Part shown: positions 1 to 64,000 of the stretch, piece after piece | Position numbering within the stretch: the first letter of the stretch is position 1 | How the letters are laid out: every line of letters begins with the position of its first letter | NCBI GenBank assembly: GCA_028865725.1 | Contig: JAGWJP010000004.1 | Span: forward strand, 5,567 to 69,566 | Length of the DNA stretch: 64,000 bases | Direction: 5' to 3' | Origin: Patescibacteria group bacterium | GTDB lineage: Bacteria; Patescibacteriota; Minisyncoccia; UBA6257; JACRHW01 | Made by a program: the position numbers and the translations under genes | The notes under the pieces: model-generated | Seen by the model: only the letters and a program-made list of their open reading frames with translations | Database searches by the model: none | What the model was told of the DNA's origin: nothing

Positions 1-34
1 ACAAGTGTGCTACAATAGTCGAAAGATATGTGCC

Positions 35-679
35 ATGAACATTTCACATCTTGCAGAACGAAAACTGCGTGCCAAGCATATTAACGCGGTGTTGAAACGC
101 CTTTTTCCTCATGCAAAAATGATGCTCCATTATTCCAATAATTGGGAACTCCTTGTTGCGGTCATGTTGTCTGCCCAGTGTACTGACAAAAAAGTGAATG
201 AAGTAACCGCAACGTTATTTAAAAAATATAAAAGACTGGATGATTATGTGCATGCAAATACCAAAGAATTTGAGCGCGATATTCATTCCACCGGATTTTA
301 TCATGCAAAGGCGCGTCATATTCTCGCAAGTGCGAAGATACTATACGAAACGTTTAAAGGAAAGGTCCCGCGTACTATGGATGAGCTGACATCACTTCCT
401 GGTGTGGCGCGAAAAACTGCAAATATTGTACTTGGAAATGCATTTGGCATTGTGGAGGGAATTGCGGTTGATACGCATGTAAAACGCCTCGCTCGCGTTT
501 TGGGGCTTACTGACGAACACGATCCGAACAAGATCGAACGGGATCTTATGCAATTGTTTCCCAAAAAAGATTGGTTTGCACTTACCTACCGACTTATTGA
601 ATATGGCCGGCATTATTGCCCCGCCAAACCACATCATCATGCAGAGTGTCCGCTTACGAAGATCGTGTCATCATTATGA
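35..679 (+). CDS. nth: Endonuclease III (HhH-GPD DNA glycosylase); start may lie at GTG 5 or upstream of the window
   Basis: HhH-GPD hallmark LPGVARKTANIVLG with D in ..AVDTHV.; C-terminal Cys/His cluster region; in-frame ATG at 35. Confidence 0.8.
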   Translation: MNISHLAERKLRAKHINAVLKRLFPHAKMMLHYSNNWELLVAVMLSAQCTDKKVNEVTATLFKKYKRLDDYVHANTKEFERDIHSTGFYHAKARHILASAKILYETFKGKVPRTMDELTSLPGVARKTANIVLGNAFGIVEGIAVDTHVKRLARVLGLTDEHDPNKIERDLMQLFPKKDWFALTYRLIEYGRHYCPAKPHHHAECPLTKIVSSL

Positions 680-897
680 AGATTTATGTTTCTGTGCATA
701 CAAACGCTTCGCACGAAGGAGTGACAAAGATTGACACTCTGCACTACAAGGTTTCTACGCACGCGACCCCGGAAAAAGGAAAAGCAAACCGTAATGTGCG
801 GGAGCTTCTCGGGACCTATTTTCATGTGTCCCCCTCGTGTGTGCATGTCGTGGCGGGAGAATGTGCACACAAGAAGATAATCGAAATTATTAGTTAA
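676..897 (+). CDS. DUF167 (YggU-like) family small protein
   Basis: MKIYVSVHTNASHEGV...STHATPEKGKANRNVRELL...VHVVAGECAHKKIIEI matches DUF167 pattern; ATGA overlap with nth stop. Confidence 0.55.
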   Translation: MKIYVSVHTNASHEGVTKIDTLHYKVSTHATPEKGKANRNVRELLGTYFHVSPSCVHVVAGECAHKKIIEIIS

Positions 898-949
898 TCT
901 TTTCATTGGTTAGAGATATAATGAAACAATAATGAAGAGATAACCATAT

Positions 950-1279
950 ATGTCCATTTCTTATGAAGAGTTCAAAAAGGTGGAACTTCGTGTAGCAAAA
1001 ATAGTGGAGGCCGCACGGATAGAGGGTTCAGAAAAATTATTAAAGCTCAAGGTAGATATAGGAACAAAGGGCATGGAGCGCCAAATTGTTGCCGGAATTG
1101 GCAAGCGTTATGACCCCGAAGTTTTATTGGGAAAGGAGATTATTATCGTCGCGAACTTAGAACCAAGAATACTTATGGGGTTTGAGAGTCAAGGGATGCT
1201 GCTTGCTGCCAATGGTATCGAAGGCCCCGTGATTTTAGGAGTGCAAGAAGAAGTTTCTCCGGGAAGTACGATTCAATAA
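950..1279 (+). CDS. tRNA-binding domain protein (CsaA/EMAP-like OB fold)
   Basis: FKKVELRVAKIVEAARIEGSEKLLKLKVDIG...IVAGI typical of MetG C-terminal/CsaA tRNA-binding domain. Confidence 0.6.
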   Translation: MSISYEEFKKVELRVAKIVEAARIEGSEKLLKLKVDIGTKGMERQIVAGIGKRYDPEVLLGKEIIIVANLEPRILMGFESQGMLLAANGIEGPVILGVQEEVSPGSTIQ

Positions 1280-2184
1280 TGGAGCGGGGCTTCGAGAAAA
1301 CAAATATGCAGCGAATTTCGCATTACATAGTTATTCAATCAGGTATCGTTATCGGAATAGGTCTTGCCATACTTCCTATGTATGTGTATGCGTTTACTAT
1401 TGATCATGTTTCCTCTCGGCCCACGAATAGTTTTACGGTACTTCCCGCACATCTCAGTGTAAACCTCTCATCAACCGATGTGGCATCTACGTCTATTTTT
1501 CTGGTGAATCAAAGCAATAAGACGATTGATTTTTCTGTGAGTGTGCGTGATACATCCGGGCTTGCGCATTCGGCACGCAATTGGATTATACCAGAGATAA
1601 CATCATTTTCTCTGGATCCAGGGCAACGCATTCGATTTGGGATTATGGTGCAGCCCCCCGCCTCGCTTCTTGATGGTGATTATTATGCGTCACTTCTGAT
1701 TGCGGGAACTACGCGTGATGAAACTGCATTGCATTTGATCAGCAGCTTAGAGGTGCCCGTGTTTATCGCCGCCAATAAAGGAGGCACGCTCATCACGAAA
1801 GGGGAGATTACGCGTTTTTATGTGGCACCAGTGCTTTTTTCTTCTCCCATTCATTTTGAGTGGTCCTATCGCAACAAAGGAAATTCCTATGTAAGAACAG
1901 GAGGGGTGATTGTAGTACACGATGTACTGCGCGGTGCGGAGGAGGACATTCCTATCAATATGTTTTATGTTCTTTCGGGAGACACCAAAAATATTGTGAC
2001 GTCCTATGCGCCACGCGTTTCATTCGGTATTTTTACTGCCACGCTTGCGTTATTTGATGAGAAGCCTCACTCAATTATATTTGTGCTCGTTCCGTGGCAA
2101 GAAACAGGTATTGTTCTTGTGTTTATAGTGTTGTGGTGGGTCGGGAATGGGATGCGAAAGAAATCGCATATGAGCGTGAAATAA
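1279..2184 (+). CDS. Membrane-anchored hypothetical protein (N-terminal signal/TM plus C-terminal TM); first gene of surface-protein cluster
   Basis: Hydrophobic segment near N-term (IVIQSGIVIGIGLAILPMYVYAF) and near C-term (IIFVLVPWQETGIVLVFIVLWWV); ATGA coupling to upstream gene; resembles DUF916/DUF3324-type layout (inference). Confidence 0.45.
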   Translation: MERGFEKTNMQRISHYIVIQSGIVIGIGLAILPMYVYAFTIDHVSSRPTNSFTVLPAHLSVNLSSTDVASTSIFLVNQSNKTIDFSVSVRDTSGLAHSARNWIIPEITSFSLDPGQRIRFGIMVQPPASLLDGDYYASLLIAGTTRDETALHLISSLEVPVFIAANKGGTLITKGEITRFYVAPVLFSSPIHFEWSYRNKGNSYVRTGGVIVVHDVLRGAEEDIPINMFYVLSGDTKNIVTSYAPRVSFGIFTATLALFDEKPHSIIFVLVPWQETGIVLVFIVLWWVGNGMRKKSHMSVK

Positions 2185-2227
2185 TGCACATATACATATA
2201 TGCGAGAACCCTATATAATAAAAACAT

Positions 2228-2965
2228 ATGAAGCGCGCATCAACGATCATTAGTATTTTCGCTTATCTTCTTCTCGTTTCTTATGCGGGAGCGGATACGA
2301 TGTCTTCCGCGAACTATAAGATTGTACAGGATTCATTGAATTATGGAGGAAGTGTGAGTTCTTCCACAAACTATAGTCTTAATGATACGGCAGGAGATGT
2401 GGCCCCGGGATCTATCAGTAGCACTAATTATACGATAGGGGGTGGGTACTTGCCCATGAATGAGACGACGCTTTCTATCTCTCTTTTAAGCCCTACATCT
2501 CTTTCATCGCTGCAAGATCAGACATCGGGCTCTTCCACAGATACTTCCCCGGTGACTGTTACCACCGACGACCCCGCAGGATACGCCCTGACGGTGAGTG
2601 CTGCCACATCGCCTCTTCTTGAAAAGGGAAGCGATAGTATTGCTGATTATGCGGAAACGGCGAGTGGAACACCGGAATTTTGGAGTGTAGCCACAGGGGA
2701 CGCCGCGTTTGGTTTTTCTGTGAGCGGGTCTAATGTACCCGGGCTGTTTAAGGATAATGGCAGCGCGTGCGGATCAGGATCTGCAAATGGATTATGTTTT
2801 ATGGGATTCAAAGGAACTAATCCTATTACGATAGGAAGTATGAGCACACGTACATCCACGAGCGGTGACACCACTACGCTTCACTATCAAATGGAAACAA
2901 AAGGAGCAACGATTTCTCCGGGAACTTACGGCGGCACTCTCACGCTTACCGCAACTGCGAATTAA
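2228..2965 (+). CDS. Secreted Ser/Thr-rich protein with three S-x-NY-x-[IL] N-terminal repeats
   Basis: Signal peptide MKRASTIISIFAYLLLVSYAGA; repeats SANYKIV / STNYSLN / STNYTIG; C-terminal GTYGGTLTLTATAN reminiscent of WxL-domain tail (weak). Confidence 0.5.
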   Translation: MKRASTIISIFAYLLLVSYAGADTMSSANYKIVQDSLNYGGSVSSSTNYSLNDTAGDVAPGSISSTNYTIGGGYLPMNETTLSISLLSPTSLSSLQDQTSGSSTDTSPVTVTTDDPAGYALTVSAATSPLLEKGSDSIADYAETASGTPEFWSVATGDAAFGFSVSGSNVPGLFKDNGSACGSGSANGLCFMGFKGTNPITIGSMSTRTSTSGDTTTLHYQMETKGATISPGTYGGTLTLTATAN

Positions 2966-2973
2966 GGGCTATT

Positions 2974-4878
2974 ATGCAAATCAAAAAATATCTTATTACA
3001 GCAGGAAGTAGCGTGGTAATAATAGCGGTATCAGTACAGGCTTCTTTTGTGTGGGGAGCGGGAGGGAGTCCGCCTGTCACGGCGACGACAAGTAATACGA
3101 TTTCAATCACTATTAATGCCGCTTCGGGGGGCTCTACATCGTTGTCTGCGGGGACAACGAGCAACGCAAGTACTCTTCCGGTATCCTCTGCAACGTCCAC
3201 CGCATCATCTTCGTTGCCGTATATTCAACCTGTATCTTCAAGTACGCCCCCTTCAGTTCTCTCTGTCTTAATACAGAATATTACGGATTATTCGGCGGAA
3301 ATAGTAGTAAAGAGCAATGAGAATGTATCGGTAAAAGCAAGCTACAACCCTCTTGGTTTTTTCCAATCAGAATCCATATATGATACTGCAACGAGCACGG
3401 ATCATATCCTCACATTAAATGGATTGGATCCAGAAACGCAATATGTTTTTCAGCTTGTATTAACAAATGAAAATGGATTACAAACATTAGACAAAGCAAG
3501 AGATTTTCGTACTCTTTCTGATATTACCCCCCCCGTTATTACCCATCTGCATGTGTTCGATATCACGGATAGAACTGTACGTTTTGATTTTGATACCAAT
3601 AAGCCTGCGAATGTAACGATTTTATATGGATCTACACCGCGACTCGAGCTTGGAAACTTATTAGTGGGGGGGTTTGATGTAACTCACTCGCTCTTTTTGT
3701 CGGATTTAAAGCCAAGCACCCCATATTATTTACAGGTTGTGGTAGCGGATCATTTTGGAAATAGCGCAAAAAGTACGCAAGTGAATTTTACGACGCTTGC
3801 CGATACATTTCCGCCAAGCAACGTCTATAATGCTCTAGTGAATGTGATGAGCACTAGCACGTTGATTCAATGGCAAAATCCTCCAGAAAACGATTACGCG
3901 CAAACCATTGTAGTACGATCTCCTGTGACATATCCGAAGACACCAAAAGATGGCGTCGTTATATTTGAGGGAACTTCTACTTCATTTGTCGATTCTGTAG
4001 CGACGGAGACTACGAAACATTATTTTTACACCGTCTTTACAAAAGACTCGACAGGAAATGTAGCATCTGGTGCGCTGGCACAACCGCCAGGGACCCCTGG
4101 ATTTTTGGTGACTAAAAATAGTACTATCATTGATACTGGACTCACCGCCCGTGTAGTGCGGGGGAGCATGGATTTGCAAAGCGGACCCCTTTCTGTAGTG
4201 GCGACAAGTCAGGAGGGTTTTCATGCACTTTCCAATACGCCGCTTACGCTCAGCGTCCCCGCGTCGCGCGTCGTGAAAGCTGTACAGTCCGCGTATCTTA
4301 CCGTCGATCGAAATACTTATTTTCTTGCATTGAATCCCATAACCCATGCCTATGAAGGCCTTACCATCACTCCTGTACAGGAAGGGCACTATCCATTTAC
4401 TATCACTTTTCGTTATCGTGACAATACTATTGAACAAATTCCTGGTATTCTTGTGGTGGATCCTACGGGAACCGTTTATGAGATACAAGATAATAAACAC
4501 ATTCCCGTTCCCAACGCGCGTATTGCGTTGTATATGTTGAATTCCGGAACACGGCAATACGATTTGTGGCCCGCAGGTTCTTATCACCAAGTTAACCCGG
4601 AAATGAGCGGGAACGATGGATCCTATGCGTTTTTTGTGCCCGCGGGAACTTATTATATTGAAGTAGCAAAGGAGGGATATTTATCCTATGCGTCAAAACC
4701 TTTTACGGTGGGAAATGAAGCGATACATCTTGATATTCAATTGATGCGTCCAAATAGTATTTCATCATGGATGCGGGGAATCATGCAGCGATTTGCTTCT
4801 TCGAGCCATAAAACTATTATTGAAGCGACAGGTCTTATTACGCTTGTGATTGTGTCGCTTTTGATTCTTTTACTGTAA
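2974..4878 (+). CDS. Large cell-surface protein: signal peptide, S/T-rich linker, three Fn3-like repeats, CarbopepD_reg-like domain, C-terminal TM anchor
   Basis: Three homologous ~90-aa units (ITDYSAEIVV..., VFDITDRTVRFDF..., LVNVMSTSTLIQWQNP...) with Fn3-like conservation; YGSYAFFVPAGTYYIEVAKEGYL (carboxypeptidase regulatory-like); terminal hydrophobic LITLVIVSLLILLL. Confidence 0.6.
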   Translation: MQIKKYLITAGSSVVIIAVSVQASFVWGAGGSPPVTATTSNTISITINAASGGSTSLSAGTTSNASTLPVSSATSTASSSLPYIQPVSSSTPPSVLSVLIQNITDYSAEIVVKSNENVSVKASYNPLGFFQSESIYDTATSTDHILTLNGLDPETQYVFQLVLTNENGLQTLDKARDFRTLSDITPPVITHLHVFDITDRTVRFDFDTNKPANVTILYGSTPRLELGNLLVGGFDVTHSLFLSDLKPSTPYYLQVVVADHFGNSAKSTQVNFTTLADTFPPSNVYNALVNVMSTSTLIQWQNPPENDYAQTIVVRSPVTYPKTPKDGVVIFEGTSTSFVDSVATETTKHYFYTVFTKDSTGNVASGALAQPPGTPGFLVTKNSTIIDTGLTARVVRGSMDLQSGPLSVVATSQEGFHALSNTPLTLSVPASRVVKAVQSAYLTVDRNTYFLALNPITHAYEGLTITPVQEGHYPFTITFRYRDNTIEQIPGILVVDPTGTVYEIQDNKHIPVPNARIALYMLNSGTRQYDLWPAGSYHQVNPEMSGNDGSYAFFVPAGTYYIEVAKEGYLSYASKPFTVGNEAIHLDIQLMRPNSISSWMRGIMQRFASSSHKTIIEATGLITLVIVSLLILLL

Positions 4879-5522
4879 TGAACATACACCTTCGTTCTAT
4901 ATCGAAATATAGTATTGGATTTTTTATAATTGGAATCGTTGCATGTTCTTTGGTATTTGCAGAAGACATGGTTGCTCCGCAGCTTTCCAGAGTTACGATT
5001 ACGGGGAGTATTGCGATAAAACTATATTCAGATGGCGCATTTATTACGTGGGAGAGCAATAGACCCGAACGATACATTCTTTCTTATGGGGATACTCTCG
5101 CGTATGGACAAACAGAGACTTCGCCCTTACTTGTGACACGCCATGAGGCTATTTTGCGCAATCTCCACAGTGCGACGGTTTATCATTTTCGCATTACGCT
5201 TGAAGACGGATACAATCAAGGCATAAGCAGGGATTACAGTTTTACTACGCTTGCACAAGGTGTAGCGTTGCTTCCTCCAATCGGGCTGGAACGTTTTCTT
5301 CTGTATGGGAACAGAGGTGAGGATGTTTTGCGTTTGCAGCAATTTTTAACGAGGGAAAATTTATATACAGGTCCAATCACTGGATTTTACAATCAAGATA
5401 CAAAGATTGCGGTAGAACAATTTCAATGCAGAGAACGCATAGTGTGCGGAAATAGCTTCTATGGTTATGGGGAAGTGTTGCGAAATACTTTTCACGCTAT
5501 CAATGCACTCCTCGGGGCGTGA
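4878..5522 (+). CDS. Secreted Fn3-like plus peptidoglycan-binding (PG_binding_1-like) domain protein
   Basis: N-terminal TM/signal; C-terminal GNRGEDVLRLQQFLTRENLYTGPITGFYNQDTKIAVEQFQ matches PG_binding_1 consensus; ATG overlaps upstream stop (TAATG). Confidence 0.55.
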   Translation: MNIHLRSISKYSIGFFIIGIVACSLVFAEDMVAPQLSRVTITGSIAIKLYSDGAFITWESNRPERYILSYGDTLAYGQTETSPLLVTRHEAILRNLHSATVYHFRITLEDGYNQGISRDYSFTTLAQGVALLPPIGLERFLLYGNRGEDVLRLQQFLTRENLYTGPITGFYNQDTKIAVEQFQCRERIVCGNSFYGYGEVLRNTFHAINALLGA

Positions 5523-5549
5523 TAAGGCAGGGAAGACAAAAATATGAAT

Positions 5550-5576
5550 TTAGCACTCTTGACAATAGAGTGCTAA
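5550..5576 (+). promoter_or_regulatory. CIRCE operator (HrcA binding site) upstream of hrcA-grpE-dnaK-dnaJ
   Basis: Perfect TTAGCACTC-N9-GAGTGCTAA; spacer contains TTGACA (candidate -35) and TAACAT 16 nt downstream. Confidence 0.85.
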
Positions 5577-5649
5577 TTGTTAACATGGATACATATGATA
5601 TTTCTATTGGAGTACCCGTCGTATAACTGGGTTTCCCTAGACGATTGTA

Positions 5650-6384
5650 ATGCATATGATTAGCGAACGTCAGTCTCATATCTTAAAGTTTGCGTTGGAT
5701 GAATATTTGCGTCATAACAACGCAACAACTTCTCAGCTTCTTTTTGAAGAAGGTAATTTGGCATTGAGTTCAGCAACATTACGGTACGAGCTTGCACGAC
5801 TTGATACGATGGGATATTTGTTTCAGTCCCACACTTCGGGAGGGCGATATCCTACCAACAAGGCGCTCCAGTGGTTTTTAGATGAGTTCGTATTTGATGC
5901 TCTGAATCCTGATTATTATCGTGTAGCACTTGAGCGTGAATTTATGGCTGCGCATGTAGATCAACGCCTTTTTTACCATTTTGCCAATTTTGCAGCAGCA
6001 ATGTGTGATGCATTTTGTGGTGTATATGTAGATGAGGTAGGATATCAGGCGGGGCTTAGTGATTTGTTTTCTCGTCTCGAGGTAGATTCTTCAGCTGCTG
6101 CACAAGACATTATACGCGATTTGGAAGGCATCGACACACGGCTTCGGCGTTGCGCAAAACGTATATTTGACGGTGTGACAACTCAGATCTTTATAGGAGA
6201 GGAAAGTCCGATTACAGAGCATGAAGACCTGGCGGTGCTTGTTATGAATATTCACGGAAGGAACCTATCGAATCGAAAAAAAGGATTTGAGGGAGTAGCT
6301 GTCTTGGTTGGTTCAAAGCGGATGCCTTATAAACGCAACATATCATTTTTAGAAGCGTCGAAACATTTTTTTAATTCATTATAA
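5650..6384 (+). CDS. hrcA: Heat-inducible transcription repressor HrcA
   Basis: N-terminal winged-helix ERQSHILKFALDEY...SSATLRYELARLDTMGYL...HTSGGRYPT; gene order hrcA-grpE-dnaK-dnaJ; CIRCE upstream. Confidence 0.85.
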   Translation: MHMISERQSHILKFALDEYLRHNNATTSQLLFEEGNLALSSATLRYELARLDTMGYLFQSHTSGGRYPTNKALQWFLDEFVFDALNPDYYRVALEREFMAAHVDQRLFYHFANFAAAMCDAFCGVYVDEVGYQAGLSDLFSRLEVDSSAAAQDIIRDLEGIDTRLRRCAKRIFDGVTTQIFIGEESPITEHEDLAVLVMNIHGRNLSNRKKGFEGVAVLVGSKRMPYKRNISFLEASKHFFNSL

Positions 6385-6386
6385 TT

Positions 6387-6860
6387 ATGGCAGAGGAACA
6401 TCATAATGAGGAACAAGGGGGTGAAGAGTCTATCGAGCAATTAAAACAAGAACGTGCAGAATATTTGGCAGGATGGCAACGCGCCCGGGCAGATTATGCT
6501 AATTTTCAGAAAGGTGAGGCGGCGCGATTCGCTGAAGTACAGAGGTTCGGCAATGAACGTTTCGTACTCGATCTTCTTACTGTGTTAGATAGTTTTGATG
6601 CCGCACAACAGCTGCTTCAGGATGAGGCGCTTGTGCAGGAGCTCGCGCGCGTGGAAGAGCAGATGAAGAATATTTTAAAACAGCACGGCGTGAGCGAGAT
6701 TGTTGTCGTGCCGTACAAAGAGGCGCAACCTCTTGAGTATGAGGCAATTGAAGCGATACCTTCTGAAGAAGCAAGCGGTACTATCGTGGAAGTGGTTCAG
6801 AAAGGATATGCACTTAATGGAAAAATAATTCGCCCCGCTAAAGTAAAAGTAGCACAATAA
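6387..6860 (+). CDS. grpE: Nucleotide exchange factor GrpE
   Basis: YLAGWQRARADYANFQK...VLDSFD...ALNGKIIRPAKV; position between hrcA and dnaK. Confidence 0.9.
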   Translation: MAEEHHNEEQGGEESIEQLKQERAEYLAGWQRARADYANFQKGEAARFAEVQRFGNERFVLDLLTVLDSFDAAQQLLQDEALVQELARVEEQMKNILKQHGVSEIVVVPYKEAQPLEYEAIEAIPSEEASGTIVEVVQKGYALNGKIIRPAKVKVAQ

Positions 6861-6952
6861 GGCAATAACCTATTGGGGTGGGAACAATATTTTTTTATCC
6901 TAATCGAGTCAAAAATAAAATATAATAACAAACCAATTCATTAATTAAATAT

Positions 6953-8830
6953 ATGTCAAAAATATTAGGAATAGATTTGGGAACGACGAATTCCGCGATT
7001 GCGGTGATTGAGGGAGGCGCACCTAAGATTTTAGAAAATGCAGAAGGTAATCGCACCACTCCTTCCGTGGTAGCGCTTTCAAAATCCGGCGAGCGCGTGA
7101 TGGGTTTGCTTGCAAAACGTCAAGCAGTGACCAATCCGAAAAATACTATTTTTTCCGTCAAACGTCTTATCGGAAGGAAATTTAGTGATCCTGAAGTGAC
7201 TCGCGATAAGACATGGCTTCCTTATGAACTTCGCGCGGCTTCCAATGGAGGAATAGAAATCAAGATGGGTGATGCGTGGTATCGCCCTGAGGAAATTTCT
7301 GCGATGGTACTCCAGAAGCTTAAGGCAGATGCTGAAGCAAAGATCGGAGAACCGATTGAAGAGGCTATTATCACTGTACCGGCATATTTTGACGACAGCG
7401 AACGTCAAGCGACAAAAAACGCGGGGGAAATCGCGGGGTTGAAGGTAAAACGCATTTTGAACGAACCGACAGCAGCGGCACTGGCCTATGGATTAAATAC
7501 AAAGAAAGACGAAAAGATTGTGGTCTATGATTTTGGAGGGGGTACCTTTGATATTTCCGTTCTTGAGATTGGAGATGATGTGATCGAAGTAAAGCGCACG
7601 GGTGGCGATGTGCATCTCGGAGGTGATGATTTTGATAAAATCATCATTGAGTATCTCGTAGGAGAATTCAAAAAACGAGAAGGAATCGATCTTTCTAAAG
7701 ATAGCCTTGCTCTTCAGCGCCTTAAGGAGGCAGCGGAACGCGTCAAACACGAATTATCTACGAGCATGGAATCCGATGTGAATCTTCCTTTTATCACTTC
7801 TGATGCATCGGGACCAAAGCATTTTGAAATGAAAGTGACGCGTGCTACGCTTGAGGGATTAGTACAAGCATTGATCGATCGTTCCGTCGAGCTTACAAAA
7901 AAAACTGTTGAAGAGGCGGGGTATGCATTGTCGGACATCAATGAGATTATTCTCGTAGGTGGGCAGACGCGCATGCCGGCGATACAAGAAGCGGTCAAGA
8001 AGTTGTTTGGCAAAGAACCGCACCAGGGGATTAATCCTGACGAGGTGGTGGCAATAGGCGCCGCAATTCAGGCGGGTATTTTGCAGGGTGATGTGAAAGA
8101 CGTGTTGTTGCTTGATGTGACACCGTTGTCACTTGGTATCGAAACGATGGGGGGAGTGATGACTAAAGTAATCGAAAAGAATACTACTATTCCCACAAGT
8201 CGTTCACAAGTATTTTCAACCGCAAGCGATAACCAACCATCGGTAGAAATTCATGTGTTGCAAGGAGAGCGAGAAATGGCAGGTGACAATCGTACGCTTG
8301 GTAAATTTATGCTCGACGGCATACCTCCCGCACCGCGTGGTATTCCTCAGGTTGAGGTAACATTTGATATCGATGCAAATGGTATTTTGAACGTATCGGC
8401 AAAGGACAAGGCGACACAAAAGACGCAATCGGTGCGTATCGAAGCATCTACGGGACTATCTGATTCCGAAATTGAACGCATGAAAAACGACGCCGCAATG
8501 CATGCCGATGAAGATAAAAAGAAAAAAGAGCTTGTTGAGGCGCGCAACCATGCAGAGAGTACTGTGTATCTGGCAGAGAAAACACTCAGAGAACAGGGGG
8601 AGAAGGTTACTGAAGAGGACAAGAAGGCCATCGATGAAGCGGTAGAGTTCGTGAAAAAGACAAAAGAGACGGATAATGGAGATGAGATTAAAAAAGCAAC
8701 GGATACCTTGATGCAGGCGCTCTCCCGCGTAGGAGAAAAAATGTATAAAGAAAGTGAACAAAAAAAAGAAAACAGTGAACCTACTGCAGACAGTGCGTCT
8801 GAACCAGACAAACAAGAAGATACTAAATAA
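6953..8830 (+). CDS. dnaK: Molecular chaperone DnaK (Hsp70)
   Basis: [36 protein letters not shown] and full-length Hsp70 architecture. Confidence 0.97.
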
Positions 8831-9068
8831 GTAGTATCGTTATGAATCAAAACGATACGGATTGCAGAGACGAAGATGGAATCACAGTGGGGCTTGTCGA
8901 TGCGTTTATTAGCATTGCGCGAATTCTTGCAACGAGACCTTGGGAGCAATCAAGCTGTGCGTGAAGCATTAAAAGATTTCGCCGTGAATGAAGATATTGC
9001 GTTTATAATCGCGAAAAGTAAAGAGGTTTAAGTCCGAGGATAGAAAATTATTGTTAATTATTTAATTA

Positions 9069-10148
9069 ATGAAAGATTATTATTCTTTGCTGGGAGTACA
9101 AAAGAATGCCTCTGAAGAGGAAATTAAAAAAGCATACCGAAAACTGGCACGCGAATACCATCCTGATCGCGCAGGAGGGAATGAACAAAAGTTTAAGGAA
9201 GTTACCGAGGCGTATCAGGTGCTTTCGAATAAAACAAAACGAGACCAATATGATCGTTTCGGAAGGACATTTGAGTCTGGAGGACAATCCGGCGGTTTTA
9301 ACGGGTTTGATTTCCAACAAGGAGGCAGTTTTTCGTTCGAAGGATTTGATGCGTCAGGACTAGGGGATATTTTTGGTGATCTCTTTGGCACCATGAGGGG
9401 GACGGAAGGAAGACATTCGAGGGGCAGAGGAGACGATGTGCTGCAAGAGGTGGAATTGACCCTGGAGGAAGTATTTCACGGGGTGACAAAATCATTCACC
9501 TTTCAAGATTTTGTAGCCTGTGGAGTGTGCGGGGGCACCGGTGCAAAAACAGAAAGAAAGAGGACGTGCGATCGTTGTAAGGGAAAGGGTGAGATACGTG
9601 AGATGAAAAAAAGTTTTTTCGGCACATTTGCTCATGTTGTTATGTGTCCCGAATGTGAAGGGGTAGGATCCGTTCCTGAAGAAAAATGCACCGTCTGCAA
9701 AGGCGCAGGGCGTATAAAAAAACAGAAAAGTATTTCCGTAGAAGTAACGGCAGGAGTTGAGGAGGGACAGCTTGTTAAGGTGGTGGGGGGAGGGTCAGCA
9801 GGTGAACACGGTGCTTCTTCGGGCGACCTCTATCTTCGTATTCACGTGAAGTCTCACGCCACATTTGTGCGCCACGGTGCTGATCTCGTGACTAAAATTA
9901 ATGTAAACGTCGCAGAGGCGCTGTTGGGAAAGGAGGTGCGCATAAAAAATATTGATGAGGAAGATGTGCGTATCACAGTAAAACCATTTCATGATATTCC
10001 ACAAATCATTACCTTGAATGGTAAGGGGCTCCCTTACCTTAATTCCCGACGCCGTGGTAATCTTATAGGAGAGGTTTATATTACGTTTCCGGGCTCGTTG
10101 AACAAGGAAATCCGAGAGTTTTTGGAGCAACATAAACAGCAGTTATAA
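9069..10148 (+). CDS. dnaJ: Co-chaperone DnaJ
   Basis: J-domain with HPD (YRKLAREYHPDR), G/F-rich region, four CxxCxGxG zinc-finger repeats. Confidence 0.93.
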   Translation: MKDYYSLLGVQKNASEEEIKKAYRKLAREYHPDRAGGNEQKFKEVTEAYQVLSNKTKRDQYDRFGRTFESGGQSGGFNGFDFQQGGSFSFEGFDASGLGDIFGDLFGTMRGTEGRHSRGRGDDVLQEVELTLEEVFHGVTKSFTFQDFVACGVCGGTGAKTERKRTCDRCKGKGEIREMKKSFFGTFAHVVMCPECEGVGSVPEEKCTVCKGAGRIKKQKSISVEVTAGVEEGQLVKVVGGGSAGEHGASSGDLYLRIHVKSHATFVRHGADLVTKINVNVAEALLGKEVRIKNIDEEDVRITVKPFHDIPQIITLNGKGLPYLNSRRRGNLIGEVYITFPGSLNKEIREFLEQHKQQL

Positions 10149-10153
10149 GTGTC

Positions 10154-11200
10154 ATGCCATTTCTGTTGGATATCATAGGTGTCGCGGGAATCGTACTCGT
10201 AGGGTATGTAGTGTTTATATTTTCTCGCGACGCAAAGAAACAGACTGAACAATTCAGTGCACAGTTGCGCGCTTCAGAGGAACATTTACATCAGATGAGT
10301 ACGCTTCTGTTTCAACAAATGAATGAATTGACCACTCAAGTCAATGGCCGGCTGCGTGAAGGCACAGACGCGATGCGGCAGTCAACCGAGCTATTCCACA
10401 CCAGAATGCACTCAATCGGGGCGGAGATCACAAAAGTCAGTGAGATTGCAAAAGATATTTCTTCTCTTAAGGATATTCTCTCTGTTCCTAAAATGCGTGG
10501 CGGACTGGGGGAGTTAATGTTGTCCCAACTCTTATCCGAAATTTTGCCTCACGAACATTTTGAAGAGCAGTATACCTTCCATACCGGAGAGACCGTCGAT
10601 GCGGTGATTCGGTTTAAGGATCGACTAGTGGCGATTGATTCAAAATTTCCTCTTGAGGATTTTGCGCGTTTGACGGCTGCAGAGACAGAGGAGGAAAAGG
10701 CGGGATTTCGTAAATCCTTCCTTCGTTCTATGAAAAGTAGGATTGATGAAATTGCCAAGAAATATATTCTTCCCGACGAAAAAACGTTAGAAATCGCATT
10801 TATGTATATCCCTTCCGAGCATATCTACTACGAATTTATTGTGCGCGGGGAAGATGATATTTCTGAATATGCGTTCAAAAAGCATGTGATTCCTGTTTCT
10901 CCTAGTACGCTCTACAGTTATTTACAGATTGTACTCATAGGGTTGCGGGGAATGCAGATTGAACAACAAACACAGGAAATTTTGAATCATCTTTCACGTC
11001 TTCGCGATGATTATTATAAATTCGAAGAGCCATTCTTAAAAATGGGAAAACATCTTGCCCATCTGCGCTCTGCCTACGAAGATTCTGAAAAACGATTGCA
11101 GCGATTTTCTGACAAACTTCTTTCCATTGAACAGGGACATGTTCGGAATCTTGAGGATCCCACTTTTGCGATAGAACATGCACACAATGAAGACGATTAA
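10154..11200 (+). CDS. rmuC: DNA recombination protein RmuC family
   Basis: N-terminal TM, coiled coil, then GELMLSQLLSEILP...TVDAVIRFKDRLVAIDSKFPLEDF typical of RmuC. Confidence 0.75.
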   Translation: MPFLLDIIGVAGIVLVGYVVFIFSRDAKKQTEQFSAQLRASEEHLHQMSTLLFQQMNELTTQVNGRLREGTDAMRQSTELFHTRMHSIGAEITKVSEIAKDISSLKDILSVPKMRGGLGELMLSQLLSEILPHEHFEEQYTFHTGETVDAVIRFKDRLVAIDSKFPLEDFARLTAAETEEEKAGFRKSFLRSMKSRIDEIAKKYILPDEKTLEIAFMYIPSEHIYYEFIVRGEDDISEYAFKKHVIPVSPSTLYSYLQIVLIGLRGMQIEQQTQEILNHLSRLRDDYYKFEEPFLKMGKHLAHLRSAYEDSEKRLQRFSDKLLSIEQGHVRNLEDPTFAIEHAHNEDD

Positions 11201-12164
11201 AAATTATACTTTTTCTTCTCTTGAGGAATCGATCCTTACGACACTTGCTTGTAGTAATGCGTTGAAGATTTATCCCACCTCCTTCGAACTATTTTCACTT
11301 CTACTCAAACCAAAACTTTCTCGTAATTGCGCAGTACGTTCAGTGTCCTATTCTGATGTGATGGGCACGCTCGAACAGCTTGAGGCGCTGGACTTAATTC
11401 ATGTAGACCGGGGTTTTTATTTCTTTTCTTTTTTGCGCCCCCGTACGCGTTCCTTTAGCACCTATCGGATTCAGACCGACAAGCTTCTTGATCAAAAGTG
11501 GAATACCCTCGCGCGATATCTTTCTTGGTTTCGATTTCTTCCTTTTTTGGAGGGGGTATTTGTTTCGGGTTCGCTTACGATCGGGACCGTTCAAGAAGAT
11601 TCAGATTTTGATTTTCTCTTAGTAAGTACACCAGATCATCTTTATACATTGCGTTTGTTTTCAGTGTGCGTGTTTAATCTTTTGGGAATTCGCAGAAAAC
11701 CACACCACAAAGGAAAGACAGCGCGGAATAAGGTGTGTTTAAATCACTATCTTTCGCTCGGCGAGCTTACGATGAAAAATAGGCTTTTCGAAGGCATGCT
11801 TTTAGATACACATCTTGTGCCTGTTTATGTGCGTAATACTAACCTTATTTCTGAATTTTTTAAAGCAAATGAATGGATTCGTGAATATTTTTTTCGTACG
11901 GCGTTTCAAGAGCGTGTACAATATTCGGAGCGCCCTCATATACCATATCGCTTTAGCCTGGTTCGTGAGGGCTTTGAATGGTTTCTGGACGGTCGTATGG
12001 GTAAAATATTTGAACATGCAGTTTACACGTGGCAAAAGAGGAGAATTCCGGAAGGCCAGAATTGTTTCGCCACCCCCCACGAGCTTAATTTACATCCTCA
12101 TCTTGAAGAGCGTTATCATCGACTCGATCGCATACTTCATGAGTATTTTAGACGCCTTTGGTGA
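11178..12164 (+). CDS. Hypothetical protein with nucleotidyltransferase-like motif
   Basis: GVFVSGSLTIGTVQEDSDFDFLLV resembles GS...D.D minimal nucleotidyltransferase fold; overlaps rmuC 3' end by 23 nt. Confidence 0.4.
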   Translation: MHTMKTIKNYTFSSLEESILTTLACSNALKIYPTSFELFSLLLKPKLSRNCAVRSVSYSDVMGTLEQLEALDLIHVDRGFYFFSFLRPRTRSFSTYRIQTDKLLDQKWNTLARYLSWFRFLPFLEGVFVSGSLTIGTVQEDSDFDFLLVSTPDHLYTLRLFSVCVFNLLGIRRKPHHKGKTARNKVCLNHYLSLGELTMKNRLFEGMLLDTHLVPVYVRNTNLISEFFKANEWIREYFFRTAFQERVQYSERPHIPYRFSLVREGFEWFLDGRMGKIFEHAVYTWQKRRIPEGQNCFATPHELNLHPHLEERYHRLDRILHEYFRRLW

Positions 12165-12245
12165 CCCTGGCATTGCAGAGGAGGTGAAGGTTTGGTAAGA
12201 TGCAGAAGGAATATTTTGACAAATCAAGAAAGGGGAGGATTGTGA

Positions 12246-12632
12246 TTGGAAAAGACCGTTCACCATCTGATTCCTAGGAGCAGGTGCGATGAGCTTGGAA
12301 TCAAGCAAAAAAGTGACAAGCGGAACCTTAAGAAGATAAACGGAAAGCTTCATATTGCATGGCATACGCTTTTCACAAACAGAACTCCTTACGAAGTTGT
12401 TTATTTTTTATACATGTTGCGCGCGCTCAATCTTGACGGAATATATATTGCGACAAATATAGAAACATGGAAAGTGCTATTTGGTTATAAGTCTGTTCTT
12501 GAGGCCTGTGCAATTATTGCTAAGGAATGGACTCCTCCGCGATCCTTTTATGAGCCTCATGTGCTTATGGTAAATCATGAAAAATTCTTTTCTTTTTTTA
12601 ATGAATGTTTCGCAAGTAAAGAAAAGAAGTAA
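12246..12632 (+). CDS. Hypothetical protein, TTG start, possible HNH-like remnant
   Basis: ORF begins TTG directly after in-frame TGA; N-terminal HHLIPRSRCDELG resembles HNH core but lacks upstream elements. Confidence 0.3.
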   Translation: MEKTVHHLIPRSRCDELGIKQKSDKRNLKKINGKLHIAWHTLFTNRTPYEVVYFLYMLRALNLDGIYIATNIETWKVLFGYKSVLEACAIIAKEWTPPRSFYEPHVLMVNHEKFFSFFNECFASKEKK

Positions 12633-12647
12633 GCAGACCTATTACCG

Positions 12648-12672
12648 GGGAGCGATTACGCTCTCTTTTTTT
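12648..12672 (+). terminator. Rho-independent terminator candidate after 12246-12632 ORF
   Basis: GGGAGCG-ATTA-CGCTCTC stem-loop followed by TTTTTTT. Confidence 0.5.
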
Positions 12673-12704
12673 CCTCCAGAGAAGAGATTCTGAAGGGCCT
12701 CGTA

Positions 12705-12734
12705 TTGACAAGCAGTTCACTCCTGCCTTACAAT
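12705..12734 (+). promoter_or_regulatory. Sigma70-type promoter of groES-groEL (TTGACA-18-TACAAT)
   Basis: TTGACA at 12705-12710, TACAAT at 12729-12734, CIRCE immediately downstream. Confidence 0.6.
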
Positions 12735-12737
12735 GCA

Positions 12738-12764
12738 TTAGCACTCGTATGTCGAGAGTGCTAA
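12738..12764 (+). promoter_or_regulatory. CIRCE operator upstream of groES-groEL
   Basis: Perfect TTAGCACTC-N9-GAGTGCTAA. Confidence 0.85.
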
Positions 12765-12863
12765 ATCATGTGCTTAGGTTTCCTCGTGTGATAAGTTGCA
12801 AAAGTGACCAAAACAGATCAGAAAACCTAAAAACACATTAATTTAAAAATTTATAAACTAATC

Positions 12864-13157
12864 ATGAAGATTCAACCATTATCTGATCATGTCTTTATCG
12901 AGTCGATGAAGGACGAAATAAAGACAAAGAGTGGTATCGTGTTGCCGGATAGCGCAGAAAAAGAAAAACCAATGAAAGGGAAGGTGATCGCCGTGGGGGC
13001 GGGAAAAGTAAGCGATAAAGGAGAACGAATTGCGATGTCGGTGAAAAAAGGCGATACCGTATTGTTTACTAAATATACACCCCACGAAATCAAAGTGGAC
13101 GGAAAAGAATATTTGGTCGTTCGCGAAAGCGACATTCTCGCGGTGTTATCTGAATAG
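12864..13157 (+). CDS. groES: Co-chaperonin GroES
   Basis: MKIQPLSDHVFIE...KSGIVLPDSA...KGKVIAVGAG...GDTVLF. Confidence 0.95.
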   Translation: MKIQPLSDHVFIESMKDEIKTKSGIVLPDSAEKEKPMKGKVIAVGAGKVSDKGERIAMSVKKGDTVLFTKYTPHEIKVDGKEYLVVRESDILAVLSE

Positions 13158-13195
13158 ATGTCACAGTGACCTATATCCAAAAGCTAAAATTCTAA

Positions 13196-14857
<1,662 letters not shown>

Positions 14858-14889
14858 GTTGAGAAGCTAGAAGTTTTGATGGTACAAAA

Positions 14890-14914
14890 AGTCTCGTTTT
14901 TACGAGGCTTTTTG
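14890..14914 (+). terminator. Terminator candidate after groEL
   Basis: AGTCTCG-TTTTTA-CGAGGCT imperfect hairpin followed by TTTTT. Confidence 0.45.
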
Positions 14915-15223
14915 GTATCCGTGGCGGTCGAGTAGTGTTCGAGCGAAGTCGAGAATATTCTTTTCAAAAACCGTTTTTCTTGTCATTCGTAGAGCATTAA
15001 AAAAGAGGCACATTATGTGAACAGTATGCGAGGTATCAGGGCATACGTTTTATTTTCTGGGTGGCGGCAGGTGTAGAAGGTGCAGATCGCTTATGGGCTG
15101 TTTTGAATGTAATATGGTTTTTCAGCAATCGAAAGGAGGAATTGCTTCTACGTTAGGTGGAGAACGGTATATACGCTGGGGCATGTTTGCCCAGTATTTG
15201 TAAATGAAAGCAGAACGATGTCT

Positions 15224-16348
15224 TTAGAGTTCCTCTTGTGTGATGGGTTGGAGTTTTTTAATCTCGATATATCCTTGACATCCGTGTTCGTAGAATGAGG
15301 CCGAGACGACAAGAAGTAATTTTCCTTGCTCCACAAGCGTGTTAATTTTTCCAAATTCTTGCTTCACGCAAATTGCAGATGCTTCATAGTGTGCATAGTG
15401 AGGATTTATTCCGGGAAACTTGTCCGTAAAATAAGAGGTGAACGGCTCTCCATATGGTCCATTGTCGTACGAAATCGCTAGTTGAGCGGTACCACCCACA
15501 GACAGTGAAAGGACCATGTTTTGTAAAGAAATGTGGGGAAATAGATGATAACGAAATGACATGTTTGAGACAATAATGTCAAAGCGTTCTTTAAAATCTT
15601 GTGGTACATATTCGGCGGCAGCATAGTGATAGAAATCAACGGGAAACATAGAAGGTTCTTGGTCTACGGTGAGTCCGTGTGTTTCTGTGCTTGAGTCAAT
15701 GCGCTTCATATCATCGAGTGCCATTCCCACACCACATCCTACATCGAGTACGGTAAGCGTTTCTCGCTTGGTTGCATTTCGTGTTTCATCAAGAAGGTTT
15801 TTCCATGCGTAATCAGGAAAACCGTAATCTTTTAAGTGGCGTTGCCCGTAACCAGAAAGTCCCACCTTCGTGCTATTTCCTTTCTTCAGGTGTGTTTGGT
15901 TCCATAGGGTGGGGTCAAGAAATTTAACTTTTTCTCGCAACGACAAGGGGATGAGCCCGCCGGACTGTTCTTCTGGGTTTGTGACTACAAGCGTACTTCT
16001 TTCGGGAAATAAGGGATCTTGTATGCGATAGATAACGCCGCAGAGCTGCTGATAGGTTTCGCGATTCAGCGCATAAGAAAGATGGTGTACCAGATATTCT
16101 TTAAGGAGTGTTTTTTCTTGTTCTGGTAGAGGAATAAGTGGCTCGAACCCAAGGTGGATAGTTTCTACGAGGTGTTGGATTTCCTGTGTTGAGAGAGGAA
16201 CAAATGAGCCGGTTTCTAGTCCTTTAAAGAAATGAGAGAGCAAAACACGGTCTTTTTTTAAGGATTCTAAAGTAGACTTGGTTGCTTCGTCGAGGTTAGT
16301 ATCGCCAGAATGCGATTGAAGAGAAGATAATTGAGGAGTTTCGCGCAT
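15224..16348 (-). CDS. Class I SAM-dependent methyltransferase with long N-terminal extension
   Basis: LTVLDVGCGVGMALDD (motif I), later DIIVSNMSF (motif-like); convergent with groEL. Confidence 0.6.
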   Translation of the reverse strand: MRETPQLSSLQSHSGDTNLDEATKSTLESLKKDRVLLSHFFKGLETGSFVPLSTQEIQHLVETIHLGFEPLIPLPEQEKTLLKEYLVHHLSYALNRETYQQLCGVIYRIQDPLFPERSTLVVTNPEEQSGGLIPLSLREKVKFLDPTLWNQTHLKKGNSTKVGLSGYGQRHLKDYGFPDYAWKNLLDETRNATKRETLTVLDVGCGVGMALDDMKRIDSSTETHGLTVDQEPSMFPVDFYHYAAAEYVPQDFKERFDIIVSNMSFRYHLFPHISLQNMVLSLSVGGTAQLAISYDNGPYGEPFTSYFTDKFPGINPHYAHYEASAICVKQEFGKINTLVEQGKLLLVVSASFYEHGCQGYIEIKKLQPITQEEL

Positions 16349-16405
16349 AAAATTGTTATTTTAGTATTTCAAGTATATCATGAGTATGACACAAGAGGAC
16401 ACAGT

Positions 16406-18181
16406 ATGAATACCGCGACGGAGCGTATTAAAGAGCGGATTGATCTTGTGAGTTTTTTACAAGGCTATCTCACGCTGCAAAAAGCCGGGATCAATTATAA
16501 AGGGGTGTGCCCGTTTCACAAGGAAAAGACGCCTTCGTTTTTTGTGTCGCCTGAAAAACAGATTTGGCATTGCTTTGGATGCGGAGTAGGGGGCGATGCA
16601 TTTGGATTTTTGATGAAATTTGAAAATGTGGAGTTCCCCGAAGCATTGCGTATTCTTGCGGATCGCGCCGGCGTCTCTCTCCAGGAGTTCCAAGGCACAG
16701 CGACGCGCGTGGATAAAGATCTTTATGGTATTTGTGATGTTGCCGCGGATTGTTATCATACGCTTCTCTTTCATGATATAGGAAAGGACGCGTTAACGTA
16801 TCTGCGTGCACGCGGTCTTACCGATGAAACGATTCGCGCCTTTCGTGTGGGATATGTACCTTCGCGGTCAGATGTCGTGAAACGTTATTTTGCAACCAAA
16901 CATATTCCCTTCGAAAAGGGAGAAGCGGCGGGTCTTTTTTTACGAAAAAACAATGAGGTGTACGATCGTTTCCGCGGACGCATTATGTTTCCGATCGAAG
17001 ACAGGATGGGGCGCACGGTGGGGTTTACCGGTCGTATTTTTGAAGCGGATCCCGTGCGCCTGAAAGAAAGGGGTGCGCGCGAAGGGAAGTATGTCAATAC
17101 ACCAGAGACGAGTATCTTTAATAAGAGCAAGTTGTTGTATGGATTTTCTGCCACGAAACAAGCGATTCGCGAGCGTGATTATTGTGTGATGGTAGAAGGT
17201 CAGATGGATTTTTTAGTAGCCTATCAAGCAGGATTGCGCAATCTTGTTGCAACATCTGGAACCGCGCTCACTGTTGACCATCTTCGGGCGCTCATGCACC
17301 TTACCAAACATTTGATTTTTATTTTTGATGCGGATGCGGCGGGTGCGCATGCGACTGAACGTGCGATTGATCTTGCACAGTCATTGGGATTTGAGCCGCG
17401 GGTATCCCTTGTGCCGGAAGGAAAAGATCCGGGTGAATATTTTGTCGGGAAAAAGGCTGATATGACGGAACTTGAGAAAGAAAGCTTACCTGCTGCTGCA
17501 TATTTTTATCAATCTCTATTTACTCCAGATGTATTGCGAGATACGAGCTACGAAGGAATGCAGAACAAGTTTACCGCCGTGCGCGCATTTTTAGAAAAAA
17601 TTGCGCGCATCCCTTCTGCGACCGAGCGTGGGTATTGGTTGGGACGGGTGTCTGATGCGGTGCGCGTACGTCTTCTGGATTTGCAGCGCGATCTTGAATC
17701 GGTGATGCAACAACAAGGGAATGCGGACTATGGAAACATGTCAACCGCCCCTGCAGTTCAGGAGATACACGTAGAAACTTCCTCGCGTCTTGACATGTTG
17801 TTTGATGAGATTATTGCGCGTGCGCTCCGCAACGCTGAAGCCGCGACATCTCTAACAGAATTAGTTTCATATTGCCACCCAGTTCATAAGGAATCGTTGC
17901 ATGCGGTGTTGGCTGGTACGTATATTCCCAAAGAACATGATTCGCGACTGCTTTTGATGCAAGGGTATCTTGACTCTTTTCTAGAAGGTACGAATTGGGA
18001 ACGCGAATTACAGATCGTTGCGCGAGAATATAAGCTGGAATCCTTACGGACGCAAATTCAGGAAAAGAATGCCGAAGTGCAGGTAGGTGAGAGTCGGGGC
18101 GATGAAGCGCGCGTGGGTGTATTACTTCTCGAAATCAATAACCTTCTCACTGATTTGCAAAAGGTTGAACTTGAGGACTAA
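16406..18181 (+). CDS. dnaG: DNA primase DnaG
   Basis: Zinc ribbon CPFHKEKTPSFFVSPEKQIWHCFGCG, TOPRIM region VMVEGQMDFL...IFIFDADAAG; ATG at 16406 chosen to avoid overlap with divergent upstream gene. Confidence 0.9.
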   Translation: MNTATERIKERIDLVSFLQGYLTLQKAGINYKGVCPFHKEKTPSFFVSPEKQIWHCFGCGVGGDAFGFLMKFENVEFPEALRILADRAGVSLQEFQGTATRVDKDLYGICDVAADCYHTLLFHDIGKDALTYLRARGLTDETIRAFRVGYVPSRSDVVKRYFATKHIPFEKGEAAGLFLRKNNEVYDRFRGRIMFPIEDRMGRTVGFTGRIFEADPVRLKERGAREGKYVNTPETSIFNKSKLLYGFSATKQAIRERDYCVMVEGQMDFLVAYQAGLRNLVATSGTALTVDHLRALMHLTKHLIFIFDADAAGAHATERAIDLAQSLGFEPRVSLVPEGKDPGEYFVGKKADMTELEKESLPAAAYFYQSLFTPDVLRDTSYEGMQNKFTAVRAFLEKIARIPSATERGYWLGRVSDAVRVRLLDLQRDLESVMQQQGNADYGNMSTAPAVQEIHVETSSRLDMLFDEIIARALRNAEAATSLTELVSYCHPVHKESLHAVLAGTYIPKEHDSRLLLMQGYLDSFLEGTNWERELQIVAREYKLESLRTQIQEKNAEVQVGESRGDEARVGVLLLEINNLLTDLQKVELED

Positions 18182-18274
18182 GAGTGGTATACTACGCGCA
18201 TCAATTTTCTATTTAATACGTTGTCTTGTAGTGAAAAAACTTCAAGGTATGTACGGGCATTTTCAATATTTTTT

Positions 18275-19540
18275 ATGGCAAAATCTATACAAAACAAGAA
18301 AAAAGTAAAGCTGGTTTCTAAAAAGGGAAAGAAACCACACCGCAAGAAAACGATTTCCCAGAAAACAACGAACGTATCCGTATCCGCGGCAAAAAAGAGA
18401 ACAATGCCCGCAAAGAAGATAGCGGCCGCAGAAGAAGATAAATATGAAAAACTCACCGAAGGGCAAAAAGTGGAGCGCGTAGAAGAGTTAATGCGCCGCG
18501 GAAGAGAGCGCGGCTTTGTTACTGAGTCAGAAATTTTACATTCGTTTCCTCGCGTTGAGACTGATCTTGCCCTTCTCGAAGAGCTTTATGATTCGTTTGA
18601 AAAAGCCAATATTGAAATTGTCGAGGCACGCGAATTCTTAGAATTACAGCAACCAGATGAGGTTTCAAAAGAAGAGTTACGCCGCGCGACCGAGGCACCC
18701 CACGGCATGGAGCTTTCTGATGCGGTGCAGGCGTATTTGCGTGAGATTGGAAAGATCCCTCTCCTCACCGCAGAAGAGGAAAAAGCATTTGCGAAGCGCA
18801 TTGAGGCGGGAGATGAAGAGGCGCGCCAAAAGCTGATTCAAGCGAACCTCAAACTTGTGGTGTCGTTTGCGAAGAAATATGTAGGCCGCAGTCCGCACCT
18901 TACGCTCCTCGATCTTATTCAGGAAGGGAATATTGGATTGTCGCGCGCGGTCGATAAGTTTGATTACCGTCGCGGATTTAAGTTTTCGACGTATGCCACA
19001 TGGTGGATTCGGCAGGCTATTACCCGCGCGCTTGCAGATCAAGCGCGTACGATTCGTATCCCGGTGCACATGGTCGAAACTATTTCCAAGTTTTTGCAAG
19101 TAAAGCGTCGTTTGCAGCAAGACTTGGGACGCGAGCCGCTTCCTGCCGAGATTGCGTCCGAGATGGGTATTGATATTGAAAAAGCTCATCATATTATGAA
19201 GATTTCTCAAGAAACGGTTTCGCTTGAATTGCCTATCGGAGAAGATGACAAAGATTCAACATTGGGTGAGTTTATCAAAGACGAAAAAACGATTACGCCC
19301 ATGCAATCCGCATCCCAACGTTTGCTAAAAGACAAACTTGCCGATATTCTGCGCGATCTTACCCCACGTGAACAAAAAATTTTGGGGATGAGATTCGGAC
19401 TCGACGATGGTATTACACATACTCTTGAAGAGGTGGGGAAAGAGTTCGGCGTGACGCGCGAGCGTATTCGTCAAATTGAGGCGAAAGCATTAAGCAAGAT
19501 TCGTGAGCACGATGAGATTAATAAATTAGAGGAGTACTAA
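18275..19540 (+). CDS. rpoD: RNA polymerase sigma factor RpoD (sigma-70) with lysine-rich N-terminal tail
   Basis: Region 2 [40 protein letters not shown]; region 4 [15 protein letters not shown]...[20 protein letters not shown]; alternative TTG start at 18221. Confidence 0.9.
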
Positions 19541-19625
19541 CAAGGATTAAATAGCAGAGAGGAGGCGTGGGAGGAGCGTGCGGGCAGGAAGAGGGATAGG
19601 GTACTAATCATGAAAGACGTCATCT

Positions 19626-21113
19626 ATGAGGAGAGGAATTCAGGAAGCGATTGATGCTATTCTCGTGGGGATTATTGCGGGAGGTCTTGCGGCTCCTTTT
19701 CTGAGTACTTCAGTGACGTGGTATGTGTGCGCAGGGGTTGCCGTGACTGATCTTATAAGTATCGCCGCGTTTCGCAAGGCTATTTCCCTACGAGCCATGC
19801 AAACGTTTGTGGCGCTACAGGTAGTATGTGCGATGGTACTGTACGCGCACTTCTTTGTGGCAGCACAGCAGGCATGGGTCATGCGCATGTGGCAGCCGCG
19901 AGGCACCGTTGCGCTTGAAGGTGTGGTGGCATCTCCACCGGAATCCACAGACAAGGTTACGCGCTTTCTCATCGCAGTGTCCTCTCCGCATGTTACGCGT
20001 GTGAGCGTGGTGGGGGATATCCACACACTCGCCGATATCCGTTATGGAGATGTGGTGGGCGTCGCAGGTGTTGCAGAGACACCGCAAGCGTATACCGCCG
20101 CAAAAGATCCTACTCTACGCGCCGAGTTTGCGTTTCCTCGCGTATCTCTTCTTCATCATGCGGATTCGTTTTCATATTACGCCCGCCTTCTTGAGCTCAA
20201 AACCGTATTTGCTCACAACATTCAACGTAGTATTCCCGATCCTTATGCTTCGTTTGGTATCTCATTGCTTATGGGGAAATCAGGTATTCCTGCAGAACTT
20301 TCTCAAGCCATGCGCCTTACGGGTACCACGCATCTCGTTGCACTTTCCGGTTTTAATATTTCTGTCATGAGCGTATATCTTTTTTCATTTCTGTTGTGGC
20401 TTCGCATACATCGCAAAATAGCATTGCTGCTTTCCGGAATTATTATTATTGTGTTTGTAATCATGATGGGCGCTGAAGCATCTCTGGTGCGTGCGGCAGT
20501 GATGGGAGAGCTTGTGATTGTGGCCGGATTGCTAGGGAGGCCATATTCATTTTGGCGCGCGGTATTATGCGCTGCATGCGGGATGGTAGTATTGAACCCT
20601 GTTATTCTTATAAATGATGTAGGATTTCAACTTTCTTTTCTTGCAACCCTGGGTCTTGCGCTCTTGCTGCCTATTTTTGATACGCGATTCGGCGGGGGGG
20701 AGACAGTCTTTGATTGGAAAATGAATTTTTTTGCGACCTGTGCGAGTCAAATCATGGTATTTCCTATTCTCATAAATACATTTGGGATTTTTTCTCCGCT
20801 TTCTCTTGTCACGAACGTCTTGATCCTTTCTGTGATTCCTGCGACTATGCTTGTAGTATTTATGGTGGGGTTGTGCGGGTTTGTGAGCAGCATGTTTGCT
20901 GCAGCGATAGGACTTATCGCGTCGCTTCTTCTGGGATATGAAATCGGGGTGATCCGATTATTCTCGACCATCCCGCTTACGCTCACCTTTTCTGCCGGTT
21001 TTATGGCGCCACTATTTTTTGTGGTGTACTATATAGGGCTTGCACTCCTGATATCACGATTTTGGAACGTGCGGTATACTATAGATACGTATCATGTTTC
21101 AAGTACAGAATGA
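19626..21113 (+). CDS. comEC: ComEC/Rec2 family competence channel protein (short form, no C-terminal metallo-beta-lactamase domain)
   Basis: Polytopic membrane protein with LTGTTHLVALSGFNISVMSVYL competence-domain signature; ends at 495 aa. Confidence 0.8.
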   Translation: MRRGIQEAIDAILVGIIAGGLAAPFLSTSVTWYVCAGVAVTDLISIAAFRKAISLRAMQTFVALQVVCAMVLYAHFFVAAQQAWVMRMWQPRGTVALEGVVASPPESTDKVTRFLIAVSSPHVTRVSVVGDIHTLADIRYGDVVGVAGVAETPQAYTAAKDPTLRAEFAFPRVSLLHHADSFSYYARLLELKTVFAHNIQRSIPDPYASFGISLLMGKSGIPAELSQAMRLTGTTHLVALSGFNISVMSVYLFSFLLWLRIHRKIALLLSGIIIIVFVIMMGAEASLVRAAVMGELVIVAGLLGRPYSFWRAVLCAACGMVVLNPVILINDVGFQLSFLATLGLALLLPIFDTRFGGGETVFDWKMNFFATCASQIMVFPILINTFGIFSPLSLVTNVLILSVIPATMLVVFMVGLCGFVSSMFAAAIGLIASLLLGYEIGVIRLFSTIPLTLTFSAGFMAPLFFVVYYIGLALLISRFWNVRYTIDTYHVSSTE

Positions 21114-21780
21114 ACAATTTAGCGGCCCTTTTGATGTGCTGCTTACGATGATTGAGGATAAGAAACTCCAGATTACCGAGTTTAGTTTGTCGCGCATTAC
21201 TTCTGATTTCTTAGCATACGTACGCGGGTTGCAGGAGAAAGATTATGCAGAGATCGGCGATTTTTTAGTCGTGGCCGCGCGTTTGATTTTTTTAAAATCA
21301 CGGGAATTGCTGCCAAAGATTTTCTCAGAAGAGGAGGAGGGGGAGGGAAATCTCGAGTTGCAGCTGACGCTCTACCGAGAAATCAAGCAGATGAGCAAGG
21401 TATTGGGTGAACGCTTTGGCCATTATGTCATGCTTGGACGAGGATATCTCTATGGATATGCGCCCGCATTTCTTCCTGGAAAAAATTGTACGCAAGAAGC
21501 GCTTACCAAACACATAGGACGTATAATGGTTGCGCATAACGCTGTGCTTTATACTCGCGTTGAACGTCGTCTCGTGACCATTGAGGAGAAGGTGGCGCAT
21601 ATTTTAGAGCGTCTTGAAGCAGGCGGAGGATTTCATTTTCATGAACTCTCGAAAGAGCAGGACCGTATAGACGTCATCGTACTATTTCTTGCTCTTCTGG
21701 AACTCATGAAATCCGGAATAGTGCACCCTATGCAGGAAAACAATTTTGGCGACATTACGATCGCGAAGCACGTTGCATGA
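21094..21780 (+). CDS. scpA: Segregation and condensation protein A
   Basis: FSGPFDVLLTMIEDKKLQITEFSLSRITSDFLAY; overlaps comEC by 20 nt; scpB nearby. Confidence 0.8.
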   Translation: MFQVQNEQFSGPFDVLLTMIEDKKLQITEFSLSRITSDFLAYVRGLQEKDYAEIGDFLVVAARLIFLKSRELLPKIFSEEEEGEGNLELQLTLYREIKQMSKVLGERFGHYVMLGRGYLYGYAPAFLPGKNCTQEALTKHIGRIMVAHNAVLYTRVERRLVTIEEKVAHILERLEAGGGFHFHELSKEQDRIDVIVLFLALLELMKSGIVHPMQENNFGDITIAKHVA

Positions 21781-21893
21781 AGCGTGGTAAAAAAGTCTGA
21801 CGAGATCAAGTGGGGTTGATCTTTTTTAGAGGATGTGATATATACGTGTCAGACCCAAAGCTACTTTGGGGACTTGAAAAGGAGGAAGAAAGG

Positions 21894-22451
21894 ATGAACA
21901 TTGTCGGATGGATTCGGACACACATCTTTTTGTTGATTTTGCTGGCAACGGGGATCATTACCGTCACTATTACGTTCAACAATCCCTTTGCGAGAAATAC
22001 TGCTCCTGCAAAAGAGAAGGCTTTTGTATTTGTACCTAATGCGGAACACCCCGACCTGGTCGCACACTGGATTACGAACGATCTCGACAACCCGTCTCTT
22101 CATAATGACATTTCTGTATTTTTGTTCCGTGTGGGTGCACATGATCAACAGAGCGTCGCAGACATTATTCAAAGATATTCGCCCTGGATGCTTTATAGGT
22201 GGGATGGAGACTCAGATGATAACAATACAGCATGGCAAGGAACCTTTCTTTTTGTCGCAACAGAGAAAAACGATTCTCCGATTATGCTGGTAAAAATAAT
22301 TGGTATTCATGATATGTCTAGAACGAGTGCGTATTATTCTCAAGCATGTTTTTGGTTCAGTCGTCTCGTAGCGTGGAAAAAAACCTGGTTTACCCTCGAC
22401 AAAGATGGTAACACCGATATGTATCGAATGCTGCCGACACAGTTGCCGTAG
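21894..22451 (+). CDS. Hypothetical membrane protein
   Basis: ATG at 21894 preceded by strong RBS AAAGGAGGAAGAAAGG; N-terminal TM IFLLILLATGIITVTI. Confidence 0.4.
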   Translation: MNIVGWIRTHIFLLILLATGIITVTITFNNPFARNTAPAKEKAFVFVPNAEHPDLVAHWITNDLDNPSLHNDISVFLFRVGAHDQQSVADIIQRYSPWMLYRWDGDSDDNNTAWQGTFLFVATEKNDSPIMLVKIIGIHDMSRTSAYYSQACFWFSRLVAWKKTWFTLDKDGNTDMYRMLPTQLP

Positions 22452-22470
22452 AAAATCTTATATGAATACA

Positions 22471-22494
22471 CCGAGGAAACTCGGTTTTTTGTTT
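22471..22494 (+). terminator. Rho-independent terminator
   Basis: CCGAG-GAAA-CTCGG then TTTTTTGTTTT. Confidence 0.65.
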
Positions 22495-22890
22495 TGCCAC
22501 TCGGGAGTAGGACTTTTGCGTGGAGCAGAAAATGAACTTCTTTTTGGCATATGCTTCTGGTTTCGTTGTATGTCTCTGGATAGGAACCAAAGAAACCAAT
22601 CGTGCAAAGTCGTGTAGCCTCTATGGAATGCTTGTTGAAAGTATGTTAGACTCCCAACCCTTTTTGTCTAACTCACCCCCAGCCTTATCCGGTAATTTAT
22701 CCTTCATCTAACGATCGTCAGATAAGGGATAATAATAAATACGACACGAAACACGCATAAGGTTTTTTACATAGCTAATCCAGGACCCGTGAGCCTCAAT
22801 TCATACCAGACAGTTCGATCATACATCTTATGTTCTATGATCCATGGTTGAGTGACAAATAGATTAAGATACACTATAATCGTGATAATT

Positions 22891-23433
22891 ATGGATACGG
22901 CACGTAACAAGCGCAATATTGAGGCACTTCTCTTTGTGCATGGAGAGCCCCTCACTCTTAAAAAAATAGGAGCAGTCTTGGAAATTTCAGAGGAAGAAGT
23001 GCGCCGCGTGGTGGATGAGCTTGTGCATGAATATGCAGAGAGAGGTATTGTGATTACCGAGCAGGCAGGAGAAGTTGCATTTTCCACACATCCTGCTACG
23101 AGCGAGAATGTCCTTTCGTTTATCGGGCGCGTGCTTGAAGATCCGCTTACTCCTGCGGCGCTTGAGACGTTATCTATTATTGCGTACTGCGGACCCCTTG
23201 CGAAGATTGATATTGATGAAATGCGCGGAGTGAATTCTTATTTCATATTGAAAAATTTGTCAGTACGCGGATTGATTGAAAAAACGGAGGATAGAGCAAA
23301 AAATATGGTTTATGATATTACGCTTGACGCATTGCGTCATTTGGGTGTGTCCCGCAAAGAAGAGCTTACTTCGTATGAAGAGTTTCGCACGCGATTGAAC
23401 GAAATTCGAATCACAGGCGGAAAAACGGAGTAG
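22891..23433 (+). CDS. scpB: Segregation and condensation protein B
   Basis: NIEALLFVHGEPLTLKKIGAVLEISEEEVRRVVDEL winged-helix ScpB signature; TATAAT at 22875-22880 upstream. Confidence 0.8.
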   Translation: MDTARNKRNIEALLFVHGEPLTLKKIGAVLEISEEEVRRVVDELVHEYAERGIVITEQAGEVAFSTHPATSENVLSFIGRVLEDPLTPAALETLSIIAYCGPLAKIDIDEMRGVNSYFILKNLSVRGLIEKTEDRAKNMVYDITLDALRHLGVSRKEELTSYEEFRTRLNEIRITGGKTE

Positions 23434-23517
23434 GATGAGATGTGAGGTGTCATGATTTTCGTTCGCGGTGTGGTTGCGGGGTATGGTATATGCTGCGCGC
23501 ATTAGTTTTTACGATTT

Positions 23518-24579
23518 ATGGAACAAAAAGATTGTCCTACACACGAAGATATGTCTCGCGGTTCTCATGAGAATATCAAAGAACAAGGAACACATACGCA
23601 TGCTGCAATGGGTAGTGTGGTGTTGCGCATAGGCCTCACGGTATGCGTGGGGTTGAGTGTGTGGGTCATGGGAAGCAGCTGGTATGCTTCTCGCGTTTCT
23701 GTGCGTGGGGAGGGGCTCAAGAACATGGGCGTTGAGAGTATGACAGGCTCAAGCACCGTGCGCGACAGTGCGCGACTGGCCCCGCTTGAACAGCCCGACT
23801 TTTCATCGGCACGCCCTCCGCTCACCGCGCTTATTAGTAACTTCGATACTCTTCCAATGCAGATCGAAGCACAAGCCGTACTTGTTGCCGATCTTACTAC
23901 GCACGTTGAACTCTTTGAAAAGAATCCCGACAAAGTATGGCCCATTGCCTCCATTACCAAACTTCTTACCGCATCTGCAGCTGAAGAGCTTGCCACGAGC
24001 ACGAGCATGGTTACCATTACCGATCACGCACTTACTGTGGAAGGTGTCGCGGGAAATCTTGAAGCAGGTGAGCAATTCAAGCTCCACGATCTTATTCAAT
24101 TAATGTTATTCGTGTCTTCAAATAGAGCTGCGGAGGCGATTGGTGATGCGTTTAGCCCTAATCTTTTACCAAAGATCCAAGCTATTATTGACGGGCTTGG
24201 GCTTACGCATACTCACATTGGAGAGGTGACAGGACTTTCACCGCAGAACGTATCAACTCCACGCGAATTAAAAAGTATAGTAGAATACGTATACGAGGTG
24301 CACCCGGAGCTTCTCCGCATGACTATCCCGAAAGAAATCATCGTGGATTCATCGCTCAAAACGCACAAGCTGATCAATATCGACTATCTTTCTTTGCATC
24401 CCGATCTCGGGTTTTTAGGGGGAAAAACAGGGACGATTGATCAGTCGGGAGAGAATATCGTTGCGGTGTTTGCGTACCATAATCATCAAATTGCCGTGAT
24501 CTTGCTAGGGAGCAATGATAGGTTTAATGAAGTGATGCACCTTCTTGAGTGGGTAAAACGAGCTTATATTTTTCGATAA
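23518..24579 (+). CDS. D-alanyl-D-alanine carboxypeptidase (peptidase S11, PBP5-like), membrane anchored
   Basis: AQAVLVADLTTHVELFEKNPDKVWPIASITKLLTA with SxxK active site; SNR-like FVSSNRAAEAIG; adjacent to mraY. Confidence 0.75.
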   Translation: MEQKDCPTHEDMSRGSHENIKEQGTHTHAAMGSVVLRIGLTVCVGLSVWVMGSSWYASRVSVRGEGLKNMGVESMTGSSTVRDSARLAPLEQPDFSSARPPLTALISNFDTLPMQIEAQAVLVADLTTHVELFEKNPDKVWPIASITKLLTASAAEELATSTSMVTITDHALTVEGVAGNLEAGEQFKLHDLIQLMLFVSSNRAAEAIGDAFSPNLLPKIQAIIDGLGLTHTHIGEVTGLSPQNVSTPRELKSIVEYVYEVHPELLRMTIPKEIIVDSSLKTHKLINIDYLSLHPDLGFLGGKTGTIDQSGENIVAVFAYHNHQIAVILLGSNDRFNEVMHLLEWVKRAYIFR

Positions 24580-24582
24580 CGT

Positions 24583-25626
24583 ATGCTATTAATTCAAGCG
24601 ATTCGTCTTTTAACTCTTGGGACGCTTTCTTTTTTGTTTGCCATGCTTGTTTCAGGTCCCGTGCTTCACATCTTAAAGAATTATCAATTTGGCAAACAAA
24701 TACGTCCAGAGGCGGATGCGCCTGTTTTTGCCAAGTTTCATAAAAAGAAAGAAGGAACCCCTACGATGGGCGGGGTGATTATATGGGGTACCACGCTTGC
24801 TCTTGCGATCTTGTTTGGAATCGGCAACTACCTTTTTAATGGTGTATTTCACCATCTCAATTTTATCAATCGCGCCGAAACCTACTTGCCGCTTGCCGCA
24901 CTTTTTTTTGCCGCGGTCGTAGGACTTGTTGACGATCTTATGGGTGTATTGAAATGGGGACCGAAAGGAGGAGGGTTAAGCATGAAAGGAAAACTGGTAT
25001 TGTATGTCGCGATTGCCGCGCTGGGATCATTATGGTTTTATTTTCGTCTCGGGTGGAACACTATGCATATTCCACTGTGGGGCGATCTTACGATAGGCGT
25101 GTGGTATATCCCCTTATTTATTTTCGTGCTTACCGCATCTGCGTTTTCAACGAATGAGACAGACGGATTGGATGGTCTCGCGGCAGGAGTGTTGATGTGT
25201 TCGTTCGCAGCGCTTGGCGTCGTCGCATTTGCAAATCACAAATATGATCTTTCCGCCTTTATCGTGGTATTGGTGGGAGCTCTTGTTGCATTTTTATGGA
25301 ATAATGTGTATCCGGCAAAATTCTTTATGGGAGACACGGGTGCTATGTCGCTTGGCATCGTCCTTGGCATTATTGCGATGCTGACGAATACCGTACTTCT
25401 TCTTCCTTTTTTCAGTTTTATTTTAGTCGTGGAATCGTTATCGGTAATTATCCAAATGGCAAGCAAAAAGTTTCGTCACAAAAAAGTATTTTTTTCGACG
25501 CCTATTCATCATCATTTTGAGGCATTGGGGTTTCCTGAAACGAACATTACGATGAAATTTTGGATTATCTCAGGAATTTCTGCGGGGCTGGGATTGATCA
25601 TCTTTTTTCTTGACAAATATCACTAG
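24583..25626 (+). CDS. mraY: Phospho-N-acetylmuramoyl-pentapeptide transferase MraY
   Basis: FHKKKEGTPTMGGVII, NETDGLDGLA, GDTGAMSLG motifs; 10 TM profile. Confidence 0.93.
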   Translation: MLLIQAIRLLTLGTLSFLFAMLVSGPVLHILKNYQFGKQIRPEADAPVFAKFHKKKEGTPTMGGVIIWGTTLALAILFGIGNYLFNGVFHHLNFINRAETYLPLAALFFAAVVGLVDDLMGVLKWGPKGGGLSMKGKLVLYVAIAALGSLWFYFRLGWNTMHIPLWGDLTIGVWYIPLFIFVLTASAFSTNETDGLDGLAAGVLMCSFAALGVVAFANHKYDLSAFIVVLVGALVAFLWNNVYPAKFFMGDTGAMSLGIVLGIIAMLTNTVLLLPFFSFILVVESLSVIIQMASKKFRHKKVFFSTPIHHHFEALGFPETNITMKFWIISGISAGLGLIIFFLDKYH

Positions 25627-25687
25627 AAGAGTTGATTTTCTTTTGTGATCATGATATCAATAACTATTCTGAATGGAGGAGGTAGAC

Positions 25688-26173
25688 ATGACTATTAAAT
25701 CCAGCAGTACTGCAAGGAAGCTTGTTATTCCGCTCCCCGTGAGTAGCATGGGGACTGTCACCACACGATCACTTCGTTGGTGCAAGGAGCTTCATGCCGC
25801 ACTAAATCCATTGTTGCAATACAAGCTTCAGGATGGAAGTGCTGCAGTAGGGTGGTATGTCTTTGCTGGCCATAATGATTTGGTGGCGTTAGGTGGTACT
25901 AGTTTTGAAGAAACTTTGGAGCGGCCTTTGATATGGAATTGTGTACCCAAAGAACATAGAAATCGTGTAGTATGCAAGATAGTGCTTTTTTCTGAGGCGT
26001 GCATCTGTGAGAGAGAAGAGTGGTTTATACTTGAAGATTTTTTTGCGGATGCCGCAGGCGCGAGAGAAAAGTTTGCGCGCGTGATAGCGCACCTTGAGCA
26101 GCACGCAGTGCCGCCGGTGGCACCTCAAAATATCGTGCGCGCTCTTGCTGCGCTCAAAAGGAACGAGAAATAG
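25688..26173 (+). CDS. Hypothetical protein
   Basis: ATG at 25688 with RBS GGAGGAGG; no recognisable domain. Confidence 0.4.
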   Translation: MTIKSSSTARKLVIPLPVSSMGTVTTRSLRWCKELHAALNPLLQYKLQDGSAAVGWYVFAGHNDLVALGGTSFEETLERPLIWNCVPKEHRNRVVCKIVLFSEACICEREEWFILEDFFADAAGAREKFARVIAHLEQHAVPPVAPQNIVRALAALKRNEK

Positions 26174-26190
26174 AGAATTACTAACGTCAC

Positions 26191-26214
26191 GAACCCATCG
26201 GGGGTTCTTTTTTT
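26191..26214 (+). terminator. Rho-independent terminator
   Basis: GAACCC-ATCG-GGGGTTC then TTTTTTTT. Confidence 0.7.
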
Positions 26215-26281
26215 GACGCGCGGGAGGTACCAGTAGTATGATTGGGTAAAGGTTAATCTTGATAGGACTACGTTATTTTGT

Positions 26282-27604
26282 ATGTTAGACGTTAAATTTA
26301 TTAGGGAACATCAGGACGAGGTACAAACCGCTGCGCGAAACAAGGGTATTGATTTAGATGTAGCGGAGCTGTTGCGGTGTGACGTGGCGCAAAGCACGCT
26401 TTTGCATGAGATTGAGAATCTAAAAAAGCAAAAGAATGAATTGAATGATGCCATGAAGTCAGCCAAAGACGGCGAAGAACGCGCAGTAATTATCGAAAAA
26501 GGAAAAGCGGTGAAAGAACAACTGGACGCATTGGAACCACAATATCGCGAAGCACTTGCCGCATTTCGTGCGTTTATGGTGCAGGTGCCCACTATTCCTT
26601 CTTCCGATACTCCGATAGGAAAGAATGGAGATGATAATGTAGAGATTATGCGCTGGGGTGCAAGTCATGAATTTGATTTCATCCCAAAAGATTATAGTCA
26701 ACTCGGAAAAGATTTGGATCTCATTGATATGGAAAAGGGCGCGAGGGTGGCGGGATTTCGCGGATATTATCTCAAAAACGATGGTGTCTCGCTTGTGATG
26801 GCAATGATGATGTACGCGATCAATAAAATGATTGCCAAAGGCTATAAGCCATTTATCCCCCCCACGCTTGTGAACGGGTTTGCGTTATTTGGCAGCGGTT
26901 ATTTTAAGGGGTTGGAGTATAATCCTGAGATCGATGAGATTTATCAGATTGCGTCAACGGACAAAGAAGCGACAGGCGAGACAAGTAAAGAGAAAAAGTT
27001 CTTGGTGGGAACCGCAGAGCCATCCCTGCTTGCATATTATGCCGATGAAGTATTGAAAGAGGAAGATTTGCCGATACGCGTATTTGGATTTAGTCCGTGT
27101 TATCGAAGCGAAATTGGCAGTTATGGAAAAGACACGAAAGGAATGTATCGTGTACATGAGTTTATGAAAGTGGAACAGGTGGTGGTCACTAAAGCAAACG
27201 TCGAAGAATCAACCTTGCTTCAAGAGGAAATGGTGGCAATTGCAAAGGAGATCCATGAGGATCTTGGGTTGCCCTATCGGGTAGTTCAGATTTGTACCGG
27301 CGACATGTCCGCGGGAAAATATCGGGCATTTGATATCGAGGCATGGCTTCCAGGATCACAACGTTGGGCAGAGACAGGTTCCGCAAGCAATTTCCTTGAT
27401 TGGCAGGCGCGCAGATTGAATATTAAATATGTGGATACCAAAGGAAATAAAAAATTTGCTTATTTGTTAAACGATACCGCCCTTCCTTCTGTGCGTCCGT
27501 TTCTTGCTATTCTCGAAAACTATCAGCAACAAGATGGCTCTGTGATTGTTCCGGAAGTTCTCCGTCCTTATATGCACGGAAAGGAAATTATAACGCCGTG
27601 GTAA
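26282..27604 (+). CDS. serS: Seryl-tRNA synthetase
   Basis: N-terminal coiled-coil arm MLDVKFIREHQDEV...; class II core with FSPCYRSE, GDMSAGKYRAFDIEAWLPG. Confidence 0.95.
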   Translation: MLDVKFIREHQDEVQTAARNKGIDLDVAELLRCDVAQSTLLHEIENLKKQKNELNDAMKSAKDGEERAVIIEKGKAVKEQLDALEPQYREALAAFRAFMVQVPTIPSSDTPIGKNGDDNVEIMRWGASHEFDFIPKDYSQLGKDLDLIDMEKGARVAGFRGYYLKNDGVSLVMAMMMYAINKMIAKGYKPFIPPTLVNGFALFGSGYFKGLEYNPEIDEIYQIASTDKEATGETSKEKKFLVGTAEPSLLAYYADEVLKEEDLPIRVFGFSPCYRSEIGSYGKDTKGMYRVHEFMKVEQVVVTKANVEESTLLQEEMVAIAKEIHEDLGLPYRVVQICTGDMSAGKYRAFDIEAWLPGSQRWAETGSASNFLDWQARRLNIKYVDTKGNKKFAYLLNDTALPSVRPFLAILENYQQQDGSVIVPEVLRPYMHGKEIITPW

Positions 27605-27612
27605 GAGGTTTC

Positions 27613-28743
27613 ATGAAGAAAAATTATACGCTACGTACCTGGGTGGAAATCAACCAGACTGCATTGCGGCACAATGTGAGTCAATTCAAACATCTTCTGA
27701 AAAAGAAGACGAAGTTTGGAGCGGTCGTAAAATCGAATGCATACGGACATGGGCTTCTTACTGTCGCACAGATTTTAAAATCATACGTGGATTGGTTTTT
27801 AGTAGATACGTTTATTGAGGGCTTTCACTTAAGAAAAGCGGGGATTCGTAACAATATCTTGGTGCTTGGGCATACGCTTCCTGTGCATTTTGAATCAGCA
27901 GTTGCAGAGAATATCAGTCTTACTGTATCTCAATTCGAGAGCCTTACCCATATTATTGGAATGCGTCGTCCTCCTGCTATTCATCTTAAGTTTGATACGG
28001 GCATGCACCGCCAAGGATTTTATGCCGCACAGAGTGCCGAAGTGGGTGCGCTCTGTCGTCGCAATCCTACATGTGTGGAAGGAATTTATACTCATTTCGC
28101 AGCCGCAAAGGATATGACTTATCCGCACTATACCGCAAAGCAGCTTCGTATATTTCAAGAAATCAAGGAGGTTTTTTCTGCGCCTCAGTATCCGCATCTC
28201 ATCTCTCATGCGGCGGCATCCGGAGGGGTGCTGGTGTCCCCCGCAAGCCATTTTGATCTCGTGCGGGTAGGAATGGGGATGTACGGATACTATCCTTCCC
28301 CAGAATTAAAAGAGCAGACACGGTGGTATCTTAAAGAACCGATTCGATTAACACCTGTGTTATCGTGGAAAGCGTTGGTGTCAGAAGTAAAGCAGGTTCC
28401 TGCGGATGAGCCTATTGGCTATGATCTTACTGAATATATGACGAGTCCTACGACAATAGGCATTCTTCCTATAGGATATTGGCATGGATTTGATCGGGGA
28501 TTGTCCTCTGTAGGCGAAGTGTTGATGCATGGGATGCGTTGTGCGGTCAAAGGAAGGGTGTCTATGGATATGATTGCCGTTGCAGTGCCTACACGCACGA
28601 GAGTGTATGATGTCGCAACCCTTGTGGGTAATGATGGGCGTGAATCAATTTTTGCAGATGAGATTGCGCGAAAGCTGGGTACGAGTCCTTACGAAATACT
28701 CACGCGCATCAACCCTCTCATTGAACGAGTACTCACTCAATAA
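27613..28743 (+). CDS. alr: Alanine racemase
   Basis: AVVKSNAYGHGL PLP-lysine motif; ATG at 27613 behind RBS AAGAGG (ORF track begins GTG 27598, overlapping serS stop). Confidence 0.9.
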   Translation: MKKNYTLRTWVEINQTALRHNVSQFKHLLKKKTKFGAVVKSNAYGHGLLTVAQILKSYVDWFLVDTFIEGFHLRKAGIRNNILVLGHTLPVHFESAVAENISLTVSQFESLTHIIGMRRPPAIHLKFDTGMHRQGFYAAQSAEVGALCRRNPTCVEGIYTHFAAAKDMTYPHYTAKQLRIFQEIKEVFSAPQYPHLISHAAASGGVLVSPASHFDLVRVGMGMYGYYPSPELKEQTRWYLKEPIRLTPVLSWKALVSEVKQVPADEPIGYDLTEYMTSPTTIGILPIGYWHGFDRGLSSVGEVLMHGMRCAVKGRVSMDMIAVAVPTRTRVYDVATLVGNDGRESIFADEIARKLGTSPYEILTRINPLIERVLTQ

Positions 28744-28892
28744 GATAATACGGCTATTACGGAACTATCTGATCATGCGATAAGGCTGTTTTATCAGGCA
28801 ATCATGACTACTGAAAAAAATAATGAAGAAATACCGCCCGCGAGCCGGTTCTTTGTTTGTACTCAAGATGCACGGATTGTTATAATAGGAGT

Positions 28893-29714
28893 ATGAAATC
28901 CTATGTACCTCCCCATATACGGCGGCGCGAAATGATCTACAGACGTATCCGTGTGGCAGCGTATGTGTTGTGCGGTGCGGGGTGCGGTATCGCGATTTGG
29001 TATGTTCTTTTTTTAAGCCCTCTTTTTTTGATTACGCATCTTACTGTTTCACCCGAGAACGGCGCGTGGTTTAATGCGGCGCAGCATATTCTTGAAAAGA
29101 AACGGATAGTGGGAGGCATGGTTCCAGGAAATAATATGCTTTTTTTTCGTGAAAGCGATTTTGAAGAATTACGCATGGGGCACCCCGAGTTAAAAGACAT
29201 CACTATGAGTAAAGATTTTTTTCATCATACGCTACACATTACACTTACCATGCGTTCTCCCGCTGGTGTGTGGTGCGGCGATGGTCGATGTGCTGTGTTT
29301 GACGGAGATGGAGTACTTTATAGAAGCCTTATGGATGGAGAAGCCTCGAGTTCTGTGGGGATTGTAGTTGAAGATTCAGATCAATTTGTTTCTCTTCTTA
29401 CAAGTAGTTCTTCATCGTCTGAAGTACGGAAACAAATTCTTGATACGGTTATTACCACGCAGGATATTACTCTGTTTAAGGACTTAGGAGCGCTTTTTAC
29501 GGAGCTTGGTATGGGAACGAGTACTGTAGTGCGAGAGAATGCATCTGCACGAGATGTCGTGTTTAAGTTTCCTGGATCTTATATTGTAATTATCAATAAA
29601 GAAGAGTCATTTGAGGAGGTACGTGTTACTCTCCTTGCCGCAAAAGGACGTCTCGATCTTGTGCATGCGCATTTCATTGATTTGCGCATCCCGCAACGGA
29701 TTTATATCCAATAA
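28893..29714 (+). CDS. Membrane-anchored hypothetical protein (possible FtsQ/DivIB-like topology)
   Basis: RBS AGGAG before ATG 28893; short cytoplasmic N-term, one TM (VAAYVLCGAGCGIAIWYVLFL), extracytoplasmic remainder; call by topology only. Confidence 0.3.
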   Translation: MKSYVPPHIRRREMIYRRIRVAAYVLCGAGCGIAIWYVLFLSPLFLITHLTVSPENGAWFNAAQHILEKKRIVGGMVPGNNMLFFRESDFEELRMGHPELKDITMSKDFFHHTLHITLTMRSPAGVWCGDGRCAVFDGDGVLYRSLMDGEASSSVGIVVEDSDQFVSLLTSSSSSSEVRKQILDTVITTQDITLFKDLGALFTELGMGTSTVVRENASARDVVFKFPGSYIVIINKEESFEEVRVTLLAAKGRLDLVHAHFIDLRIPQRIYIQ

Positions 29715-29731
29715 CAATACTCGTGCGTTAC

Positions 29732-29771
29732 AAAAAACGACCCAGTGCACCACCTGGATCGTTTGTTTTTT
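29732..29771. terminator. Bidirectional terminator between convergent genes
   Basis: AAAAAA-CGACCCAG-loop-CTGGATCG-TTTGTTTTTT. Confidence 0.5.
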
Positions 29772-29798
29772 ATATGACGTGTTGTTCTCCGGTGTTTT

Positions 29799-30227
29799 TT
29801 AAGGTTTCAATTTGTGATACAAAGAATCGCTGCAGAGATAAAGCGTCACAAAAAGGAAAGAGAGCAAACCCATGCCAATGAGTATATCCCCGATACTTAC
29901 CGTTATTGATATAGAAAAATTGCGGATAAACGGATTAGTGTTCGTGATACACACATTAATAAAGTCACAAAGTAGGGGAAGTTGTGTAGTATTTCCTCCC
30001 ACACAATGAGTACTAATCTCTCCGTTTTGTAGCATATCCCCAGCCAGTAGATAGACTGGCATTTTGTTGTGATTTGCGTACCGTACCGAAAAATTGAGTA
30101 TGCCACCCAACGCGACCAAACATAACGGAATTGCAAAAGCGGGATCTACTTCTCTTGCAAAAAAGATAGCGCCCATCATGATGAAAATGACCGTAAGGAC
30201 GGCGTATACAACGAGCATTGTATCCAC
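29799..30227 (-). CDS. Hypothetical polytopic membrane protein
   Basis: Four hydrophobic segments; immediately downstream (same strand) of GT39 gene. Confidence 0.4.
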   Translation of the reverse strand: MDTMLVVYAVLTVIFIMMGAIFFAREVDPAFAIPLCLVALGGILNFSVRYANHNKMPVYLLAGDMLQNGEISTHCVGGNTTQLPLLCDFINVCITNTNPFIRNFSISITVSIGDILIGMGLLSFLFVTLYLCSDSLYHKLKP

Positions 30228-30291
30228 TTCTCTTTCGTGAGATGAGGAGCTATTTTTTTATATCACGCATCAAACAAGGAGTCCAGCAATA

Positions 30292-32073
30292 TTATGGAAT
30301 ATGGTAGATGAAGATTGAAGCTCCTGCACGTGCAATAGGAGTATATTTTTTTAGCCATGCATAAGAGTTGTCAGTCGTAAGAGGGGGCTCGGCAGGAGAG
30401 GAAGCAAGCTGGAGCTTATTAACAGAGATCGCAAAGAATCCTTGGGGCACGCCTTTCGCGCTCCACCACGGTTCGAATGCGCCCCCTAAATAGTAGGAAG
30501 GAGAGCCTCCTCCAAAATAATCTACTGCAATGTGATCGACATGGTGTGTGTGTGTCCATGCCGCAAGGCGCTTGAGGTCTTGGCCCCAATCGTAATTTGA
30601 ATCAGTTACAATATGATAGCCGCTCCATGTTCCTCCCGCAAACTCATTGAAATACGAGAGAAAGAGCGGTGCAGCGGAAAATGTTTCTACGCAGTACCAC
30701 ACAAGAAGAAGAATAATACTGATAAGGCGTATGCCGTTTTTCTTAAATTCGATAATGATTTCTTGGAATCCTCCTACCGGTTTCCATGCGGTCCACTGTT
30801 TGAGTTCTTTTGCGGTGAGCATGTAAAAAAACGGGATGGTGGGGAGGATGTGGCGAAGACCGATGTTTAAGTTGGACGCCATTGCATTTGCAAAATACAG
30901 TACTGCAAACAGAAGCATGGTAAATTCAGTAAAATGGAAACGGATAAAAGAATGGATTACGCGCCCCCACATGCGCGGTGCGCATCTCATCAGTGAAGAA
31001 AGGCTGAGCAGGAATGCCCACCCCATCAGGATAAGACTTGGAATTGGTTCTTTGTAAAAAAAGACTACGGGAAAGTAGTACCAATGCGCAAAGTTGGCAA
31101 CATTCCCAAGGAAATAGGCGGTATTACCCCCCACTGTCCGCTGGACGACCATTGCCACGCCGAGAAAATATTCTCCAAAAGGACGAAGGAAGGAAGAGGA
31201 TGCCATTGTAATAATGGCATGAGTAAGAAGCGGGTTATTGATTCCTGATAACAGTGTGGCAGTGTCGGCGATTTGGCGATAAATGGGGTAGTGAAGTGTG
31301 GTCAGGAAGTAGGGGATGTAGATTGTGACGCCGGCAATGAGAAAGACCCACACGAGCATCGCAAGATAGGTGCGTCGAGAGTAACGATGTGTCGTAAGAG
31401 CGTGGATGATCACAAGGAGCACAAAGAACGGAGGGAGAAGAATCGTTGAGAATTTCATCAATTCTGCGATTCCCAATGCAATTCCAGCACGAATGACATT
31501 GCCGCGGCTGTTCTCCTCTAAAAGGTGGCAGAAAAAGTAGAGGCCTATTACAAATCCAAACACTGCGGCTACATCAGTCGTCACATAGTGTCCGTTACCA
31601 AGAAAGTTTGGAGAAAATAGAGTAAGAAGTGCAGGGAGAAGCGCCCACCATGTTCCTAGGAATTCCGAAGACCATACATAGATGAAAATACCGAGGACGA
31701 GCGTGAGGAGAATGGGGGCAAGCCGTGCGACAAAGAGAATGGTGTCCGCATTGTTTCCTGAATTGTAGAGAAACTGGGTTCCCATATCCCATTGTCCATT
31801 GACTTCGGTGGTCCAACTTTTGTCATTTGTCGGAAAATTGAGATGGAGGAAAAGTAGGGGAAAGGCCGCAGCTGCTTTTAGCAAGGGCGGGTGTTCAGGG
31901 TTCAAGCGATAGTCAAGCTGGCTTACATATCCGTATCCCGCAGGAATATGAGCCTGTTCATCTGCGATTGCAGAGTCTCCGCGTGCGGCAATCAGCATGA
32001 GTATGAGTGCGGTGAGGACAATGAGCACCAGAATATAAGAGGGTATGCGTCGGATAAGGGTAACAAGAAACAT
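30292..32073 (-). CDS. Glycosyltransferase family 39 (PMT/ArnT-like) membrane protein
   Basis: N-terminal AARGDSAIADEQAHIPAGYGYV...HPPLLK region resembling the PMT/ArnT DE-motif loop; >10 TM segments; 593 aa. Confidence 0.65.
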   Translation of the reverse strand: MFLVTLIRRIPSYILVLIVLTALILMLIAARGDSAIADEQAHIPAGYGYVSQLDYRLNPEHPPLLKAAAAFPLLFLHLNFPTNDKSWTTEVNGQWDMGTQFLYNSGNNADTILFVARLAPILLTLVLGIFIYVWSSEFLGTWWALLPALLTLFSPNFLGNGHYVTTDVAAVFGFVIGLYFFCHLLEENSRGNVIRAGIALGIAELMKFSTILLPPFFVLLVIIHALTTHRYSRRTYLAMLVWVFLIAGVTIYIPYFLTTLHYPIYRQIADTATLLSGINNPLLTHAIITMASSSFLRPFGEYFLGVAMVVQRTVGGNTAYFLGNVANFAHWYYFPVVFFYKEPIPSLILMGWAFLLSLSSLMRCAPRMWGRVIHSFIRFHFTEFTMLLFAVLYFANAMASNLNIGLRHILPTIPFFYMLTAKELKQWTAWKPVGGFQEIIIEFKKNGIRLISIILLLVWYCVETFSAAPLFLSYFNEFAGGTWSGYHIVTDSNYDWGQDLKRLAAWTHTHHVDHIAVDYFGGGSPSYYLGGAFEPWWSAKGVPQGFFAISVNKLQLASSPAEPPLTTDNSYAWLKKYTPIARAGASIFIYHIP

Positions 32074-32213
32074 AATACTAAAATTATTGTTATGCGATGC
32101 GGATATTTGTACAAATGTGGAAAAATGAGCGTTCGCTTTTTTACACGTGTTGCATTATACTAATCATATAGTGATAGTATACGGGATTTGTTTATTTTTT
32201 AATAGAGTTATTT

Positions 32214-32693
32214 ATGCAGGAACAACAATCATTGCAAAATCTTGAGCGGCAAATGGCGGTACTTCAGGAAGAGATACAAGCACGCAAACGTGAGCTTCAG
32301 AAGCAACGGGAGGCTGAAGGAGAAGTATCTCCTATGCCGCACGACAAAGATATCGCACACGAAGTGATAGGAAAAAAATTAGAAGCGGCTCAAAAAGCAC
32401 TTCCCCGCTCGCCCGAAAATCCGTTTGCTTCTGCCGAGGAAGAGTCACGAGACGTGGGTGCGGGTCTTCGTCCTCAAAAGCTTCATCAAGAGCAACCCTC
32501 GTACGAATCTCCCGAGCTTGTGGATCCTTTGCGGCCATTTCAAGAACTTGTGGTGCGGCAGAATCTTGATACGGCGATGAGTGCCATTGCAGCAACTCGC
32601 AATCCTGCGCTTATTGATGCGTTTCATGATTGGCTGGTAGAGCAGGCTTATCAATTTTTAGTGAAAAAAGGCGATCTTGATATAGTGGTGTAA
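32214..32693 (+). CDS. Hypothetical coiled-coil protein
   Basis: Charged, Q/E-rich N-terminus; 7 nt upstream of coupling-protein gene. Confidence 0.4.
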   Translation: MQEQQSLQNLERQMAVLQEEIQARKRELQKQREAEGEVSPMPHDKDIAHEVIGKKLEAAQKALPRSPENPFASAEEESRDVGAGLRPQKLHQEQPSYESPELVDPLRPFQELVVRQNLDTAMSAIAATRNPALIDAFHDWLVEQAYQFLVKKGDLDIVV

Positions 32694-32700
32694 CTTCTTA

Positions 32701-35175
32701 ATGTCTTTTGTTTTTTTTATTGTTGCGTGCGTAATCCTTCTCATATTGTTCGTGATAGGACTTCTTATGCTTTCGCGCTTCCGTGCGCGTGGAGCCCTGG
32801 CGCGCGGGCTTAATATGACGCTTTTTTCAGTACGTGTGGCACGTGAATTTTCAGAGCGTGGCGGTCAATCCGGAGAGCAACAGCAGAAACAAGAAAAAGA
32901 CCTCATTGCGGTTACTGAACAGATGCTTTCCTCAATGAGCAGTCTTCATTCTAAAGGATGGAAAAAATTTTTATACGGAGAACCTTATGTTGTATTTGAG
33001 ATAGGGGTGCATCATATCGGCGAAGAAATTAGCTTTTATGTAGCGACGCCCAATGCATATTCCGAACTTATTGAAAAACAGATTCATTCATTTTATCCGA
33101 CTGCAGAGATTGCGCCCGCGACAGACTATAATATTTTTAATCCTGCGGGTATAAGCGTGGGTGCATATATGATCCTCAAGGGGTATCAAGTGCTCCCTTT
33201 TCGTACGTATCAGATGCTTCCCGCAGATCCGCTTGGTGATATTTTGACAGCCATGTCAAAATTGTCACGCGAAGGGGAGGGTGCCGCATTTCAGGTCTTA
33301 ATTCGCCCATCGCACAAAAAGCATTATGCAAAAGAATCGTCCCGTATTCTCAAAGAGTTGCAAAAAGGGGTTTCTTGGAAGGAGGCGTTGCATAAAGTAG
33401 GATCATCATTTGGCACCGAAGTGCTCCAGGAAATAAATCGGGCGGTAAATCCTCTTGTCGAAACGTCAGGAGAAAAAAGGGAGGAGCCGCGGCAGGTACT
33501 CCCTCATCACCAAGAGTTGATAAAAGCGGTTGCGAATAAATTTTCCAAGCCGGCATTTGATGTGAATGTACGACTTGTTGCCTCTGCGCCTACTGAAATG
33601 AAAGCAGAAGAAATCTTGCGCGACATGCAGAGCGCGTTTGTTCAATTTGAAGCTCCGGATTTTAATGCATTTCATGCAGTGGCGATGAAAGGAAAAGCTC
33701 GCGACGCATTCATGCGCGATTATTCATTCAGAATTTTTAATGAACAGTACGCCATGTTTTTAGGTACGGAGGAAATAGCAAGTTTTTATCACTTTCCGCT
33801 TCCCACCACCGCGACACCTCGTGTACGGTTTCTCAAAGCAAAACCGGCAGAACCTCCGCGCGATCTCCCCGAAGCAGGAGTTATTTTGGGAACTAACGTG
33901 TATCGCGGACAGGAAACGCTCGTACGTATTCACGGAGAAGATCGCCGTCGGCACATGTATATTATTGGACAGACAGGGACAGGTAAATCAACCCTTTTAA
34001 AGCACATGATCCGTCAGGACATTGCGGCGGGGCATGGTATTGCAGTACTTGATCCGAATGGCGATCTGGTGGATGCGGCGCTTTCATATGTGCCCAAAGA
34101 ACGGGCTGATGATGTTATTGTGTTTGATCCGAGCGATGTGGCGCACCCTATGGGATTGAACTTTTTAACGATTGATCCCGCAAAGCCTACCCAAAAAACG
34201 GATGTGATCGATGAGTTTTATAAGATTTTAAAAGCAGTATATAAAGATCAGCCGGAGGGGTTCGGTCCGCTGTTTGAAAAATATTTTCGCTATGCCTTAA
34301 TGCTGTTGCTTGATGATTATGAAAATGAAATTCCTACTATCGCCGAAGTAGGAAGAGTATTTGCAGATGAAGCTTATCGTGAAGCAAAATTGAGCCGCGA
34401 AAAAAATCCTGATATCAAGCGTTTTTGGAAGTTTGAGGCGGAGCAAGCACAAGGTGATTGGTCGTTATCCAACATGTCAGCATATATTACCTCAAAATTT
34501 GCGCCGTTTCTGGGAAATGATTATATGCGTCCTATTATTACCCAGCAAAAGAGCGCGTTTGATTTTCGAAAAATGATGGACGAAAAAAAGATTCTTCTCG
34601 TGAAATTGCCGAAAGGTATTGTAGGAGAATTGAATGTCGCGCTCATCGGTATGATTATGGTTTCTCGCTTGATGCTTGCCGCGTTTTCGCGCGCCGATCT
34701 TTCCCCGGAAGACCAAAAGAAAGCTCCGGATTTTTTTGTGTATATCGACGAGTTTCAGGATTTTAGTACGGATTCATTAGCAACCATTCTTGCACAAGGA
34801 CGCAAATACCACATTGATCTTATTATGGCGCACCAGTTTATCGCCCAGCTTACCGATAAGGTGCGTGAAGCGGTATTTGGAAACGTGGGCACCCTGCTCG
34901 CGTTTCGTATTAGTCCGGATGATGCAGAAAAACTGAAAATTCAATTTCAGCCCGTGTTTTCTCCGGCAGATATTGTGAGCATTGATAATTTTAATTGTTA
35001 TATTAAACTTCTTATTGATGGTGCGCCGAGCAGACCTTTTAATATTCAATTCGGGTTTCCTCTGGAAGGCAATATGAAGCTTGCAGGGCAAATCGAAGAG
35101 CTTTCTCGCCTGAAATACGGAAGAGATCGGGAAGACGTTGAACGTGAATATTATGAACGAAGCGCCTCCGAGTAG
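32701..35175 (+). CDS. VirD4/TraD/TrwB-like type IV secretion coupling ATPase (T4SS DNA-binding domain family), N-terminal TM
   Basis: Walker A IIGQTGTGKSTLLKHM; Walker B/DEF region FFVYIDEFQDFSTDSLATILAQGRKYHIDLIMAHQFIAQL typical of TraG/TraD C-terminal domain. Confidence 0.7.
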   Translation: MSFVFFIVACVILLILFVIGLLMLSRFRARGALARGLNMTLFSVRVAREFSERGGQSGEQQQKQEKDLIAVTEQMLSSMSSLHSKGWKKFLYGEPYVVFEIGVHHIGEEISFYVATPNAYSELIEKQIHSFYPTAEIAPATDYNIFNPAGISVGAYMILKGYQVLPFRTYQMLPADPLGDILTAMSKLSREGEGAAFQVLIRPSHKKHYAKESSRILKELQKGVSWKEALHKVGSSFGTEVLQEINRAVNPLVETSGEKREEPRQVLPHHQELIKAVANKFSKPAFDVNVRLVASAPTEMKAEEILRDMQSAFVQFEAPDFNAFHAVAMKGKARDAFMRDYSFRIFNEQYAMFLGTEEIASFYHFPLPTTATPRVRFLKAKPAEPPRDLPEAGVILGTNVYRGQETLVRIHGEDRRRHMYIIGQTGTGKSTLLKHMIRQDIAAGHGIAVLDPNGDLVDAALSYVPKERADDVIVFDPSDVAHPMGLNFLTIDPAKPTQKTDVIDEFYKILKAVYKDQPEGFGPLFEKYFRYALMLLLDDYENEIPTIAEVGRVFADEAYREAKLSREKNPDIKRFWKFEAEQAQGDWSLSNMSAYITSKFAPFLGNDYMRPIITQQKSAFDFRKMMDEKKILLVKLPKGIVGELNVALIGMIMVSRLMLAAFSRADLSPEDQKKAPDFFVYIDEFQDFSTDSLATILAQGRKYHIDLIMAHQFIAQLTDKVREAVFGNVGTLLAFRISPDDAEKLKIQFQPVFSPADIVSIDNFNCYIKLLIDGAPSRPFNIQFGFPLEGNMKLAGQIEELSRLKYGRDREDVEREYYERSASE

Positions 35176-35179
35176 CATT

Positions 35180-35842
35180 ATGCAGATCGTTTCTCTTATC
35201 ACTAAGGATGGTGTGCGCATCGCAGGGGACTATTATGCTCCGCGTCGAGAGAGTAATCGTGGCGCGTTGTTGATCCACATGATGCCTGCGACGCGAGTAT
35301 CGTGGCGCAGGCTCGCCCCACGGATAGAGGAAGAGGGCATGCATGTGCTTGCAATTGACTTGCGTGGGCATGGAGAGTCGGAGGGCGGACCTCAAGGCTA
35401 CACGTCATTTAGTGACGCGGAACATAAGAAGAGCATCTTTGATCTTGAGGCGGGAGTCGAGTTTTTGTGTCAGAAAGGCGTAGATAGAGAGCACCTTTCT
35501 CTCGTGGGAGCATCGATTGGCGCTAATCTAGTGCTCCAATATGGAGCTACACACAAAGTTTCAGCACTTGTGCTCCTTTCCCCCGGGTTGGACTATCGAG
35601 GCATCACTACCCTTCCTTTTCTCTCGCACCTGGTACCGGGACAACGCGTGTTCTTGGCAAGTTCTGAAGATGATGAGCGAAGCGGAGGCAGTAGCGCAGA
35701 TATGACTCGTACGATTGCCGAACATATCCCTCGGAGCATCGATAAAAAAATCGTTATGTATCACAACGCCGGACACGGTACTGATATGTTCGGTAAGGAG
35801 GATCCGGATCTTGAACAGGAAATTCTCTTTTTTCTGTCCTAG
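35180..35842 (+). CDS. Alpha/beta hydrolase (dienelactone-hydrolase-like)
   Basis: HVLAIDLRGHGES and nucleophile elbow LVGASIGAN. Confidence 0.6.
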   Translation: MQIVSLITKDGVRIAGDYYAPRRESNRGALLIHMMPATRVSWRRLAPRIEEEGMHVLAIDLRGHGESEGGPQGYTSFSDAEHKKSIFDLEAGVEFLCQKGVDREHLSLVGASIGANLVLQYGATHKVSALVLLSPGLDYRGITTLPFLSHLVPGQRVFLASSEDDERSGGSSADMTRTIAEHIPRSIDKKIVMYHNAGHGTDMFGKEDPDLEQEILFFLS

Positions 35843-35849
35843 AAAAAAT

Positions 35850-36275
35850 ATGTTTTACATTTCACCCGCATTAAAAAAGATATCTCGGTTTGCAGTGATC
35901 GGAGTGATGAATACGGCCGTTGATTTTGGTGTGTTGAATCTTGAGCTTTTTCTTTTCCCCGCGCACCTCAATTTAGCGGTGTTATTTAATACCATTTCGT
36001 TTAGCATCGCCGTGACGAATAGTTATTTTTGGAACAAATATTGGACATTTGAAGGAAAAGGGGAAGCACATGCATCCGAATTCTTCGAATTTTTAGTGGT
36101 GAGCGTGATTGCGCTCGGGATCAATGATGCTGTTCTCTACGCATTGACGAGCACCGTCAAAATCGCTACCATCAAACCAACCCTTTTGATTAACGGGGCA
36201 AAGCTCGTGGGGACACTCGTTTCTATGACATGGAATTTTCTTGGGTATCGTTTCATTTTTAGAATCAATGATTAA
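35850..36275 (+). CDS. GtrA family membrane protein
   Basis: RFAVIGVMNTAVDFGVLNLELF...NSYFWNKYWTF typical GtrA-like motif; four TM helices. Confidence 0.65.
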   Translation: MFYISPALKKISRFAVIGVMNTAVDFGVLNLELFLFPAHLNLAVLFNTISFSIAVTNSYFWNKYWTFEGKGEAHASEFFEFLVVSVIALGINDAVLYALTSTVKIATIKPTLLINGAKLVGTLVSMTWNFLGYRFIFRIND

Positions 36276-36276
36276 A

Positions 36277-36310
36277 TCTCTGCGGGGTCGTCTCACTTGC
36301 CCCGCAGAGA
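36277..36310 (+). terminator. Hairpin after GtrA gene (no clear U-tract)
   Basis: TCTCTGCGGGG-12 nt loop-CCCCGCAGAGA perfect 11-bp stem. Confidence 0.4.
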
Positions 36311-36537
36311 TGTAGGGGAATCTATTCTTGAAAACTCCGAAGGTCGGCACTACGTGGAAATTACAAAACTTTTGCCTCAGGGCCGTTTAGAACCGGCATC
36401 ACAAAGGGGATGTGTTTTCAACGAGGAAGGGTCGTCCTTGGAAAACTGTGTGTTTTGAAACATGCGTAGATGCCAAAGGTACGAGAGTCCGCGAAAAACA
36501 AGTAAAAAGATGGCACGGAGATAATGCGTTGAAAGTA

Positions 36538-36635
36538 CTTCTCGGCAAAGCTGCCGGATCGTCTAATGGTAGGACAGCGGCCTTTGAAGCCGTGAATCTT
36601 GGTTCGATTCCAGGTCCGGCAGCTTTGCCGAGAAG
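36538..36635. repeat. Perfect 21-bp inverted repeat arms (36538-36558 and 36615-36635) enclosing the tRNA-Gln
   Basis: CTTCTCGGCAAAGCTGCCGGA is the exact reverse complement of TCCGGCAGCTTTGCCGAGAAG. Confidence 0.8.
36552..36622 (+). tRNA. tRNA-Gln (anticodon UUG)
   Basis: Manual cloverleaf: acceptor TGCCGGA/TCCGGCA, anticodon loop CTTTGAA with UUG, T-loop TTCGATT, discriminator G, U1-A72 as in bacterial tRNA-Gln; no encoded CCA. Confidence 0.85.
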
Positions 36636-36658
36636 AGATAAATCTGGCGGGGTGAAGT

Positions 36659-36711
36659 GGGACAGCGGCCTTTGAAGCTGTATATACAAAGTTCAATTCT
36701 TTTCCCCGCAG
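36659..36711 (+). pseudogene. Degraded partial copy of tRNA-Gln 3' two-thirds
   Basis: 19-nt exact repeat GGACAGCGGCCTTTGAAGC (36572-36590 vs 36660-36678), followed by diverged GTTCAATTCT...CCCGCAG versus GTTCGATTCC...CCGGCAG. Confidence 0.55.
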
Positions 36712-36802
36712 TCACATGGAATTCTCTAGCGTTTACGGTATCGTTTCACAAAATTTTCTTTAAACCGATTTAGAATTTTTGTTTTAAATTTAAATGTAAT
36801 TT

Positions 36803-37060
36803 ATGGAAAAAATAGAAAAATCAAAAGATGTTTGGAAGGGTACAAAATTCTGGACCGATCAGATAAAAGATGCAGGAGTTTATAATAAGATTAAACACTT
36901 TAATGATGTCATAACTGGGAAAGAGGCGCCTCACCCACAAGGATATGGTGATCCGGTTCTTACGGATATTGTGTTGGACGGAAAACGCTGTGATATTTAC
37001 CATACTGATAAAAAACCAGGCGATTCGGGTCATAGAATATACATCCATATTAAAGAATAG
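36803..37060 (+). CDS. Hypothetical small protein (85 aa)
   Basis: ORF only; no signal peptide; lies next to tRNA remnant. Confidence 0.35.
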   Translation: MEKIEKSKDVWKGTKFWTDQIKDAGVYNKIKHFNDVITGKEAPHPQGYGDPVLTDIVLDGKRCDIYHTDKKPGDSGHRIYIHIKE

Positions 37061-37783
37061 TGTCAGGGCAAATAATCTCATTCGTTCATGGCAAAAGCAG
37101 GGTAGCGATAGAAACACTCGCTTTGTTTTTGCAATAAAACTGCTCTAATATCGTTCAAGAAATTAATTCAAAAAAGCCTTCGGCACAATGTTGCTGGAGG
37201 ATTTTTTCTTTTTGAATTCTTTTGATACGATGATCTTGTCCGCCTAACGAAGCAATAGTTATTCAGGCAATATTAAATCAAAGATTGCTTTTCAGAACAA
37301 AGGAGACAGCATATTTGACAGATAAACCGGAATACAATATATTTCATTTTAGTTATTGTTTAAGCAAGGAAAAGAGGGATTTTGTGGGACCAATTAGGAG
37401 ATGTGGTATATCTTTTCGTTCTGTAGAACATTTTCGTTGGTTTCGCGGGAGTATAGTGTCTTTTTGCCTCTTTCTGATATACATACTCCTGGTTCATGTG
37501 TGGAGCATGAGTATCGAATGGCAGAAGGCAATGTGTGTGCTCTTAGGAATCTATCATCTTTTTATCTCTTTTTTGGCCATTATCGTTACTGATTGGGGAA
37601 AAAACAATGGTCCTATTTTTTCCGTTGACTGTATTTGGTTTAATGCGCTGATGGCTTCCGTGTATGCGTGTTTTTTCTTGAGCACGTGTTATGTGTGATA
37701 AAAAGATTCTTAATGTACCCCACTCCAACAAAATGAGTGGTTTTTTATTTTTTGAAGTCTTTAGGTTACAATAAACATGATCT

Positions 37784-39013
37784 GTGAATAATGCACAGGA
37801 ACGTTTAACTATCTTTATTGTTATGGAAGGAAATGCGCCGCATCATCAAAAAATAAGTTCTGAGAAGGCCTTTGAACGGCAATATACTAAACACTACACC
37901 GCAGAGGAACGTGCGCAATTAGCCAAAGAAGTTCGTGAGGAACACGCAAAGATTCTTGCCGAGAAGAAGGGTTTACGAGAAAAGATTTCTTCTTTGAGTG
38001 AGGCAATAGAGGGAAATCTTTTAAAACTTAACGAAGTAGTGAAGAAGGAGAATGATTTAGAAGAGGAGCTTGAGGGGCGCACACAATCATTTCTTCGTGA
38101 ATTTTTGAATAGGAAACGAGTGAAGGCACTGCGGGGCGAGATTGGTGTTACCGAGCAATCTCATGCGCGTATCGAGGAGAAGTATACACAACAGGTAGCA
38201 GAAATAATCGAAATGAAAGCTCTTCTTAGCGACAGAAACCGTCTTCATAATTTGCGCGCGCGCATTCGCGATTTTTATGGCATTTCAAAGGAGGATTTGG
38301 AAAAGAAAAAAGGAGAACGCAACGTGCGTGATGTCAGTACTCTCTATAACGTGCTCGTGGTACACGCAATGAAACACAATTCGAGTTTACTTGCGAGTAC
38401 GCTCACGAAGTTGGATTTCGAAACAAAACTTAAAGTCGTACTCGGTCTTGAGCCGAGTATCGCAGCGTCTACTATTGCAGCAGGCGGGGATATTACAAAT
38501 GTGATTGCATCGCAAGGAGTGATAGTAAGAACGGGTGATATTCAATATGCACGCAGGAGTGATGCCTATAGTGGCGTAGAGGGCGGACTCAGGGGAAATA
38601 GGGTTCCTGCAGGAGGGATTCCGGAAGATCAGAATATTGCGCATGAACTTGATGCCGCTATTTTAAAAAAAGGAGAACAAGGATATAACGAACTTGGCAT
38701 TAAAAATCCAGAAGTCGCAGGGATTTATATGATATTCAATAAGCAAGGCGTGTTTGATGAGAGAGCATCTGCGGCGCCGGAAGAAGAGTTACATGCTGTT
38801 GCTGCACGTTATCACATCCCCGTGTTTGGAATACAGGAGGGTACTCCCCACGAGGCGAGTTACTCTGAAGAAATGAAACATTATGTGCTTGGCAGATCGA
38901 TTACAGTGGAAGAGGTTTTGAATAATAGTTTTCATGTTTCTGATAATGAGAGGGAGAAGCTTATGCAGGAAGTAATCGAGGAAGAAGTAGTGAACAAAGA
39001 ACTGCTGCCGTAG
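37784..39013 (+). CDS. Hypothetical protein with coiled-coil N-terminal half (GTG start; first in-frame ATG at 37823)
   Basis: ORF only; charged heptad-like N-terminus. Confidence 0.4.
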   Translation: MNNAQERLTIFIVMEGNAPHHQKISSEKAFERQYTKHYTAEERAQLAKEVREEHAKILAEKKGLREKISSLSEAIEGNLLKLNEVVKKENDLEEELEGRTQSFLREFLNRKRVKALRGEIGVTEQSHARIEEKYTQQVAEIIEMKALLSDRNRLHNLRARIRDFYGISKEDLEKKKGERNVRDVSTLYNVLVVHAMKHNSSLLASTLTKLDFETKLKVVLGLEPSIAASTIAAGGDITNVIASQGVIVRTGDIQYARRSDAYSGVEGGLRGNRVPAGGIPEDQNIAHELDAAILKKGEQGYNELGIKNPEVAGIYMIFNKQGVFDERASAAPEEELHAVAARYHIPVFGIQEGTPHEASYSEEMKHYVLGRSITVEEVLNNSFHVSDNEREKLMQEVIEEEVVNKELLP

Positions 39014-39043
39014 TGTGGGGCAGAAATTTTTCAAAAAACATAT

Positions 39044-40054
39044 ATGCGAAATGGAGCGAAACTTATTGGCGCGATTCTGGTGTGCGAGCTTGTAGGAGTG
39101 GCGGGTGCCTTTTTTACTGCCTCCGCGATTCGTTCTCACTGGTATGCTGCGCTTCTAAAACCTACGCTTACTCCGCCGCCGTGGGTGTTTGGTTCTGTGT
39201 GGATTGCACTCTATGCGCTGATGGGTATTGCGTGGTGGGTTATATCGCGGCAGAGTAACAGCACGGAGAAGCGTTATGCGTTGATGATATTCGCGATTCA
39301 ATTAGTACTAAACGCGGCGTGGTCGCCTGTCTTTTTTGGAGCGCACGCGGTACGTGCCGCGTTTTTTGTGATTGTGATGCTATGGATTGCAGTTGTGGCA
39401 ATGATTATTGCCGCCAGACGCGTTTCTTTGCTTGCGGCATGGATATTGGTGCCCTACTTGTTGTGGATGACATGGGCGTTGTATTTAAATTACGCATTGT
39501 GGCATCTCAATCCGGAGATGCCTAGGGAAGGAGTGGCGTGTACTCAAGAGGAAAAAATCTGTCCAGATGGTTCTGTGGTTCATCCCATAGGGCAAAACTG
39601 TAAATTTGCGGCATGCCCTGATGTTACCAAGTTTTGGAAAATTATTACCGACCCCAAGACGGGAGCGACATTTAAATACCCCGAATCATTTTCTACTACT
39701 TACCTATATCCCATCGATTGGCCGCCTGCAGTTCAGATCATTCATCAAGCGTTTACATGTAAAGAGGCGGGGAGTGAATTCGGGCGAGCAGGAGAAACGC
39801 GCCGCCGTGTTATAAAGGGAATGACCTTTTGTGTAACAAAGGAAAGCGAGGGAGCAGCGGGGAGCATTTATACACACTATGCCTATGCGTTTGGCGTACA
39901 CGATAACACCGTCATTCTTACGTTTAGTACGCGTAGGGTTCAATGCGCAAACTATGAGGCACCCACACAACAGATATGTGAAGGGGAACGGAATTCATTT
40001 GATCTCGACGGGCTCCTCGATGAAATCGCGCAACATCTGACCTTTTCCTCGTAA
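39044..40054 (+). CDS. tspO: TspO/MBR family protein with extra Cys-rich C-terminal domain
   Basis: WYAALLKPTLTPPPWVFGSVWIALYALMGIAWWV and five TM helices in first ~160 aa; C-terminal ~175 aa soluble region with 8 Cys. Confidence 0.7.
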   Translation: MRNGAKLIGAILVCELVGVAGAFFTASAIRSHWYAALLKPTLTPPPWVFGSVWIALYALMGIAWWVISRQSNSTEKRYALMIFAIQLVLNAAWSPVFFGAHAVRAAFFVIVMLWIAVVAMIIAARRVSLLAAWILVPYLLWMTWALYLNYALWHLNPEMPREGVACTQEEKICPDGSVVHPIGQNCKFAACPDVTKFWKIITDPKTGATFKYPESFSTTYLYPIDWPPAVQIIHQAFTCKEAGSEFGRAGETRRRVIKGMTFCVTKESEGAAGSIYTHYAYAFGVHDNTVILTFSTRRVQCANYEAPTQQICEGERNSFDLDGLLDEIAQHLTFSS

Positions 40055-40085
40055 GACGGGCAATAGTGCGATATGATGAAACTTT

Positions 40086-42038
40086 ATGAGTATATTACAT
40101 AATATGGACAACAAAACGCGCGCTGCCGTAACCGGAATTATTAGCATTACTTCAAAAGGAGTGGGATATGTGACCGTTGTCGACTTGCCGGACGATATTC
40201 AGATTGAACCCTCCTCACTCAATACCGCACTTCATGGAGACGAAGTGGAGGTGTTTGTGTTTCCCGCCCTTGAACAAGAGAAGCCAACAGGAGAGGTTAC
40301 CCGTATTGTGAAGCGCGAAAAAGTGCAATTCGTAGGGACTGTTGACAAGCGTGAAGGAGGCGCGGTTGCATTCGTATTACCCGATGATAAGCGTATGTAT
40401 AGCGATATCTTTTTGCCGCCTAAAGAATCAAGAAAAGTAAAGGGTGGGTACAAAGTACTCGTAGAGATCATAAAATGGGATGATCCGAAAAAGAATCCAG
40501 AAGGTCGCGTGGAAAAGCTCATCGGAAAAAAGGGGGAGAACAACGTAGAGATGGAGTCAATCGTTCTTGAGAAAGGGTTTGCGGTCGGGTTTCCCAAACC
40601 AGTCACACGAGAAGCAGACACGATAGGGCGCCATGCGACACCTATTTCTCAAAAAGAAAACACACGTCGTAGGGATTTTAGAAATGCGACGACATTTACC
40701 ATTGACCCTGAAGATGCCAAAGACTTTGACGATGCGCTGTCATTCAAAAGAAAAGCGGATGGTATGATTGAGGTAGGCATACATATTGCTGATGTCTCAT
40801 ATTATGTACGTCCGGGAACTGCTCTTGATAAGGAAGCACAGCGGAGAGGTGTGTCTATTTATCTTGTCGACAGGACGATTCCCATGCTTCCCGAAGTTCT
40901 TTCAAATGGCGTATGCAGCCTAAATCCCAATGAAGACAAGCTCACATTTTCAGCGGTGATTACACTTGCAGAGGACGGCACTGTGCATGAAGTATGGATG
41001 GGAAGGACGATCATAAATTCTAATAAGCGGTTTGTATACGAAGAAGCACAGCGCGTCCTTGATGCAGGCGCAGGACCGTATTACGAAGAACTGCACGCAC
41101 TGAATTCTTTAGCGCATATATTTACGAAACAGCGAAGCGCGATGGGTGCGCTTGATTTTGAACGTGAGGAAGTGAAATTTAAGCTAGATGCGAATGGTGT
41201 TCCGATTGCGGTGACGCAAAAACCGCGGCTCGATATTCATCGGCTTGTTGAGGAGTTTATGGTGCTTGCAAACAAAGAGGTTGCGTCTTACTTAAGCAAT
41301 GAGATACGGCGCATTCGCAAGGGCGCATCTTTATATCGGGTGCATGATGTGCCGAAAAAGGAATCGATGAACGAGCTTCTTTTTTTACTGCGTTCATTAG
41401 GGCATACCATCGAGGCAGAAGGAGGGCATGTTTCCTCCAAAGAATTGAATGCATTATTTGAACGCATCAAGGGGACTTCGGAGGAAGCCTTAATAAAAAC
41501 TGTAGCACTGCGCTCAATGGCGAAGGCGGTGTATTCCACCCGCAATATTGGTCACTATGGCTTGGCACTCGAAAACTATACGCACTTTACTTCACCGATT
41601 CGCCGTTACGCTGATCTCATTGTGCATCGGACTCTGCAGAAGCATCTGGACGGCGGACATCTTACTGATGAGGAGGTGGGTTGGTTGCACAGTTTTGCAG
41701 TAGCGCTCTCAGCTCGAGAAATGGATGCGGTTGATGCGGAGCGTACTTCGATTGCGTATAAACAAGTAGAATATATGAAAGAGAGGGTGGGTAATAGTTA
41801 TGAGGGCATAATTTCAGGTATTGCCAATTGGGGCGTCTATGTGGAAGAGAAAGAAACAATGGCAAGCGGGATGGTGAAGCTCAAGGATATGAGCGATGAT
41901 TTTTATGTGTTTGAAAAAGGAAAGTATTCGCTTGTCGGTACCCATACTCACAAGCGGTATGCGGTCGGGGATTGCGTGAAGATTAAGGTGGTGGGCGCCG
42001 ATCTTGAAAAGCGCACGCTTGATTTTGTGTTTGTATGA
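40086..42038 (+). CDS. rnr: Ribonuclease R (RNase II/R family, VacB)
   Basis: RNB motif HIADVSYYVRPGTALDKEAQRRGVSIYLVDRTIPMLPE; C-terminal S1 domain; N-terminal cold-shock-like OB. Confidence 0.9.
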   Translation: MSILHNMDNKTRAAVTGIISITSKGVGYVTVVDLPDDIQIEPSSLNTALHGDEVEVFVFPALEQEKPTGEVTRIVKREKVQFVGTVDKREGGAVAFVLPDDKRMYSDIFLPPKESRKVKGGYKVLVEIIKWDDPKKNPEGRVEKLIGKKGENNVEMESIVLEKGFAVGFPKPVTREADTIGRHATPISQKENTRRRDFRNATTFTIDPEDAKDFDDALSFKRKADGMIEVGIHIADVSYYVRPGTALDKEAQRRGVSIYLVDRTIPMLPEVLSNGVCSLNPNEDKLTFSAVITLAEDGTVHEVWMGRTIINSNKRFVYEEAQRVLDAGAGPYYEELHALNSLAHIFTKQRSAMGALDFEREEVKFKLDANGVPIAVTQKPRLDIHRLVEEFMVLANKEVASYLSNEIRRIRKGASLYRVHDVPKKESMNELLFLLRSLGHTIEAEGGHVSSKELNALFERIKGTSEEALIKTVALRSMAKAVYSTRNIGHYGLALENYTHFTSPIRRYADLIVHRTLQKHLDGGHLTDEEVGWLHSFAVALSAREMDAVDAERTSIAYKQVEYMKERVGNSYEGIISGIANWGVYVEEKETMASGMVKLKDMSDDFYVFEKGKYSLVGTHTHKRYAVGDCVKIKVVGADLEKRTLDFVFV

Positions 42039-42113
42039 AAGAGGAGTGTTGACATTTTGTTATAGGTATAATAATGTGATCTTGGCTCCATACACCAAAA
42101 GGAGGAAGCAAAA

Positions 42114-42443
42114 ATGCTCGAAACGCATGGGATGGAGTATGGAGAATTATTGCAGAAGACACGTACCGTCGTGAGTGAAGTTAATGTGAAAACACTATCT
42201 CCTGGCACTGTGGTTTATGTACGGACAGAATCCGGAAATGAATATCTTTTGGAAGTTGTGGATCCGAGTAGGGGCACTGCACATGTGGTGCGGAGGGCAG
42301 CACGCGGTGCTGCGCGGGCAGGATACCTTGGGGTACGCACCATTCTTGACCGCCTTGTTATTCATCAAAAGCTCTGGCACCAGAGTCCTCGTGGAATTTC
42401 AAACACAAGCCCTATTAACGCACTCGCGTTGATTGCACAATAG
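42114..42443 (+). CDS. Hypothetical small protein
   Basis: Strong RBS AAAGGAGGAAG; TTGACA at 42049-42054 upstream; terminator downstream. Confidence 0.4.
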   Translation: MLETHGMEYGELLQKTRTVVSEVNVKTLSPGTVVYVRTESGNEYLLEVVDPSRGTAHVVRRAARGAARAGYLGVRTILDRLVIHQKLWHQSPRGISNTSPINALALIAQ

Positions 42444-42452
42444 CATGAGCGA

Positions 42453-42478
42453 AGTCACCCTCTGCGGTGGCTTTTTTA
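42453..42478 (+). terminator. Rho-independent terminator (plus strand)
   Basis: AGTCACC-CTCTGC-GGTGGCT then TTTTTT. Confidence 0.55.
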
Positions 42479-42483
42479 TAATA

Positions 42484-42512
42484 ATAAAAAACCCTCGTGA
42501 ATATTCGAGGGT
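42484..42512 (-). terminator. Rho-independent terminator (minus strand) for histidine phosphatase gene
   Basis: On minus strand ACCCTCG-AATATTCA-CGAGGGT followed by TTTTTTATTATTAT. Confidence 0.65.
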
Positions 42513-42529
42513 GGCTGGGAGGCGCCTAT

Positions 42530-43336
42530 CTATATGTTATCAACCGTACGTTGCACTGCTTCTGCAAGCGACAGGAGGTCTTCATTTGAATAACGAATAC
42601 GCACAATAGGCTTCCAATCGCTGACCCACACGGGATTTTCTGTGGGGCGGATGATGCGCACCCATCCCATATGGGGCAGGAGAATCTTGGTTGCAGGATC
42701 GCGCCGCGTATAGTGTAGGATCTGGCAATTGTAGATTTTACTGCTTCGTTCGCGAGAACGTACCGTGCGGCGAAATTGTTCTTGCGACCAGCGCTCCAAG
42801 CGCATCTGGCCAGCACGCATGGTTTCTCCATGAGTCACTGCGATGACTCGTTGATTGCTGCACTCTCGATGAAGCGTATCAAGAAATCGATCAAAGCGCA
42901 GACATACGTCCGCGAGAGATTCTCCGTTTCGCGGACGCCACAAAAATGGATCCGCCTCTCTTCGTTTAAACAGGTCGGCGAAATATTGCTGCTGTTCATC
43001 TTGAGAAAAAATATCAAGATCACCCCAACTGCGCTCGATGAGATAAGGATCGGGGAACCAGGATGCACCAGAGAGACCAAGGTTTCCTGCAGTTTCCATG
43101 GCACGAATATGCGTTGAGGTAACATAACGATCAAACGAACCAAGGTGTTCATGAATCCATACTCCTGTTCGTTGCGCTTGTATGATTCCTTGGGTAGTAA
43201 GGCGAAAACTTGAGGAGTGGCGGCTGCGAAATTCTTCTGTAAAGGCGCTATGATCGCCTTGTTCCGAACGGCGTTTCGCCACATTTCCTTCTGACTGCCC
43301 GTGACGCACGAGTACGAGATCGATGGGAAGTGCCAT
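42530..43336 (-). CDS. Histidine phosphatase family protein (phosphoglycerate mutase-like) with C-terminal extension
   Basis: LVLVRHGQSEGN catalytic RHG motif; later VTHGETM; RBS AAAGGAGGA before ATG at 43336. Confidence 0.65.
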   Translation of the reverse strand: MALPIDLVLVRHGQSEGNVAKRRSEQGDHSAFTEEFRSRHSSSFRLTTQGIIQAQRTGVWIHEHLGSFDRYVTSTHIRAMETAGNLGLSGASWFPDPYLIERSWGDLDIFSQDEQQQYFADLFKRREADPFLWRPRNGESLADVCLRFDRFLDTLHRECSNQRVIAVTHGETMRAGQMRLERWSQEQFRRTVRSRERSSKIYNCQILHYTRRDPATKILLPHMGWVRIIRPTENPVWVSDWKPIVRIRYSNEDLLSLAEAVQRTVDNI

Positions 43337-43465
43337 CGCCCTATCCTCCTTTTTAAGATCTGCATAGAACATAGTGCATTCTATGCTATTTGTCCAGTTG
43401 AATTTGACGTGTTAAGAACTATATGATAATCTCTATAGAGAGAAAGAAGTGAGGAGCGTATTGTA

Positions 43466-43669
43466 ATGGACGGTGTTGCAACCCCTCTTTTTATTTTTGA
43501 GACAGTAGTAACATTTTTTGTTTTGATTGTGCTCGTAGTGACCGTAGTCGATGATTGGATACATCGCCCGGAGAAACGGCGTGGATTGTTTTTTTGTCTT
43601 ACGATAAGCGCGATAATTTGCACTCTCCTCTTTGGTTTTGAAGCGCGGCAGTGTTGCACGTTCGTGTAG
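43466..43669 (+). CDS. Hypothetical small membrane protein
   Basis: ORF with two hydrophobic helices; weak. Confidence 0.25.
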   Translation: MDGVATPLFIFETVVTFFVLIVLVVTVVDDWIHRPEKRRGLFFCLTISAIICTLLFGFEARQCCTFV

Positions 43670-43681
43670 GGAGGTGATGGA

Positions 43682-43867
43682 ATGAAGATAAATGAAGAAC
43701 GTCTTTCAAGGTGGGGAAGTATTCTTGTAATTCTTGCCATAGTTCTGATATTCATCGTTGTTTTGTCGGGTTCCTATTTTCATATTATTACTGGGAATAC
43801 TGAAATCTTTGTTCTCTGTTTGATGCGGGTTTTTTCTTTTCCGTGGTATACTTTTCGTAATCGATAG
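43682..43867 (+). CDS. Hypothetical small membrane protein
   Basis: ORF with one TM helix; weak. Confidence 0.25.
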   Translation: MKINEERLSRWGSILVILAIVLIFIVVLSGSYFHIITGNTEIFVLCLMRVFSFPWYTFRNR

Positions 43868-43879
43868 CTGTTTTTATGT

Positions 43880-44797
43880 ATGAATAATGACCCTACTGAT
43901 GTTTCCGGTGCGGAGACGCGAACATATGATGGTGCTGAGTCGAATACGATGACTTCTAAGTCGCGCATGTATGTGTATGCCACCGAGATGGTGGCGGAGT
44001 ATTATGCTCGACTTGATCTTAAGGATAAATCCATACTCACTGTTGTTGGATCGGGGGATCAGATTATTAATGCATATTTTTTTGGTGCAAAAGAGGTGAT
44101 TGGGTTTGACATTAATACGCGCGCTCCCCTGTTTGCGGATTTAAAGATAAACGCACTTAGGGAGCTTTCGTATGAGGAGTTCTTAAGTTTTTTTGGACAC
44201 ACATTTTCTGATGGTATGTTTGATGAAGCGCTCTACATTCGTTTTCGTGATGCGCTGCGGGTCGAGACACAAGAATTTTTCGATGCGTGTTACGCAACCA
44301 TGAAAGGAAGCGAATTTTTGTCATCGGAGTTCTTTCGACAGCGTTCAGTCCTTACCATTTCACCCACAACGGTAAATGCATATTTACGTGATGAGGCGGC
44401 ATATGGCACCACAAAGCGGGCCCTTCTTGTTCACGAGCCTCGTTGCGTAGCGTGTGAGATTCAAGACCTCCCCGCATGTTTTAGGGGGAAGACATTTGAT
44501 ATGATTAATATTTCAAATATTCCAAATTATTTCGTAAGAAAATCAGAAGAACGCGTAAAAGAATTTTTGTCTGTGCTTCGCGCCTTACACACGTTGCTTG
44601 CGCCACGTGGCTTCATCTTTTTCTATACCTATTCTCCTCTTTCGTACGATGAAGGCACTTTGCCACTTGCATCACGCGATATTACGCTTCAGCGCATCAG
44701 AGATATGGATCGTTTCGATATGAGTGAGTATTCATTTTCGTCCCTTATCGTAAGTGGGGATAAAGACAAAATTATTGTATTAAAAAAACGAGTTTAG
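43880..44797 (+). CDS. DUF3419-like (BtaA-like) SAM-dependent methyltransferase-fold protein
   Basis: ILTVVGSGDQIINAYFFGAKEVIGFDINTRAPLFADLKINALRELSYEEFLSFFG matches DUF3419 N-terminal pattern. Confidence 0.5.
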   Translation: MNNDPTDVSGAETRTYDGAESNTMTSKSRMYVYATEMVAEYYARLDLKDKSILTVVGSGDQIINAYFFGAKEVIGFDINTRAPLFADLKINALRELSYEEFLSFFGHTFSDGMFDEALYIRFRDALRVETQEFFDACYATMKGSEFLSSEFFRQRSVLTISPTTVNAYLRDEAAYGTTKRALLVHEPRCVACEIQDLPACFRGKTFDMINISNIPNYFVRKSEERVKEFLSVLRALHTLLAPRGFIFFYTYSPLSYDEGTLPLASRDITLQRIRDMDRFDMSEYSFSSLIVSGDKDKIIVLKKRV

Positions 44798-44882
44798 CGC
44801 TTTTATAGCGCTCCCGCCGTTCATGGATGGACGTTCAATGTGATACAATGAGTGCATTGTCAGAGTATTATTTTTTCGAGTT

Positions 44883-46127
44883 ATGTTTGAGACGGCTGCT
44901 ATTTTATTGACTGCCGCGGCAATTTTTTCGTATATTAACGTGAAATATTTGCGGCTTTCCGATTCCGTAGGACTTACTATCCTTTCGATGGCGTTTTCAT
45001 TTCTCTTGGTGATCTGGGGGCGGCTTGGGTTTGAACATATTCAGAGCCAGGCGCTTGCATTTGTTTCGGGGATTAATTTTAGCCAAACATTTTTGGTGGG
45101 CATGCTGGGATATCTCCTCTTCGCGGGCGCATTGCAGATTGATGTGAATGAGTTGTGGGATAATCGGTTCGAGATCGGCGTATTTTCGACGTTTGGTGTC
45201 CTGGCGTCAACGCTTCTTGTGGGACTCTTTACGCATAGCGTGTTGCGAGGGCTGGGGATAGAGATGAGCCTCGTATATTGTTTTCTTTTTGGCGCGCTGA
45301 TTTCTCCCACCGATCCCATTCTCGTCCTTGCTGTTTTGAAATCGGTAGGAGCGCGACGCGGCTTGCAGGCAAAGATTGCGGGCGAGGCATTGTTTAATGA
45401 TGGCGTCGGTATCGTGGTGTTTCTTCTTATCGCGGGCATTGCACAAGGAGGAAGCATAAGCCTGGGGAGCGCGACTGGGCTTTTTCTTGCGGAATCGTTG
45501 GGAGGATTTGTGCTCGGGTTTTTAGCGGGCTATATTGGTCTTCATTTTTTGAATCAAGTCGCGAATTATAAAGTCGAAGTATTGATTACGCTCGCGCTTG
45601 TCACAAGCGGGTACGCGCTCGCCTCGTGGCTTCATATTTCGGGAGCAATCGCCATGATTACCGCAGGATTGCTGATCGGGAATCGCGGCCGGTTTTTTGC
45701 GATGTCCGATGAAGCGCGTCATAATTTGCGCAATTTTTGGGATCTTATTGATGACATGTTGAACTCTCTTCTTTTCGTAATTATTGGGCTTGAGCTCGTA
45801 GTGATTCCTATTTCCGCACAGTATGCTCTCGCAGGCGCATGCGCCATCGCGGTCGTGCTTGCAGCGCGGTGGATGAGCATCGCATTTCCTGTTTCTCTGT
45901 TTAGAATAGCTGGAAGAGCGGTGGGAGAGGGAACGACGCGCATTATGACGTGGGGAGGTTTGCGCGGCGGTATTCCTGTTGCGCTCGCGTTATCGCTCCA
46001 GGCTACGCCGGAGCGAAACCTTATTTTAACGATGACGTATATCGTCGTTGCGTTTTCTATTATTGTTCAAGGCTCCACCATTCGGAGATTTGTCGCATCA
46101 ATTTATCAACATACACCACTCTCATGA
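44883..46127 (+). CDS. Cation:proton antiporter (CPA1, NhaP-type Na+/H+ exchanger)
   Basis: 12-13 TM helices; conserved FNDGVGIVVF and LFVIIGLEL motifs. Confidence 0.8.
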   Translation: MFETAAILLTAAAIFSYINVKYLRLSDSVGLTILSMAFSFLLVIWGRLGFEHIQSQALAFVSGINFSQTFLVGMLGYLLFAGALQIDVNELWDNRFEIGVFSTFGVLASTLLVGLFTHSVLRGLGIEMSLVYCFLFGALISPTDPILVLAVLKSVGARRGLQAKIAGEALFNDGVGIVVFLLIAGIAQGGSISLGSATGLFLAESLGGFVLGFLAGYIGLHFLNQVANYKVEVLITLALVTSGYALASWLHISGAIAMITAGLLIGNRGRFFAMSDEARHNLRNFWDLIDDMLNSLLFVIIGLELVVIPISAQYALAGACAIAVVLAARWMSIAFPVSLFRIAGRAVGEGTTRIMTWGGLRGGIPVALALSLQATPERNLILTMTYIVVAFSIIVQGSTIRRFVASIYQHTPLS

Positions 46128-47005
46128 ATCAACACGATCACGAGATAAAAAACATTCGCACAAAAGCGCTTCTTTTGTGCCCCGACAACGATGCTGAGGC
46201 CCATATGATTTTACTCCTCGCCGAGAAGGCGGGGATTGAGACCATTCGTTCTTCTCAGCCGCATGGCGCACGCCTTGAGTTTGAGGAGGACGTGGAAGAG
46301 AAGGTTCGCGCGACGGGAAAAAATAGGTTGTGGATTGTCGAGATTCCAGGACCCGATACGGAGCGCAGATTAAAAGATCATGGGATTCAAATTACGATTA
46401 TTGATCACCATACGTATGGAAGTCTCGATCGTTTATCGGATCCCATATCAGGTAAGAAGAAACCAAGTTCGCTTGAACAATTTTTGGAGGTGGCGCATAT
46501 CGAAGATCGGGAAATGAAGGAATGGGGTTTTGATCCATATCTTGTGCGTGGGATAGGCATTATGGACGCACGTTTTATCGAGGGGCTCCGAGAAGAAGGG
46601 TACACCCGTGATGAAATAAAACACACATTGCGTTTCAGCGAGAAGCTTATTCAGGAGGTGAATCCGCTTTGGAAACATACCATGGCGCGTGCAGAAGAAG
46701 AGTGGGGCCGTCGCACCAGGGAGGGGTCTTATCTGGTGATACGTTCTCAGTACGGAGGAGAGATACGAGGAGCGCTTTCGTACTGTGCTGCGGCAGATAA
46801 TCAGGATACGGTTCCCACGATTATTAGTGTGGATAATGGCGAAGGAATCAGTGTGCAGAACATTTCTTTTTCTATCGTTGAACGCCTGAAGCGTGCGTTC
46901 CCCGAAGCGAGTTACACATTTGGCTCAGGACGGTGCTGGGGGGTTAGCAATAGAAATCGAGAAGTAAAAGTGACTATTAACGATATTTTGTGTGCCTTAC
47001 TGTAG
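46124..47005 (+). CDS. Degenerate DHH-family phosphoesterase-like protein
   Basis: LLLCPDNDAEAHM (motif I-like), ITIIDHH (DHH motif), FGSGRCWGV (degenerate GGGH); ATGA overlap with antiporter stop. Confidence 0.4.
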   Translation: MNQHDHEIKNIRTKALLLCPDNDAEAHMILLLAEKAGIETIRSSQPHGARLEFEEDVEEKVRATGKNRLWIVEIPGPDTERRLKDHGIQITIIDHHTYGSLDRLSDPISGKKKPSSLEQFLEVAHIEDREMKEWGFDPYLVRGIGIMDARFIEGLREEGYTRDEIKHTLRFSEKLIQEVNPLWKHTMARAEEEWGRRTREGSYLVIRSQYGGEIRGALSYCAAADNQDTVPTIISVDNGEGISVQNISFSIVERLKRAFPEASYTFGSGRCWGVSNRNREVKVTINDILCALL

Positions 47006-47087
47006 CGCGCACTTTTCTTACAAAGAAGAAGAGTTTTCCACATTTCTTGAGGGAGTTTGCTCAAGAAATGTGGTAGACTAGAACTAT

Positions 47088-47516
47088 ATGGAAAATAAAC
47101 ACACGCGGATATTACGCGAACTTGCAAAATTTTTTTCAGGGGTAGTGGTTTCTGATATTCTCGTAGGATTATGGATAGGATCCGGAGGGGTGGGCGCACA
47201 ACAGTTTTTGGGTATCTCGTTTACTCCCACGGGTATTATAGGGGGAATTGTGTTTGACTTGTTGGTACTGGTCCTGCTGGTACACTACGCATGGGGTGTG
47301 GAGTTGCCGCTTTCACAATCAAAGAAATCATTTTTTATGCTTGGTGGATTTATATTTTTAGCAGTAGCCTTGCTTCACTTGTGGCGTCTGGTTCTTGCGG
47401 TTCCTGTGGAGATCGGCTCACTTACGCTTCCGTTTTGGTTGAGTGGGGTAGGATTTGTCGTAGCGGGTTTTTTGAGTTATACCAGTTTTCATTTTGCGCG
47501 CGTTACGCGCCAGTAG
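47088..47516 (+). CDS. Hypothetical membrane protein
   Basis: Four predicted TM helices. Confidence 0.35.
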   Translation: MENKHTRILRELAKFFSGVVVSDILVGLWIGSGGVGAQQFLGISFTPTGIIGGIVFDLLVLVLLVHYAWGVELPLSQSKKSFFMLGGFIFLAVALLHLWRLVLAVPVEIGSLTLPFWLSGVGFVVAGFLSYTSFHFARVTRQ

Positions 47517-47522
47517 ACATCT

Positions 47523-47918
47523 ATGAAGGGATACGTTGCGAACATAGAACAGGAGTCATTGGAGAATGAAAATTTTAGACGCGTGTTATATACTGCTCCG
47601 CACTGCCAGCTTGTAGTAATGAGTTTGAAACCGCAGGAGGATATTGGGTCTGAGGTGCATCATCTTGATCAGTTTATACGCTGCGAAGCAGGAGAGGGGA
47701 AGGCGGTATTGAATGATATCGAGCATGAGATACGCGAAGGATTCGTCGTGATCGTACCGGCAGGAACCAAACATAATATCGTCAATACCTCAACTACCGC
47801 AGCGATGAAATTGTATACGCTTTACGCACCGCCGAATCATCGTGACGGAGTTGTGCATACCACAAAAGCAGATGCTGAAGCCGATCATGAACATTTTGAC
47901 GGCGTGACGACCGAATAA
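47523..47918 (+). CDS. Cupin domain protein
   Basis: SEVHHLDQFIRCEAGEGKAVL...VVIVPAGTKHNI two-motif cupin signature. Confidence 0.55.
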   Translation: MKGYVANIEQESLENENFRRVLYTAPHCQLVVMSLKPQEDIGSEVHHLDQFIRCEAGEGKAVLNDIEHEIREGFVVIVPAGTKHNIVNTSTTAAMKLYTLYAPPNHRDGVVHTTKADAEADHEHFDGVTTE

Positions 47919-47934
47919 TTCTCCGCTGTAATTT

Positions 47935-48342
47935 ATGCACCTTCCTCGTTACGCGTCTCTCATTATTATTTTTTCAAGTATCGGCGTCCTCGATACGCTC
48001 TATTTGTCGTATCACGCAATTACCAAAACGCCTGTGGCGTGTTGGTTTTTTCCCGATGCATGGTGTAGGGCCGTTCAGTTTAGCAAACAGAGTAAGATAG
48101 TGGGGATTCCCAACGCCTTTCTCGGTCTTGGCATGAACGTTGCCATCTTGCTTCTTCTTGCGGGGTATTTGAAAGAGATGTTTCCTTTCTGGCCGGTGCA
48201 AGCCGTGGTGATGATAGGATTTTTATTCTCGTGTTACTTTATCTATATACAGGCGGCAGTACTTAAGGCGTTCTGTACGTGGTGCGTGCTCTCTGCATTT
48301 AATTTTTTTATTTTGTTCGGATCTGTCTATTTTTGGCGTTAG
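47935..48342 (+). CDS. Vitamin K epoxide reductase (VKOR) family membrane protein
   Basis: Loop Cys pair C..C (ACWFFPDAWC), GIPNAFLG, active-site CTWCV (CxxC) in last TM. Confidence 0.65.
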   Translation: MHLPRYASLIIIFSSIGVLDTLYLSYHAITKTPVACWFFPDAWCRAVQFSKQSKIVGIPNAFLGLGMNVAILLLLAGYLKEMFPFWPVQAVVMIGFLFSCYFIYIQAAVLKAFCTWCVLSAFNFFILFGSVYFWR

Positions 48343-48351
48343 GAATAATTT

Positions 48352-48615
48352 ATGATGTCGCAACATACCGTAACGCTCACGTGGTGGCACATCGCGATGA
48401 TCACGCTCTCTGTCTTATCGATCGGAATTGCCATAGGAGCCTTTTTTTCGCGAACACTATTTTCGTATACACTCTCATTTGTAAGTTTTGGGGTTGTTTT
48501 GGGAGGGTATTCCCTAATCAAGCTCCTTAAAAGAGGGCCCAAGAAGGAGCTTGACTTTAAATGTGAGATATGCTATACTATACCCAAGAATGAAGAAAGG
48601 AGGTCTTTCAAATGA
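48352..48615 (+). CDS. Hypothetical small membrane protein
   Basis: Two TM helices; followed by structured region. Confidence 0.3.
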   Translation: MMSQHTVTLTWWHIAMITLSVLSIGIAIGAFFSRTLFSYTLSFVSFGVVLGGYSLIKLLKRGPKKELDFKCEICYTIPKNEERRSFK

Positions 48616-48698
48616 TCGTGATGATTTGGAAGAACCGAGGGTGGCGGAACATGCCCGTCGACACCCTCCAGGCCTTCCTCCGCAAGTGAGGAGGGCAA

Positions 48699-48722
48699 GC
48701 CCCCGCGGAGCGGGGGCTTTTT
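48699..48722 (+). terminator. Rho-independent terminator
   Basis: GCCCCCGC-GGA-GCGGGGGC then TTTTT. Confidence 0.75.
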
Positions 48723-48769
48723 AATTTCTATAAAAACTTCTTTTGATTGTGTTGAAGAATAGATTTGCT

Positions 48770-48797
48770 AAAAAAACCACGATATGACGATCGTGGT
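48770..48797 (-). terminator. Rho-independent terminator for minus-strand protease gene
   Basis: On minus strand ACCACGAT-CGTCAT-ATCGTGGT followed by TTTTTTT. Confidence 0.6.
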
Positions 48798-48820
48798 GTT
48801 GTGCGAAATAGTTTTTGTTT

Positions 48821-49543
48821 TTACGGATTTGCGGCGTGAAGAACAGGATGAATTCCTTGAGAAAGAAGCGCTTGAATAAGGGCGACGTTCGGTGTCGCGT
48901 TACGAACCATAAATCCGTTGCTCCTGAAAACATATTCGCCTTGAAGCATCCCGGTTACGAACCCGTCCGTGCTAAACACAGGCGCCCCAGAACATCCGCT
49001 TACTGTAAAATTGGTAATCAGATCCCGCCACACATGATGCGAAGGATACCACACGCATGCCAAGAAGTTTCCTATGATTACCGGATTTTTGTGTTGTGCC
49101 TCATAGCGGTTTATGATGAACAAGGGATCGGTAAATTGGGGAGGGGTACGTTCGATTTCCGATGCATTCAAGGGATAATGCTCTGTACTTGAGAGAATCG
49201 CGATATTATTAGGCTCATCATACGATCTTAGGATAAAACTGTATTGCGTCGCGGGGTCGAATGAAACAGGACCTACGCACCAGATATTCGTCAGGGGCTT
49301 ATGCGTCCTGTCATCGAGAACGCAATGTGCGGCGGTGATCGCAATCGTACCTGGATAATCTGTTTTTACCACCCACGCACTCCCGACCCAATAAGAGAGA
49401 TTGCGCAATCGATAGGTTCGGCTTTCAAGAAATCGTCTCCATCCTGCGTAGGGATCTTGCGTGATATTGTCGCTCGCAAACGTGGCGTAGGATATGGCAA
49501 TGACAAAAAAATAGAGCAGGACACCCATGCTGATTCGTTTCAT
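48821..49543 (-). CDS. Secreted trypsin-like (S1 family) serine protease
   Basis: Signal peptide MKRISMGVLLYFFVIAISYATFA; ITAAHCV catalytic His motif; GCSGAPV in place of GDSGGP. Confidence 0.6.
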   Translation of the reverse strand: MKRISMGVLLYFFVIAISYATFASDNITQDPYAGWRRFLESRTYRLRNLSYWVGSAWVVKTDYPGTIAITAAHCVLDDRTHKPLTNIWCVGPVSFDPATQYSFILRSYDEPNNIAILSSTEHYPLNASEIERTPPQFTDPLFIINRYEAQHKNPVIIGNFLACVWYPSHHVWRDLITNFTVSGCSGAPVFSTDGFVTGMLQGEYVFRSNGFMVRNATPNVALIQALLSQGIHPVLHAANP

Positions 49544-49713
49544 TTCGTATGCTCCTTTTATGATATCAAGGTTCCTTGAAAGTATAAAAAAGAAATTGCA
49601 CGGAAGCAAGTTCTGCATAATTATATTCTTGCATGAAAAAAATGTCGGTTTTATACTATAGAAAAAGATGTGTAATAAATTTTTAACCAATTAAATAATC
49701 ATTTATCAACCAT

Positions 49714-50028
49714 ATGACCGTAGAAGAGCTCAAAGAAAAATTAAATAAAGGGGAGGACATGATGATGCTCGATGTGCGCGAAAAAGATGAAGCGGAAGCA
49801 GCGGGGGATATGATCCAGGGTTCGGAAAATGTCCCCATGGGGAAAGTATTTGTAGAGGCTGCGCAAGGTAAGCTTCCTAAAGACAAAAAGATTGTCACTA
49901 TCTGTAAAACAGGAGGGCGATGTGAAATTGTCGCCCGTGAATTGAAAGAGAAAGGATATGATATTGATCACCTTGAAGGAGGCATTGAGGCGTGGAAGAA
50001 AAGTGCGCCTACCGGTACTGCTGAATAG
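49714..50028 (+). CDS. Rhodanese-like single-domain sulfurtransferase
   Basis: Active-site loop CKTGGRC; DVREKDE...HLEGGIEAWK. Confidence 0.75.
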   Translation: MTVEELKEKLNKGEDMMMLDVREKDEAEAAGDMIQGSENVPMGKVFVEAAQGKLPKDKKIVTICKTGGRCEIVARELKEKGYDIDHLEGGIEAWKKSAPTGTAE

Positions 50029-50109
50029 TAGTCTGTGCTATGCAAAAATTATCTTTTAGTTTTTGGGCGGCTTTTGCGTAGGCGCGTAGAAACAAGGAAG
50101 TATATAATT

Positions 50110-50607
50110 ATGAAGATAACCCGCAGAGCGTACCGGTGGCATACTCCGGTTCCCGCAGCCTATTTTGTGGTATCCCAACCCTACTTGCAAGAAGACTGGG
50201 CACTCTACCCGAAGTTCGGACATCATATCGGGGTAGATTATGGAGGTCACGGGAGGACAGGGATTCCTATTATCGCGTGTGCGGCAGGAGTGATCGTATA
50301 TCGCGATACCGAAGATTCACCGTGGGGCAAGACGCTGGGCAATCATATCGCGTTGTATGTACCTTCTGTTGATCGTTCATTTTTATATTGTCATTTGGAA
50401 GAACATCCTCGTGCGTTCACGTATGTGCGCCAAGGAGTACGCCTCGGTACGATGGGAAATACAGGTGCGAGCGTAGGCGGAGCGATCCATCTTCATCTCG
50501 AAGGGTTTTACGGACGTTTTGCCATTGCAATGCGTTCGTTTACTTCGTTCGACGATATCATTTCAAAGACATTTGATGCGGATTCTTTTCTTCGTGCGAT
50601 GATTTGA
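50110..50607 (+). CDS. M23 family metallopeptidase
   Basis: HHIGVDYGG (HxxxD), GNTGASVGGAIHLHLE (HxH) zinc ligands. Confidence 0.75.
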   Translation: MKITRRAYRWHTPVPAAYFVVSQPYLQEDWALYPKFGHHIGVDYGGHGRTGIPIIACAAGVIVYRDTEDSPWGKTLGNHIALYVPSVDRSFLYCHLEEHPRAFTYVRQGVRLGTMGNTGASVGGAIHLHLEGFYGRFAIAMRSFTSFDDIISKTFDADSFLRAMI

Positions 50608-50666
50608 TAATAATCCAATTTTGCGTTATCCTGTTTCTTGGTTCATTGTGAAGCGAGGACACAAGA

Positions 50667-51452
50667 ATGAACGAGCTCAAGATGCCTTATATTGGCGTAA
50701 CGGGTGTTATGAAAAGAGAGGAATCATCTTATCTTTCGCGTCTCATACCTCGAGACGGATGCCGGCAGCTTATGGTGGGCGTTCTCGCAAGTTTAAACAC
50801 GCTTCGCGGAAAAGGGCATAATCGTTCCAACCGTTATCCGCTTTCGTGTGCGATGGCAGATATTTTTTTTGGTACTCACTCGTCCTGGCCGCCGACACTT
50901 AATCTTATTCATTATGCAACGAACGAGCCGGATACTCTCTATGATCAATTGGTTGAAGTAGATAGGCAAGGAGGATGGTGTTGTGATGGCGTACAGTTGA
51001 ATATGGTATGGCCACAGGCATCGGTACTCGAGGCATATCGGATGCGAAACAGCTGGGCTGAAAGAACGATCGTTCTTCAGGTGGGCGCCGGCGCGTTTCG
51101 CGCTATCCATTCTCCGAAAGAACTTGTGCAAAAAATCCATGAATATGAAGGAATCATAGATTATGTGCTTCTTGATTTGAGCGGAGGATTAGAAAAATCG
51201 CTGGACGAGAACTGTTTGCGCCCTTATCTAGAAGCATTATATGGGGCATCTCTTGCCCTCCGTGTTGGTGTTGCAGGAGGACTTGGGCCGGATACGCTTC
51301 ATCTCGTCGAACCCCTTCTTGTTGCGTTTCCTGATTTGAGCATTGATGCAGAAAGCAAATTGAGAAACAGCGATGATTGCTTGGATATCGTGCGGGCCGA
51401 AGAATACGTGAAGCAAGGCATGGTGCTTTGCAATCATTGCGCCGTACAATAA
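50667..51452 (+). CDS. Hypothetical TIM-barrel-like protein with PRAI (TrpF)-like C-terminus
   Basis: VGVAGGLGPDTLHLVEPLLVAFPDLSIDAESKLRN resembles PRAI C-terminal GGL..N...DVSSGVE region; weak. Confidence 0.3.
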   Translation: MNELKMPYIGVTGVMKREESSYLSRLIPRDGCRQLMVGVLASLNTLRGKGHNRSNRYPLSCAMADIFFGTHSSWPPTLNLIHYATNEPDTLYDQLVEVDRQGGWCCDGVQLNMVWPQASVLEAYRMRNSWAERTIVLQVGAGAFRAIHSPKELVQKIHEYEGIIDYVLLDLSGGLEKSLDENCLRPYLEALYGASLALRVGVAGGLGPDTLHLVEPLLVAFPDLSIDAESKLRNSDDCLDIVRAEEYVKQGMVLCNHCAVQ

Positions 51453-51463
51453 ATAAAAACTTA

Positions 51464-51490
51464 AACCGGCAGAAGCCGGTTTTTTGTTTT
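51464..51490 (+). terminator. Rho-independent terminator
   Basis: AACCGGC-AGAA-GCCGGTT then TTTTTGTTTT. Confidence 0.75.
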
Positions 51491-51536
51491 GGTGCGCTTG
51501 ACCGTCGTTTCAAAAAAGGAGTAGGCTCTAAACACT

Positions 51537-54416
51537 ATGAAAATGACCGGAATTATTGCAGGAATTTGCTTTTTGTTGAGCTTTGGGTTCGCGCACGCGG
51601 CACGCACCACGTTCTTTACTGGCCCACATCCCGCTCAATCACTTGTGTGGGGGTACGGGTCGCATACCACCGCAGACAGAGTCGCCGAGGAATACACACC
51701 TTCATCTGACGAAGAGATATGCGAAGTAGATCATGCTTTGTATCGTTCATTGAACGCTTCAGGAGAGGTAATATTATCCGTATATGAGGGCGGTACAGAA
51801 CCTGAGTCGGGCACTTTGATCGCCACATCTTCTCTTTCAAGTGATGCCGTTCCTGTTTCGACGGTTTCGCACAATACTGTCTTTACTCTTGATTCGTGTA
51901 TGAATCTTGTTGCGCACACGTCATATTGGTTTGTCATGACGCGCACGAGACTGCAGTACGGTGCGGGATTTTATTCTCTCTATGGGGCACATGGGGATGA
52001 GGCATCTTCTTCCTACTGGGAGTTTGATACGTTTGGTCCGTATGGATGGCAGAAGCACGCAGATCGGGACTGGTCGTTGGAACTTAAAGGATCCGCACCC
52101 CTAAAAGAGCCCGTGATCATTGTTCCCGGGATTGCGGGAAGCGAACTTTATAATGGCGATGATCTGATCTGGGCAGATCTTACTCAGATGTTGTTTAGCG
52201 CGAGCGATCAATTTATGACCGATAATCTTGCGCTTGATAGCCAAGGAAAGTCGCTCAAATCCATTGAAGCGAAAGATGTAATTGAATCTATTTTGAATGT
52301 TCCACTACTTAGCGTTAATATTTTTAAAAACCTTCACGATGATTTAGTTACGAATAATTATACACTTGGTCAAGATCTCTTTCTTTTCCCCTACGATTGG
52401 CGCCTTAATCTTGATGTTACAGAGGATGCCTTAGCCGAAAAAATCAATGATGTATTGACGCAGACCGGCGCGGATAAGGTAACGATTATCGCGCATAGCA
52501 TGGGAGGACTTTTGGTCAAGGATTATATTCGTCATCATGGCGGGGCAGAGATCGACAAATTGATCTTTGTAGGTACGCCGCATCTTGGCGCACCGGAGGC
52601 GGGTCGCATTATGCTCTATGGCGATACAATGGGTATCCCATGGTTAAATCCTGCGCGCGTGCAGGAGATTACGGCATATTCTCCGGCGACCTACGAGCTC
52701 TTGCCGAGCAGCGCGTATTTTGAGTACTCTCCGGGATATCTTTTGACTGCGAGCTCGAGTACGTTTCTAGACAATGCTGCTTCGCGCGATGCTTTGCTTG
52801 CGCGCGGCGCACATGAGCCGATTATGGGGCTTGCGGATATGTTTTGGAATGAAAATCTCGAGAATCTCGATTTCTCTGGTATTGATACCTACAATATCGC
52901 GGGGTGTGGTACGGGGACGGAGTCTGCCTATGCAATAAAGAGCGATAACGCGCTTGGAAATATTGATTATACCTCAGGCGACGGTACGGTGCCGCTTGTA
53001 AGCGCAGATGCGATCGCCATTCCTTCCGATCACAAATGGTATGTAAAGAATGTAAAACATGCGGAGTTACCGAGCGCTATTGATGTGCGGAGTGTGATTG
53101 CACAAATCTTGTTAGACGGGTCGGTAACGCCTACGGGAAACATCACCGTGAGCGCCACGGATTGTGGTATTCAAGGTAAGGAGATTTCCTGGCATAGCCC
53201 TGTTGAGATTCATGTGTATGATACAGAAGGGCGGCATACCGGCCCCACCGGCAATAATGCAATTGAGTATGGTATTCCAGGTGTGGAGTATACAGTGGCG
53301 GGGCATGACAAGTTTGTTTTCCTGCCAAGTGGCGGCGAGTCGTACCACCTTGTGATGAAGGGGCTTGATAGCGGCTCGTTTGACATGAAAGTCGCCCAAA
53401 ACGTGAATGGCGCAGTAGGTGAAACGGCGGTGTTTAACGATGTGCCGATTACGGCTTCAAGCACGGGAACGATGGATATTACCGATACCAGCACTGACGA
53501 TACGTTGCAGGTTGATTCGGGTGAAGGAGAAAGTCCGTCTATGATTTTGGCGTCTTCTCATCTTGCGGCAGGCGAGGAGGGTGATGTCACGCCGCCCACG
53601 ACATCGCTTGAAATTGAGGGGGCAAGAGACAATGGGGCGTACCAAGGCCCAACGACTGTTTCGCTTACCGCAACAGATGATAATGCCGGAGTCGCGGAAA
53701 CATATGTTGCGCGTGATGGCGGCGACACAGAAGCGTACCGCGGGCCATTAGTGCTTTCTGATCTCGGTGCGCACACTCTTCGTTACTACTCAGTTGATAA
53801 CGCGGGAAATGACGAAACTTTGCAGGAAATTCATTTTAGCATTGAGGCCTCTTCACACGAATTGCGCGCACAATCTATTACGTTTGACGCGATTCCCGAT
53901 GCCGAGCTTGGTACTGCAGATATCGCACTTGTTGCCACATCCACTTCGGGACTCTCGTTGCAGTTTTTTTCGGAGAGTACCGGCACGTGTACTCTCGCGA
54001 GCTCCTCGGTGCATCTTGTGAGCGCAGGAACGTGCACGGTACGCGCGGAGCAGAGCGGAAGTGATTCTTATAGGGCGGCTTCGAGTTCTCAGTCGTTTGC
54101 AGTTCTCGCAGTACCGGTAGATTCTTCTTCAGAGGAGGAGCCGGCGATGAAAGAGGGAGCACATGGAAGTGGGAGTATCTACTTGCCAGTCGCGGCTGAA
54201 CAGCCGGCCGTGGTTGCCGCAGCAGTATCGGCGCCTCTTACGCACGCCACATCAAGCACGTGGGATATTACGGGCGATGGTGCGATTGATATTCATGATT
54301 TTAATACGCTCTGTATAAATTGGGGTGCGCTCGGACAAGGCCCTGCAGATCTGAACCATGATGGAGTGGTCGATATTTTTGACTTTAATGCGCTCATGGC
54401 GCATTGGGGTATGTAG
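51537..54416 (+). CDS. Secreted 959-aa protein: alpha/beta-hydrolase lipase-like domain (PGAP1/LCAT-like), beta-rich repeats, C-terminal dockerin-like domain
   Basis: Signal peptide; VIIVPGIAGSELY and nucleophile elbow IIAHSMGGLL; CHB_HEX_C-like repeat (RYYSVDNAGNDE); C-terminal tandem D-x-[TN]-x-DG-x-[IV]-D repeats DITGDGAIDIHDFN / DLNHDGVVDIFDFN. Confidence 0.6.
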   Translation: MKMTGIIAGICFLLSFGFAHAARTTFFTGPHPAQSLVWGYGSHTTADRVAEEYTPSSDEEICEVDHALYRSLNASGEVILSVYEGGTEPESGTLIATSSLSSDAVPVSTVSHNTVFTLDSCMNLVAHTSYWFVMTRTRLQYGAGFYSLYGAHGDEASSSYWEFDTFGPYGWQKHADRDWSLELKGSAPLKEPVIIVPGIAGSELYNGDDLIWADLTQMLFSASDQFMTDNLALDSQGKSLKSIEAKDVIESILNVPLLSVNIFKNLHDDLVTNNYTLGQDLFLFPYDWRLNLDVTEDALAEKINDVLTQTGADKVTIIAHSMGGLLVKDYIRHHGGAEIDKLIFVGTPHLGAPEAGRIMLYGDTMGIPWLNPARVQEITAYSPATYELLPSSAYFEYSPGYLLTASSSTFLDNAASRDALLARGAHEPIMGLADMFWNENLENLDFSGIDTYNIAGCGTGTESAYAIKSDNALGNIDYTSGDGTVPLVSADAIAIPSDHKWYVKNVKHAELPSAIDVRSVIAQILLDGSVTPTGNITVSATDCGIQGKEISWHSPVEIHVYDTEGRHTGPTGNNAIEYGIPGVEYTVAGHDKFVFLPSGGESYHLVMKGLDSGSFDMKVAQNVNGAVGETAVFNDVPITASSTGTMDITDTSTDDTLQVDSGEGESPSMILASSHLAAGEEGDVTPPTTSLEIEGARDNGAYQGPTTVSLTATDDNAGVAETYVARDGGDTEAYRGPLVLSDLGAHTLRYYSVDNAGNDETLQEIHFSIEASSHELRAQSITFDAIPDAELGTADIALVATSTSGLSLQFFSESTGTCTLASSSVHLVSAGTCTVRAEQSGSDSYRAASSSQSFAVLAVPVDSSSEEEPAMKEGAHGSGSIYLPVAAEQPAVVAAAVSAPLTHATSSTWDITGDGAIDIHDFNTLCINWGALGQGPADLNHDGVVDIFDFNALMAHWGM

Positions 54417-54479
54417 ATTACTCAATACCATACATCTTCTCGTTTTCCGTAAACCAAGGTAGAATAAGACAAATTTTAT

Positions 54480-54758
54480 ATGAGCATTAATTTAAAAATA
54501 TTTTTATTCTTTGTTGTTTTACCGATTTTACTTGCATACATAAATGCCAGTTTTGTTAATTATAGAAATTTCAACTGGGGATATAATCATGTAAATGAAA
54601 TTAGTATTTTCCTGTTTACAATTGCTTCTTTTGTCGGAGCTTATATAACTTTAAGTAAAAAAAGTTCTACAGGGTTACGAATCTTATCGGGACTAGTTTT
54701 TGTCTTTTCGTTAGTATCAATTTATATTATTCATTCATTTTTGCATTTTGGATTTTAA
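54480..54758 (+). CDS. Hypothetical small membrane protein
   Basis: Three hydrophobic helices; AT-rich. Confidence 0.25.
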   Translation: MSINLKIFLFFVVLPILLAYINASFVNYRNFNWGYNHVNEISIFLFTIASFVGAYITLSKKSSTGLRILSGLVFVFSLVSIYIIHSFLHFGF

Positions 54759-54833
54759 GGAGTGTACGTAGGGTGTGGGGTAATGTTGTGTGATATACTT
54801 AGGTCAGCTTTTTTAAAAATTGGAGCGATACAC

Positions 54834-55433
54834 ATGCACAATCCTTTTCACAAACCTATTCTTTTTGTCGATTTTGATCGCACCTTGTGTCATGACAGAT
54901 TTTGGAGAAGCGCGAACCCCCATCTTTATAGTCAGATTCAGAACGTATTGTTTGGCGATCACCGCATAAGGGTACATGCATGGATGGAAGGCGTGTATAC
55001 GAGTGAAGACATTGTAGAATTTCTGGCGCAAGAATGTAGCGTGCCGTTTCGTGATCTTTGGGATATATTAGTCCATGATTGTGAGACGATGCATGTTTCT
55101 CTGCGTACCTTGGCGGATATCAACGCACTTCGTGATCATTTTTGGGTTGTGTTATTTACTGACAATATGGATTGTTTTTCTCGTTTTACCGTTCCCGCGC
55201 TTCATCTGAATGATTATTTTGATGAGATTATGAATTCTTATGACGCAAAGACGCTGAAGAAGAATCTTCTCCCGCAAATGATGGCAAGTGTTCCAGATCA
55301 GACTTGCTGTCTTATTGATGACGGTGAGGCGATCTGCATGTTGTGTGAGGAGCTTGGTGGAGTAGCCTATCGCATCACCTCTGAAAAAACTCTTGATCAC
55401 CACCTCGCCGTGATCGCTGCAGAAAAGAATTGA
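54834..55433 (+). CDS. HAD-superfamily hydrolase
   Basis: ILFVDFDRTL (DxDxT motif I) right after ATG 54834 with RBS GGAG; later LFTDN and IDDGE. Confidence 0.55.
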   Translation: MHNPFHKPILFVDFDRTLCHDRFWRSANPHLYSQIQNVLFGDHRIRVHAWMEGVYTSEDIVEFLAQECSVPFRDLWDILVHDCETMHVSLRTLADINALRDHFWVVLFTDNMDCFSRFTVPALHLNDYFDEIMNSYDAKTLKKNLLPQMMASVPDQTCCLIDDGEAICMLCEELGGVAYRITSEKTLDHHLAVIAAEKN

Positions 55434-55502
55434 CTGAAGCGCATAAATCCGGGTATAGTACTCATGGTTCATTGACAGGTAAAGAAGAGAGGATGTAATG
55501 CA

Positions 55503-56792
55503 ATGCAAGTGAAACACGTACTCGACATGGCGTTTGGCGATAGCGGCAAGGGAAAAATTACCGACTATCTCGCGGCACAGCCTTCGACGCGCGGCATCGT
55601 GCGCTATCACGGAGGAAACAATGCGGGGCATACCGTTCAGAACGAGCTCGGTACATTTCCTTTGCATCTCGTTCCCTGCGGAATCTTTAACATACATGCC
55701 GATGTGTTTATGACAAACGGCATGGTGCTGAACCTGGAAGTACTGGTGAATGAACTTGATATGCTGCGCCGCGTGCTTCCTGATTTTACGCATCGGTTGT
55801 ATATCTCTCCGCGTGCGCATGTCATTATGCCGTATCACACCGTGCTCGACGGGCTCTATGAGGCGGCAAAAGGTAAGAAGAAGACAGGTACTACCGGGCG
55901 TGGTATTGGGCCTTGCCATGCGGATAAGGTTTCTTATCATGGAATTCGCGTGGGAGATCTTGAAAACGAGGAGGGATTTGAAGAGCTTCTCTCCGTACAG
56001 CTTGAGATGAAAAACAAGATCATTGTTGCGCTTGGGGGGCACGCGTTGGATTTTCGTGTGGTGCGTGAAACGATCCTGCGTTATTATGCCCACCTTCGTC
56101 CCTATGTGAAGGAGCCATTTCCGCGCATTCAGCATCTGCTCCGGTCTTCGCCATTTGGGGGTGATCTTCTTCTCGAGGGGGCGCATGGTCTTTTTCTTGA
56201 CACAGATTGGGGGACGTATCCTTATGTGACCGCATCTTCGATTGTACCAGGATACGCAAATGCGGGAGCCGGAATTCCGGTAAGGCACATTACTAATGTT
56301 CTCGGGGTAGTGAAGGCCTATACGACGCGCGTGGGCAGCGGACCATTTCCTACAGAGCTGAATGACGGGGTAGGGGCAGAATTGCGCGAGCGGGGCCATG
56401 AGTTTGGTACGACGACGGGACGTTCTCGACGATGCGGGTGGTTGGATCTTGAGCTTCTCCGCTTTGGTAGCGCACTCTGCGGCGTCGACGAACTTGCAAT
56501 CACCAAGCTCGATGTGCTGGATGGGTTCGAAACGCTGAAGATATGCGTGGGATATGCGCGGCATGGGGCGCAAGTGATGTATGAGGATGCAATAACCGAA
56601 GATCTTTTCGAAGTAGAGCCGATTTATATAGAACTTCCTGGATGGAGTGCATCAACGCGCGGAGTCATGCGGTGGAAGGATCTTCCGCCGGAAGCACAAC
56701 GGTATCTTTTCTTCATTCACGGATTTACCCGTATCCCTATTCATTATGTTTCGACAGGACCTGCCCGCCATGAAATAATCACAGTGAAATAG
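55503..56792 (+). CDS. purA: Adenylosuccinate synthetase
   Basis: P-loop FGDSGKGKITDYL, GHTVQN, TTGRGIGP, GTTTGRSRRCGWLD hallmark motifs. Confidence 0.93.
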   Translation: MQVKHVLDMAFGDSGKGKITDYLAAQPSTRGIVRYHGGNNAGHTVQNELGTFPLHLVPCGIFNIHADVFMTNGMVLNLEVLVNELDMLRRVLPDFTHRLYISPRAHVIMPYHTVLDGLYEAAKGKKKTGTTGRGIGPCHADKVSYHGIRVGDLENEEGFEELLSVQLEMKNKIIVALGGHALDFRVVRETILRYYAHLRPYVKEPFPRIQHLLRSSPFGGDLLLEGAHGLFLDTDWGTYPYVTASSIVPGYANAGAGIPVRHITNVLGVVKAYTTRVGSGPFPTELNDGVGAELRERGHEFGTTTGRSRRCGWLDLELLRFGSALCGVDELAITKLDVLDGFETLKICVGYARHGAQVMYEDAITEDLFEVEPIYIELPGWSASTRGVMRWKDLPPEAQRYLFFIHGFTRIPIHYVSTGPARHEIITVK

Positions 56793-56895
56793 GAGTTCTC
56801 CATGCTGCCGAGCGAGGCAGCTTTTTGTATGTATACAAGCGTTGACAAGGGAGGATAGGATGATACACTTATTTTGGTTTATCGGAGGTGTGCAA

Positions 56896-57090
56896 ATGAA
56901 ATATTGTCCTGATTGCGGAACGATGATGCGCCTACTGCAGCAAGGAGATGGATGTGGGGGTATAGGGAAAACAGTAGCGTGTGTGTTCTGTGAAACCATA
57001 TGGAAGAAAACAGGCCGATCTTATGGATCTGTACAAGAAGTATGGTCAAAAGAGAAATTTCGGGCGCGAAGCGATAAGGAAAGGAGGTGA
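56896..57090 (+). CDS. Small zinc-ribbon protein (64 aa)
   Basis: CPDCG...CVFC pair; RBS GGAGGTG before ATG 56896. Confidence 0.4.
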   Translation: MKYCPDCGTMMRLLQQGDGCGGIGKTVACVFCETIWKKTGRSYGSVQEVWSKEKFRARSDKERR

Positions 57091-57096
57091 TGCGTT

Positions 57097-57300
57097 ATGC
57101 GATGCCAACTCGTGAGTAAACTCACCAGCGCAAGCGGCGCAATGCATGGTCTTACTGTAGGGGCTACTGTTCGTTTGGCCGCTGACAACGAAGAAGATCG
57201 AGCTAGCCTTCAGACATTCGTGCAAATTATGAAGGAACAAGGTGTCGATCCGGGTCTTGCTTTTTCTCCGCAGTATATCGAACTTACGTTTCGCTGTTAA
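57097..57300 (+). CDS. Hypothetical small protein (67 aa)
   Basis: RBS AAGGAAAGGAGGTG; immediately upstream of lexA promoter. Confidence 0.35.
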   Translation: MRCQLVSKLTSASGAMHGLTVGATVRLAADNEEDRASLQTFVQIMKEQGVDPGLAFSPQYIELTFRC

Positions 57301-57413
57301 TTGATGCACAACTATTGAGTAAGTCGGGAAGAAACATAATTAAAAACATACACCAGGAAAGGTGTATATTTTGTTTTCTCGCCGCTACAAGTTTCACTTT
57401 TCCACAGTTTGTG

Positions 57414-57448
57414 TGTATACAGAATGGTTTATAATGTGTATATACACA
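57414..57448 (+). promoter_or_regulatory. Candidate LexA operator(s) overlapping lexA promoter: TGTATACA (57414-57421), TATAAT -10 (57430-57435), perfect palindrome TGTGTATATACACA (57435-57448)
   Basis: 14-bp perfect palindrome of TGT-N8-ACA type with AT-rich centre abutting -10 hexamer, 18 nt upstream of lexA ATG. Confidence 0.45.
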
Positions 57449-57465
57449 TCTTCTTACCCACTCTT

Positions 57466-58146
57466 ATGTCACACGTATCTCACAAACCAACTAAACTTCA
57501 ACAAAAGGTGCTCGATGTTATTATGCGCTATCATGAAAAACACAATGCGGCACCCACTATTTATGAAATCCAGAAAAAACTTGCGCTTATCTCGTCTCGC
57601 TCGGTCACTCAGCATCTTGAAGCGCTCGAGAAAAAAGGATTCATTCACCGTACGCGATATAAAAACAGGGGTATTATGTTAACGAGTACTCTCAAAGATG
57701 GGGAGATGGTACTGTTACCCGTATTTGCTTCAGCAGGATGTGGAAGTCCTGCGGTGATTGCCGAGCGCGCGTTCGATGAGTTTATGGAAGTTGCGTCCAA
57801 CCTCCTTAAAGGGAAAAAGAAAGAGGACTTGTTTGTGATGAAGGCCATAGGAAATTCAATGAACGAAGCCGGAATTCGGGACGGAGATTATGTGCTCGTC
57901 GAGCGTATCGTCGATCAAGATTTTGAAATGGGAGATTCAGTGGTAGCTATCATTGATGATCATGCGGTTATCAAGCGTTATACTCGCGCGGATGATTTGA
58001 TTATTCTGCAGCCTGTCTCATCGGATCGTGCGCACCGCGCTATTATTTTAGGGGGTGATGCGACGTATAAAATTTTTGGCAAAGTTATCCGCACAATCCA
58101 TATGCCCAAAACACGGGATATTCAGTACGCACCTGTGGTATCATAG
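57466..58146 (+). CDS. lexA: LexA repressor (S24 peptidase)
   Basis: N-terminal winged HTH (TIYEIQKKLALISSRSVTQHLEALEKKGFI), cleavage-site region, catalytic GNSM and K in C-terminal domain. Confidence 0.85.
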   Translation: MSHVSHKPTKLQQKVLDVIMRYHEKHNAAPTIYEIQKKLALISSRSVTQHLEALEKKGFIHRTRYKNRGIMLTSTLKDGEMVLLPVFASAGCGSPAVIAERAFDEFMEVASNLLKGKKKEDLFVMKAIGNSMNEAGIRDGDYVLVERIVDQDFEMGDSVVAIIDDHAVIKRYTRADDLIILQPVSSDRAHRAIILGGDATYKIFGKVIRTIHMPKTRDIQYAPVVS

Positions 58147-58153
58147 AGATGAT

Positions 58154-58498
58154 ATGAATGTGGATACGATCGCTGAACAGAATATCGCGTGCCCTCGTTG
58201 CGGTGCGGAAGAAAGAGCAGAGGCGTACTTTTGTTCGTACTGCGGCGCGGCTTTGCGAGAAAAGCCTCCAAGTACCACACTTGGCGCACAGCTCAAAGTA
58301 TATCTTATTGCATTATTGGTGCCTCCTTTTGGATTGTGGTATGGATGGAAATATGGAAAATGGGATGATCAGAAATCAAGATGGATTGCGCTTACCGCCT
58401 CACTGCTCACCCTTCTTTCGCTGTGGGCAACATGGTGGGTGATACAAAGTTTGATGTCATCATTAACTACGACACTGAACGCTATGGTGGGGATTTAA
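58154..58498 (+). CDS. Zinc-ribbon plus two-TM small membrane protein
   Basis: CPRCG...CSYCG N-terminal ribbon, then two hydrophobic helices; directly downstream of lexA. Confidence 0.45.
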   Translation: MNVDTIAEQNIACPRCGAEERAEAYFCSYCGAALREKPPSTTLGAQLKVYLIALLVPPFGLWYGWKYGKWDDQKSRWIALTASLLTLLSLWATWWVIQSLMSSLTTTLNAMVGI

Positions 58499-58555
58499 TT
58501 TACGGTAAGGTAAAACATTTCCACATCTTTTTTATCATATAATCTTTTTATTTTT

Positions 58556-59521
58556 ATGAATGTTTGTATTACACATCCTATTCCAGGATCCGGACCAGAG
58601 ATATTGCGGAGACAAGGATTTCATGTCACTGTCCTCGAACAGGACACTCCGTATACAAAAAGCGAGCTTCTTGCCTTAGTTCAGCACGAACAATATGATG
58701 CGGTGCTTTCTCTTCTTACTGATCCTATCGATGGGGAGGTGATTGGTGCCTTAGGTGCTCAATGCAAAATTATTGCCAATTATGCAGTCGGTTTTGATAA
58801 TATTGACATCAAGGAAGCACACAAGCGCGGAATTGTGGTAACGTATACTCCGGGGGTTCTGACGGATGCGGTTGCAGGGCACACTATTGCACTAATCCTT
58901 GCACTCTCGCGTCGTGTAGTGGAAGGAGATATATTCATACGTTCCGGAGAATTTAAAGGGTGGACATCTACACTGCTCCTTGGGGAAGACATCAAAGGAA
59001 AAACATTGGGTGTGGTGGGGTTGGGACGCATTGGATCGGAAGTTGCGCGGCGCATGAAGGCTGCATTTGATATGAATATTCTCTATTATGATGTGCGGCG
59101 TAATAGTGACGCGGAACGCCTCTGTGGAGCCAGGTTTTGTGAGTTGGACGCGCTGCTTCAGTCAGCGGATGTGGTAAGTCTCCACACAAACCTTACTCCA
59201 GAAACTCGTCACATGATAGATACCGAACGGCTGGCGCTCATGAAAAAAACAGCTTACCTCGTGAATACCTCACGAGGTGCGGTCATTGACGAAGCAGCAC
59301 TTGTTGTCGCACTTCAAGGACAACATATTGCCGGCGCGGCGCTTGATGTGTTGGAACACGAACCTACGCCTGCCGCGGGACTTTTAGATCTTCATAATGT
59401 AGTGCTCACTCCTCACATCGCTTCCGCCTCGCGGCATGCGCGTGAAACAATGTCAGAAATGTCCGCCCACGATATTATTGAAGTCCTGGAGGGGCGGCCC
59501 GCTCTTCATAGCGTGAAATAA
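58556..59521 (+). CDS. D-isomer-specific 2-hydroxyacid dehydrogenase (glycerate/phosphoglycerate dehydrogenase family)
   Basis: NAD-binding GVVGLGRIGSEVARR, catalytic R/E/H arrangement (...TSRG..., ...HIAS...). Confidence 0.85.
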   Translation: MNVCITHPIPGSGPEILRRQGFHVTVLEQDTPYTKSELLALVQHEQYDAVLSLLTDPIDGEVIGALGAQCKIIANYAVGFDNIDIKEAHKRGIVVTYTPGVLTDAVAGHTIALILALSRRVVEGDIFIRSGEFKGWTSTLLLGEDIKGKTLGVVGLGRIGSEVARRMKAAFDMNILYYDVRRNSDAERLCGARFCELDALLQSADVVSLHTNLTPETRHMIDTERLALMKKTAYLVNTSRGAVIDEAALVVALQGQHIAGAALDVLEHEPTPAAGLLDLHNVVLTPHIASASRHARETMSEMSAHDIIEVLEGRPALHSVK

Positions 59522-59525
59522 TATC

Positions 59526-60671
59526 ATGTCATTTTCGTACCGAACGTATGAATTCGCACCAAAAGAAGTAATACATATTTCCGAAGATCTTATATCACGG
59601 GCACGGCGGGAGCACCGTTTTTATGATGTGGCAGAGTCCACCATGTTGGGCTTGCTCTCTGATCTGATTCCAGGTTCAGCGCTTGCGTCCTCGTTTTTAG
59701 AGGAGTGGAAACGATTTGAGGCGGATGAGGGAGGCCTAAACTACGGTATTTATTTTTTGTATCCTCGCACCAATCATCTTGTGCGATTTGCCCCTCTGTA
59801 TTGGCATAGACTCGCGCTTCTTATGCGTAACACGACACTGTTTTTAGATCCTGCCATGCAGTATTCATGGGAAGAGGTGAGGAAGTGTTTTGATAACGTG
59901 GTGGTGGGGATTGCAGGATGTAGTGTGGGTAATAGTATTGCCCACGCGCTCGTAGGAGATCTTCGTTTGGGACACTTAAAAATTGCAGATCCTGATTGTT
60001 ATTACTTGCATAATGCAAATCGTGTCCGCCTCTCTCATGAGGATTTAGGGAGAAATAAGAGTGTAGTAACGGCGGAGCAAATTCATGCCCTTGATCCTTA
60101 TTGCGCACTCTCTGTCTTTAGCGAAGGAGTGCATGAACACAATGTGAAAGATTTTATTAAAGGAAATACCGCGCGCGATGAACCCGAAAGTACGGTGATT
60201 GTGGAAGAAACAGATAGTCCGGATATGAAACTGTTTATTCGGGAACAAGCACGTAGCCACAGAAAGCCGGTAGTGATGGTGACGGATTTGGGGTCGGCCG
60301 TACAACGCGATGTTCGACGGTTTGATCTTATTCCCGACCTTCCTTTGACGTATGGAGTCAGTGATCAAGAACTCTACGCAACGCGGGATGCGTGGCGCGC
60401 CGATTTGGCTAACAAGGACCGATTTTTTGAATTCGCGTTTGCGCTTGCGGGGACACACCACAATCGTCTCCCGGAGCTCAAACGTATTATTCTCAAAGAG
60501 CAGCCTCCTCTTTTTGGATGTGTGCCGCAGCTTGGTTCCACTGCAATGATGGCGGGCGGTGTTGCCTCGGAGGCCGTGGTGCGGCTTGTATTGGGGCATG
60601 CGCTTTGCGAGCGATTATTTATTAATAAACATACAGGAGAGGTCGTGGCAGAAGGAGAGATATTTGTATGA
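59526..60671 (+). CDS. E1-like (ThiF/MoeB/MccB-like) protein with degenerate Gly-rich loop and ~120-aa N-terminal extension
   Basis: VVVGIAGCSVGNSIAHALVGDLRLGHLKIADPDCYYLHNANRV parallels ThiF VxVxGxGGxGS...LxLxDxDxVxxSNLNRQ; downstream VVMVTD parallels ThiF VLDCTD. Confidence 0.5.
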   Translation: MSFSYRTYEFAPKEVIHISEDLISRARREHRFYDVAESTMLGLLSDLIPGSALASSFLEEWKRFEADEGGLNYGIYFLYPRTNHLVRFAPLYWHRLALLMRNTTLFLDPAMQYSWEEVRKCFDNVVVGIAGCSVGNSIAHALVGDLRLGHLKIADPDCYYLHNANRVRLSHEDLGRNKSVVTAEQIHALDPYCALSVFSEGVHEHNVKDFIKGNTARDEPESTVIVEETDSPDMKLFIREQARSHRKPVVMVTDLGSAVQRDVRRFDLIPDLPLTYGVSDQELYATRDAWRADLANKDRFFEFAFALAGTHHNRLPELKRIILKEQPPLFGCVPQLGSTAMMAGGVASEAVVRLVLGHALCERLFINKHTGEVVAEGEIFV

Positions 60672-61726
60672 AGAATTATGACGCATGGAACATAGAGCCG
60701 CTTCGTGATATGGGCGACAGGCATGCACTGTATCTGAATCTTATTCAATGGGCAATCTTGGCGCCCAATTCGCACAATGTACAACCTTGGCGGTTTGTGA
60801 TACGCGCGCGTGATCATGAAATTGTTCTCTACGTTGCGAAGGAGGGAATTCTTCCCGCATCAGATATAATAGGGAGACAAGCGCATATCAGTGTGGGGTG
60901 TGCACTCGAAAATCTTGCGCAAGCCGCAGCATATTATGGCATGACCATCGTTCCGCATATTACCCACACCGAGGACAAGGAGACGTGTGTGAGGATAGTA
61001 TGTTCCGATCCTTCCGCGCATGCTGAAGAGCACGATGGAGTATCGCTTGATTCTATGCGCCAGCGTCGCGTGAACCGCGGAAAATTCGATACGGCGCGCA
61101 ACCTTCCCGAGGCACTTATCCAATCTTTTCATACGTATGCACAAGCAGGCGGACTTATATTTGATAGCATCCGTGATATCCCTACGCGTCTTGCGATCGC
61201 GCAATTTCAGGAGCAAGCAGAAAAGTATGTTTTAGCGCATGATGCGTTTCGTAAGGAGTTGGGTAATTATTTTCTTCCTAACGCTACGGAGGAGGGGCGA
61301 GGAATGCCGGGAAATACATTTGGACTGGGAGATGAGACGTCTTTGCGTGTTCACCGCGCTTTACAACAGGAGGGACCGTTCGACCCCGATCTCGCAAACG
61401 GCATGGCGGTCTCAGCGCGTGATGCTATGAAACATTCCCCGCTTATCGGTATTATTAGTATAGAGGAAGATATGCCGTTCTATTGGATTCAAGCGGGAAG
61501 GGTATTGCAACGCAACCTTCTTGAAGCTGAGCGGTACGGAGCAAGTACTTCGATTCACGCAGCGTTGATAGAAGTAAATTTTTTTAATAAGTTATTACGA
61601 TTGCGTTTGAAGAGAAGCGCGCGTCCGACTGTGTTATTTAGAGCGGGATTTTGTACAGAAGAGAGACCTCATGCGCCACGGGCGCCCATAGAAGGGGTAG
61701 TTACCGTGGAGAAAGATCGTGTTTGA
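60668..61726 (+). CDS. Long nitroreductase-family (FMN-dependent, SagB/McbC-like length) protein
   Basis: LAPNSHNVQPWRFVI matches nitroreductase S..N.QPW.F.V signature; 352 aa (longer than classical NfsB-type); ATGA coupling to upstream gene. Confidence 0.6.
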   Translation: MKNYDAWNIEPLRDMGDRHALYLNLIQWAILAPNSHNVQPWRFVIRARDHEIVLYVAKEGILPASDIIGRQAHISVGCALENLAQAAAYYGMTIVPHITHTEDKETCVRIVCSDPSAHAEEHDGVSLDSMRQRRVNRGKFDTARNLPEALIQSFHTYAQAGGLIFDSIRDIPTRLAIAQFQEQAEKYVLAHDAFRKELGNYFLPNATEEGRGMPGNTFGLGDETSLRVHRALQQEGPFDPDLANGMAVSARDAMKHSPLIGIISIEEDMPFYWIQAGRVLQRNLLEAERYGASTSIHAALIEVNFFNKLLRLRLKRSARPTVLFRAGFCTEERPHAPRAPIEGVVTVEKDRV

Positions 61727-61727
61727 T

Positions 61728-62837
61728 ATGGCAAAGAAACTTATTTCGTCTCACCGGTCTACGCGTTTACGAAAGCTTGCACAAGCAATACCGTCTCCTC
61801 TTGCGACCTATCGCAAGGGAGACGTATTGTTTTATGTCTATCGTGCGAAAAATCTTTTTTCTCCTACTTGGGATCATCCCGTGCTCAAAAAGCTCGTCGC
61901 GGAAGCGAGGCGCGAATCGTATTACCGGTATGGAGATATTGCGGAATTTGATGCGTATGACAGCAAGGCCGTGGTGTACGTGGCGCGCGTTGTATATAAC
62001 GATGTGCGCGGAACCATAGCATACCCAGTAGAAGAATGGGCTACGATGCGTTTTGTCCCTCGGGATGGCGTGCCTCACGACATTGAAGATTTCAAGGAGT
62101 ATGAGTTGCATGGGCAACCAATGGGAAGCTCTGCACATAATTCTCTTTTTTCCGCGCATCAGTTGACTGCAGATAATGTGATTTCCGGATCACGTCTCTC
62201 GGGAATCCGTTCCTATTGTCTTCGGAAATATGATGAGCATGATTCAAAACATATTCCCCGTTTTTGCTATTTTAGAGAATGTTTCGTTTTGATGCATCAT
62301 GCATTTCTGAAGCTCAATGTTGCGCGCAATACATTTCGTTACCGTGTGGCACAGACCTCTCACGAGTTTATTGAGAGAGTTCTTACATTTACCGTACGTG
62401 GACAACGCATCGCGCTCACGTGTACGCCAGCGCATCGTATGCTTCATGTAGCGCCGCATGCGATACGATTACAAAGAAAGGGAATCGTATTTCAATATCC
62501 GGCCTATTTTTTGAACCAAAAGGAGCTTTATCTTCTTTTTTCTTCTCTGGTAAAAAAGAATCTGCTGACTTCGAATACGCTGCGCCATTATTTTTCCGCT
62601 TCGTGCACGCAAAATTCGTTTCTCACTCAGCATCAATTTACCTTTTTCCAAGCACGCCTCCTGGGGACATTATGCAGTGCGGAGGGGACTCTTTACGGCA
62701 CTCTACTTACCGGAGAGGAACTTCGCGTGTTGGTGCGCGACATAAGCGATGGGCCTTTTTTATCCATTACCCCCCTTGATACAGTGGAAAAAAATATTGA
62801 GTTATTTATGCGCGAAGAACATATTACGCGTATTTAA
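61728..62837 (+). CDS. Hypothetical protein, last gene of E1-like/nitroreductase operon
   Basis: ATG 1 nt after upstream stop; no recognisable motif. Confidence 0.4.
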   Translation: MAKKLISSHRSTRLRKLAQAIPSPLATYRKGDVLFYVYRAKNLFSPTWDHPVLKKLVAEARRESYYRYGDIAEFDAYDSKAVVYVARVVYNDVRGTIAYPVEEWATMRFVPRDGVPHDIEDFKEYELHGQPMGSSAHNSLFSAHQLTADNVISGSRLSGIRSYCLRKYDEHDSKHIPRFCYFRECFVLMHHAFLKLNVARNTFRYRVAQTSHEFIERVLTFTVRGQRIALTCTPAHRMLHVAPHAIRLQRKGIVFQYPAYFLNQKELYLLFSSLVKKNLLTSNTLRHYFSASCTQNSFLTQHQFTFFQARLLGTLCSAEGTLYGTLLTGEELRVLVRDISDGPFLSITPLDTVEKNIELFMREEHITRI

Positions 62838-62869
62838 TAGTCTGCTCTACAGTATGGTATGATGAAGCC

Positions 62870-64000
62870 ATGGTAATAATACAAAACATTTTTGCATTTA
62901 TTGTTGTAGCCTATTTGGGCATTTCCGTGTTGTTACGCGACCCCAAAAGCGCCACGCATCGGCTGTTTTTTCTCCTTGCTTTTCTTCAGGATGTCTATAT
63001 TGTAACGAACTATTTTTCGTTATATCCTCCTCTCCCGACTATTGCTGATCAACTGATATGGATTCGTTTAGTCATGCTGGTAGGCGCTTTTGTGGGTCCC
63101 ACCTTGTTTCTTCTTGCCATTACGTTTCCCCGAAATACGATACCGCTTCCTTTGTTGTATCGGGTAGGTATTGTGGTGCTCGCATGCGGTACGGCCTTTG
63201 CGACACTGATGCCGCTTGTGTTCTCGGCTCTCGTATTTGATCGTGGAATGCCCGTCCCTATTCCGGGTCCTTGGATCGGTCTTTATTTTCTCGACGTTCC
63301 CGGGCTTTTTATCGCGAGTTTCGTGGTTTTATTTTTAAAATATCGGCGGACGCGGGGAACGGAGAAGATCAAAAATCTTTATTTATTTTTAGGAATATCG
63401 ATAAGTTTTCTTCTTCTTATCGTGACTACGTTTATTGCGGTTGTGATGTTTCATCGTTCCGATTTGGTCGGGTGGGGGCCCTTTTTTCCCGTGCTTCTTG
63501 TCGGTACCATTGCGTACGCAGTCGTAAAACATCATTTTCTCGATATGCGGCCTTTTATTTTACGTTCTGCAACTTTTCTTCTTCTTATTATTATGCTGGC
63601 GCTTGTTGCGGGGATCTTGTTTCTGGGTATTGTGAATCATTTCGTTCCTATTGATCGCGTTACTTTTATTGTATTTTTGGTGGTAATGACTATTGTGGCG
63701 CTTGTGTTCCACCCCCTTACAGAATTGTTGGGCACATTTACGAATCGAATTTTTTTTAAGGGACAGTATAATACCGATCTTCTCCTTTCTCGACTGACGC
63801 GTATTATGGCAAGCACGATTGATTTTAATGTGCTGACTGCACAGATATTGAAAACATTGATCGAGGAATTGCGTGTCACTAAAGCCGCATTGCTTCTTGT
63901 CACAAATCACTCGATTACGGAAACAAGAGTAAAAGAATATGATACGCATATCTTTGAGAAAAAAGATTTTGAAGACATCGCGTTTCATCGTGGAGGTACT
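62870..64000 (+). CDS. Sensor protein N-terminus: 7TM (His_kinase-N7-like) domain plus GAF-like start; truncated by window end
   Basis: Seven hydrophobic helices; YAVVKHHFLDMRPFILRSATFLLLIIML resembles conserved helix of 7TM receptor-kinase N-domains; then LLSRLTRIMASTIDFNVLTAQILKTLIEEL GAF-like; no stop before 64000. Confidence 0.5.
   Translation, partial: MVIIQNIFAFIVVAYLGISVLLRDPKSATHRLFFLLAFLQDVYIVTNYFSLYPPLPTIADQLIWIRLVMLVGAFVGPTLFLLAITFPRNTIPLPLLYRVGIVVLACGTAFATLMPLVFSALVFDRGMPVPIPGPWIGLYFLDVPGLFIASFVVLFLKYRRTRGTEKIKNLYLFLGISISFLLLIVTTFIAVVMFHRSDLVGWGPFFPVLLVGTIAYAVVKHHFLDMRPFILRSATFLLLIIMLALVAGILFLGIVNHFVPIDRVTFIVFLVVMTIVALVFHPLTELLGTFTNRIFFKGQYNTDLLLSRLTRIMASTIDFNVLTAQILKTLIEELRVTKAALLLVTNHSITETRVKEYDTHIFEKKDFEDIAFHRGGT

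Follow-up and report, generated by a model that had tools for sequence, protein, structure and literature searches.

We find that three adjacent genes (positions 59526 to 62837) in the 64,000-nucleotide window analyzed here, which comes from a Patescibacteria MAG, likely specify, on separate polypeptides, a pathway of three enzymes of the recently discovered OxzAB, TyzACB or TrzAS type, which makes N-acyl oxazolones or N-acyl-dehydroamino acids. The trio comprises a ThiF/E1-like protein, an Acg-type flavoprotein and a founder of an unannotated family, hereafter protein X. It is followed by a 7TM sensor histidine kinase, and this linkage is what makes the cluster of interest. What we established directly is how the genes are laid out, which families and folds their products belong to, and their conservation, fusions and synteny; all of the chemistry, the substrates and what the kinase does are inferred.

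Four ORFs are tightly packed on the forward strand, as an earlier sequence-only reading had described: a D-2-hydroxyacid dehydrogenase (58556 to 59521, 321 aa), the ThiF/E1-like protein (59526 to 60671, 381 aa), the flavoprotein (60668 to 61726, 352 aa) and protein X (61728 to 62837, 369 aa, or 372 aa from an alternative GTG start at 61719). Read from the sequence, the successive junctions are TAA followed by 4 nt and ATG, an ATGA overlap (-4 nt), and TGA followed by 1 nt and ATG. The kinase gene starts on the same strand at 62870, 32 nt past the stop codon of protein X, and the window ends within it at 64000; its N-terminal part matches Pfam HisKA_7TM (1.3e-6). The first gene was correctly called a 2-hydroxyacid dehydrogenase: its matches to Pfam 2-Hacid_dh_C (9e-63) and, under the curated cut-off, to the NCBIfam glyoxylate reductase model (7e-102) identify it as glyoxylate/hydroxypyruvate reductase-like. 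It is probably co-transcribed with the trio in the window. Comparison with 21 related loci (29-59% identity) nevertheless dissolves the proposed four-gene unit, since the dehydrogenase gene occurs in only two of them and in the second lies 4 kb off on the opposite strand. It is a lineage-specific upstream neighbor outside the conserved module.

The arrangement of the other three genes is kept in relatives. The protein X gene adjoins the ThiF-like gene in all 17 loci where the sequence allows the comparison, and one relative (P0149) encodes X and ThiF as a single fusion protein. With the flavoprotein gene present in 19 of 21 loci, the suggestion that the E1-like and nitroreductase-like proteins act as a functional pair is supported. 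Synteny across the 21 loci, fusion included, already refutes a chance juxtaposition of housekeeping genes, namely an adenylyltransferase of MoeB/ThiF/TcdA type, a nitroreductase of NfsB type and a hypothetical protein with no connection to them. The Pfam ThiF and nitroreductase matches fit this explanation, to which we give almost no credence, but the NCBIfam scores of the ThiF-like protein fall far under the cut-offs for ThiF (48.9 against 159), MoeB (22.8 against 266) and TcdA (26.6 against 304), in agreement with the earlier view that it is no housekeeping MoeB or TcdA.

The ThiF-like protein matches Pfam ThiF (5e-13), and among NCBIfam models that of Rv1355c/TrzS, over its N-terminal half, is clearly the strongest hit (1e-40; the next ThiF model reaches 6e-13). 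The flavoprotein matches the C-terminal half of the Rv1355c model (2e-17). Because the scores (139.7 bits for the ThiF-like protein and 62.7 bits for the flavoprotein, against a curated cut-off of 476) lie under the NCBIfam cut-offs, the two proteins are classed as relatives, not orthologues, of the characterized enzymes. The nucleotide loop G128-I-A-G-C-S-V-G135 (59907 to 59930, forward strand, residues 128-135) is indeed non-canonical and aligns to G-I-G-G-V-G of TcdA. Its G131, S133 and G135 are invariant among 54 family members, and the GxSxG loop reads as a conserved variant rather than decay. In the same alignment R166, K178, D230 and D254 are invariant and D155 nearly so; D155, R166, K178 and D230 align with conserved positions of TcdA which, by analogy with other E1-like enzymes, we take to belong to the nucleotide site. 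As the odd loop and these ATP-site residues are kept throughout the family, the protein is probably an enzyme and not the non-adenylating scaffold that the loop had been taken to indicate. We predict that it is an ATP-dependent cyclase, an analogue of TyzB and of the N-terminal parts of TrzS and OxzB. The N-terminal extension noted earlier (residues 1-120) is real and conserved across the family, with the DSSP order helix-strand-helix-helix-hairpin. Profile comparison places TcdA (2e-13), the tRNA ct6A dehydratase, as the family's nearest sequence relative of solved structure; this enzyme is an ATP-dependent, oxazolone-forming cyclodehydratase. TcdA differs in acting on tRNA, in lacking the N-terminal extension and an FDO or GNAT partner, and in its canonical GxGGxG loop.

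The nitroreductase-like protein, earlier given SagB/McbC length, is better classified not as SagB/McbC-type but as an Acg-type flavin-dependent oxidase (FDO) within the monomeric class of about 350 aa, to which TyzC also belongs (PMC10404671). It has a weak Pfam nitroreductase match, matches the NCBIfam Acg family at 3e-54 (184.6 bits against a cut-off of 199) and aligns over its full length with MsAcg (2ymv, 1e-12), and the HNxQPW and RRxxR motifs are kept in 14 orthologues. No SagB-type NCBIfam match was found at E <= 0.01. This class assignment weakens an analogy with the B and C components of TOMM synthetases such as McbBCD and SagBCD, which likewise pair an E1-like fold with an FMN nitroreductase-fold partner. 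On that analogy the trio would be a YcaO-less, RiPP-like peptide-modification system, whose E1-like protein would bind the leader peptide as a non-catalytic scaffold and whose nitroreductase-like protein would act as azoline dehydrogenase; the helix and beta-hairpin topology of the N-terminal extension would fit. MccB and PaaA, however, align over 231-239 residues only, which correspond to the E1 core, the nucleotide-site residues are intact, and the third conserved partner has the fold of a GNAT acyltransferase. The absences already reported also hold up. A Pfam scan detected no YcaO in the window's 18 ORFs of at least 350 aa or in two of 347-348 aa, and the Pfam lists already computed for six related loci (L001-L004, L019 and L020) contain none. 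Scanning all six frames of 56.8-64 kb for ORFs of 20-90 aa revealed none inside the cluster, where the intergenic gaps are 4, -4, 1 and 32 nt, and none that was C/S/T-rich as a precursor would be. Peptide modification of this kind is thus largely refuted already, and we regard it as very improbable.

Protein X had been considered unassignable. At the sequence level this was accurate: searches of Pfam, NCBIfam, PADLOC and PDB sequences returned no match, its profile finds nothing among PDB sequences, it falls outside PF13444 and PF00765, and its hhalign comparison with a canonical Acetyltransf_5 fragment has a probability of 0.1%. At the fold level an assignment could be reached, to an N-terminal GNAT domain of the N-acyl-amino-acid-synthase (NAS) or AHL-synthase type (Foldseek E only 3e-3), followed by a helical C-terminal region of about 110 aa that is without a structural match. 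Since protein X lacks sequence similarity to canonical NAS and LuxI proteins and the Foldseek match is weak, its predicted role as an N-acyltransferase analogous to TyzA, TrzA and OxzA is drawn from fold, context and the fusion. A LuxI-type AHL synthase identity finds no sequence support: none of 73 family members matches PF00765 (Autoind_synth) at E <= 1. A ThiF-type enzyme should need a free carboxylate, which an N-acyl amino acid has and an AHL does not.

The combination of NAS, ThiF and nitroreductase genes in overlapping ORFs is a recognized signature of N-acyl-dehydrotyrosine and oxazolone clusters (PMC12479983; PMC10404671). In the proposed pathway, protein X would N-acylate an amino acid from an acyl-CoA or acyl-ACP donor. 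The ThiF-like protein, judging from its family relationship and conserved nucleotide-site residues, would then use ATP to adenylate the N-acyl amino acid at its free carboxylate and allow ring closure by the amide oxygen to a 5(4H)-oxazolone. By homology, the Acg-type FMN oxidase would introduce a C-alpha/C-beta double bond. The predicted product is an oxazolone derived from an N-acyl (dehydro)amino acid, or the N-acyl-dehydroamino acid that its hydrolysis gives. Desaturation is not obligatory, because the FDO is absent from two loci (L007 and L018). Two further points count against this pathway: fatty-acid synthesis, a source of acyl donors, is mostly missing in Patescibacteria, and the characterized FDO step requires O2.

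The same three enzyme classes may also carry out other chemistry and yield a small molecule other than an oxazolone, although we consider this unlikely. Protein X could acylate a substrate that is not a proteinogenic amino acid, or could itself be an AHL-type synthase proper, the ThiF-like enzyme could activate a carboxylate to form an amide, thioacid or ester, and the FDO could oxidize a different lipid. The distant, fold-level kinship of protein X and its extra helical region would agree with such variants, as would the family-specific N-terminal domain and loop of the ThiF-like protein. The FDO scores higher on the Acg family model than on the C-terminal half of Rv1355c, and the substrates of Acg-type FDO-B enzymes are not known in the literature. 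In addition, the planctomycete and Massilia trio makes N-acyl-dehydrotyrosines, and no oxazolone was observed (PMC12479983). Against these stand the trio itself, with its X-ThiF fusion, as the signature of the characterized pathway, and the clear preference of the ThiF-like protein for the TrzS model.

Among the known systems closest to the trio is TyzACB of Mycobacterium tuberculosis (Rv2336, Rv2338c and Rv2337c), which makes N-acyl tyrazolones (Grigg et al., 2023, PMC10404671). There, as in the window, three separate proteins with operon-like packing are involved: an acyltransferase of FeeM/AHL-synthase fold that lacks informative annotation, the part predicted for protein X, an ATP-dependent cyclase resembling ThiF, and an Acg-like FDO, monomeric and about 350-370 aa long. 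The window differs in its Patescibacteria host, in a protein X with no detectable sequence similarity to known NAS families and an added C-terminal region, in the N-terminal domain and GxSxG loop of the ThiF-like protein, and in the 7TM histidine kinase that is always adjacent here and is not mentioned for tyz. The oxazolone synthetases of TrzAS (Rv1356c-Rv1355c; PMC12856293) and OxzAB (Pseudoalteromonas rubra; de Rond et al., bioRxiv 10.1101/2020.06.11.147165) also have an adjacent acyltransferase gene. They are ThiF-FDO fusions, shown experimentally for TrzS as a ThiF-cyclase/FDO fusion (PMC12856293), whereas the window proteins come from separate genes with a 4-nt overlap and score far under the equivalog cut-off; in one relative (P0149) ThiF is fused to the predicted acyltransferase instead. 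The clusters of NasY, ThiF and nitroreductase genes behind the stieleriacines, thalassotalic acids and kyonggic acids, whose products are N-acyl-dehydrotyrosines, have the same trio in overlapping or nearly abutting ORFs (PMC12479983). Unlike the window, they encode a canonical NAS, belong to Planctomycetota and Pseudomonadota, often include methyltransferases and have no described sensor kinase.

An orthologous 7TM histidine kinase adjoins the cluster in all 16 informative loci, with a sensor region in the window kinase that is 34-44% identical to those of the adjacent kinases in 15 other loci; a tandem second kinase copy in one locus (L006) has 26% sensor-region identity. In 12 loci the fetched flanks also contain a stand-alone receiver gene. 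As the trio is inherited with this kinase, and often with a receiver, its product is most likely tied to a two-component signaling circuit. The adjacency suggests that the product could be a signal: the kinase would either control the pathway or detect the lipophilic product through its membrane domain. The sequence-only reading had proposed a peptide- or metabolite-modification system under a 7TM-GAF sensor. Its metabolite option and the sensor link are retained, the peptide option is not; the sensor is HisKA_7TM, and GAF_2 is seen below threshold in two of three long orthologues tested. The orthologues have the order 7TM-(weak GAF_2)-HisKA-HATPase_c, and six short forms without the GAF-like region retain the orthologous 7TM domain, which points to the membrane domain as the conserved sensing element.

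Perception of the product by the kinase is contested by a comparison with the mycobacterial Dos regulon, of which the FDO-B proteins Acg, Rv3127 and Rv3131 are members. In such a stress or hypoxia module the kinase would sense redox, gas or membrane state and switch on the Acg-like flavoprotein, and the product would be no signal for it. The weak GAF_2 of the long kinases and the flanking receivers make this a real if minority option. The short kinases without a GAF-like region speak against it, as do the conservation of protein X and the ThiF-like protein to the same degree as the FDO and the retention of the kinase in the two loci that lack the FDO.

LuxM/LuxN and CqsA/CqsS are pairs of an autoinducer synthase and an adjacent polytopic sensor kinase. 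Bernard et al. (2020, PMC7567580) reported pairs of a LuxI homolog and a sensory kinase from CPR genomes. In all of these, as in the window, a gene with a signal-synthase fold comes directly upstream of a gene for a multi-pass membrane histidine kinase and runs in the same direction, a likeness of the genes alone.

Four closely packed genes lie on the + strand of the window and encode a D-2-hydroxyacid dehydrogenase (58556-59521), a ThiF/E1-like protein (59526-60671), a flavin-dependent oxidase (FDO, 60668-61726) and a protein that we call X (61728-62837). The sequence-only reading had the coordinates and junctions of these ORFs right: the first gene ends with TAA, followed by 4 nt and an ATG, the second and third share an ATGA overlap, and the TGA of the third is separated by 1 nt from the ATG of the fourth. 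A fifth gene in the same direction (+), recognized by a HisKA_7TM match to its N-terminal part, starts at 62870, 32 nt past the stop of X, and runs off the window end; it encodes a membrane sensor histidine kinase (7TM kinase). An AT-rich stretch with a TATAAT was found by eye upstream of the dehydrogenase gene (58520-58555), and a promoter and terminator scan gave no enrichment compared to shuffles.

We compared 21 loci, namely the window and 20 related loci (L001-L020); 14 of the related loci were gathered via a tighter alignment. Most labelled loci belong to Patescibacteria lineages, L001 and L002 are metagenome contigs, and the labels outside Patescibacteria are Myxococcota (L016), Gammaproteobacteria (L018) and Poribacteria (L019, through cluster member P0249). 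Identity to the window proteins is 37-55% for ThiF, 29-45% for the FDO and 24-33% for X. The neighbourhood conservation that had been proposed as a check is clear: in every one of the 17 loci with enough sequence to tell, X adjoins ThiF, and an FDO is found in 19/21. The two loci that miss it, L007 and L018, retain ThiF, X and the 7TM kinase with no FDO within 8 kb, and no substitute oxidoreductase was found in them. A fusion of X with the ThiF-like protein, which keeps its N-terminal extension, is found in one relative (P0149). The Poribacteria-labelled locus, with its X-ThiF fusion, has the FDO on the other strand and is flanked by receivers on each side, and a DDE transposase separates its FDO gene from the 7TM kinase gene. 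Unless the bin label of this contig is wrong, the module is thus present beyond Patescibacteria as well.

The unit proposed earlier, a four-gene operon, does not survive this comparison. The first gene encodes a D-2-hydroxyacid dehydrogenase (Pfam, 9e-63) that is glyoxylate-reductase-like with a score under the curated cut-off. We rejected it as a pathway member because a dehydrogenase gene occurs in only 2/21 loci, and in the second of these (L019) the 2-Hacid_dh gene lies 4 kb away on the opposite strand.

Over almost its entire length, the FDO resembles Acg-family FMN oxidoreductases (NCBIfam, 3e-54; 184.6 bits, below the cut-off of 199); a second match is to the C-terminal half of the NCBIfam Rv1355c model (2e-17). 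It matches MsAcg (PDB 2ymv) over its full length, and the HNxQPW and RRxxR motifs common to both are kept in 14 orthologues. The NCBIfam and 2ymv matches make it an Acg-type protein and not the SagB/McbC-length nitroreductase suggested before. Among curated models, the ThiF-like protein is matched best by the N-terminal half of the NCBIfam 'Rv1355c family protein' (1e-40), with ThiF a distant second (6e-13). Its loop G128-I-A-G-C-S-V-G135 is non-canonical, as had been noticed, yet constant within the family: G131, S133 and G135 are invariant among 54 homologues. Across the same homologues R166, K178, D230 and D254 are invariant and D155 nearly so; when profiles are aligned, D155, R166, K178 and D230 fall on conserved TcdA positions, which in E1-like enzymes belong to the nucleotide site. 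This conservation pattern fits an active adenylating enzyme and speaks against the decayed, non-adenylating scaffold of the sequence-only reading. As for the likening of the ~120-aa N-terminal extension to the peptide clamps of MccB and PaaA, both align over only 231-239 residues, a span similar to that of MoeB (220) and AclA (234), and the extension is therefore unmatched to their peptide-clamp domains. A defense-system reading was rejected, PADLOC having given weak domain-level E1 matches only.

An E1-like protein next to a nitroreductase-like one recalls the B and C components of TOMM synthetases, and a TOMM/RiPP-type peptide modification had been proposed by that analogy. It can essentially be excluded: there is no YcaO among the window ORFs scanned and no precursor ORF of 20-90 aa in a six-frame scan of 56.8-64 kb, the flavoprotein is of the wrong class, and the adenylation residues are intact.

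The three genes from ThiF to X resemble another set of pathways, discovered between 2020 and 2025 and reported from Pseudomonadota, Actinomycetota and Planctomycetota, whose product function is open. In Pseudoalteromonas rubra, a ThiF-nitroreductase enzyme and an N-acyltransferase (OxzAB) make N-acyl oxazolones (bioRxiv 10.1101/2020.06.11.147165). TyzA of M. tuberculosis is unannotated, with FeeM and an AHL synthase as nearest structural homologues, while TyzB is a ThiF-like ATP-dependent cyclase and TyzC an Acg-like monomeric flavin-dependent oxidase (PMC10404671). TrzS of the TrzAS pathway, that is Rv1355c, is a ThiF-FDO fusion (PMC12856293), and the same trio of genes, its ORFs overlapping, marks the N-acyl-dehydrotyrosine clusters of Planctomycetota and Pseudomonadota (PMC12479983). 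The characterised FDO step consumes O2. The window encodes the same enzyme set as three separate polypeptides, which are relatives and not orthologues of the characterised enzymes since the curated equivalog cut-offs are unmet.

Protein X has no match in Pfam, NCBIfam, PADLOC, PDB sequences or a PDB profile search, a word-indexed homologue search returned only X itself, as an identical NCBI entry from a 'Patescibacteria group bacterium' MAG, and 73 family members scanned against Pfam at E <= 1 pointed to no consistent family. An exhaustive HMMER search, the sole sequence search to reveal the family, found at least 223 cluster representatives (E <= 1e-3). The AF2 model from a 73-sequence alignment (pLDDT 93.7, pTM 0.91) matches the GNAT superfamily in Foldseek, with FeeM third and weak statistics; no structural counterpart turned up for its helical C-terminal region of ~110 aa. 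The earlier verdict that X is unassignable thus holds for sequence families but not at the level of the fold. X may share LuxI-like motifs (R-x3-aromatic, D-x2-D, R-x-x-P and S-R). Based on fold, context and fusion, X is predicted to be an acyltransferase, one without a sequence bridge to canonical NAS families, and its family, with its extra domain, appears to be a new acyltransferase family unrecognised by Pfam and NCBIfam models.

Two unusual family members were seen. P0126 (contig L021, 4262-5644) carries an extra N-terminal fragment resembling canonical Acetyltransf_5 (2.3e-7), and the X profile is negative against this fragment by hhalign and hmmsearch; the gene stands alone on its 6.3-kb contig, which lacks ThiF, FDO and kinase genes. 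P0190 (L020, 7001-9118, Candidatus Magasanikbacteria) is an X-family protein whose N-terminus is fused to a dihydroorotate-dehydrogenase-like FMN domain; ThiF, the FDO (on the other strand) and a 7TM kinase come after it. Dihydroorotate dehydrogenase also desaturates beside an amide, and the fusion may be meaningful.

In the oxazolone-type mechanism that we propose, X would N-acylate an amino acid, the ThiF-like enzyme would adenylate the free carboxylate so that the amide oxygen closes the oxazolone ring, and the FDO would desaturate the C-alpha/C-beta bond. Because a ThiF-type enzyme requires a free carboxylate, X more likely makes an N-acyl amino acid than an AHL. That the same enzyme classes perform a different small-molecule chemistry is plausible but less likely. 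Patescibacteria mostly lack fatty-acid synthesis, which bears on the acyl donor. Acyl chains could be freed from host lipids by a secreted protein of 959 aa that is encoded 4 kb upstream of the cluster (51537-54416, +) and has an LCAT-type alpha/beta-hydrolase domain (Pfam, 8e-24) and C-terminal dockerin-like repeats.

A 7TM kinase adjoins the cluster in all 16 informative loci, with a sensor region 34-44% identical to that of the window. That the trio is so strictly co-inherited with an orthologous kinase suggests a functional link with two-component signalling, in which the kinase may either regulate the genes or sense the product. A stand-alone receiver gene was found in the fetched flanks of 12 loci, and most of these have it right next to the module. 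Long kinases have a 7TM-(sub-threshold GAF_2)-HisKA-HATPase_c architecture, and six short forms keep the 7TM domain with the GAF-like region gone, which leans towards membrane or lipophilic sensing. A Dos-like arrangement, in which the kinase senses an external cue, competes only with the extension that the kinase senses the product; the short forms, which lack the GAF-like region but not the 7TM domain, lean against it. More tentatively, and with more doubt than confidence, the receiver, cyclase, FDO, GNAT acyltransferase and 7TM kinase may form a self-contained Patescibacteria autoinducer circuit whose product is a labile N-acyl oxazolone or N-acyl-dehydroamino acid and whose kinase is the membrane receptor. 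If true, this would be the first receptor for oxazolone lipids and a dedicated chemical signalling system in host-dependent ultra-small bacteria. Through the kinase coupling, the suggestion that oxazolones may be signals becomes testable, with a specific receptor candidate. In L006 (12831-16158) the 7TM kinase gene downstream of the cluster is duplicated in tandem, and the second copy is only 26% identical to the window sensor region.

The cluster is not categorically new because its biosynthetic logic is known. It differs from the known pathways in its phylum, in the X family with its extra domain, in the N-terminal domain and GxSxG loop of its ThiF protein and in its invariant kinase linkage, all of which appear new relative to the literature searched. 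Judged from sequence, it is probably a widespread, very divergent version of the pathway in Patescibacteria and one Poribacteria-labelled contig. Our literature search returned no paper joining Patescibacteria or CPR with oxazolone, and the term 'histidine kinase' is absent from the pathway papers on tyz (PMC10404671) and on N-acyl-dehydrotyrosine clusters (PMC12479983). Partial prior art comes from Bernard et al. (2020; PMC7567580), who list CPR 'LuxI homologs' beside sensor kinases as candidate quorum-sensing systems and whose main text leaves ThiF unmentioned. The likeness is one of LuxI-homolog/sensor-kinase adjacency; these homologs may belong to the X family, and cross-checks of the accessions available for them gave no match. 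These findings bear on acyl-donor supply and communication in genome-reduced episymbionts thought to be without fatty-acid synthesis, and could better the labels 'hypothetical protein' and 'ThiF family adenylyltransferase' in hundreds of MAGs.

Elsewhere in the window are typical chromosomal genes (DnaK/J, GroEL, DnaG, RpoD, ComEC, SerRS, Alr, RNase R, PurA, LexA), nearly all long ORFs being on the + strand. Upstream of the dehydrogenase gene lie a LexA-like repressor (LexA_DNA_bind and Peptidase_S24; 57409-58146, +) and, directly before the dehydrogenase, a zinc-ribbon protein with predicted membrane helices (58055-58498, +). The purA-lexA spacer holds an 82-aa ORF with two zinc-ribbon-like CxxC pairs (56842-57090, +), and a gene of 76 aa is called at the same position in the related contig L022. 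GC skew is positive over 50-62 kb, and AT skew falls sharply across the 7TM kinase gene. A single tRNA, Gln (36552-36623), is the only Rfam match in the window. DNA-uptake or transfer machinery is represented by a VirD4/TraG-like coupling ATPase of 824 aa (32701-35175, +) and by ComEC (19626-21113, +).
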